DNA of 20,805 nt from an uncultured Candidatus Saccharibacteria bacterium (GTDB taxonomy: Bacteria; Patescibacteriota; Minisyncoccia; Phycocordibacterales; Phycocordibacteraceae), in NCBI GenBank assembly GCA_964359685.1, contig CAYHUW010000006.1, forward strand, positions 1-20,805. Direction: 5' to 3'. The position numbers were made by a program, and so were the translations under genes. Shown piece after piece: positions 1-20,805 of this stretch; the stretch's first letter is position 1, and the number at the start of each line of letters is the position of its first letter. The notes beneath the pieces were generated by a model, which saw nothing but the letters and a program-made list of their open reading frames with translations, ran no database searches and had not been told where the DNA came from.

Positions 1-993
1 AATGGTAATTATTTTTATTTCCGGAGAATGCACTTTCTTCAGGCAGGCGTACAGGGTCGTCGTTTTTCCGGAGCCCGTGGGACCGGTATTCAGAAGCATG
101 CCGTTCGGCTTTCTGATTTCTTTTTCAACGAGCGCCCGCAGTTTCGGTTCCATACCCAAGCCCTCAAACGGAACCGAAATTGATTCAGGGTCCAAAAGAC
201 GCATAACAACGGTCTCTCCGTTTGCACCGGGGATGACCGACGTTCTGATTTCCACCTCCTTCTTATTCAGTTCCACCGAAAAACGTCCGTCCTGGGCGGC
301 GTCATGAACATTCAGTTTTAGTCCCGACAGCAGTTTGATACGCGACAGCAGCAGCGCGTGTGTTTCGTGGTCCATGGTCATGATGTCGTGCAGCACCCCG
401 TCCAGCCGGTAGCGCATCCGCACATTTTCCGCCTCGGTTTCAATATGAATGTCGGATGCATCCACGGCAAACGCTCCGGCGAGAACAACTTCAAGAATTT
501 TTGAAATGCGGTAGGCTTTTTTGAGAGAAGCCACTTCCGCAACCGAGGTCCGGATGTCCTCAACCGTTTTTATTTTTTCTATTGAGTTTGCGAGTTCTTC
601 GGAAGAAATGTCCAGCGCCCCCTCTTTGCTCTTCATTGCAAACGAAAGGTCTTTGTAGCGCTCCCATGCCCGCTCCAGGCTCGCGCGCGACACCATAAGC
701 TGTGTTACTTCGTAACCGTGCTCATTCAGGTCCGCCAGGACAGGGGGGAGTTCGGGATGGTTCGGTGAACGAACTCCGAGGGATATTTTTTTACCGACGA
801 TGTCAAAGGCCGCTACCTCGGCCTTACGGGCCTCAGCCTCATTTATCAGGCGGAGCGCGTCGGTGTTTATGGAGGAGCGGGTGAGGTCGCGGTAACTGAT
901 CCCGTACTTTGCCGACAACAGCTCGGCAAGCTCTTCTTCCTCCCGTCGCCGCAACTCCTCAAAATGCTGTTCGGTCTTGTCGGAAAGCGCCAT
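1..993 (-). CDS. pilB: Type IV pilus assembly / type II secretion ATPase (PilB/GspE family). First 331 codons only; the C-terminus runs off the left edge.
   Basis: Absent from the ORF track because it has no stop in the window. My reverse-strand translation from the ATG (complement of 991-993) reads MALSDKTEQHFEELRRREEEELAELLSAKYGISY...AVDASDIHIE...VRMRYRLDGVLHD...DGRFSV...IRTSVIPGANGETVVMRLLD...LLNTGPTGSGKTTTLYA. It contains the Walker A motif GPTGSGKTTT, and the frame stays open to position 1. Confidence 0.85.
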   Translation of the reverse strand, partial: MALSDKTEQHFEELRRREEEELAELLSAKYGISYRDLTRSSINTDALRLINEAEARKAEVAAFDIVGKKISLGVRSPNHPELPPVLADLNEHGYEVTQLMVSRASLERAWERYKDLSFAMKSKEGALDISSEELANSIEKIKTVEDIRTSVAEVASLKKAYRISKILEVVLAGAFAVDASDIHIETEAENVRMRYRLDGVLHDIMTMDHETHALLLSRIKLLSGLKLNVHDAAQDGRFSVELNKKEVEIRTSVIPGANGETVVMRLLDPESISVPFEGLGMEPKLRALVEKEIRKPNGMLLNTGPTGSGKTTTLYACLKKVHSPEIKIITI

Positions 994-1008
994 AGGCAAA
1001 ATGTTACC

Positions 1009-1446
1009 ATGGCGCGTATGGAGATGACGCTTGAGGATTTGGCGGATTTTGCGGGGCGCATCGTTCTGGAGCTTCCGCAGGAGGCAGGGGAGCGGGCGCA
1101 CGTTATCGGGCTCTCGGGGCCTTTGGGGGCGGGGAAGACGACGTTCGTGCAGATGCTTGCCAAAGAGCTCGGCGTAACGGACACCGTGCCGAGCCCGACA
1201 TTTACCCTGGTTCGTCCGTACAAAATTTTTCACCCCGCATTTAAAAAACTGATTCACGTTGACGCGTACCGCCTCTCGGAAAATGACACGGGCGGGATCG
1301 GCTGGTCCGAATACGAAAACGACCCCGAGAATTTGATTCTGGTGGAGTGGCCTGAACATCTGGGGAGCGAGGTTGCAAAACGTATCCCGACCATACGCAT
1401 GAACCTCGTTGACGAGACCCGCCGCGTAGTCACGCACTACGCGTAA
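1009..1446 (+). CDS. tsaE: tRNA threonylcarbamoyladenosine (t6A) biosynthesis ATPase TsaE (YjeE)
   Basis: Contains the P-loop GLSGPLGAGKTTFVQ, then SPTFTL, and the HVDAYRL / LVEWPE motifs typical of TsaE. Start 1009 is preferred over the track's 964, which would overlap the pilB start. CAAAAT at 997-1002 lies 6 nt upstream of the 1009 ATG. Confidence 0.85.
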   Translation: MARMEMTLEDLADFAGRIVLELPQEAGERAHVIGLSGPLGAGKTTFVQMLAKELGVTDTVPSPTFTLVRPYKIFHPAFKKLIHVDAYRLSENDTGGIGWSEYENDPENLILVEWPEHLGSEVAKRIPTIRMNLVDETRRVVTHYA

Positions 1447-1453
1447 TTTCTGT

Positions 1454-3859
1454 ATGGCAAAAAAGGAACGCGAAACCCTGGTTCTCCTTGATACGCACGC
1501 GATTATTCATCGTGCGTACCACGCGCTCCCCGAACTTACGTCGCCGTCAGGCGAGCCCGTCGGTGCGCTGTACGGACTTTCAACGATGCTGATGAAAATA
1601 GTGAAGGAGATGAAGCCGGACCACGTCATCGCGGCGTTTGATCTCCCTGGGGCGACCCACAGGCACGACGTATATAAAGAGTACAAAGCGAAACGCCCCA
1701 AGACGGACGATGCTCTGGTTGAACAGATCAAGCGCGCCCGCGACGTCCTCTCGGCGTTCGGGATTCCTCTGTATGAATCACCCGGGTTTGAGGCGGATGA
1801 CGTTATCGGGACAATCGCGGAAACGGCGAAAAAGAATTTCAACGTTATTATCGCCTCCGGCGACATGGACACGCTCCAGTTGGTTGACGGTGAACGGGTG
1901 CGTGTTTTTACGCTGAGGAAAGGCATTCAGGATACGGTTTTGTATGACGAACAGGCGGTTGTCAGCAGATTCGGGTTTCCCCCCGAACGCATTCCCGACT
2001 ACAAAGGATTCGCGGGCGACCCATCGGACAACATCATCGGCATTCCCGGCATCGGGGAAAAAACCGCAACTAATCTGATTCTCACTTTCGGTTCTATGGA
2101 AGGCGTGTACAAAGCATTGAAAAAATCCGACGACGCGCTTCTTAAAGCGGGCATCAAAGGGAAGGCCGCCGAGCTCATTAAGACGCATGAAGATGAGGCA
2201 GAGTTTTCAAAAGTGCTCGCGACCATACGGAAGGATGCCCCCATTACATTCGTTGAACCCGAGCGTACGTTTTTGGAAACGCTCAACGTAGAGAAAACGG
2301 TGGGGCTTATGACCGAACTTGGGTTTCGCTCGCTCGTTCCCCGGGTAAAAGCACTCGGCGGCGCCGAAGAAAAAAAAGCGGACGCGAACAAAGAAAAGGC
2401 CGACACCCCGCTTCGCTCCACGCTTTTCGCGCCCGCTTTAAGCGCCGACGAGGAAGCGCTTCTCGCGGAGGCGCGGGTCATGCTGTGGCTCACGCAGTCC
2501 GAACTTACCAATCCGAATCTTGAAGACGTTCTGAATAACACAAAGTCAAAAACGCTCGCGGAAGCGCATGAAAAACTGCTCACACTTGTAAAAAAAGAAA
2601 AACTGGAACGAGTCTGGGGAGAAATTGAAAAACCGCTGATTCCGGTTATAGACGCGATTAACCGCCACGGGGTCATGATTGACGCCGCATATCTGCGATC
2701 CCTCGGCGCGGAGTACCACAAAGAACTTGATTCTCTTTCGGCAAAAATTTATGCGGAAGCAGGCGGGGACTTTACCATCACTTCCCCCAAGCAACTCGGC
2801 GGCGTTCTGTTTGAGAAGTGGGGGGTGGGGCAGGAGCCGGGGAAGCGACAGAAAAAAACCGCGACGGGGCAGATTTCCACCCGCGAGTCGGAACTCGTAA
2901 AACTGAAAGGGGAGCATGCGATTATAGATTTGATTCTCGCGCACCGCGAACTCCAGAAGCTTCTCTCAACGTACATAGACGCCATACCGCCTCTTTTGGA
3001 CCCGGACGGGCGTTTGCACACCACGTTTGTCCAGACGGGGGCCGCCACGGGCCGCCTGTCTTCACAGAATCCGAACCTGCAGAACATTCCGATAAAAACG
3101 GAACTCGGACGCCGTATCAGAACCGCATTCGTCGCGCCTCCGGGAAACAGGCTTCTCTCGTTTGACTACTCGCAGATAGAGTTGCGGCTTGCGGCGTTTC
3201 TTTCGGGGGATGCGAAACTTACGGAGATTTTTAAACGCGGGGAAGACGTGCATTCGGCCGTCGCAGCCGAAGTGTTTGGTGTCCCTCAGTCCGAAGTTAC
3301 GTATGACATGCGCAGGAGCGCAAAGGTAATCAATTTCGGCATTCTCTACGGCATGGGGGTCAATGCGCTCCGTGAAAGCCTGGGAACGGAAAGGAAAGAA
3401 GCGCAGGATTTTTATAACCGCTACTTTGAAACATTCAAAACGCTTGCCGAATACATGCAGAAAACCAGGAGCTCGGCGGCGCGCCTCGGCTACACGACGA
3501 CGTATTTCGGCAGGAAACGCTACTTCCCGGGCATTCGCTCAAAAATTCCGTACGTACGTGCATCAGCCGAACGCATGGCAATCAATGCGCCCCTCCAGGG
3601 GACGCAGTCTGACATCATCAAAATCGCGATGACACGAATTCATGACATGTTTCGGGACAAGTACCCCGGCCGGGCGGCGATTGTGCTTCAGATCCACGAC
3701 GAGTTGATATTTGAAGTGAAAGCCGAAGATGTTGCGGGGGTTGCCGCGGACGTGCGTGGGATTATGGAGGGAGTTCTCAGTCCTGAAGAGTTGCACGGGA
3801 TTCCGGTTCTGGTTTCTGGCGAAGCGGGGCAGAATTGGGGAGACATGCACAACATATAA
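1454..3859 (+). CDS. polA: DNA polymerase I (5'-nuclease domain plus family A polymerase domain; 3'-5' exonuclease domain reduced or absent)
   Basis: 801 aa. The N-terminus resembles a 5'-3' exonuclease (LLDTHAIIHRAYHAL, GFEADDVIGT, GIPGIGEKTA). Polymerase motif A is DYSQIELRLAA, motif B is RRSAKVINFGILYGM and motif C is QIHDELIFE. Confidence 0.95.
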   Translation: MAKKERETLVLLDTHAIIHRAYHALPELTSPSGEPVGALYGLSTMLMKIVKEMKPDHVIAAFDLPGATHRHDVYKEYKAKRPKTDDALVEQIKRARDVLSAFGIPLYESPGFEADDVIGTIAETAKKNFNVIIASGDMDTLQLVDGERVRVFTLRKGIQDTVLYDEQAVVSRFGFPPERIPDYKGFAGDPSDNIIGIPGIGEKTATNLILTFGSMEGVYKALKKSDDALLKAGIKGKAAELIKTHEDEAEFSKVLATIRKDAPITFVEPERTFLETLNVEKTVGLMTELGFRSLVPRVKALGGAEEKKADANKEKADTPLRSTLFAPALSADEEALLAEARVMLWLTQSELTNPNLEDVLNNTKSKTLAEAHEKLLTLVKKEKLERVWGEIEKPLIPVIDAINRHGVMIDAAYLRSLGAEYHKELDSLSAKIYAEAGGDFTITSPKQLGGVLFEKWGVGQEPGKRQKKTATGQISTRESELVKLKGEHAIIDLILAHRELQKLLSTYIDAIPPLLDPDGRLHTTFVQTGAATGRLSSQNPNLQNIPIKTELGRRIRTAFVAPPGNRLLSFDYSQIELRLAAFLSGDAKLTEIFKRGEDVHSAVAAEVFGVPQSEVTYDMRRSAKVINFGILYGMGVNALRESLGTERKEAQDFYNRYFETFKTLAEYMQKTRSSAARLGYTTTYFGRKRYFPGIRSKIPYVRASAERMAINAPLQGTQSDIIKIAMTRIHDMFRDKYPGRAAIVLQIHDELIFEVKAEDVAGVAADVRGIMEGVLSPEELHGIPVLVSGEAGQNWGDMHNI

Positions 3860-3862
3860 CTC

Positions 3863-4552
3863 ATGCTGTACGTACTTGTCGGTAGTGATTTTGTCAAAAT
3901 AAAAAAGCGAATCGCGGAGATTGCAAAAGGGTTTGAGCTTGTGCGGTTTGGAGAAGCGGCGGAAGCATTTGCGGGTGCACCCGCCAAGCTCGGGGCGAGC
4001 GGTCTTTTTTCTCCGAAAGTGGCGCTCCATTTGGATAAGCCGTTGGAAGACGCGGACGCGAAAGCATTGGTACTGGAGCATGCGAAAGCGTTTGCGAACT
4101 CTGAAACGCCGGTAATACTGACCGCGTCCGCTCTTGATGCCGAGACGAAAAAGAAAATTCCTAAAAATGCATCCGTAGAAACGTTTGAAGAAAAAACGGA
4201 AGGTGAGGGCGCTTCGCAAAGTACGTTTGCGCTTACGGACGCGTATGTGAAAGGCGATAGAAAACAGACATGGGTTTTGTACCGGGAATTTATTGAAAGC
4301 GGCGCTTCGGCCGAAGAGCTGCACGGCATTCTTTCCTGGCAGGTACGCGCTCTGGTTCTGGCGTCAAAAACAAAGAGCGCAACCGAGGCGGGGCTGAAGC
4401 CGTTTGTGTACACAAAAGCAAAATCCGCACTCACCAGAATGAACGTACATCCGGAAGAAATTTCCCGCGAGCTCGTTTCTCTGTATCATCGGTCCCGCAT
4501 GGGGCAGGGGAGCCTGGAGGATCTACTGGAGATATTTCTGTTGAAGAAATAA
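3863..4552 (+). CDS. Short DNA polymerase III delta subunit (HolA)-like protein
   Basis: 229 aa, starting 4 nt after the polA stop. The C-terminal half (FALTDAYVKGDRKQTWVLYREFIESGASAEELHGILSWQVRALVLASK...) follows the HolA domain III pattern F.L.DA...G....A...L...G..P..IL..L..Q.R.L. It is much shorter than E. coli HolA. Confidence 0.5.
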   Translation: MLYVLVGSDFVKIKKRIAEIAKGFELVRFGEAAEAFAGAPAKLGASGLFSPKVALHLDKPLEDADAKALVLEHAKAFANSETPVILTASALDAETKKKIPKNASVETFEEKTEGEGASQSTFALTDAYVKGDRKQTWVLYREFIESGASAEELHGILSWQVRALVLASKTKSATEAGLKPFVYTKAKSALTRMNVHPEEISRELVSLYHRSRMGQGSLEDLLEIFLLKK

Positions 4553-4570
4553 TCCTTTTGAAATCGGTAA

Positions 4571-4598
4571 TTGACTGTTGTTCCCAAACGGGTAAGAT
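4571..4598 (+). promoter_or_regulatory. Putative sigma70-type promoter TTGACT-N16-TAAGAT, placed for a leaderless transcript of ORF 4605
   Basis: TTGACT lies at 4571-4576 and TAAGAT at 4593-4598. The ATG at 4605 is exactly 6 nt after the -10 hexamer. Confidence 0.5.
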
Positions 4599-4604
4599 TT
4601 ATTT

Positions 4605-4943
4605 ATGAGTGACGGAGGGATAAAAGTCGAGCAATTTCAGATACCGCAAAGCGACCCGCTGACGTTTGCAACTCAAAATCGAGAGGAAATGGAAGCGCTG
4701 ACGGCAGGTCTCTTGGCGCTCGTGCAGGAAAATAACGATGGGCGTACGCATTTTGGAGGAGCAGTAAACCGCATCCGTGGCGACGATATGACGGTCGAAG
4801 CCATCATGATTAAGGGTCTTTTGGCCAAGAAGAACGGGCGATTCCCGGGGTCACTCTTGGGGGGTTTGATGCTTGGGCAAGCTCCTGAGACGAACGTAGT
4901 TCCATTTACCGGACGCAGGAAAAGGAATCCGCGTTCGGAGTAA
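4605..4943 (+). CDS. Hypothetical protein (112 aa), no family recognised
   Basis: An ATG ORF with a promoter-like signal directly upstream and no competing gene on the other strand. No recognisable motif or TM segment. Confidence 0.5.
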   Translation: MSDGGIKVEQFQIPQSDPLTFATQNREEMEALTAGLLALVQENNDGRTHFGGAVNRIRGDDMTVEAIMIKGLLAKKNGRFPGSLLGGLMLGQAPETNVVPFTGRRKRNPRSE

Positions 4944-4955
4944 CGAGGCCGCACA

Positions 4956-5089
4956 TGGTCACAACTCTCGGTTCGCCGCCGCTCACCTCGGTTGCCGACC
5001 CCGACTCACGGTCTCGCGTGACGCTCGACATCGTTCCGTCTCGCACATGTAAACAAAAACAGCCCGCAGGGGCTGTGTTTTGATTCATG
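4956..5089 (-). repeat. Copy 1 of a conserved tRNA-abutting non-coding module
   Basis: Alignable by eye with 10480-10631 and with the reverse complement of 17291-17428. Shared blocks are TGGTCAC..CAACTCTCG, TCGGTTGCCGACCCCGACTC (4988-5007) and ACATCGTTCCGTCT (5028-5041), followed by a terminal hairpin. The strand given is that of the abutting tRNA; the transcribed strand is unknown. Confidence 0.75.
5059..5076. terminator. Bidirectional intrinsic-terminator-like hairpin between ORF 4605-4943 and tRNA-Lys
   Basis: ACAGCCC-gcag-GGGCTGT is a 7-bp stem. It is flanked by an A run on the 5' side and GTTTTG on the 3' side, so a T run follows the stem on both strands. Confidence 0.6.
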
Positions 5090-5162
5090 TGCGCCCACTT
5101 GGACTCGAACCAAGGACCTTCTCCTTAAAAGGGAGCCGCTCTACCGACTGAGCTATGGGCGC
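5090..5162 (-). tRNA. tRNA-Lys (anticodon UUU)
   Basis: The reverse complement folds as a cloverleaf: gcgccca ta gctc agtcggta gagc g gctcc CTTTTAA ggaga aggtc cttgg ttcgagt ccaag tgggcgc a. 73 nt, no encoded CCA. Confidence 0.9.
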
Positions 5163-5237
5163 AAATCCTGCCTCTCAAGTACACCTTTCGGGGCTGGTTC
5201 AGGGATTATGCGCCAAAAACCTGGTTTTTTCCAGTCT

Positions 5238-5582
5238 TTAGTACGGTAAATCAAACGCCAGCCCGCCGGGGCCGTTTACCAGAAGGAATGCAAGAATCGC
5301 AAGCGTCAGAAGCAGCGTTGCGCGAGTGCCGAAAACCGACTCATGTTTGGCGCGCTTGAACGAGATAATCGCCTGTACGCCCGCCGCAACAACGGCTACC
5401 TGGGTAAAAAGTCCGACTGCAATCAAAAGTCCGCATACACCGGAAGCGATTGAGAGGTATTTCCACTTCTTTACCTTCCACAGTGCGCGCGCATCAAAGA
5501 GGAAAAGTACCGCAACCGCCGCACGCAGGATAATAACCGCGAGGAAACTCAGGAAAAAGAGACCTGGGAAAACGCTTTCCAT
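5238..5582 (-). CDS. Small polytopic membrane protein, DoxX-like C-terminus
   Basis: 114 aa, almost entirely hydrophobic, with about 4 predicted TM segments. It ends in LLVNGPGGLAFD, which resembles the GPGxxSLD end of DoxX-family proteins. TATAGT lies 6 nt upstream of its ATG. Confidence 0.45.
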   Translation of the reverse strand: MESVFPGLFFLSFLAVIILRAAVAVLFLFDARALWKVKKWKYLSIASGVCGLLIAVGLFTQVAVVAAGVQAIISFKRAKHESVFGTRATLLLTLAILAFLLVNGPGGLAFDLPY

Positions 5583-5588
5583 GGTGGC

Positions 5589-5594
5589 ACTATA
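5589..5594 (-). promoter_or_regulatory. -10-like TATAGT (minus strand) 6 nt upstream of the ATG at 5582, within a 17-bp divergent intergenic region
   Basis: The reverse complement of 5580-5596 reads gaTATAGTgccaccATG. The same A/T core read on the + strand (CACTAT, 5588-5593) lies 6 nt upstream of the trmH-like ATG at 5600. Confidence 0.45.
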
Positions 5595-5599
5595 TCACG

Positions 5600-6085
5600 A
5601 TGGCTCAGCGGGGAATCACACTCATTCTTCACGATATTCGGAGTTCGGAAAACGTCGGTTCTATATTCAGAACCGCGGATGCCGCCGGGGTTTCAAAAAT
5701 CTATCTGACGGGCTACACCCCCGCACCGCTTGATCGGTTTAAAAGAAAAAATACAAAACTCGCCAAGGCGGCTTTGGGCGCGGAAGATGTCGTTCCTTGG
5801 GAGCGCGCGGAGGATGTTGTTCCGCTTCTAGAACGCCTGAAAAGCGAAGGCGTACAGATTATTGCCGTTGAGCAGGATCCGCGGGCACTCCCGTATACGA
5901 GTGTACGGGGGGAGGGAGTTGTTGCGTATATTTTCGGTAACGAAGTCACAGGACTTACAAAAAATATTTTAGATGCAGCCGACTCGGTTGCTGAAATCCC
6001 GATGCACGGGAAGAAAGAGTCACTGAATGTTTCTGTCGCGGCGGGCATCATACTTTTCCACGCACGGGACTCCCAAAATCATTGA
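5600..6085 (+). CDS. SpoU/TrmH-family RNA 2'-O-ribose methyltransferase (SPOUT)
   Basis: 161 aa. Contains LILHDIRSSENVGSIFRTADAAGV, FGNEVTGL and PMHGKKESLNVSVAAGIILF, which are the three SpoU motifs. Confidence 0.85.
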   Translation: MAQRGITLILHDIRSSENVGSIFRTADAAGVSKIYLTGYTPAPLDRFKRKNTKLAKAALGAEDVVPWERAEDVVPLLERLKSEGVQIIAVEQDPRALPYTSVRGEGVVAYIFGNEVTGLTKNILDAADSVAEIPMHGKKESLNVSVAAGIILFHARDSQNH

Positions 6086-6120
6086 CGCGAAAGGGGATAG
6101 GAATTATATTTTCCACTTCA

Positions 6121-6357
6121 ATGGATACTATTTCAAGTCGCCTGAGCGCGCTTATTGAAGGCGGAGCGAGAATTCGCACCGAACGTTTTGCCGCGATAGA
6201 AAAACTTCGCGAGCTCGGCTTCATCAAAGACGGGAAGCTCCACCGGCCTCCCGCTCAACCGAGAGCAGTCAGCACGCATACCAAAAAGGGGCTCCTGCTT
6301 TTCAGCGGGCGGCAAAGCGAAGACCCGCGCACGGTTCTGAAACGTCTTGAAGATTAA
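6121..6357 (+). CDS. Hypothetical small protein (78 aa from the ATG at 6121; the track starts at TTG 6082)
   Basis: An open frame with no recognised motif. Its stop overlaps the stop of the convergent gene 6354-7328. Confidence 0.3.
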   Translation: MDTISSRLSALIEGGARIRTERFAAIEKLRELGFIKDGKLHRPPAQPRAVSTHTKKGLLLFSGRQSEDPRTVLKRLED

Positions 6358-7328
6358 TACGTTATAGAGTCAATGAGTTTTCCGTTTTCGTCCAAGAGGC
6401 GGATTTGGTCGTGTGTATTGCCCCAGAGTTCCTGCTGACGGTTAAGGAAAATGCGCCATTCGTTTTTGTAGAAATCGGGGTCGTTTCTGTGTGCGGTCAC
6501 ACATCCGTTGTAGGTTAAGTCGTTCAAAATAAAGTCGCGGCACTGCGTCCCTACGTCAAACGGAATCGCTTCGGAAAAAATTTCGCACGCGCTTACCCGG
6601 TCCATGAAATCTATGCAGGCGACGTTCGTGCCGGTTTTCTGAGGGTTTTTGAGCGCTTCATCTTCCGGGTCCGGGCAATCCCGATCCAGTCCGGGGCTGA
6701 AGTCCTGGCGCTGTTCAAAGTATCCGGTGCAGGTATTGATACGGAATGAGGAGCCGTTCGGCGAACGCCCGGTAGTGATGTATATGACAGCGTCGGGACC
6801 TACAGAAACCGGTGTCTCCGTACTCACTCCGCCCAGAAAAGGAATTTGTGCGGCGGAACCGATCGGAGCTTTTATTGCGGTTGTTTTACTCTCCAGCACC
6901 CATCCTGTTACGGTGATGTTCCGTTCGAGGTCCCGGGTTGTTTCAATGCGCACGTACTCCTCATTCGGGTTGCCCGCGGTCGCCGTTTCGCGGTACAAGT
7001 CCACGTATTTCGCGTACGGAGAATCCGCGCCGGTGTCGGATCCGCCACCGGGCGAGTTGAAGAAATAATCCAGGAGCGATCTGCCGTCCCTCTCAATGTC
7101 CTCTATTTGAGCGGAGTCGGCTTCAAATGAACTGCCCTGGACTCTGCCGAGCCCCGTTTCTACGCTCGGCGCCTGCGGCGGTTTTAAAAACGGTCCTGCG
7201 TGGGAAAGCGGTCTGGTCGGCCCTCCCGTTGAGACCCACAGAATCCCGAGCAAGACCAGAAACAAAATAAAAACAATGAGCGTACCGAACGCACCGATTC
7301 CCCTCAACGCTTTTCGGGGTGTCTGCAT
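6354..7328 (-). CDS. N-terminally membrane-anchored extracellular protein with a lamin-tail-domain-like fold interrupted by a Cys-rich insert
   Basis: Has a TM anchor (GAFGTLIVFILFLVLLGILWV). NEEYVRIETT...NITVTGWVLES...VSVGPDAVIYITTG and the C-terminal HDQIRLLDENGKLIDSITY match the LTD pattern (NE[FY]VE..N....[LV]SGW.L ... D.[IV].L.D..G..[IV]D.[IV].Y). An insert of roughly 100 aa contains 7 Cys. Start 7328 (ATG) is preferred over TTG 7364 because TACACT lies 6 nt upstream of it. Confidence 0.5.
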   Translation of the reverse strand: MQTPRKALRGIGAFGTLIVFILFLVLLGILWVSTGGPTRPLSHAGPFLKPPQAPSVETGLGRVQGSSFEADSAQIEDIERDGRSLLDYFFNSPGGGSDTGADSPYAKYVDLYRETATAGNPNEEYVRIETTRDLERNITVTGWVLESKTTAIKAPIGSAAQIPFLGGVSTETPVSVGPDAVIYITTGRSPNGSSFRINTCTGYFEQRQDFSPGLDRDCPDPEDEALKNPQKTGTNVACIDFMDRVSACEIFSEAIPFDVGTQCRDFILNDLTYNGCVTAHRNDPDFYKNEWRIFLNRQQELWGNTHDQIRLLDENGKLIDSITY

Positions 7329-7334
7329 ACGCTT

Positions 7335-7340
7335 AGTGTA
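7335..7340 (-). promoter_or_regulatory. -10-like TACACT (minus strand) 6 nt upstream of the ATG at 7328
   Basis: The reverse complement of 7326-7342 reads ggTACACTaagcgtATG. Confidence 0.35.
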
Positions 7341-7374
7341 CCCCGCGGACGGCCCCGCATTCAAACGGTGTTTT

Positions 7375-8643
7375 CTAACCGGACTTCGGAAGCTTCTGCA
7401 GTTCCTCCCGGGTGATACGCGCGTCGCTCCACGGAGTTTTTTTGCCGTTCGCTTCCATAATATACGGGTCGGTTCCTTTGCCTGAAATCAAAACCGCATC
7501 CCCCGCGCGAGCCAAGCCAAGCGCGGCGCGTATCGCCTCGCGCCTATCCATAACGATACGCGGTTTTCTTTTCATACCGCCCGCCATTTCGTTCACAATG
7601 TTCCGTGGGTCTTCGTCGTACGGGTCTTCGTCCGTGAGTATCACTTCCGCGCACGCCTCGTCGGCAATCTTCCCCATTTCGGGGCGCTTCCAGGTGTCGC
7701 GTCCGCCGCCCGTGTTTCCGAGAACGCAGATTTTCCTTTTATTCGGATACGCGCCGTAGAGAGCGCGCAGCGAGTCGGGTGTGTGCGCGTAATCCACAAT
7801 GACCGAAAACGGCTGTCCTTCGTCTATTTTTTCCACACGCCCGGATATTTTTTCCATTTTTGAGAGTGCTTTGCCGATAGTTTTCGCATCAATACCGAGT
7901 TCAAACGCGAGTGTTGCCGCGGACAGAGCATTCAGTACTGAAAATTCGCCCGGGAACGGGATTTCAAAAGTCGTCCCGCGGAACGTGAGCGATGCTTTCC
8001 CGTCTCCGAAGGTGTACGGTGCGGCATCCGCAAGCGTGAAGGGGAGTTTTCTTTCAACCTGAAGCCCGAGCATACGCGCGCCCACTTCATCCTCCGGATT
8101 GGCGACGACGATACGCGGGCGTTTGTACGACGCGGCGAGCGTCCGCCCGATTTCCGTTTTGATATTTTTGTAGTTTTCGTAGGAGCCGTGCGATTCAATG
8201 TGTTCCGGCTGAATGTTGGTAAATACGAGCGCATTTAAAAAGACGCCCGCGTCCCGGAACTGCACCGCGCCCTCGGACGTCAGTTCAACGACTGCATGCG
8301 TGCAGTCGGCCGTAACCGCTTCCGCGAGGACCTTTTGCAGATACCCGCGTCCCTGCATCGTCATTTTAAATAGGTTCGGACGGGACTCACGGCCTGTTTT
8401 GAAACGAATAGTGGACGCAAGCGCCGTGCGGTATCCGGCTTCCTCAAGAATGGCATTTACCATCTCCGCCGTTGATGATTTTCCTTTTGTCCCGGTGATA
8501 CCGATGACGAATAATTTTCGTGCGGGCAGTCCGTAGACAAGCGCCGCTCCCCATCCGAAGAGGAAATGGTATGCGGTTATAAGCACTTTGAGTAAAGCGC
8601 GCGGGAGAATTTTTTTGACTGCGTTTTTAAGCGTCGTGAGCAC
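7375..8643 (-). CDS. murE: Mur ligase family protein, MurE-like (UDP-MurNAc-tripeptide synthetase type)
   Basis: 422 aa. Contains the ATP-binding loop GITGTKGKSST, VDYAHTPDSL, and GNTGGGRDTWKRPEMGKIA...ILTDEDP. It has an N-terminal hydrophobic segment instead of a full MurE N-domain. GTG start, 8 nt after the ruvA stop. Confidence 0.75.
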   Translation of the reverse strand: MLTTLKNAVKKILPRALLKVLITAYHFLFGWGAALVYGLPARKLFVIGITGTKGKSSTAEMVNAILEEAGYRTALASTIRFKTGRESRPNLFKMTMQGRGYLQKVLAEAVTADCTHAVVELTSEGAVQFRDAGVFLNALVFTNIQPEHIESHGSYENYKNIKTEIGRTLAASYKRPRIVVANPEDEVGARMLGLQVERKLPFTLADAAPYTFGDGKASLTFRGTTFEIPFPGEFSVLNALSAATLAFELGIDAKTIGKALSKMEKISGRVEKIDEGQPFSVIVDYAHTPDSLRALYGAYPNKRKICVLGNTGGGRDTWKRPEMGKIADEACAEVILTDEDPYDEDPRNIVNEMAGGMKRKPRIVMDRREAIRAALGLARAGDAVLISGKGTDPYIMEANGKKTPWSDARITREELQKLPKSG

Positions 8644-8651
8644 GGTGTCGG

Positions 8652-9224
8652 TTATCTGTTTGCGTGCGAAGCAATCCGGATTGCTTCGCGTATGCGCGCT
8701 TCGGTGGTGCCCGTTTCTTTCGGTACCGCGCGGACCGCCTCGCGGGCCTCGCGTACGGAGTAACCTAAGCCCACCAGAGCATCAATGACGTCGCCGTCCG
8801 ACTCTCCGGCTCTTCTCACTTCACCGACCCCGATTTTTCCTTTCAGTTCCAGCACTATTTTCTCCGCGGTTTTTTTGCCGACCCCGTGCGCCTTTGACAG
8901 TCCCGCGGGATCGTTTGTTGCGATTGTTTTTTCAAGACTCGCCGTATCAACGGTGTTTAAAATGGCGAGCGCTGACTTGGGGCCGATGCCCGAGACCGAC
9001 AGGAGAAGTTCAAACCAATGAAGCTCGTCTTTTGTTTCAAACCCGTACAAATCCTGCGCATTTTCCCGAACGGCAAGGTGCGTCCAGAGGAATACGGAGT
9101 CGTTTTCGGAGACTTTCGCCAGCGTGGAAACAGGAACGGCAACACGGTACCCGACACCGCCGACCTCAATAACGACCGTATCGCGCAAGATCCCGCGCAC
9201 CGTACCTTTTAGGGAACCGATCAT
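8652..9224 (-). CDS. ruvA: Holliday junction branch-migration complex subunit RuvA
   Basis: 190 aa. Contains MIGSLKGTV...VIEVGGVGYRV and the helix-hairpin-helix region LLSVSGIGPKSALAIL...GVGKKTAEKIVLELK. Confidence 0.9.
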   Translation of the reverse strand: MIGSLKGTVRGILRDTVVIEVGGVGYRVAVPVSTLAKVSENDSVFLWTHLAVRENAQDLYGFETKDELHWFELLLSVSGIGPKSALAILNTVDTASLEKTIATNDPAGLSKAHGVGKKTAEKIVLELKGKIGVGEVRRAGESDGDVIDALVGLGYSVREAREAVRAVPKETGTTEARIREAIRIASHANR

Positions 9225-9230
9225 GCGTGA

Positions 9231-9236
9231 ATGATA
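9231..9236 (-). promoter_or_regulatory. -10-like TATCAT (minus strand) 6 nt upstream of the ruvA ATG
   Basis: The reverse complement of 9222-9238 reads gaTATCATtcacgcATG. Confidence 0.45.
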
Positions 9237-9424
9237 TCACTCGTGCCCGGTGAGCAGACTTTTGGCGTAATGGCGCTTCGCCCGCTCTTCTCGTGAAAAG
9301 AATTGCGGCAATAATGACGTTTGCGTCTGTATACATAAAATAACAGCGCCATAATAATGCGGTACGCCAAAAGCTCGCTACTGGGCTTGCGCTCCGCGAT
9401 ATTTCGGGGTACATTCCGTCAACA

Positions 9425-9691
9425 ATGGCAATAACAAAAGGGGCAAAGAAGGCACACCGCGCGTCCATGAGGAAGCGCGTATTCAATGTTCGCCGCAAGC
9501 GCGCAATGGCGGAATCGGTGAAAAGCGCACGCGGAACGGCGGGTAAAGACCGGGCAGGCCAGGCCGAGGCTTTGAAAGCGGCATACCAGGCGATTGATAA
9601 GGCACTGAAGCGCGGCGTTATAAAGAAAAATACGGCGGCACGAAAGAAAGCGCGCCTCTCGGCACTTTTGAAAAAGGCGTCCACGAAATAA
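9425..9691 (+). CDS. rpsT: 30S ribosomal protein S20
   Basis: 88 aa and highly basic. Contains KKAHRASMRKRVFNVRRK...AYQAIDKALKRGVIKKNTAARKKARL, as expected for S20. Confidence 0.9.
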   Translation: MAITKGAKKAHRASMRKRVFNVRRKRAMAESVKSARGTAGKDRAGQAEALKAAYQAIDKALKRGVIKKNTAARKKARLSALLKKASTK

Positions 9692-9694
9692 CTG

Positions 9695-10441
9695 ATGTCG
9701 GATTACGAAAGAGAAAAACGTCGATTAGATGCATTGAGGAGGGAAAGAGCTCCTAAGGAACGGAGCGATGAAGAAATTTTAGAATATCGCCGGCGCGAAC
9801 TCGCTTCTCTTATTGAAGCTAGAAGTCGCGTAGAGCATTTGAACGCCCTTTTGGTATGTCTTGAAAAAGAAAAACCGGCTCTTGAGAAAGACGGGCTGAA
9901 AGTTTTTGTTGAGTTTTTCCAGGAAAATATTATTGCTTCGTTGACCAAACTACTTTCGCTTAAAATGGACTCCGTTACGCGTGCTTATTTGACGCGTGAT
10001 ATCGATAAACCGTCAAAAACACCCTACTATCTAATTGGGGTAGAAAGAGAAATTCTTTCTACCAAGAAAGACAAATCGAGCGGGTTTTTCAGGTCTTTAT
10101 GGTCTTCAGAAACTCCCTCGGTGTATCGTCAGCGTCTCACCCCCCAAATATGGGTTTGCTCCCCGCCCGCGGCTGTAATTGAAGATGCGAAGGGCGGCGG
10201 CGGTAGAAGAGGCGAATATGTCTATCCAAAATACACATACAAAGTATACGAAGGCGTGCGCAAACCGTTGGGTGAAGAGACGGGAACGGTTTACCATGTA
10301 GTAAGTGGCGATTGGTCTAATGAACTCACAGAATGGAAGGGAACAGATAGTCCCGAAACGGCAGTGCATGATTTCGTTGCAAGGGTTGCCCTCGTTGAGA
10401 GACGGCGCATAGATCGGGAGAAGGCATCCTCCGCTACGTAG
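9695..10441 (+). CDS. Hypothetical protein (248 aa), no family recognised
   Basis: An ATG ORF 4 nt after the rpsT stop. It has a charged, coiled-coil-like N-terminus and no TM segment or catalytic motif that I recognise. The 5' half looks more A/T-rich than its neighbours by eye. Confidence 0.55.
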   Translation: MSDYEREKRRLDALRRERAPKERSDEEILEYRRRELASLIEARSRVEHLNALLVCLEKEKPALEKDGLKVFVEFFQENIIASLTKLLSLKMDSVTRAYLTRDIDKPSKTPYYLIGVEREILSTKKDKSSGFFRSLWSSETPSVYRQRLTPQIWVCSPPAAVIEDAKGGGGRRGEYVYPKYTYKVYEGVRKPLGEETGTVYHVVSGDWSNELTEWKGTDSPETAVHDFVARVALVERRRIDREKASSAT

Positions 10442-10479
10442 GCGATTTGAGGCAAAGAGCACTGGCTTTTTCTAACTTT

Positions 10480-10631
10480 GTTTGTGGTCACGAATCACTA
10501 AGTATTTTACTCAACGTCTCGCAAAATACTAAGTGTTCTCGACCCCGACTCGCGATTTTTCTATGAAGAAAAACATCGCTCCGTCCAGCCCATGTAAACA
10601 AAAACAGCACTCAGGTGCTGTTTTTGAATCA
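10480..10631 (-). repeat. Copy 2 of the conserved tRNA-abutting non-coding module
   Basis: Blocks are GTTTGTGGTCAC (10480-10491), CAACGTCTCG (10512-10521, in the loop of a 13-bp imperfect hairpin spanning 10496-10535), CGACCCCGACTC (10540-10551), a hairpin tttttct-atga-agaaaaa (10556-10573) and ACATCGCTCCGTCC (10573-10586), followed by a terminal hairpin. Confidence 0.75.
10599..10626. terminator. Bidirectional intrinsic-terminator-like hairpin
   Basis: CAAAAACAGCAC-tcag-GTGCTGTTTTTG is a perfect 12-bp stem with A/T runs that supply a T tract on both strands. Confidence 0.6.
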
Positions 10632-10708
10632 TGTGCTCCCGGTACGTGTACGCCGAAAGATATCCCCTCGGTCATATATAAATAAATTTTATATATGACC
10701 CTCGTGTG
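10632..10708. repeat. Insertion-like segment between a 13-nt direct repeat of the tRNA-Arg 3' end, carrying an A/T-rich perfect hairpin
   Basis: TGTGCTCCCGGTA (10632-10644) versus TGTGCTCTCGGTA (10707-10719, the real tRNA 3' end) match at 12/13. Between them lies ggtcatatataa-ataaatt-ttatatatgacc (10670-10700), a 12-bp perfect inverted repeat. Confidence 0.6.
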
Positions 10709-10780
10709 TGCTCTCGGTAGGAATCGAACCTACATTACAAGCTCCGCAAGCTTGCGTCCTATCCATTGAACGACGAGAGC
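10709..10780 (-). tRNA. tRNA-Arg (anticodon GCG)
   Basis: The reverse complement folds as gctctcg tc gttc aatggata ggac g caagc TTGCGGA gcttg taat gtagg ttcgatt cctac cgagagc a. 72 nt, no encoded CCA. Confidence 0.8.
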
Positions 10781-10818
10781 GTTCTGCGAATGTACCACAA
10801 ACTTCGCAATCTTTGAAC

Positions 10819-11277
10819 CTAAAGCCCTATCGTCTTTGCCACCCGGTCCACCAGGGTATCAAGCTGGTCTTCCTCGGGGATATTGTGATTTTTCAACTCC
10901 ATTCTGACGGCACGGAAGTCTACTCCTTCAAGCGGAGCTTTTATGACACCGATGAGAGTTTTGCTTTCAATTGTTAAATGGCGGGGCTCGTCTTCCGATA
11001 TCGCGAAGCGGGTGATTTTTTCAAACGGAACCATATCTTTCCCGACCATAAATCCGCTCTCCGTTATGCTGTATGTATGTTTCGAGGGGCGCGCTGAGCC
11101 GACGAGCATGACGGTAAATCCGCCGATGACGCAGATGACCGCGAAAAGGTAGTTTTGGAGAATTACCGAAGCGATTGCGAGTCCGCCCGCCGCGATACCC
11201 ACCGCGTAGTACCAGGGGCGCTCTTTCTCCGTGCGTTCGTGTTCGTGCGCCTGCCATCTGACTACGATATGTTCCAT
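10819..11277 (-). CDS. Small 2-TM membrane protein with a cytoplasmic PH-like C-terminal part (WxAxE...WY N-terminal motif)
   Basis: 152 aa from the internal ATG at 11277: MEHIVVRWQAHEHERTEKERPWYYAVGIAAGGLAIASVIL..LFAVICVIGGFTVMLVG. A perfect TATAAT lies 6 nt upstream. The 283-aa form in the track would run antisense through the neighbouring gene. Confidence 0.65.
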   Translation of the reverse strand: MEHIVVRWQAHEHERTEKERPWYYAVGIAAGGLAIASVILQNYLFAVICVIGGFTVMLVGSARPSKHTYSITESGFMVGKDMVPFEKITRFAISEDEPRHLTIESKTLIGVIKAPLEGVDFRAVRMELKNHNIPEEDQLDTLVDRVAKTIGL

Positions 11278-11283
11278 GCTTTT

Positions 11284-11289
11284 ATTATA
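11284..11289 (-). promoter_or_regulatory. Consensus -10 TATAAT (minus strand) 6 nt upstream of the ATG at 11277; overlaps a + strand TATTAT (11283-11288) facing the AOX-like gene
   Basis: The reverse complement of 11275-11292 reads gggTATAATaaaagcATG. Confidence 0.55.
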
Positions 11290-11331
11290 CCCCTGCGGTG
11301 AGCGGAAAATCCTGATACCATACCTGTCTGT

Positions 11332-12039
11332 ATGGAACATGCGGACCCGAAGATGGAAGAGCTGGTCGCGAAACTGAACGACGAACGGGAACTCGCCGCG
11401 TTCAAAGCCAAGCATGACGGGTATGTTCCGGGGGCGGTTCCGCGATTCTTGGGGGCGCTTCTGGTGTTCTGCGGCAACGCCGTGTACGGAGTCAAACCGT
11501 CGTACCTGAAATTTCGCGCGGTTGAGGTTATCGCGCGCGTTCCGTACCACTCGTGGGAATCGGCGGCGTTCACGTTTCTCACTATGTTTTTCATGAATGA
11601 GAAAAAAGCCCTCGCACTCTCCAACGTGGCGTGGTTCGGCAGACTCGCGAGCGACAACGAAACAATGCACGTGGTCGTCATTTCCCAGCTCGCGAAGAAA
11701 GCCGAAAAATCAAACTGGTTCGTGCACACACTGATCCCGATGCTGTTCGCGTTCTTTTATTTCTGGGCGGCCTACTGGCTCTACCTTTTCAGTCACAAAG
11801 CGGCTCTGGAACTCAACTACCTGTTAGAACAGCACGCGTTTGACCAGTACTCGCAGTTTCTGAAGGAAAATGCTTCGGAGCTCCGGGAAAAGAGAATGGA
11901 GAGCGATTACCTCGCGTGGTACGGGAGAAAAGCGGAGACGGAATATGATTTTTTCCTCTCGGTCAGGAACGACGAAATCATACACCGCAACAATTCAATT
12001 ACTCACATTGAAACGGGGGTGGCTAAGAAAGTCGTTTGA
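11332..12039 (+). CDS. Alternative oxidase / plastid terminal oxidase (AOX/PTOX)-family membrane-bound di-iron carboxylate quinol oxidase homolog
   Basis: 235 aa. It runs collinear with PTOX/AOX landmarks: AVEVIARVPYHSW (cf. LETIARVPYF), ASDNETMHVVV (cf. NE[RM]MHL, ExxH), SNWFVHTLIPMLFAFFYFWAAYWLYLFS...ELNYLLEQHAFDQYSQFLK (cf. LEEEA..HY/TY) and VRNDEIIHRNNS (cf. R.DEA.H, the second ExxH). This gives the E / ExxH / E / ExxH ligand pattern. Confidence 0.8.
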   Translation: MEHADPKMEELVAKLNDERELAAFKAKHDGYVPGAVPRFLGALLVFCGNAVYGVKPSYLKFRAVEVIARVPYHSWESAAFTFLTMFFMNEKKALALSNVAWFGRLASDNETMHVVVISQLAKKAEKSNWFVHTLIPMLFAFFYFWAAYWLYLFSHKAALELNYLLEQHAFDQYSQFLKENASELREKRMESDYLAWYGRKAETEYDFFLSVRNDEIIHRNNSITHIETGVAKKVV

Positions 12040-12367
12040 AATACGCGGCGACCTTTTCCACGTCAGCCATTATGGCGGATTTGAGTGCGGCGTCGTCGGC
12101 GAAGTCCGCGTGGTCGCGGACTTTTTCCAACAGTGAGAATACCGCTTCTTTTCCGTAGAGGTCTCCGGAAAAATCCAGCAGGTACGCTTCCAGAAGTTTC
12201 CGCCCCGCATCCCCGAAGATAGCCGCGCGGAACTCCGTACCGTCAACAAGGACGGTCCCCGCGTAGATACCCGTTACGACGTCCGCAATCCGCATGTTTG
12301 CGGTGGGGAATCCTAAGCCCGAAGCTTTTTTTGACCCCTCAATGATGATTCCTCGGTACGTCGCCAT
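12023..12367 (-). CDS. Monofunctional riboflavin kinase (RibF C-terminal-domain type)
   Basis: 114 aa. Contains GLGFPTANM, GIYAG, and LLEAYLLDFSGDLYGKEA...LLEKVRDHADFADDAALKSAIMADV, which matches the RibF kinase domain. Its 3' end overlaps the convergent AOX-like gene by 17 nt. Confidence 0.8.
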   Translation of the reverse strand: MATYRGIIIEGSKKASGLGFPTANMRIADVVTGIYAGTVLVDGTEFRAAIFGDAGRKLLEAYLLDFSGDLYGKEAVFSLLEKVRDHADFADDAALKSAIMADVEKVAAYFKRLS

Positions 12368-12373
12368 AGATAT

Positions 12374-13726
12374 TTACGGAGCAAGGCGCGAGAACCGCCA
12401 CGTACGGCCTGTTTTTTTATAGGAAAGACGTGTATGCAGACGCCCTGAGTGCCCCTGTTCCCAGAACTCAAATTCGCGCGGGGTGAGACGGTACCCGCCC
12501 CAGTGCGGGGGGAGGGGGATTTTCTTCCCGTGGAACTTCCCACGCATTTTCCGCATTTCCTTTTCCAGAGTTTCGGTATCCCGGAGATCCGCACTTTGCA
12601 CAGATGCCCATGCGGAGAGCTGACTCTCTCTCGGGCGGCCGGCGAAATAGGCCGCGGATTCTTTTTGGGGGACGCGCGTCACCTCTCCCTCAACGCGCAC
12701 CTGGCGTCCGACGGAGTTCCAATAAAAAAGAACGGCCGCGTTAGGGTTTTCCGCAAGCTCTTTTGATTTTCTGCTTAGATAATTTGTGAAGAATGTAAAA
12801 CCTTTCGCACCGTGCTTCCTCAGAAACACTACCCGTGCCGACGGATGACCGGAGTGCGTCGCCGTCGCAAGAATCATCGCGTTCGGCTGGGGTTCGTGTG
12901 CGGCTTCCGTATACCATTTTTCAAATTGCCTGAAAGGGTTTCTCAAAACGTTGCCGTCGGGGAGTTCCGGGGTTTCGGCAAGTACTTTGGCGTAGCGGCG
13001 CACCGTTTCCGCAAATCCGAACTTCAGCGCGTCAGCGGTCAGTTCATGCCCGATTGACGCTTCCGAGACGAACGCGGTTATTTTTTCAAGAAGGGGGGGA
13101 AGGTTCTTCAGATTCAGGTCGTGTCCTATGTGTACGCGCAGACCGAGCGCATGCGCGCGTTTTGCGGTGGCGGTTATTTTTTTTAATTCCCCCGCATGTT
13201 TTTCTTTCTTGAATAATTCTGCATACGCGCCCGTATACATCTCTATCCCGTCCGCTCCGAGTTTCTTTGCGTTTTTAAATGCGGCAAAATCCGGGTCAAC
13301 GAAAAGGATGATCCGCGTATTCAGTTTTCGCAATTTTGCGAATACGGGTTTCAAAATGCGCATCTGTTCCGGCGTCAGGTCCCAGCCTTTGTCCGATGTG
13401 AACGCGGTCGCGGAGTCCGGCACCAACGTCGTTTGTTCGGGGCGTATTGAGGAGACAATTTTTAAAAACCGTTCATCAGGATACCCTTCTATATTCAGTT
13501 CTTTGCGGGGACGAAGCGGGCGCATTCGTCGTGCAGTTTCCGTAACGTCGCTCTTCCTCACATGGCGCTCGTCTGATCTCGGATGAAGCGTAATCCCGTG
13601 CGCCCCCGCTTCAATGGCAAGGTCAACGAAATCAAGCACGTTCGGAATATTTGTATGGCGCGCGTTTCTCAAAAGCGCCACTTTGTTCAGGTTGACGCTT
13701 AGCCGCGATTGCACACGCTTTTTCAT
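12374..13726 (-). CDS. Fusion protein: pyridoxine 5'-phosphate synthase (PdxJ, N-terminal) and pyridoxamine/pyridoxine 5'-phosphate oxidase (PdxH, C-terminal)
   Basis: 450 aa from the ATG at 13726. The PdxJ part contains LSVNLNKVALLRNAR, GITLHPRSDERH, TLVPD and IGHDLN..ASIGHEL. The PdxH part contains ATATHSGHPSARVVFLR, FTFFTNYLSRKSKEL, RQVRVEG, YFAGRPRESQLSAWAS, PPHWGGYRL and EFWEQG..RLHTRLSY...RLAP. It is a single uninterrupted frame. Confidence 0.85.
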   Translation of the reverse strand: MKKRVQSRLSVNLNKVALLRNARHTNIPNVLDFVDLAIEAGAHGITLHPRSDERHVRKSDVTETARRMRPLRPRKELNIEGYPDERFLKIVSSIRPEQTTLVPDSATAFTSDKGWDLTPEQMRILKPVFAKLRKLNTRIILFVDPDFAAFKNAKKLGADGIEMYTGAYAELFKKEKHAGELKKITATAKRAHALGLRVHIGHDLNLKNLPPLLEKITAFVSEASIGHELTADALKFGFAETVRRYAKVLAETPELPDGNVLRNPFRQFEKWYTEAAHEPQPNAMILATATHSGHPSARVVFLRKHGAKGFTFFTNYLSRKSKELAENPNAAVLFYWNSVGRQVRVEGEVTRVPQKESAAYFAGRPRESQLSAWASVQSADLRDTETLEKEMRKMRGKFHGKKIPLPPHWGGYRLTPREFEFWEQGHSGRLHTRLSYKKTGRTWRFSRLAP

Positions 13727-13728
13727 TG

Positions 13729-13815
13729 CGGAGGAGGTGAGATTCGAACTCACGGTCCAGTTTCCCGGACGCCGCATTTCAAGTGCGGTGCGTTAGACCA
13801 CTCTGCCACTCCTCC
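13729..13815 (-). tRNA. tRNA-Ser (anticodon UGA), class II with a long variable arm
   Basis: The reverse complement folds as ggaggag tg gca gagtggtctaa cgc a ccgca CTTGAAA tgcgg, then a variable arm cgtccgggaaactggacc, then gtgag ttcgaat ctcac ctcctcc g. 87 nt, no CCA. Confidence 0.9.
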
Positions 13816-13873
13816 GTGGGGCTAGCGTACCGTACGTTTTAGACACCCGCAAACGGGGTATACTGAAATCGTA

Positions 13874-14275
13874 GTGGCAAAGCTTGTCGGAATAGACTTT
13901 GGCACCAAGCGCGTCGGCGTTGCCGTTTCGGACGAAAGCGGCTCGGTTGCGTTCCCGAAAACGACCCTGGCAAATGACCGAGCGCTCATTCCTGCTGTTG
14001 TTACCATCATCCGGCAGGAGAATGCGGTTGATGTCGTCGTCGGCAAATCGGTAAATCGCGATGGTGAGGACAACGCGGTTATGGATAATATCCGCACGTT
14101 TGTTTCCGAGCTTGAGAAAGCGGTTGCCGTCACTATTCACTATGAACCCGAATTTTATACTTCCCGGGAGGCGAGGCGGGAAGGACAGACGGGGCCGGTA
14201 GACGCCCAGGCCGCGGCGATTATTTTAAACAGCTACATCGCAAAGACAAAGAAACATGACAATCACACTAGATGA
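13874..14275 (+). CDS. ruvX: YqgF/RuvX-family putative pre-16S rRNA nuclease / Holliday junction resolvase-like protein
   Basis: 133 aa with a GTG start. VGIDFGTKRVGVAVSDESGSVAFP... is typical of YqgF. Confidence 0.8.
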   Translation: MAKLVGIDFGTKRVGVAVSDESGSVAFPKTTLANDRALIPAVVTIIRQENAVDVVVGKSVNRDGEDNAVMDNIRTFVSELEKAVAVTIHYEPEFYTSREARREGQTGPVDAQAAAIILNSYIAKTKKHDNHTR

Positions 14276-14582
14276 ATTTAAGAATGCCGTAATTCAGATA
14301 GGCACGGTGCGCTCCGCGGAAGCGGTGCCCGAAACCGATAAATTACTGCGGCTTGCCGTTGATTTCGGCGAGGGGACTCCGCGGCAAATACTTTCCGGGA
14401 TTGCGGAACATGTACAACCGGCTGATTTGGTTGATCGGCAGTTTCCGTTCATAACAAATCTGGAGCCGCGCGTCATCCGGGGACTGGTTTCAAACGGAAT
14501 GCTGCTTGCCGTCGGCGAAGGGGAAACATTTGCACTTCTCTCGCCCACGAAGTCCGTTTCTCCCGGGAGCAGAATCCGATAA
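14256..14582 (+). CDS. Stand-alone tRNA-binding domain protein (Trbp111/CsaA, MetRS C-terminal-domain-like OB fold)
   Basis: 108 aa. Contains DEFKNAVIQIGTVRSAEAVPETDKLLRLAVDFGEG.RQILSGIA..Y....L..RQFPFITNLEPR.IRG..S.GMLLA. It overlaps ruvX by 20 nt. Confidence 0.75.
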   Translation: MTITLDEFKNAVIQIGTVRSAEAVPETDKLLRLAVDFGEGTPRQILSGIAEHVQPADLVDRQFPFITNLEPRVIRGLVSNGMLLAVGEGETFALLSPTKSVSPGSRIR

Positions 14583-14592
14583 TTGTTTTACC

Positions 14593-14613
14593 CCGCAGTC
14601 CTTTGCGGTTTTT
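14593..14613 (+). terminator. Intrinsic terminator after the tRNA-binding-protein gene
   Basis: CCGCA-gtcctt-TGCGG is followed by TTTTT. Confidence 0.6.
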
Positions 14614-14619
14614 AGAACG

Positions 14620-14625
14620 TATAAT
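14620..14625 (+). promoter_or_regulatory. Consensus -10 TATAAT 6 nt upstream of the pilM ATG (14632)
   Basis: The sequence reads acgTATAATaaatgtATG. No Shine-Dalgarno sequence is possible in the 6-nt gap. Confidence 0.55.
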
Positions 14626-14631
14626 AAATGT

Positions 14632-15720
14632 ATGTCCATACGAGGCGCGCTTCTTTCTATATTTCCGACCCCTCCGCAGGTTGCAATGTTGTCCGCGGGC
14701 ATTGATATTTCGCAGGGCTCGGTCAAGAGCGTCCTGTTGAGCGAGCGGGGTGATTCGGTCACGCTGAAGTCCTTTGTTGAGACTCCGCTCGCTGAGGGCG
14801 TTATCGTCGGCGGCGATATAGAACAGGAGGATAAGGTCGTGGAGGTATTGCGGTCGTTGCGGTTGCGGTACGGCGTGCGCTACGCGAGCGCATCCCTCCC
14901 CGAAAAAAAGGCCTACATTTATCAAACACTGGTGCCGCACGACGCGAAAAATCTGAAATCGGGCGTGGAGTTTGATTTTGAAGCACACGTTCCTCTGCCG
15001 CCCAAAGAAGCGCTCTTTGATTTTGAGCCGGCCCGGCGCATTGAAGCGGGGACGGTTATTTCCGTTACCGCGTACGCAAAACGCATCGTACAGAAGTATC
15101 AGTCGGTTTTTGAGAGGGCGGGGATTACGCTCCGGTCGCTTGAGGTTGAGTCACAGGCATTAGCGCGCGCGGTTGTCGGACCGTCTGAAAGGACAAAAAC
15201 AATTCTCATGATTGATTTCGGGAAACACACGACACGGATTGCCATTGTGCAGTACGGTGTCGTTGCGTTTACCGCAACCGTTGATGTCGGAGGTGACGCG
15301 CTGACGCAGGCGGTTATGAAACGCATGAATGTTCCCGAAGAGGAGGCGGAACGGGTAAAAAATGAAAAAGGTTTTCTGATGAGCCCGACAAACAAAGATC
15401 TGGTAGAGGCGCTGATGTCCACCGTTTCGGTCGTCAAAGACGAAATTGTAAAACACATGTCGTACTGGAATAATCCGGCGTCCGATGATGTACCGAGGAA
15501 ACCGATTGAACGCGCGATTATCTGCGGCGGGAATGCGAACTTACGCGGATTTCCGGAGTATCTGGAGGGCTTTTTAAGTGTGCCGGTTTCTATCGGTAAC
15601 GTATGGGTAAATGCGTTCTCGTTTGATACCTACGTTCCCCCGATGCAGTTTTCTGATTCGCTTGAGTACGCGACTGCCGCGGGGCTCTCGCTTCGCGGCC
15701 TTTCAACAAAACAATGGTAG
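14632..15720 (+). CDS. pilM: Type IV pilus assembly protein PilM (actin-like ATPase fold)
   Basis: 362 aa from the internal ATG at 14632. Contains AGIDISQGSVKSVLL, MIDFGKHTTRIAIV, VGGDALTQAV and ICGGNANLRGFPEYL. It is followed by pilN/pilO-like genes. Confidence 0.8.
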   Translation: MSIRGALLSIFPTPPQVAMLSAGIDISQGSVKSVLLSERGDSVTLKSFVETPLAEGVIVGGDIEQEDKVVEVLRSLRLRYGVRYASASLPEKKAYIYQTLVPHDAKNLKSGVEFDFEAHVPLPPKEALFDFEPARRIEAGTVISVTAYAKRIVQKYQSVFERAGITLRSLEVESQALARAVVGPSERTKTILMIDFGKHTTRIAIVQYGVVAFTATVDVGGDALTQAVMKRMNVPEEEAERVKNEKGFLMSPTNKDLVEALMSTVSVVKDEIVKHMSYWNNPASDDVPRKPIERAIICGGNANLRGFPEYLEGFLSVPVSIGNVWVNAFSFDTYVPPMQFSDSLEYATAAGLSLRGLSTKQW

Positions 15721-15748
15721 CGAAGCACTTCCATTCTCATTACGCTCT

Positions 15749-15826
15749 ATGGTAACGAAACATTTCCAGTATCGCTCCGTTCGGATGAACAATAGCCTGT
15801 TCTTCACTCACTTCGCTCTATGGTGA
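15749..15826 (+). other. 25-codon upstream ORF in the pilM-pilN spacer; its stop overlaps the pilN start (ATGGTGA)
   Basis: Reads ATG GTA ACG AAA ... CTA TGG TGA. Its start context duplicates the pilN start context and its end mimics the pilM end (..TGG TAG). Whether it is coding is unproven. Confidence 0.25.
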
Positions 15827-16368
15827 ACATTCTCCCGCATAAAACTCTGAATGAGCTTCGCATGATGTACTACTCGCGGCTTTTAGGGACGTTTTTTCTT
15901 GTCGGGGCTCTCGTTATCGGCATCGGGGCGGGAGTGTTAGTGCCCTCATATTTTCTTGCGCAGGAAGAAGCGGAGGCGTCCAAGCGCTACGCCGCCGCAT
16001 TACAGCAGACACTCTCACTGAGCGAAGGGTCAGCCGTAGGTAAGGCGCTTCCGGTTCTTGCCGAACAGGTGACGCTTATGAAGTCATACCAGGCCGATCC
16101 GATGCTTTCCCCGTCTCTGGAAAGGGTTACGGCGGCAATACCCGACAATGTCAGTATCCGAAGGATGAGTTTTAAATTCAGTTCCATTACCGACGGTCAG
16201 ATTACGGTAGTCGGGAATGCGGAAACGCGCGCGGCTCTCATCGCGTTTGTGGACTCCCTGAAAAAGGACCCCCTGTTTAAGGGAGTAACAGTGCCGGTTG
16301 CAGACCTGGTGTCCGACAACGACCTGCCGTTCACGCTCACATTTAATGTCTCCGTTACAAAACCATGA
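15820..16368 (+). CDS. pilN: Type IV pilus assembly protein PilN-like (single N-terminal TM)
   Basis: 182 aa. Has the MVNILPHK start (cf. the PilN INLLP motif) and the TM segment LLGTFFLVGALVIGIGAGVLV, and sits in position after pilM. Confidence 0.65.
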   Translation: MVNILPHKTLNELRMMYYSRLLGTFFLVGALVIGIGAGVLVPSYFLAQEEAEASKRYAAALQQTLSLSEGSAVGKALPVLAEQVTLMKSYQADPMLSPSLERVTAAIPDNVSIRRMSFKFSSITDGQITVVGNAETRAALIAFVDSLKKDPLFKGVTVPVADLVSDNDLPFTLTFNVSVTKP

Positions 16369-16883
16369 AGCATCTGTTTCCTCTCATCATAGGAATTTTG
16401 TTTGTCGCAGCCGCAGCCGCAGGATATTGGTTTATGCACCGGAACATTTCTCAGGGCGTTGACGAAATTGCCGCGGCGCGCGCGGAGGCGGATGCCGCCG
16501 GCGGCAGAGAACAATTCGCACGGGCTGCGGGCGCTTTTCTTTCCGACACCGCAATTGAGCGCGAGGAGCTGAATACTTTTGTCGTGCAGGACGAGGATTT
16601 CGTCGCCGCGATTGAGACGATTGAAGCGTCGGCAAAACGGGAAAAAGTGACCGCCACGGTCGCGTCAGTTAACGTAAATTCAAAAACGAACCAGTTTCAC
16701 GAAGTTATTACAATGACGGTTTCCGCACGGGGTTCGTTTGCTGCCCTGACCGCATTCGCCGCTTCGCTTGAGTCACTGCCGTTCGCTTCACGGGTTCTGA
16801 CGTTATCGCTTGAAGAAACGGCGGAGCGGGTATGGTTTTTGAACACATCCGTGGAGTTTATAAAGAGAAAGCCGCAGCTATGA
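16365..16883 (+). CDS. pilO: PilO-like type IV pilus biogenesis protein (single N-terminal TM)
   Basis: 172 aa with an ATGA overlap with pilN. Has an N-terminal TM, then a coiled-coil region and an alpha/beta domain, in operon position after pilN. Confidence 0.55.
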   Translation: MKHLFPLIIGILFVAAAAAGYWFMHRNISQGVDEIAAARAEADAAGGREQFARAAGAFLSDTAIEREELNTFVVQDEDFVAAIETIEASAKREKVTATVASVNVNSKTNQFHEVITMTVSARGSFAALTAFAASLESLPFASRVLTLSLEETAERVWFLNTSVEFIKRKPQL

Positions 16884-17149
16884 CGGAAAACATACAGAAA
16901 TTTTTTGTTTCACTGATTACACCGAGCCCCGCGCGGGACTGGGCGCTTGCTCTTGTGCTCCGGCTGATTGTTTTCTTCGGGCTCGTAGGGTATGCGGGAT
17001 ATTTATTTATAGGAATCCGTGCCGGTACTATTGTCGGCGAAGCTGAGGCAGTTTCGGGTCTGCTGCCGAGTGTTTCCCGCGATGACCTCATGAATACGCT
17101 TGAAGCGTACCGCATTCGCCGGGCGAACTTTGAGTCGGGGCAATTCTAG
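16880..17149 (+). CDS. Small single-TM protein, last gene of the pilMNO operon
   Basis: 89 aa from the ATG at 16880, with an ATGA overlap with the pilO stop. The TM segment is WALALVLRLIVFFGLVGYAGYLFIGI. Confidence 0.5.
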   Translation: MTENIQKFFVSLITPSPARDWALALVLRLIVFFGLVGYAGYLFIGIRAGTIVGEAEAVSGLLPSVSRDDLMNTLEAYRIRRANFESGQF

Positions 17150-17218
17150 TTTCCGCGCGCGGGAGCCGGTATTTGTAGCCTGCAATAAACCAAAAAGTGT
17201 GTAATATTAAACCACTAC

Positions 17219-17290
17219 GGCCCCGTAGTTTAATGGATAAAACCGGAGACTTCTAAGCTCTTAATCGAGGTTCGATTCCTCGCGGGGCCA
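17219..17290 (+). tRNA. tRNA-Arg (anticodon UCU)
   Basis: Folds as ggccccg ta gttt aatggata aaac c ggaga CTTCTAA gctct taat cgagg ttcgatt cctcg cggggcc a. 72 nt, with one A-G mismatch at the bottom of the anticodon stem and no CCA. Confidence 0.8.
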
Positions 17291-17428
17291 CAAGGTAAAA
17301 AAAGCAAAACCACTTTGCTTTTTTGTCCGCTTGTGGCAGACGGAGGCATGTTTTGTGAGTGCACAAAACAGCCGAGTCGGGGCCGGCGACCGAGCTCTGC
17401 GGGCAGAGCGAGAGTTGTAGGCCACAAA
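17291..17428 (+). repeat. Copy 3 of the conserved tRNA-abutting non-coding module (inverted relative to copies 1 and 2)
   Basis: Contains a hairpin plus T run (17298-17324), AGACGGAGGCATGT (17338-17351), a hairpin ttttgtg-agtg-cacaaaa (17351-17368), GAGTCGGGGCCGGCGACCGA (17374-17393), a hairpin gctctgc..gcagagc (17394-17409) and CGAGAGTTGTAGGCCACAAA (17409-17428). Confidence 0.75.
17298..17324 (+). terminator. Intrinsic terminator directly after tRNA-Arg(UCU)
   Basis: AAAAAAGCAAA-accac-TTTGCTTTTTT is an 11-bp stem ending in a T run. Confidence 0.6.
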
Positions 17429-17445
17429 TTGTATTTGGTTCTGAG

Positions 17446-17518
17446 TGGGCGCTGAGGGACTTGAACCCCCGACCTTCTCTGTGTAAAAGAGTTGCTCTAC
17501 CAACTGAGCTAAGCGCCC
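17446..17518 (-). tRNA. tRNA-Val (anticodon UAC)
   Basis: The reverse complement folds as gggcgct ta gctc agttggta gagc a actct TTTACAC agaga aggtc ggggg ttcaagt ccctc agcgccc a. 73 nt, no CCA. Confidence 0.9.
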
Positions 17519-17621
17519 GCAACATTACAATTTCCCTTGCTCTACTACGGCGAGCGAGGAGCGGCGCGAAAATTTGTTTTCATGCCGTCGGAGCGACGCC
17601 GGAGCAAGCCGCCCTGCGGCT

Positions 17622-17643
17622 TACCAACTGAGCTAAGCGCCCG
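17622..17643 (-). pseudogene. Orphan duplicate of the first ~21 nt of tRNA-Val (acceptor 5' strand plus D arm), with no remainder of a tRNA
   Basis: The 22 nt TACCAACTGAGCTAAGCGCCCG are identical at 17498-17519 and 17622-17643. Sequence beyond the copy gives no anticodon or T arm. Confidence 0.7.
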
Positions 17644-17670
17644 AAGTACATACAATACGGGAATATACAG

Positions 17671-17676
17671 TATTCT
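17671..17676 (+). promoter_or_regulatory. -10-like TATTCT 6 nt upstream of the acylphosphatase ATG (17683)
   Basis: The sequence reads cagTATTCTtcaaatATG. Confidence 0.35.
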
Positions 17677-17682
17677 TCAAAT

Positions 17683-17958
17683 ATGAAAGCCCTGAAAGCC
17701 GTTGTGTCCGGTCGGGTGCAATTGGTTATGTTTCGTGACTTCGTAGAGAGAAAAGCTTCCGGGTTAAGGCTCGTGGGGTACGCCCGCAATCTATCCGACG
17801 GAACGGTTGAGGTTATAGCCGAAGGAGAAAAGGAAGCTCTTGATGCGCTCGCCCTGCATTTACAGAAAGGCCCGCTGTTGGCGCGCGTTGACGGTGTTGC
17901 AGTAGAGTGGGTGAAACCTTCGGGGGCATACACGGGGTTCTCTATTCAATACTCATGA
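17683..17958 (+). CDS. acyP: Acylphosphatase
   Basis: 91 aa. Contains VSGRVQLVMFRDFV (cf. V.G.VQGV.FR) and GYARNLSDGTVEVIAEG. Confidence 0.8.
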   Translation: MKALKAVVSGRVQLVMFRDFVERKASGLRLVGYARNLSDGTVEVIAEGEKEALDALALHLQKGPLLARVDGVAVEWVKPSGAYTGFSIQYS

Positions 17959-18662
17959 AACAGATTCGTTCTGTAGGAATTATTTTGGACGGCAACAGGC
18001 GCTGGGCGAAAGCGAAGAATCTGCCTTCGCTTGAAGGGCACCGCGCGGGCTATGAAGCGCTCAAAAAACTCATAGCGGATGCCCCGTACCTTAAAAAAAC
18101 ATACGGTTTGGAGTATGTAACATTGTATTGCTTCTCAACCGAAAATTGGAACCGCGTAAAAGAAGAGGTCGGCTATCTAATGGCGCTGTTTGAGGAAGCT
18201 TTCTCGTTCGTACTGGAGAAGGGCATTCGGGATGCGGAGCAAGATCCCGAAAACGGCATCCGCCTGAAAGTTATCGGAGAGCGCGAACGATTTTCCGAAA
18301 AGATGCAGAAGCTCATGGCGGAGGCGGAGGAACGGACCAAAAACTTCGGCGGTGTGACGGCGGTGTTCGCGCTTTCATACGGCGGCCGCGCGGAAATACT
18401 TTCCGCGGTAGAAAAAATAAAAAGCGGTGTTAGCGTCGTTTCCGAAGAAACTTTTTCAAATGCACTCTGGACCGCAGGCATTCCGGATCCCGACATTATT
18501 ATCCGCACCGGTGGGGAACAGAGGCTTTCAAATTTTCTTCCCTGGCAGTCCGTCTACGCGGAGCTTTTCTTTCCCGAGACGCTCTGGCCTGATTTTACGG
18601 TCGCCCATGTGGAAAAAATATTTGAGGAGTACTATGCCCGTGACCGCCGCCATGGGCAATAA
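17955..18662 (+). CDS. uppS: Undecaprenyl-diphosphate synthase (cis-isoprenyl transferase)
   Basis: 235 aa from the ATG at 17955, with an ATGA overlap with the acyP stop. Contains GIILDGNRRWA, YCFSTENWNR, IRTGGEQRLSNFLPWQ..YAELFF and an RR.G end. Confidence 0.9.
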   Translation: MKQIRSVGIILDGNRRWAKAKNLPSLEGHRAGYEALKKLIADAPYLKKTYGLEYVTLYCFSTENWNRVKEEVGYLMALFEEAFSFVLEKGIRDAEQDPENGIRLKVIGERERFSEKMQKLMAEAEERTKNFGGVTAVFALSYGGRAEILSAVEKIKSGVSVVSEETFSNALWTAGIPDPDIIIRTGGEQRLSNFLPWQSVYAELFFPETLWPDFTVAHVEKIFEEYYARDRRHGQ

Positions 18663-18680
18663 GAAAATCGGCAAAAATAC

Positions 18681-18712
18681 CTATTCTATAATTCTTGAGA
18701 ATTATAGAATAG
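18681..18712. repeat. Perfect 14-bp inverted repeat with a 4-nt spacer in an A/T-rich island upstream of the rluD-like gene
   Basis: The sequence is CTATTCTATAATTC-ttga-GAATTATAGAATAG. Each arm contains TATAAT (+ strand at 18687-18692). Confidence 0.7.
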
Positions 18713-18729
18713 TAAGATAAAGATAAGAT

Positions 18730-19482
18730 ATGAAGCCTGAAATTATTTTTGAAAATGATGATGTGCTGGTTATCAACAAACCCGCGGGGCTCATTGTGCA
18801 TTCTGACGGCCGGACAAAAGAGTACTCCGTTGCCGAATGGGTTTTGGAGAACTACCCGCAGATGAAAGAGGTCGGTGAGCCGTGGATGTCTCCGCAGGGA
18901 GAGACCGTCCCGCGTCCGGGCATTGTGCATCGCCTGGACCGCACGACATCAGGCGTCATGATACTCGCGAAAACAAAGGACGCGCATGCGTTTCTGAAAC
19001 AGCAGTTTCAGGACCGGACGACCGAAAAAGAATACCTCGCGTACGTGTACGGACATCCGAAAAGCGATTCAGGAGTTATAGAAAAAGAAATCGTGCGCAT
19101 AAAAAGTATTCCTCCGCGGTGGGGGGTCGCGCGCGCCGGAGAAGATGTGAAAAAACGGGTTGCCGTAACCGAGTGGAAGATGATTCAACGCGGATATGAT
19201 TCCGGAATGAACGAGCCGGTTGCGCTTCTTTCTCTCTCGCCGAAAACGGGCAGAACCCACCAGATACGCGTGCACCTGAAGGCGATTGGTTATCCGATAA
19301 TCGGCGACCACTTGTACGCGGCCGGGAAGCCGCCGCTTCTCGGCTTTGTCCGCCCTGCGCTCCATGCCGCGCGGCTTTCAATCGCGCTCCCGAACGGAGG
19401 AAAAAAGACGTTTGAGGCCCCGCTCCCGCAGGATATGGCCCAGGCAACGGCTCAGATAAAGGAGTTTGCGGAAAACGCCTAG
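18730..19482 (+). CDS. RluA/RluD-family 23S rRNA pseudouridine synthase (no N-terminal S4 domain)
   Basis: 250 aa. Contains VLVINKPAGLIVH, the catalytic motif HRLDRTTSGVMILAKT, and GRTHQIRVHL. Confidence 0.85.
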   Translation: MKPEIIFENDDVLVINKPAGLIVHSDGRTKEYSVAEWVLENYPQMKEVGEPWMSPQGETVPRPGIVHRLDRTTSGVMILAKTKDAHAFLKQQFQDRTTEKEYLAYVYGHPKSDSGVIEKEIVRIKSIPPRWGVARAGEDVKKRVAVTEWKMIQRGYDSGMNEPVALLSLSPKTGRTHQIRVHLKAIGYPIIGDHLYAAGKPPLLGFVRPALHAARLSIALPNGGKKTFEAPLPQDMAQATAQIKEFAENA

Positions 19483-19502
19483 GCGTGCTATTTTTCTCCT
19501 TC

Positions 19503-20063
19503 ATGAACGTATTGGCGCCGAAGAAATCGACCTCACCGGTCAATGTGGACGAGAGAAAAGGCCTCCCGATTAAGGCGGGGGATATCGTTCGCGTACACCA
19601 GAAAATCAAGGAAAAGGGGAAAGTCCGTATCCAGATTTTTGAGGGGTTGGTATTGGCCCGAAAGCACGGTACCGAAGCGGGGGCGACGTTTACCGTCCGC
19701 GCCACTCTCTCCGGCGTCGGAGTTGAAAAAATATTCCCGCTCTACTCTCCGTCAATAGATAAAATTGAAATCGTTCGCCGCTCGCAGATGCGCCGCGCGA
19801 AGCTGTACTACGTCCGCGATCAGGTTGCCCGCGAGATGCGCAGAAGCCTCCGCAATATGATAAATGTTGCGATTGCGACGAAGTCGGAGCGCGAAGAGGC
19901 CGACCGCGCAGTAGCTGAAGCAGAGGCATTGAAAGCCGAACAGGAGGCAAAAGCGAAAGCAGATGCCGAGAAGGCGGCAGCCGAAGCGGCGGCGAAAGCT
20001 GAAAAAGAAAAAGCAGAAGCCCCGGCAGTTGAAACGGCCGAAACAGAAACCCCGAAAGAGTAA
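19503..20063 (+). CDS. rplS: 50S ribosomal protein L19 with a long Ala/Glu/Lys-rich C-terminal extension
   Basis: 186 aa from the ATG at 19503. The L19 core includes GDIVRVHQKIKEKGKVRIQIFEGLVLARKH...FTVR...GVGVEKIFPLYSP.IDKIEIVRR...RRAKLYY.R. A tail of roughly 70 aa follows: ...EADRAVAEAEALKAEQEAKAKADAEKAAAEAAAKAEKEKAEAP... Confidence 0.85.
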   Translation: MNVLAPKKSTSPVNVDERKGLPIKAGDIVRVHQKIKEKGKVRIQIFEGLVLARKHGTEAGATFTVRATLSGVGVEKIFPLYSPSIDKIEIVRRSQMRRAKLYYVRDQVAREMRRSLRNMINVAIATKSEREEADRAVAEAEALKAEQEAKAKADAEKAAAEAAAKAEKEKAEAPAVETAETETPKE

Positions 20064-20133
20064 GTAAAAACCGACCAGCACTTTAATCCTCACGAAAGTG
20101 GGGATGTTTTTTATATTTTCTACATAGACGCTA

Positions 20134-20139
20134 TATACT
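20134..20139 (+). promoter_or_regulatory. -10-like TATACT 6 nt upstream of the LAGLIDADG gene ATG (20146)
   Basis: The sequence reads gcTATATACTtgaggtATG. The 6-nt gap, tgaggt, could alternatively be a very close SD-like GAGG. Confidence 0.4.
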
Positions 20140-20145
20140 TGAGGT

Positions 20146-20805
20146 ATGAAGAGAGGGGCTGTCGCAAAGGGGCAAGTGCACATTAAATGGTCTGCCGATT
20201 TCGCTTATGCGATAGGTCTTCTCGCGAGCGACGGTTTTCTTTCGCAAAACGGGCAGTACATTTCTCTGGTTTCAAAAGATAAAGAACAAATCATCAATTT
20301 TATGCAGGCTCTTAAAATAAGTAACCTCAAAATAGGAAAAAATATATCAGGGAGCGGGCTCAGTCTTTCGTATAGAGTTCAATTCGGTGACGTGTTATTC
20401 CATACATGGCTGCGCACTGTAGGTATAACTCCGAAGAAATCAAAGACAATATCTACAGTTGCGGTTCCCGAAAAGTTTTTCTTTGATTTTTTGCGCGGAG
20501 TTTTTGACGGTGACGGTTCTTTTTATTCGTATTACGACAAGCGCTGGAAGTCCAGTTTTATGTTCTATATGGCTTTTGCTTCCGGGAGCAAACAGTTCAC
20601 TGACTGGCTACGAGGAAGTTTACAGAAGAAACTCGGGGTATATGGGCACGTTACTAAGGACAAAAAGAAGTCGGTGTACCAACTAAAGTATGCTAAACAG
20701 GAGGCTTTAAAAATAGTCAAAAAAGTGTATTATTCCGAGGACGTTCGCTGTTTGAAACGCAAACGAATTAAGATTTCCAATGCGATTAGGCAATCGAACA
20801 ATGCG
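20146..20805 (+). CDS. Free-standing double-motif LAGLIDADG homing endonuclease. First 220 codons only; the gene runs off the right edge.
   Basis: Absent from the ORF track because it has no stop in the window. My translation reads MKRGAVAKGQVHIKWSADFAYAIGLLASDGFLSQNG... (motif 1: YAIGLLASDG) ...PEKFFFDFLRGVFDGDGSFYSY (motif 2: FLRGVFDGDGS)...KSVYQLKYAKQEALKIVKKVYY. The frame is open to 20805. Confidence 0.8.
   Translation, partial: MKRGAVAKGQVHIKWSADFAYAIGLLASDGFLSQNGQYISLVSKDKEQIINFMQALKISNLKIGKNISGSGLSLSYRVQFGDVLFHTWLRTVGITPKKSKTISTVAVPEKFFFDFLRGVFDGDGSFYSYYDKRWKSSFMFYMAFASGSKQFTDWLRGSLQKKLGVYGHVTKDKKKSVYQLKYAKQEALKIVKKVYYSEDVRCLKRKRIKISNAIRQSNNA

Follow-up and report, generated by a model that had tools for sequence, protein, structure and literature searches.

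The 134-base stretch represents one member of a multi-copy, strongly folded non-coding repeat family, and copies of this repeat lie at the 3΄ ends of tRNA genes. Using a covariance model (R1), we identified 169 copies (70 + 99) in 125 other loci plus the window, by which we mean the whole 20,805-nucleotide stretch analyzed here; almost all of the element-bearing loci are labelled Patescibacteria (CPR bacteria). In our preferred reading, to which we give about an even chance, the element is a non-autonomous, structured repeat of Patescibacteria that targets tRNA 3΄ ends and is probably transcribed as a tRNA trailer.

The original prediction described three copies in the window with shared ordered blocks. 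The core pattern CCCCGACTC-N14-34-ACAT-NNN-TCCGTC gave three exact matches in the window, compared with 0.00 expected (100 shuffles), and all three copies were supported by the covariance model (E-values below). The quoted blocks TGGTCAC, CGRCCCCGACTC and ACATnnnTCCGTC were all present, as was the 18/20 match between copies 1 and 3. The copies and their parts are as follows:

4957–5089, + strand: element copy 1 (alignment of the three copies; covariance model E-value 7e-15)
5090–5162, – strand: tRNA-Lys(UUU) (ARAGORN; Rfam tRNA match 71.6 bits), with discriminator A73 at 5090; CCA is not encoded, and CA lies directly after the gene
5042–5093, – strand: long hairpin Pc/H0 of copy 1 (fold MFE –61.9 kcal/mol, z –3.7); its 5΄ strand begins at tRNA positions 70–73 plus CAUG, its inner stem 5059–5076 with U-run is the bidirectional intrinsic terminator of tRNA-Lys (terminator scan), and its 3΄ strand 5042–5049 (CAUGUGCG) is a tRNA-complementary segment that pairs 3/3 with tRNA 70–72
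5003–5040, – strand: hairpin S1 of copy 1 (covariance model alignment, pair counts, fold), with a GAC/GUC base, a GGA/GA internal loop, a covarying 3-bp helix, an AU bulge and a variable upper stem with tandem G·A
5001–5002 and 4957–5000, – strand: GG linker and hairpin S2 of copy 1 (covariance model alignment, pair counts, fold); S2 is closed at its base by GGUC/GACC, and its terminal loop is akin to the family consensus GAGCGACGGCGA
4950–4956, – strand: far-end flank AUGUGCG of copy 1 (longest-common-substring analysis, sequence), a direct repeat of 5042–5048, the two flanking the S1–S2 core
10486–10633, + strand: element copy 2 (three-copy alignment; E-value 1e-12, 62.6 bits)
10709–10780, – strand: tRNA-Arg(GCG) (ARAGORN, Rfam)
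10634–10707, – strand: secondary insertion at copy 2 (sequence, tRNA-sense listing, alignment to locus L046), which includes a displaced duplicate of the tRNA-Arg 3΄ end at 10634–10646 (reverse complement GUACCGGGAGCA) and 61 inserted nt that contain a perfect, AT-rich hairpin (about 10661–10691)
10587–10637, – strand: long hairpin Pc/H0 of copy 2 (fold, sequence), with a terminator-like inner stem 10600–10625 and a base that pairs with the displaced tRNA-Arg fragment
10483–10585, – strand: core of copy 2 (covariance model match 62.6 bits; fold), comprising S1 10547–10585, linker 10545–10546, S2 10486–10544 (long type with ACUAAG...CUUAGU) and far-end ACA 10483–10485
17291–17423, – strand: element copy 3 (three-copy alignment; E-value 3e-11, 56.9 bits)
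17219–17290, + strand: tRNA-Arg(UCU) (ARAGORN, Rfam)
17287–17337, + strand: long hairpin Pc/H0 of copy 3 (fold MFE –69.4 kcal/mol, z –6.5), in which GCCACAAG (tRNA 70–73 plus CAAG) is paired with CUUGUGGC
17339–17430, + strand: core of copy 3 (covariance model match 56.9 bits; fold), comprising S1 17339–17378, GG 17379–17380, S2 17381–17423 with a GGCC/GGCC base, and far-end ACAAAUU 17424–17430, which repeats A73-CAA of its tRNA

A convergent tRNA-Val begins 14 nt beyond the far end of copy 3. All three copies had been described as butted against a tRNA 3΄ end. The tie of the module to tRNA 3΄ ends stands, but copy 2 does not adjoin its tRNA: it is separated from tRNA-Arg(GCG) by about 61 nt (10647–10707) together with the duplicated tRNA-Arg fragment.

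Read 5΄ to 3΄ on the tRNA strand, the element consists of the long, nearly perfect hairpin H0, which begins at tRNA positions 70–73 and includes the terminator of the tRNA, the hairpins S1 and S2, and a short repeat of the discriminator base plus CA. RNAalifold applied to a plain MAFFT alignment gave a poor consensus with a misplaced gap; the model structure was specified by hand on a colinear subset, and the sequences were then re-aligned with the model. In the resulting family alignment, 88.2% of cells were paired, compared with 64.3% after shuffling and 35–48% when the partners were slid, and compensatory double changes were observed in 35 of the 37 pairs. Throughout the family, the base of S1 is an invariant GAC/GUC and its internal loop is GGA/GA; the base of S2 is GGUC/GACC. 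The upper stem of S1 occurs at a fixed position with unrelated sequence and covaries across the family; this is the hairpin from which conservation of structure rather than of stem sequence had been proposed, and the family-wide covariation supports that proposal. The CCCCGAC core had been placed in the loop of a short stem, which the covariation contradicts: its first CC belongs to the base helix of S2, the next CC to the linker and GAC to the base helix of S1. A further proposed block, CNCA-N5-ACAAAAA, is conserved within the window but not across the family. In the sub-type that we call the T-loop type (see below), a closing helix P1 forms between the 5΄ flank and the region after S1; in the type found in the window, P1 shrinks to UGU/ACA, and the same segment pairs instead with the tRNA end and trailer. 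We dropped a possible kissing contact of the S1 loop (AGYA) with the H0 loop (CUGC/CUAC), which was compatible with the data but uninformative.

The original prediction read the element towards the tRNA, an orientation that is probably the antisense one. On that strand, the non-Watson-Crick cells comprised 46 G·U, 79 A·C, 118 C·U and 21 G·A, and only on the tRNA-sense strand do the recurrent A·C and C·U mismatches turn into G·U and tandem G·A. The minimum free energy was also lower on the tRNA-sense strand in 66 of 67 copies (mean difference –8.6 kcal/mol; Wilcoxon test, P about 1e-12); for window copies 1, 2 and 3, the values were –61.9, –60.5 and –69.4 kcal/mol, compared with –54.1, –46.9 and –56.0 kcal/mol on the opposite strand. 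On the basis of both the mismatch conversion and the greater stability, we assigned the fold to the tRNA-sense strand. G·U pairs are rare overall in the helices of the element, so that the same fold could also be adopted by single-stranded DNA.

We found the core pattern in 45 loci from genomes and in more than 120 stretches from metagenomes. The original prediction had proposed a covariance model search for further copies and a test of covarying pairs; the census and pair counts given above show both further copies and covariation. Scanning the window and the eight best loci against Rfam 15 (E ≤ 1, both strands) yielded only tRNAs and sub-threshold noise, and S1/S2 remained unmatched, in agreement with the earlier statement that no described RNA family was recognizable; the families in scope included hammerhead, twister, pistol, hatchet, HDV-like, IS605-orfB, HEARO, ROOL/GOLLD and riboswitches. 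We found no description of the element in the literature on structured RNA, tRNA, ribozymes, tRNA-like RNAs and MITEs in CPR/Patescibacteria, and the repeat family is previously uncatalogued. The element is not phage-borne: viral contigs gave one pattern match that was unconfirmed by the model and one weak match (E 0.008), and are essentially devoid of it. Clustering of 157 ORFs near the elements produced only synteny-related groups of at most five members and no consistent protein neighbor, and no integrase, transposase or reverse transcriptase was linked to the element among them.

We then tabulated the positions of all copies relative to tRNA genes, as had been suggested. On the folded strand, 91 of the 169 copies lie directly 3΄ of a tRNA, involving 32 isoacceptors, compared with only 3 copies in the other orientation. 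The tRNA-to-element distances peak at 33, about 51 and 68–74 nt. Elements occur within tRNA clusters, where the next same-strand tRNA is as near as 15–38 nt, and at least 10 of the first 70 copies have same-strand tRNAs on both sides. About half of the tRNAs in the examined loci carry the element, and no more. The order tRNA-Lys(ctt), element, tRNA-Leu(tag) is common to the distant genomes L001, L005, L012 and L016.

The element also carries sequences matched to its host tRNA. The 3΄ foot of H0 is complementary to tRNA positions 70–73 plus CA and covaries with tRNA identity. When we compared the 3 nt preceding S1 with tRNA positions 70–72, 2.14 of 3 were paired overall, compared with 1.52 ± 0.07 with shuffled partners, and nearly all copies of the 3΄-end type showed 3/3 pairing. 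The far-end base tracks the tRNA discriminator, for example GCA at tRNA-Trp. The window copies repeat only N73-CA plus 0–5 nt, and of the candidate tRNA-like parts their folds have only S2 followed by N73-CA.

The T-loop sub-type was observed in relatives only, the window copies being without the full tRNA mimic. Its tail is a 19–22-nt repeat of tRNA positions 56–73 plus CA; 15 clear repeats begin exactly at C56 and run to N73 plus CA, with matches at 18–22 of 23 nt. The span between the repeats is only about 150–250 nt and is free of ORFs. The 5΄ strands of both the acceptor stem and the T-stem are also duplicated in this sub-type, and the whole unit would therefore fold as a tRNA-like cloverleaf with S1/S2 within the ‘T-loop’. 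Unconstrained folds of many T-loop-type copies showed an acceptor-like stem of 7–13 bp, H0, and a T-stem-like helix bearing S1 and S2, with N73-CA usually base-paired and CCA rarely encoded.

Copies are gained, lost, nested and repeated in tandem. Relatives with 85%, 78% and 70% HolA identity have synteny and the same tRNA-Lys/tRNA-Arg genes, but no element in 54 kb. Loci L048 and L046 keep the same terminator plus element remnants; L048 was considered as a clean empty site and rejected, since 7 nt of the S2 tail persist in L046, a sign of internal deletions. Deletions alone could explain why relatives lack the element. In L028, a T-loop-type copy is inserted in a tRNA-Lys that already bears a 3΄-end-type copy, and a further copy with 88% similarity lies at a non-tRNA site. 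Tandem arrays occur in L012 and L056, and in 14 of 59 cases the nearest neighbor of a copy comes from its own locus, compared with 0.66 expected. L007 (at tRNA-Lys) and L033 (at tRNA-Arg) have cores that are 82% alike, the same tRNA is occupied by different sub-types in different genomes, and decayed and truncated copies are common among the covariance model matches. The flanking duplications vary in length: most copies have 3 nt (N73-CA), a few have 7–10 nt and the T-loop type has about 20 nt. No uniform target-site duplication was found in 86 copies, a 7–10-nt repeat of the hairpin foot being present in about 7 of them; no clean empty site, no circular junction and no mobilizing enzyme were identified among the loci examined.

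We also analyzed transcription signals. The stem of copy 1 at 5059–5076 is followed by TTTTGTTTAC on the tRNA strand and by GTTTTGATTC on the opposite strand. The simple terminator scan did not call copies 2 and 3; the same design of A-run, stem and T-run is present in their folds. Only the H0 part has the form of an intrinsic terminator, and S1/S2 do not. A canonical terminator, with stem and U-run, separates the tRNA from the S1/S2 core in the window copies and in the class at about 72 nt; read-through would therefore be needed for the tRNA promoter to drive transcription of the core. In the window copies, the promoter scan detected a promoter-like site only for tRNA-Lys and none for the S1/S2 core. 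No reading frame is conserved among the copies, as had been stated in arguing that the module is non-coding; a peptide from the ATG frame of copy 1 or from the 60-aa ORF 4906–5088 was likewise rejected, neither being conserved in the other copies.

According to our preferred reading, a mobile or duplicative, non-autonomous element would target tRNA 3΄ ends and may supply or extend the terminator of the tRNA. Read-through from the tRNA promoter would transcribe it within the 3΄ trailer, and, given the resemblance of its ends to a tRNA end, it may be released by tRNA- or dsRNA-processing enzymes. A putative trans-acting factor (a recombinase, or else an enzyme that binds or processes RNA) might recognize the structure of the conserved S1/S2 core. 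A bolder reading, which we regard as possible but unlikely, is that the family represents a new class of base-pairing-guided, tRNA-mimicking genetic element, or a tRNA-like regulatory RNA that is specific to CPR bacteria and made from most tRNA operons. A guided element of this kind would consist of a small RNA or of single-stranded DNA, and its conserved S1/S2 core, being catalytic or recruiting a host tRNA enzyme, would drive insertion at or excision from tRNA 3΄ ends. The short segment covarying with tRNA 70–73 would pick the target, and the T-loop type would use the copied acceptor/T-stem strands.

Several other explanations were weighed against these observations. The element might act only as single-stranded DNA, its tRNA-sense fold being recognized by a trans-acting HUH or tyrosine recombinase and RNA having no role; IS200/IS605-derived PATEs, integron attC sites and the CTX phage attP provide models for this explanation, which we consider improbable. 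It would account for the almost purely Watson-Crick helices and long perfect hairpins (DNA also tolerates G·T and sheared G·A), the strict strand and orientation relative to the target, the segment complementary to the target (cf. IS608 guide sequences), the evident mobile behavior and the terminator upstream of the core. However, PATEs have similar subterminal hairpins at both ends, a conserved 4–5-nt target, no duplication and TnpA in the genome; here, the ‘end’ hairpins H0 and S2 are unlike, no target tetranucleotide is conserved beyond N73-CA, duplications are present, those of about 20 nt in the T-loop type not being made by IS200/IS605 elements, and no transposase or integrase recurs in the 157 neighboring ORFs. 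Integron attC sites are defined by R΄΄-L΄΄...L΄-R΄ boxes with GTTRRRY, cassette arrays and a nearby IntI, whereas the blocks of the element are GGUC/GACC, GAC/GUC and GGA/GA, GTTRRRY is absent, and there is no cassette ORF or integrase. The position inside tRNA clusters, so close to the next same-strand tRNA, moreover favors co-transcription. Close relatives without the element at the same tRNAs, the occupation of only about half of the tRNAs, the different sub-types borne by the same tRNA and the many decayed copies all speak against a domesticated cis-acting RNA of the tRNA transcription unit, that is, a 3΄-end processing/termination module or a self-cleaving ribozyme whose mobility is secondary; moreover, no known Rfam ribozyme class was matched. 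This explanation, which we think quite unlikely, nevertheless draws on the covarying pairing with tRNA 70–73 plus CA, since a ribozyme candidate would pair with the tRNA 3΄ end, on the invariant unpaired nucleotides in a three-helix core, as in small ribozymes, and on the conservation at the same tRNAs in the distant genomes named above; being tRNA-like, the RNA is also a plausible predicted substrate of RNase P or RNase Z.

The leading option of the original prediction, an independent or 3΄-UTR-derived small RNA that would run towards the tRNA and stop at the bidirectional terminator shared with it, found no support and is very unlikely. The tRNA-adjoining hairpin does score as a terminator on that strand too, and in copies 1 and 2 an ORF stops just upstream on the same strand, but the fold is weaker there in all but one of the copies compared, it shows conserved A·C and tandem C·U mismatches where the opposite strand has G·U and G·A, many copies lie between opposite-strand tRNAs where a promoter has no room, and the scan revealed no promoter-like site on that strand. 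It is still harder to regard the copies as inert scars (attL/attR remnants) of integrase-mediated genomic islands or prophages using tRNA genes, which we judge highly improbable: in scars, a core of about 100 nt would not be maintained through compensatory changes in many genomes and at 32 tRNA species, the unit between repeats is short and ORF-free, and viral contigs are essentially without the element. What the scars would explain is the starting point of the direct repeats of tRNA 3΄ segments, either the T-loop or the 3΄ end; these are reportedly the classical sub-locations of tRNA integration sites.

Patescibacteria account for a large share of bacterial diversity and have tiny genomes, and, to our knowledge, descriptions of non-coding RNAs or mobile elements from them are few. 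A structured element of about 150 nt may occupy a large fraction of the tRNA genes in many of their lineages, pairing with or copying the tRNA 3΄ half and turning over fast between close relatives. If it is mobile, tRNA genes would be targeted via sequence complementarity without an element-encoded enzyme; if it is an expressed RNA, it would be an abundant, uncharacterized RNA class tied to tRNA maturation in hosts with reduced RNA-processing machinery. The element accounts for recurrent ‘extra’ sequence, tRNA fragments and tandem repeats beside tRNA genes in CPR assemblies, and the covariance model now provided can be used to annotate tRNA-adjoining regions in such assemblies.

Among known systems, tRNA-targeting integrative elements and genomic islands also lie at tRNA 3΄ ends and leave an intact tRNA, which here gains a terminator, and their tRNA 3΄ repeats likewise start from C56 or the discriminator and end just past the gene. 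Unlike them, the element is only about 150–250 nt long without integrase or other ORF, and has a covarying single-strand fold, tRNA-complementary segments and dozens of tRNA hosts. The suggestion of an att-like site family therefore holds for the direct repeats of tRNA 3΄ segments, but not for the integrase and cargo. The proposal of a REP/MITE-like element with a tRNA-end preference fared similarly. As with REP/BIME, REPIN and MITEs (Correia, RUP, ERIC), the copies are multiple, intergenic and hairpin-forming, often double as terminator, and are gained, lost (presence/absence polymorphism), tandemly repeated, nested and decayed; in contrast, the usual terminal inverted repeats are absent from the copies, as is a fixed-length duplication, and the element has a multi-helix core with invariant internal-loop nucleotides, a strict tRNA-3΄-end association and orientation, and apparent mimicry of tRNA.

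Like tRNA 3΄ external-transcribed-spacer RNAs (3΄ETS-leuZ), the element occupies the trailer position on the strand of the tRNA, and the acceptor-like and T-arm-like stems copied from tRNA in the T-loop sub-type would resemble those of tRNA-like RNAs (mascRNA, the tRNA-like domain of tmRNA, YrlA). It differs from both groups in being repeated behind many tRNAs, in carrying its core in the ‘T-loop’, in lacking a D or anticodon arm and in being known from sequence. Group IIC introns insert after terminator hairpins, and IS200/IS605 elements use guide–target pairing. Although the element has no associated transposase, reverse transcriptase or recombinase and no group II domains, leaves the Rfam models of IS200/IS605, group II and IS110 kinds unmatched and has flanking duplications of variable length, it shares with these guide-dependent elements, including the IS110 bridge RNA, an internal segment complementary to the insertion site, a position at the foot of a terminator hairpin and a single-strand fold.

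The window comes from a bacterial chromosome, on a Kaiserbacteria-like contig, and carries housekeeping genes (PolA, HolA-like, SpoU, Mur ligase, RuvA, PdxJ/H, PilM/N, UppS, L19) and five tRNAs. The original prediction of a single module in three copies was borne out: approximately 140 nt could be aligned along its ordered blocks, and the composite pattern CCCCGACTC-N14-34-ACAT-NNN-TCCGTC matched exactly three times in the window, compared with no matches in 100 shuffles. No reading frame was conserved among the copies, in agreement with the view that the element is non-coding. The copies, all with the simpler, 3΄-end type of junction to the tRNA, are as follows, each described on the tRNA-sense strand:

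4957-5089: copy 1, at tRNA-Lys
10486-10633: copy 2, at tRNA-Arg-GCG
17291-17423: copy 3, at tRNA-Arg-UCU

The trailer and H0, the long hairpin preceding the core, are almost identical in copies 1 and 2, and copies 1 and 3 have the genome-specific start of hairpin S2, ACAACUCUCG, in common. The copies had been described as always butted against a tRNA 3΄ end, which does not hold for copy 2: between it and tRNA-Arg-GCG lie a 13-nt duplicate of the tRNA 3΄ end and about 61 nt of further sequence. This extra insert (10634-10707) contains an AT-rich perfect hairpin (GGGUCAUAUAUAAAAUUUAUUUAUAUAUGACC) and is flanked by the duplicated tRNA 3΄ end, which suggests that a different small insertion used the same tRNA end.

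An exact-pattern scan of species-representative genomes found 45 loci, nearly all labeled as Patescibacteria (Paceibacteria, Kaiser-, Moran-, Taylor-, Nomura- and Adlerbacteria, and some 'Saccharibacteria'), and a metagenome scan with the same pattern found at least 120 stretches. No credible match was found in the viral collection. Using a covariance model (R1) built from 17 colinear copies with a structure specified by hand, we detected 70 copies in the window and the 45 genome loci together; the metagenome matches listed gave another 99, spread over 80 loci. Two to six copies were present in many 8-kb loci, some of them arranged in tandem, truncated or of a 'mini' form. A scan of both strands of the window and the best loci against Rfam 15 gave no match, consistent with the claim that this is not a described RNA family, and full-text literature searches found no description of it. 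Typical elements beside tRNAs also occur on short contigs binned by record title as Bacteroidetes, Nitrospira or Bdellovibrionales (L014, L015 and L032), and several syntenic contigs carry the label Saccharibacteria. These labels are probably mis-binned or coarse, and given this, the element could serve as a marker of Paceibacteria.

The consensus core consists of the following parts:

S2: hairpin with a GGUC/GACC base and a covarying stem, in a short form or a long form with ACUAAG...CUUAGU
linker between S2 and S1: two nucleotides
S1: GAC/GUC base, conserved internal loop, 3-bp covarying helix, 2-nt bulge and variable upper stem

In the R1 alignment, which was fitted to the model itself, standard pairs occupied 88.2% of cells, compared with 64.3% for shuffled controls and 35-48% with partners slid, a large margin, and 35 of the 37 pairs changed on both sides. 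This covariation supports the earlier suggestion that structure is conserved over sequence, and we regard the family and its fold as real with near certainty. The hairpin of unrelated sequence noted at a fixed place is also real, being the variable upper stem of S1; the proposal that CCCCGAC is a loop motif is contradicted by the consensus structure.

A single-strand fold is conserved on the tRNA-sense strand, opposite to the orientation originally predicted, which ran towards the tRNA. On the latter strand, the recurrent non-canonical cells were mainly A·C (79) and C·U/U·C (118), versus G·U (46) and G·A (21); on the tRNA-sense strand, the A·C and C·U/U·C cells correspond to G·U wobbles and to sheared G·A pairs in tandem, and the helix of S2 is uninterrupted (GGUCGCGGA.../...UCUGUGACC). 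In 66 of 67 copies, it was on the tRNA-sense strand that the core had the lower minimum free energy (MFE) (mean difference -8.6 kcal/mol; Wilcoxon test, P ~ 1e-12). Window copies 1, 2 and 3 adopted a common three-hairpin layout on this strand, with MFE values of -61.9, -60.5 and -69.4 kcal/mol, compared with -54.1, -46.9 and -56.0 kcal/mol on the other. Because G+U-rich strands fold better in general, this evidence is strong but not absolute, and the folded strand is very likely the tRNA-sense one.

The element is anchored at tRNA 3΄ ends. Among the 169 copies listed, 91 directly followed a tRNA on the folded strand, at distances clustering at ~33, ~51 and 68-74 nt; three copies had the opposite arrangement, 16 lay at contig ends, and most of the remainder were in tandem or behind tRNAs or fragments missed by ARAGORN. 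At least 32 isoacceptors carried the element among the copies listed, and at least 10 of the first 70 copies lay between same-strand tRNAs, as in Tyr-element-Thr (L035, next tRNA 15 nt away), Arg-element-Gly (L038) and Lys(ctt)-element(s)-Leu(tag), the last in four genomes. The unit on the tRNA strand reads tRNA(N73)-CA, an optional terminator-like hairpin, H0 (loop often CUGC), a tRNA-complementary segment, S1, GG, S2 and a tail, where N73 is the discriminator base. The tRNA 3΄ half is both complemented and copied: the segment between H0 and S1 is complementary to the trailer and tRNA positions 70-73, and the tail repeats N73-CA, tracking the discriminator (GCA behind tRNA-Trp). In essentially all 3΄-end-type copies, the last 3 nt ahead of S1 are paired with positions 70-72 of the tRNA and vary with it (GCGCA/UGCG, GAGCA/UGCU, GGCCA/UGGC, GGUCA/UGAC, GCGGA/UCCG, CCCG/CGGG), with an overall score of 2.14 of 3, compared with 1.52 ± 0.07 for shuffled partners.

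CCA is not encoded in the tRNA genes of the window, and a CA usually comes directly after N73, even without an element. At 13725-13815, the PdxJ-PdxH fusion gene begins 3 nt past tRNA-Ser (...CCG-CA-AUG), and the listed ORF start inside this tRNA is spurious. From the 5΄ part of tRNA-Val, 22 nt are exactly duplicated (17622-17643 = 17498-17519) ~100 nt upstream of the intact gene; the duplicate is followed within 17519-17643 by a GC-rich insert and a diverged 'GUAGAGCAA' continuation. The region resembles either a pseudo-tRNA-Val that has been interrupted or the product of another type of tRNA-linked insertion.

A second, T-loop junction type was observed in relatives only. Behind S2 (...GUGAC), at least 15 copies carry a direct repeat of the tRNA from C56 to N73 plus CA, identical to the tRNA at 18-22 of 23 nt. 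The T-stem 5΄ strand plus UUCGAAA lies upstream of S1, a copy of the acceptor 5΄ strand often precedes H0, and several copies have their own terminator behind them. In unconstrained folds, an acceptor-like stem (7-13 bp) and H0 were accompanied by a T-stem-like helix with S1 and S2 in its 'loop'; the predicted fold is a tRNA-like cloverleaf that lacks a D arm and is made of the neighboring tRNA's own stems.

Elements are gained, lost and duplicated. Three relatives with HolA 85%, 78% and 70% identical are syntenic with the window and retain orthologs of tRNA-Lys(UUU) and tRNA-Arg(GCG), and the R1 search of their 54 kb found no element. Downstream of tRNA-Lys, L046:10690-10756 and L048:10687-10798 retain a near-identical terminator hairpin and tRNA-complementary foot without S1/S2; since L046 keeps 7 nt of the S2 tail (GUUGUGA), these sites are apparent internal-deletion derivatives. 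L049 has a different terminator behind tRNA-Lys, abutting the ORF stop. The 112-aa ORF upstream of copy 1 (4605-4943) is present in the window and in L049, the 85% relative, and missing in the 78% and 70% relatives, where tRNA-Lys almost directly follows HolA. Separately, ORF 11332-12039, conserved in L046, matches the Pfam alternative-oxidase (AOX) family (E 6e-11), which is unexpected in a Patescibacteria genome.

In the composite array L028:87-407 (tRNA-Lys, T-loop-type copy, displaced tRNA 3΄ end, 3΄-end-type copy), a T-loop-type copy was inserted into a tRNA-Lys already bearing a 3΄-end-type copy, displacing the tRNA 3΄ fragment; the older copy has a pair of S2-like hairpins, of which one has a GCCC/GGGC base. 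An 88%-similar composite copy lies 3 kb away (L028:3420-3522) at a non-tRNA site behind an unrelated terminator, the similarity running from the hairpin foot to GUGACCAC(A/U)A. L012 has three tandem units and one truncated older unit, and L056:4027-4728 is an array of 5.2 perfectly identical units (136 nt) that follows an atypical long-arm tRNA missed by ARAGORN; L056:7114-7422 is a separate 142-nt repeat (x2.2) containing tRNA-like sequence. In 14 of 59 cases, a copy and its nearest neighbor shared a locus, compared with 0.66 expected. Cores from separate genomes, lying behind different tRNAs, can be 82% alike, the same tRNA was occupied by different sub-types in different genomes, and no protein family recurred beside the elements. 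Mobility or turnover is likely.

Our preferred explanation, in which our confidence is evenly balanced, is a non-autonomous element that would spread among tRNA 3΄ ends, leaving the tRNA intact and terminated. It would be transcribed as a trailer by terminator read-through and trimmed by RNase III, RNase P or RNase Z-type enzymes, and its invariant S1/S2 core may be a handle for a putative factor. Trailer transcription is suggested because of the long perfect hairpin and the tRNA-like ends; we consider RNA-level expression slightly favored and processing by tRNA enzymes doubtful. The main weaknesses of this composite explanation are the terminator between the tRNA and the core, and the heterogeneous flanking repeats.

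The folding predictions behind the strand preference do not separate an RNA fold from a single-stranded DNA fold, and a DNA-only fold recognized by a recombinase is an unlikely alternative; IS200/IS605 and attC signatures were not found in the element. A domesticated cis-acting processing RNA or ribozyme would suit the pairing with the tRNA but not the lack of the element at the same tRNAs in close relatives, and appears somewhat less likely again. The antisense small RNA originally proposed would be read from the strand that folds less well; it is very improbable. Inert att scars would account for the direct repeats of the tRNA 3΄ segment but not for the two-sided changes in the stems, and we give them the least credence.

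The repeat geometry resembles that of tRNA-targeting integrative elements, but integrase and cargo are absent. The earlier suggestion of a REP/MITE-like element with a preference for tRNA ends stands as to copy dynamics, with gain, loss and duplication, but not as to terminal inverted repeats or a fixed duplication, which the element lacks. Complementarity to the target recalls guide-dependent elements, and the mimicry of tRNA, known here from sequence and predicted fold, recalls tRNA-like RNAs; the element has a real, though low, chance of being a categorically new guided or tRNA-mimicking one. As the element departs from each known family in its defining features, we conservatively file it as a tRNA-associated non-coding repeat.

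Follow-up and report, generated by a model that had tools for sequence, protein, structure and literature searches.

The locus described here raises the question of why a bacterium with a reduced genome, in which neither a respiratory chain nor quinone synthesis is apparent, should keep a di-iron oxidase of the PTOX/AOX family. The gene encodes a protein of 235 amino acids (P0001) and lies at 11332..12039 on the plus strand of the window, that is, the whole 20,805-nucleotide stretch of DNA that was analysed; its assignment draws on the open reading frame and its translation, Pfam, an AF2 model, and Foldseek. Patescibacteria have been described as lacking oxygen reductases, and the key survey covered only heme-copper and bd oxidases (PMC7507113). 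The AOX/PTOX family was not mentioned in two later papers on oxygen adaptation in CPR bacteria, and among the papers listed for 'alternative oxidase', PTOX, or AOX with Patescibacteria, Parcubacteria, or CPR classes, we found none that discusses the enzyme there. If hundreds of species share a conserved iron-only oxidase, this would amount to an overlooked route of O2 use, and it would answer how these cells run DsbB, VKOR, and class-2 dihydroorotate dehydrogenase (DHODH) without a respiratory chain behind them.

Family, ligands, and fold of the oxidase

AOX (PF01786) was the only family matched in a Pfam search of the 235-aa protein, with a score of 42.8 bits (E 6e-11, residues 64-221) against a curated cut-off of 22.7 bits, and the match was repeated in the genome search. 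This profile check had been proposed in an earlier note made from the DNA alone, which recognised the family from four landmarks, all of which are present in the translation as quoted. These landmarks, encoded on the plus strand, align with the iron-binding motifs of TAO, the mitochondrial alternative oxidase of trypanosomes: AVEVIARVPYH (residues 63-73; 11518..11550), with ligand E65 (11524-11526), aligns with LETVAGVPG; NETMH (residues 109-113; 11656..11670), with ligands E110 and H113, aligns with NERMH; LEQHAFDQY (residues 165-173; 11824..11850), with ligand E166, H168, and the catalytic Tyr Y173, aligns with LEEEAVITY; and RNDEIIH (residues 212-218; 11965..11985), with ligands E215 and H218, aligns with RADEAEH. 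The six di-iron ligands are distributed over four helices in the order E, ExxH, E, ExxH, as the earlier note had it.

Conservation of these positions extends well beyond the immediate relatives. E65, E110, H113, E166, E215, H218, and Y173 do not vary among 60 clade members (alignment A1), nor do these seven residues vary across 62 aligned sequences with canonical AOX/PTOX among them (A2). N109 in motif 2 and D214 in motif 4 are, like the ligands that they flank, invariant in both the clade and the superfamily alignments, and A169 accompanies E166 and Y173 as an invariant residue of motif 3 across the superfamily. Y173 lies seven residues past the motif-3 Glu and aligns with the Tyr of the TAO motif LEEEAVITY, which we take to be Tyr220 in TAO numbering. 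H168 within the ExHA of motif 3 and the ARVPY that follows the first Glu are presumably PTOX-type variants. Other invariant residues, including W75 and H73, are specific to the clade, and an N-terminal extension of 34 residues is also conserved. The reading frame is intact and the gene is under strong purifying selection (pN = 0.13-0.24, with synonymous sites saturated).

Two hydrophobic helices of the AF2 model are candidates for membrane binding, judged by the model together with conservation. The first (residues 35-52; 11434..11487) is the equivalent of TAO helix alpha-1, and the second (residues 129-153; 11716..11790) that of TAO helix alpha-4. Among the 60 clade members, G41 and G53 are invariant and P37, L40, L44, and V45 nearly so, while P136, F139, Y143, W145, and Y148 are invariant in the second helix. 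The hydrophobic region that had been singled out from the sequence, FAFFYFWAAYWLYLF, was located at residues 139-153, within this second helix. The protein would thus probably bind the membrane through residues 35-52 and 129-153, a topology predicted from the model.

The AF2 model (pLDDT 89, pTM 0.87) has the predicted fold of an AOX, with a four-helix di-iron bundle and two further long helices. In a Foldseek search against the PDB, the top 14 matches were all TAO chains (TM 0.67, probability 1.0), below which there was a gap to bacterioferritin (TM 0.41) and COQ7 (TM 0.39). We therefore rejected identity as a COQ7, MiaE, or other ferritin-like hydroxylase, the competing assignment that had been raised for this protein, given that AOX is the only Pfam match and that COQ7 and bacterioferritin reach TM values of only ~0.4; the profile gives AOX and the structure gives TAO. 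The best viral matches were compact PTOX-like proteins (TM 0.68-0.71, TMt 0.76-0.83, identity 22-25%), among them a named Synechococcus phage plastoquinol terminal oxidase at TM 0.68 and the top match, H8ZJQ8, which carries no name, at 0.71. Sequence profiles differed in their reach: a superfamily profile aligned all four motifs with TAO (E 3e-14), and a clade-only profile run against the PDB found no AOX, TAO included. A proton-gated ion channel returned by a single-sequence PDB search was a spurious match made through a hydrophobic helix.

Phylogenetic position and distribution

In the phylogeny, a long branch, 2.25 substitutions per site in length (SH-aLRT 100), lies between canonical AOX/PTOX and the query's clade (clade A) with its sister clade (clade B). 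Clades A and B group together, again with an SH-aLRT of 100, and each has a stem of ~1.1. Few leaves of this tree can be named, and among clade B just one member has a name (P0176, from Paludibacteraceae, Bacteroidota). Within the 62-sequence alignment, no sequence outside clade A exceeds 30% identity to the query, with canonical AOX/PTOX rows at 21-28%. We rejected membership in PTOX proper, as clades A and B fall outside the group that holds the eukaryotic and PTOX-type sequences; the question of where the protein would group, left to a phylogeny by the earlier note, is answered by a distinct and divergent clade.

Relatives from the clade were detected in 221 species genomes, nearly all of them Patescibacteria. 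On sequence comparison, then, the gene belongs to a divergent clade of the AOX/PTOX superfamily that is almost confined to this phylum. Its distribution is patchy, with an AOX in 8 of 401 genomes of the phylum and 14 of 291 of the class. Since Pfam detects the clade weakly (21-44 bits), some of the genomes scored as AOX-negative may be false negatives.

Comparison with known oxidases places the query between familiar features and its own. With PTOX/IMMUTANS proteins, including the compact cyanobacterial and cyanophage PTOX, it has in common the Pfam family, the six ligands with the Tyr, and the compact size, but it differs in forming a separate clade, in its low identity, in its conserved N-terminal extension, and in having Trp where PTOX has Tyr at position 75. 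Moreover, the query's hosts make no plastoquinone, carry no quinone-synthesis genes, and are presumably non-photosynthetic. TAO (PDB 3VV9, 3VVA, 5ZDP, 9KUN) shares the fold and its four iron-binding motifs align with those of the query, yet the two are only 14-16% identical, TAO is longer (329 versus 235 aa), and the query has His in place of a Glu in LEEEA. The nearest relatives outside the Patescibacteria clade are the bacterial 'alternative oxidases' of clade B (such as P0176), which share Trp at position 75, the full ligand set, and a similar length (218-294 aa), but differ in their identity to the query of 21-30% and in the long stem that separates each clade.

Host genome, gene neighbourhood, and co-occurring genes

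The host genome is a MAG of 748 kb in 83 contigs, estimated to be 91.8% complete. Heme-copper oxidase (COX1), cytochrome bd, and NuoH were not found in it, nor were UbiA/MenA and polyprenyl synthase, with the caveat that absence from a MAG of this completeness is not proof; VKOR is also absent from the genome, and an F-ATPase is encoded. The inventory thus agrees with the premise of the earlier note that the host has neither a respiratory chain nor quinone synthesis. Its placement of the organism in the CPR is likewise borne out by close relatives labelled Patescibacteria, Parcubacteria, or Paceibacteria, and the host appears to be a non-photosynthetic bacterium with a reduced CPR genome. The earlier note had also left the substrate open; the question is narrower than was supposed there, because the host encodes two quinone-reducing enzymes. 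One is a class-2 DHODH that scores 403-452 bits, above the equivalog cut-offs, and has a Ser base in an SSPNT motif. The other is a DsbB with a CGLC motif and a second Cys pair, whose gene adjoins that of a CPHC thioredoxin-like protein. A congener with a 100% complete genome (G143) has neither the AOX nor a class-2 DHODH.

Known pathways offer partial parallels to this gene content. In E. coli, DsbA passes electrons to DsbB and on to ubiquinone or menaquinone, and the quinol is re-oxidised by a terminal oxidase. The host likewise combines a CPHC thioredoxin-like protein and a DsbB with one candidate quinol oxidase, but E. coli uses heme oxidases (bo3, bd) and its own quinones, whereas the host has a di-iron oxidase and encodes no quinone synthesis. 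Their co-occurrence suggests that DsbB and the oxidase may be coupled in the host. A functional analogy to the host is offered by bloodstream trypanosomes, whose minimal chain consists of one dehydrogenase, ubiquinone, and AOX. Microsporidian parasites with reduced mitosomes are reported to keep an AOX though they lack oxidative phosphorylation (PMC2820529); these too are highly reduced, host-dependent organisms, but they are eukaryotes with a canonical AOX.

The gene neighbourhood had been considered suggestive of function. The protein encoded by the divergent upstream gene on the minus strand (10819..11277) has two TM helices and shares 82% identity with its syntenic counterpart in a relative (L007); its DUF5673 match is weak, at 20 bits, below the cut-off. 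This protein was described earlier as small and as sharing an overlapping -10 region with the oxidase gene: it is indeed divergent with two TM helices, and -10-like hexamers do overlap, but at 152 aa it is not a small ORF. The 54-bp intergenic region (11278..11331), read directly, holds a plus-strand TATTAT at 11283-11288 and a minus-strand TATAAT at 11289-11284, the latter stopping 6 nt short of the ATG at 11277. A scan for consensus promoters detected no -35/-10 pair in 11278..11331, and a terminator scan was likewise empty; the overlapping hexamers may act as promoter elements.

Downstream, both convergent genes that had been reported were found on the minus strand. A riboflavin kinase gene (12023..12367; Pfam Flavokinase, 73.6 bits) shares 17 bp at its 3' end with the AOX gene, and it is followed by a 467-aa fusion of PNP synthase and PNP oxidase, PdxJ-PdxH (12374..13777; Pfam PdxJ, PNPOx_N, PNP_phzG_C). 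The fusion includes an O2-using FMN enzyme, and in L007 PdxH stands alone as a protein of 216 aa. Across 75 AOX loci, however, the two-TM gene was near the AOX in only 14 and riboflavin kinase in 13, each time in the closest relatives, and no conserved operon partner and no quinone reductase as a conserved neighbour was found. The recurring neighbours, namely these two genes and those for a PduO-type adenosyltransferase, EamA, RuvA, SIMPL, and an aldo-keto reductase, are each restricted to sub-lineages. Greedy ORF calling lost the AOX in 6 of these loci, the window included, to longer overlapping spurious ORFs. The riboflavin kinase, PdxH, and two-TM genes thus represent local synteny of the closest relatives and not the functional module that the earlier note had suspected, and the two-TM protein is a local neighbour that is at most a candidate partner.

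To place the oxidase among other quinone-linked functions, profile searches covered 50 other AOX-carrying genomes drawn from the locus set. No other terminal oxidase was present in 46 of the 50 (bd oxidase in 3, COX1 in 1), and the UbiA family was missing in 47 and found in 3. DsbB was encoded by 24 of these carriers and VKOR by 25, with one or the other in 44. The same-class sample of 291 genomes comprised 14 AOX-positive and 277 AOX-negative genomes; DsbB or VKOR occurred in 13/14 of the former and 144/277 (52%) of the latter, and DsbB alone in 10/14 and 44/277, respectively, in raw counts that ignore shared ancestry. DsbB is present throughout the host's whole order, with or without an AOX. 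As about half of the AOX-less genomes carry DsbB or VKOR, these enzymes must be able to manage without the oxidase. Class-2 DHODH was not enriched, being present in 8/50 carriers versus 66/393 genomes of the phylum background (and in 1/8 AOX carriers of the phylum sample). We consequently rejected the proposal that the AOX serves class-2 DHODH as a general rule, since its frequency in carriers equals the background; such a tie may hold locally, because the DHODH found in the host and in its nearest AOX-bearing relatives is unusually canonical (~400 bits).

Proposed role and competing explanations

We consider it probable that the product of the gene is a working quinol:O2 oxidase, membrane-associated and heme-free, that pumps no protons and serves to re-oxidise a pool of scavenged quinone. 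In this scheme, of which we infer the quinol substrate, the scavenged origin of the quinone, the membrane topology, and the physiological coupling, the oxidase would be seated on the cytoplasmic face of the membrane by its two hydrophobic helices and would accept two electrons per step from membrane quinol, and its di-iron centre would reduce O2 to water without heme and without pumping protons. Because the cell cannot make quinone, this would presumably come from a host or the environment along with other lipids. The pool could be reduced by the Ser-type class-2 DHODH of pyrimidine synthesis, by DsbB with its CPHC partner during extracytoplasmic disulfide formation, and possibly by a GlcD-like FAD dehydrogenase. 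The oxidase would then be the sole outlet for the electrons of these reducers, with lower O2 as a side benefit.

Lower O2 could itself be the function, and the enzyme a pure scavenger that keeps oxygen low near oxygen-sensitive fermentative enzymes, using any reduced quinone and having no dedicated link to DsbB, VKOR, or DHODH. Terminal oxidases of CPR bacteria have been proposed elsewhere to be O2 scavengers (PMC9166423), and the patchiness of the gene (8/401 in the phylum, 14/291 in the class) suits an accessory, habitat-linked trait; the lack of a conserved operon partner in the 75 loci also fits a scavenger. Judging by isolate names (e.g., H41-bin015_1), some carriers also come from Hainich well H41, which is described as oxic in the paper on it. 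Yet the quinone would still need an electron donor, and as such only DHODH, DsbB/VKOR, and perhaps the GlcD-like enzyme can be recognised; DsbB or VKOR is found in 44/50 and 13/14 carriers as opposed to 52% of non-carriers. We regard scavenging as the exclusive role as unlikely, and it overlaps with quinol oxidation more than it excludes it. It is rather improbable that the AOX di-iron scaffold has been turned to different chemistry on another substrate, such as the oxidation of a lipophilic reductant other than a quinone, or hydroxylation or desaturation as in other ferritin-like di-iron enzymes. The long branch to canonical AOX/PTOX (2.25, SH-aLRT 100), the clade's own invariant residues (W75, H73) and 34-residue N-terminal extension, the missing quinone synthesis, and the failure of the clade profile to find TAO would all fit such a shift. 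Against it, none of the residues known to be critical to AOX catalysis has been lost (six ligands, the Tyr, and the ligand-flanking Asn and Asp), the clade conserves both hydrophobic helices, which in TAO make up the face for membrane binding and quinol entry, and COQ7, a real di-iron hydroxylase, is a far poorer structural match (TM 0.39). Moreover, almost every carrier has genes for other quinone-dependent enzymes, which makes the presence of a quinone pool likely.

Lastly, the sequence might not be a working gene of the host at all: the contig may be mis-binned, or the gene may be a passenger recently acquired from elsewhere or a relic in decay. Its absence from the complete congener and the fragmentation of the host MAG would allow for this. 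However, the contig bears typical CPR genes (PolA, RuvA, Mur ligase, PilB/M/N, UppS), the GC content of the gene (52.7%) matches that of the genome (51.5%), and the order SpoU-Mur-RuvA-...-AOX-RibK-PdxH-...-PilM recurs in a Patescibacteria MAG, on a contig of 831 kb. Together with the relatives in 221 species genomes, almost all Patescibacteria, and the intact frame under strong purifying selection, these observations make a non-native or defunct gene very improbable.

Quinol oxidation by a native enzyme remains the explanation that we favour. A more specific and more tentative version of it is possible, in which ultra-small bacteria would run a heme-free 'quinone loop' that ends with the oxidase: quinone stolen from a host would be reduced by DsbB or VKOR, and in this lineage also by the canonical class-2 DHODH, and would be re-oxidised with O2 by the oxidase. 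If this is true, some CPR bacteria that are supposed to be strictly fermentative depend on oxygen to fold proteins and make nucleotides rather than to gain energy. In one carrier genome (G629), the genes for VKOR, DoxX, and the oxidase form one cluster, all on the same strand.

The oxidase is a divergent member of the AOX family

The gene at 11332-12039 (forward strand) is an intact ORF encoding 235 aa, and its translation contains every landmark quoted in the earlier note (AVEVIARVPYH, NETMH, LEQHAFDQY, RNDEIIH, and the hydrophobic region). The protein matched the Pfam AOX family (PF01786) over residues 64-221 with a score of 42.8 bits (gathering score 22.7), and no NCBIfam model was recovered. 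In an alignment of 60 clade members (mean column identity 61%), residues E65, E110, H113, E166, E215, H218, Y173, N109, and D214 are invariant, and they remain so once canonical AOX/PTOX-type sequences join the alignment. A profile of this wider alignment matched the trypanosome alternative oxidase (TAO; E-value 3e-14) with all four motifs in register (LET, NERMH, LEEEA..Y, and RADEAEH); neither the query sequence alone nor a clade-only profile found TAO, which marks the strong divergence of this clade. We take the variants ARVPY and ExHA to point to PTOX and not to AOX proper. Comparison with orthologues gave 0.13-0.24 non-synonymous differences per site, with synonymous sites saturated, indicating that the gene is under purifying selection.

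The AlphaFold model of the oxidase is confident (pLDDT 89, pTM 0.87), and the first 14 Foldseek matches in the PDB are all TAO chains (TM 0.67, probability 1.0), followed by a gap and then by COQ7 and bacterioferritins at TM about 0.4. This ranking rules out another ferritin-like di-iron family, COQ7 included, and the AOX/PTOX assignment of the earlier note thereby survives the alternative it had itself raised. The best viral structural matches were compact proteins of ~200 aa (TMq 0.68-0.71, TMt up to 0.83, identity 22-25%), one of them named as a Synechococcus phage plastoquinol terminal oxidase.

Phylogeny and distribution

HMMER, run in full against 1.84 billion representatives, yielded 253 relatives, 12 of them at E < 1e-30 (lowest score 140.7 bits); below these, scores dropped stepwise from about 112 to 88 bits, most of these matches being fragments, and beyond the clade no full-length protein scored above about 80 bits. 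The phylogeny proposed in the earlier note resolved three groups, with the query in a Patescibacteria clade (clade A; SH-aLRT support 95), apart from the canonical sequences. Among the members of its sister, clade B (SH-aLRT support 96), is a Paludibacteraceae protein with the name "alternative oxidase", and the large group C of eukaryotic and PTOX-type sequences is split from both by a branch of 2.25 substitutions per site. A word-indexed search returned 981 proteins, of which the best 120 show 56-87% identity to the query; nearly all the named proteins among these 120 belong to Patescibacteria, Parcubacteria, Minisyncoccia, or Nomurabacteria MAGs, with one labelled Bacillota, and several of them carry the automatic names "alternative oxidase" or "ubiquinol oxidase". 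Automatic annotation of the clade already exists in public records. When one genome per species was scanned by pattern, relatives turned up in 221 genomes, nearly all Patescibacteria. In even samples, the Pfam model detected the family in 8/401 genomes of the phylum and 14/291 of the class, which are lower bounds given that clade members score just 21-44 bits on this model. One genome in the same order as the host encodes a canonical AOX (G211:C1:85352-85936) that scores 227 bits on the Pfam model compared with about 40 for the query clade; this order therefore has at least two types of AOX, probably through separate acquisitions.

Our literature search found no paper linking the AOX/PTOX-like family to Patescibacteria. 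A survey concluding that oxygen reductases were ancestrally absent searched just for heme-copper and bd oxidases (PMC7507113), and the family is missing among the other oxidases listed in two papers on CPR oxygen adaptation (one of them PMC9166423).

Gene neighbourhood

In line with the CPR-type host supposed in the earlier note, the neighbours in the window form a set typical for Patescibacteria: a PilB-type ATPase, PolA, a SpoU methylase, a Mur ligase, RuvA, riboflavin kinase, a PdxJ-PdxH fusion, PilM/PilN, UppS, and a pseudouridine synthase. The upstream gene described as a small 2-TM protein is indeed divergent and predicted to have two TM helices, but it is not a small ORF: it encodes 152 aa (10819-11277, minus strand), with a sub-threshold DUF5673 match and 82% identity to its syntenic counterpart in a relative. 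A 78-aa ORF in this region was rejected as being in the wrong frame. A 283-aa minus-strand ORF (10819-11670) starting inside the oxidase gene shares the frame and stop codon of the 152-aa gene, and its portion upstream of 11277 is spurious; length-greedy ORF calling preferred it to the oxidase gene, and overlaps of this kind caused the oxidase to be missed at 5 further loci. The back-to-back -10 hexamers are present in the 54-bp spacer, where TATAAT (minus strand) ends 6 nt before the upstream ATG and overlaps TATTAT (plus strand), but a consensus scan of the spacer/gene region found no full promoter and no terminator. Convergence with riboflavin kinase is also borne out, the 3' ends overlapping by 17 bp (12023-12039), which leaves no space for terminators.

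The PdxJ-PdxH fusion (PNP synthase and PNP/PMP oxidase, 467 aa) lies at 12374-13777 on the minus strand; the syntenic relative locus L007 has PdxH alone (216 aa), with no PdxJ gene called beside it. Across 75 loci no conserved partner gene was found next to the oxidase, and each recurring neighbour (2-TM protein in 14, riboflavin kinase in 13, PduO-type adenosyltransferase in 11, EamA in 9, and others) is confined to sub-lineages. At the locus of a 58%-identical relative (L008, locus positions 4882-6738), a PQQ-type glucose/sorbosone dehydrogenase (GSDH) gene on the strand of the oxidase ends 22 bp before it, and AhpC is close by.

Host genomes and a possible link to quinone reducers

The host genome (G000) comprises 747,667 bp in 83 contigs and is 91.8% complete. 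Its GC content is 51.5% (oxidase gene, 52.7%), and the genes around the oxidase are found in the same order on an 831-kb contig from a Patescibacteria MAG, indicating that the window is not a stray contig. The genome inventory suggested earlier recovered no respiratory chain or quinone-synthesis genes in this assembly: heme-copper oxidase, cytochrome bd, UbiA/MenA prenyltransferase, NuoH, and polyprenyl synthase were not found, and no NDH-2 is among its Pyr_redox_2 proteins, which are a thioredoxin-reductase/AhpF-like enzyme and an aminoacetone-oxidase-family flavoprotein. An F-type ATPase is present. Among 50 other oxidase-carrying genomes (0.5-1.1 Mb), cytochrome bd occurs in 3 and COX1 in 1, leaving the oxidase as the sole recognisable membrane O2 reductase in 46; a UbiA-family gene occurs in 3, one of which, beside COX1, is probably a heme O synthase, and no quinone prenyltransferase was seen in the other 47.

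An inventory of quinone reducers in G000, new here, includes a class-2 dihydroorotate dehydrogenase (DHODH; locus L004, G000:C4, locus positions 1354-2418) adjoining pyrF. It exceeds two "quinone-dependent" equivalog cut-offs (452 vs 267 bits and 403 vs 200 bits); its catalytic base is Ser (SSPNT), and its N-terminal domain is hydrophobic. The genome also encodes a BdbC-type DsbB with CGLC and a second pair of Cys residues, and the gene directly before it specifies a membrane-anchored thioredoxin-like protein bearing a CPHC motif. VKOR is absent. A possible third electron donor to quinone is a GlcD/YdiJ-like FAD-linked dehydrogenase of 555 aa; its gene and that of a PfkB kinase are divergent and lie on a different contig from the oxidase (L091, G000:C57, locus positions 385-3014).

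The best-supported reading, which we favour with some reserve, is that the oxidase is a non-pumping, heme-free quinol:O2 oxidoreductase that keeps a scavenged quinone pool oxidised. Presumably membrane-associated, it would pass electrons from membrane quinol to O2, and the oxidised pool would let DsbB and class-2 DHODH turn over, with O2 removal as a side effect. The sequence, structure, and genome comparisons establish the family, the intact site, the fold, the selection on the gene, the lack of a respiratory chain and of quinone synthesis, and the quinone reducers and their co-occurrence with the oxidase; the substrate, the source of the quinone, the placement in the membrane, and the coupling are inferred from these. 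Pure O2 scavenging overlaps with this reading and is unlikely as the whole role. Altered chemistry on the AOX scaffold, in a protein that is strongly divergent and has an intact site, is distinctly improbable, and an artefact or relic is poorly supported for an intact gene under purifying selection.

That the oxidase exists generally to re-oxidise DHODH quinol was rejected by a test across carriers, likewise new, in which class-2 DHODH was found in 8/50 carriers vs 66/393 background genomes; the link may hold locally, in the host lineage. G000 and the carriers with the closest oxidases (G401, G403, G406, G407, G408, and G429) have an unusually canonical class-2 DHODH of 390-410 bits, most other above-cut-off Patescibacteria DHODHs in the phylum sample score 213-325 bits (three at 351-401), and these sequence scores suggest an enzyme that is lineage-specific and more canonical. 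Congener G143, whose genome is complete, has neither the oxidase nor class-2 DHODH. Some DHODH matches in the genome comparison contain an in-frame stop.

The oxidase is positively associated with DsbB/VKOR, a new observation that is uncorrected for kinship. DsbB occurs in 24 of the 50 carriers, VKOR in 25, and either in 44. In the class sample, the 14 AOX-positive genomes include 10 with DsbB, 3 with VKOR (4 with a weak match), and 13 with either, compared to 44, 118, and 144 of the 277 AOX-negative genomes; Fisher tests ignoring kinship gave p = 0.002 when either enzyme was counted and p = 1e-5 when DsbB was taken by itself, values that overstate the association because relatives are not independent. 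DsbB is found throughout the order of G000, with or without AOX. One contrast falls within a genus: in g424 the two AOX carriers have DsbB, and VKOR takes its place in the AOX-less member. In G629, VKOR and DoxX lie within 1.8 kb of the oxidase, on its strand. This locus (L093, G629:C15:20500-27500, locus positions 2240-5472), as examined in this one genome, is a tight same-strand cluster of the AOX-like gene, a 240-aa membrane protein, a SfLAP-like membrane protein, an ATP-cone protein, VKOR, and DoxX.
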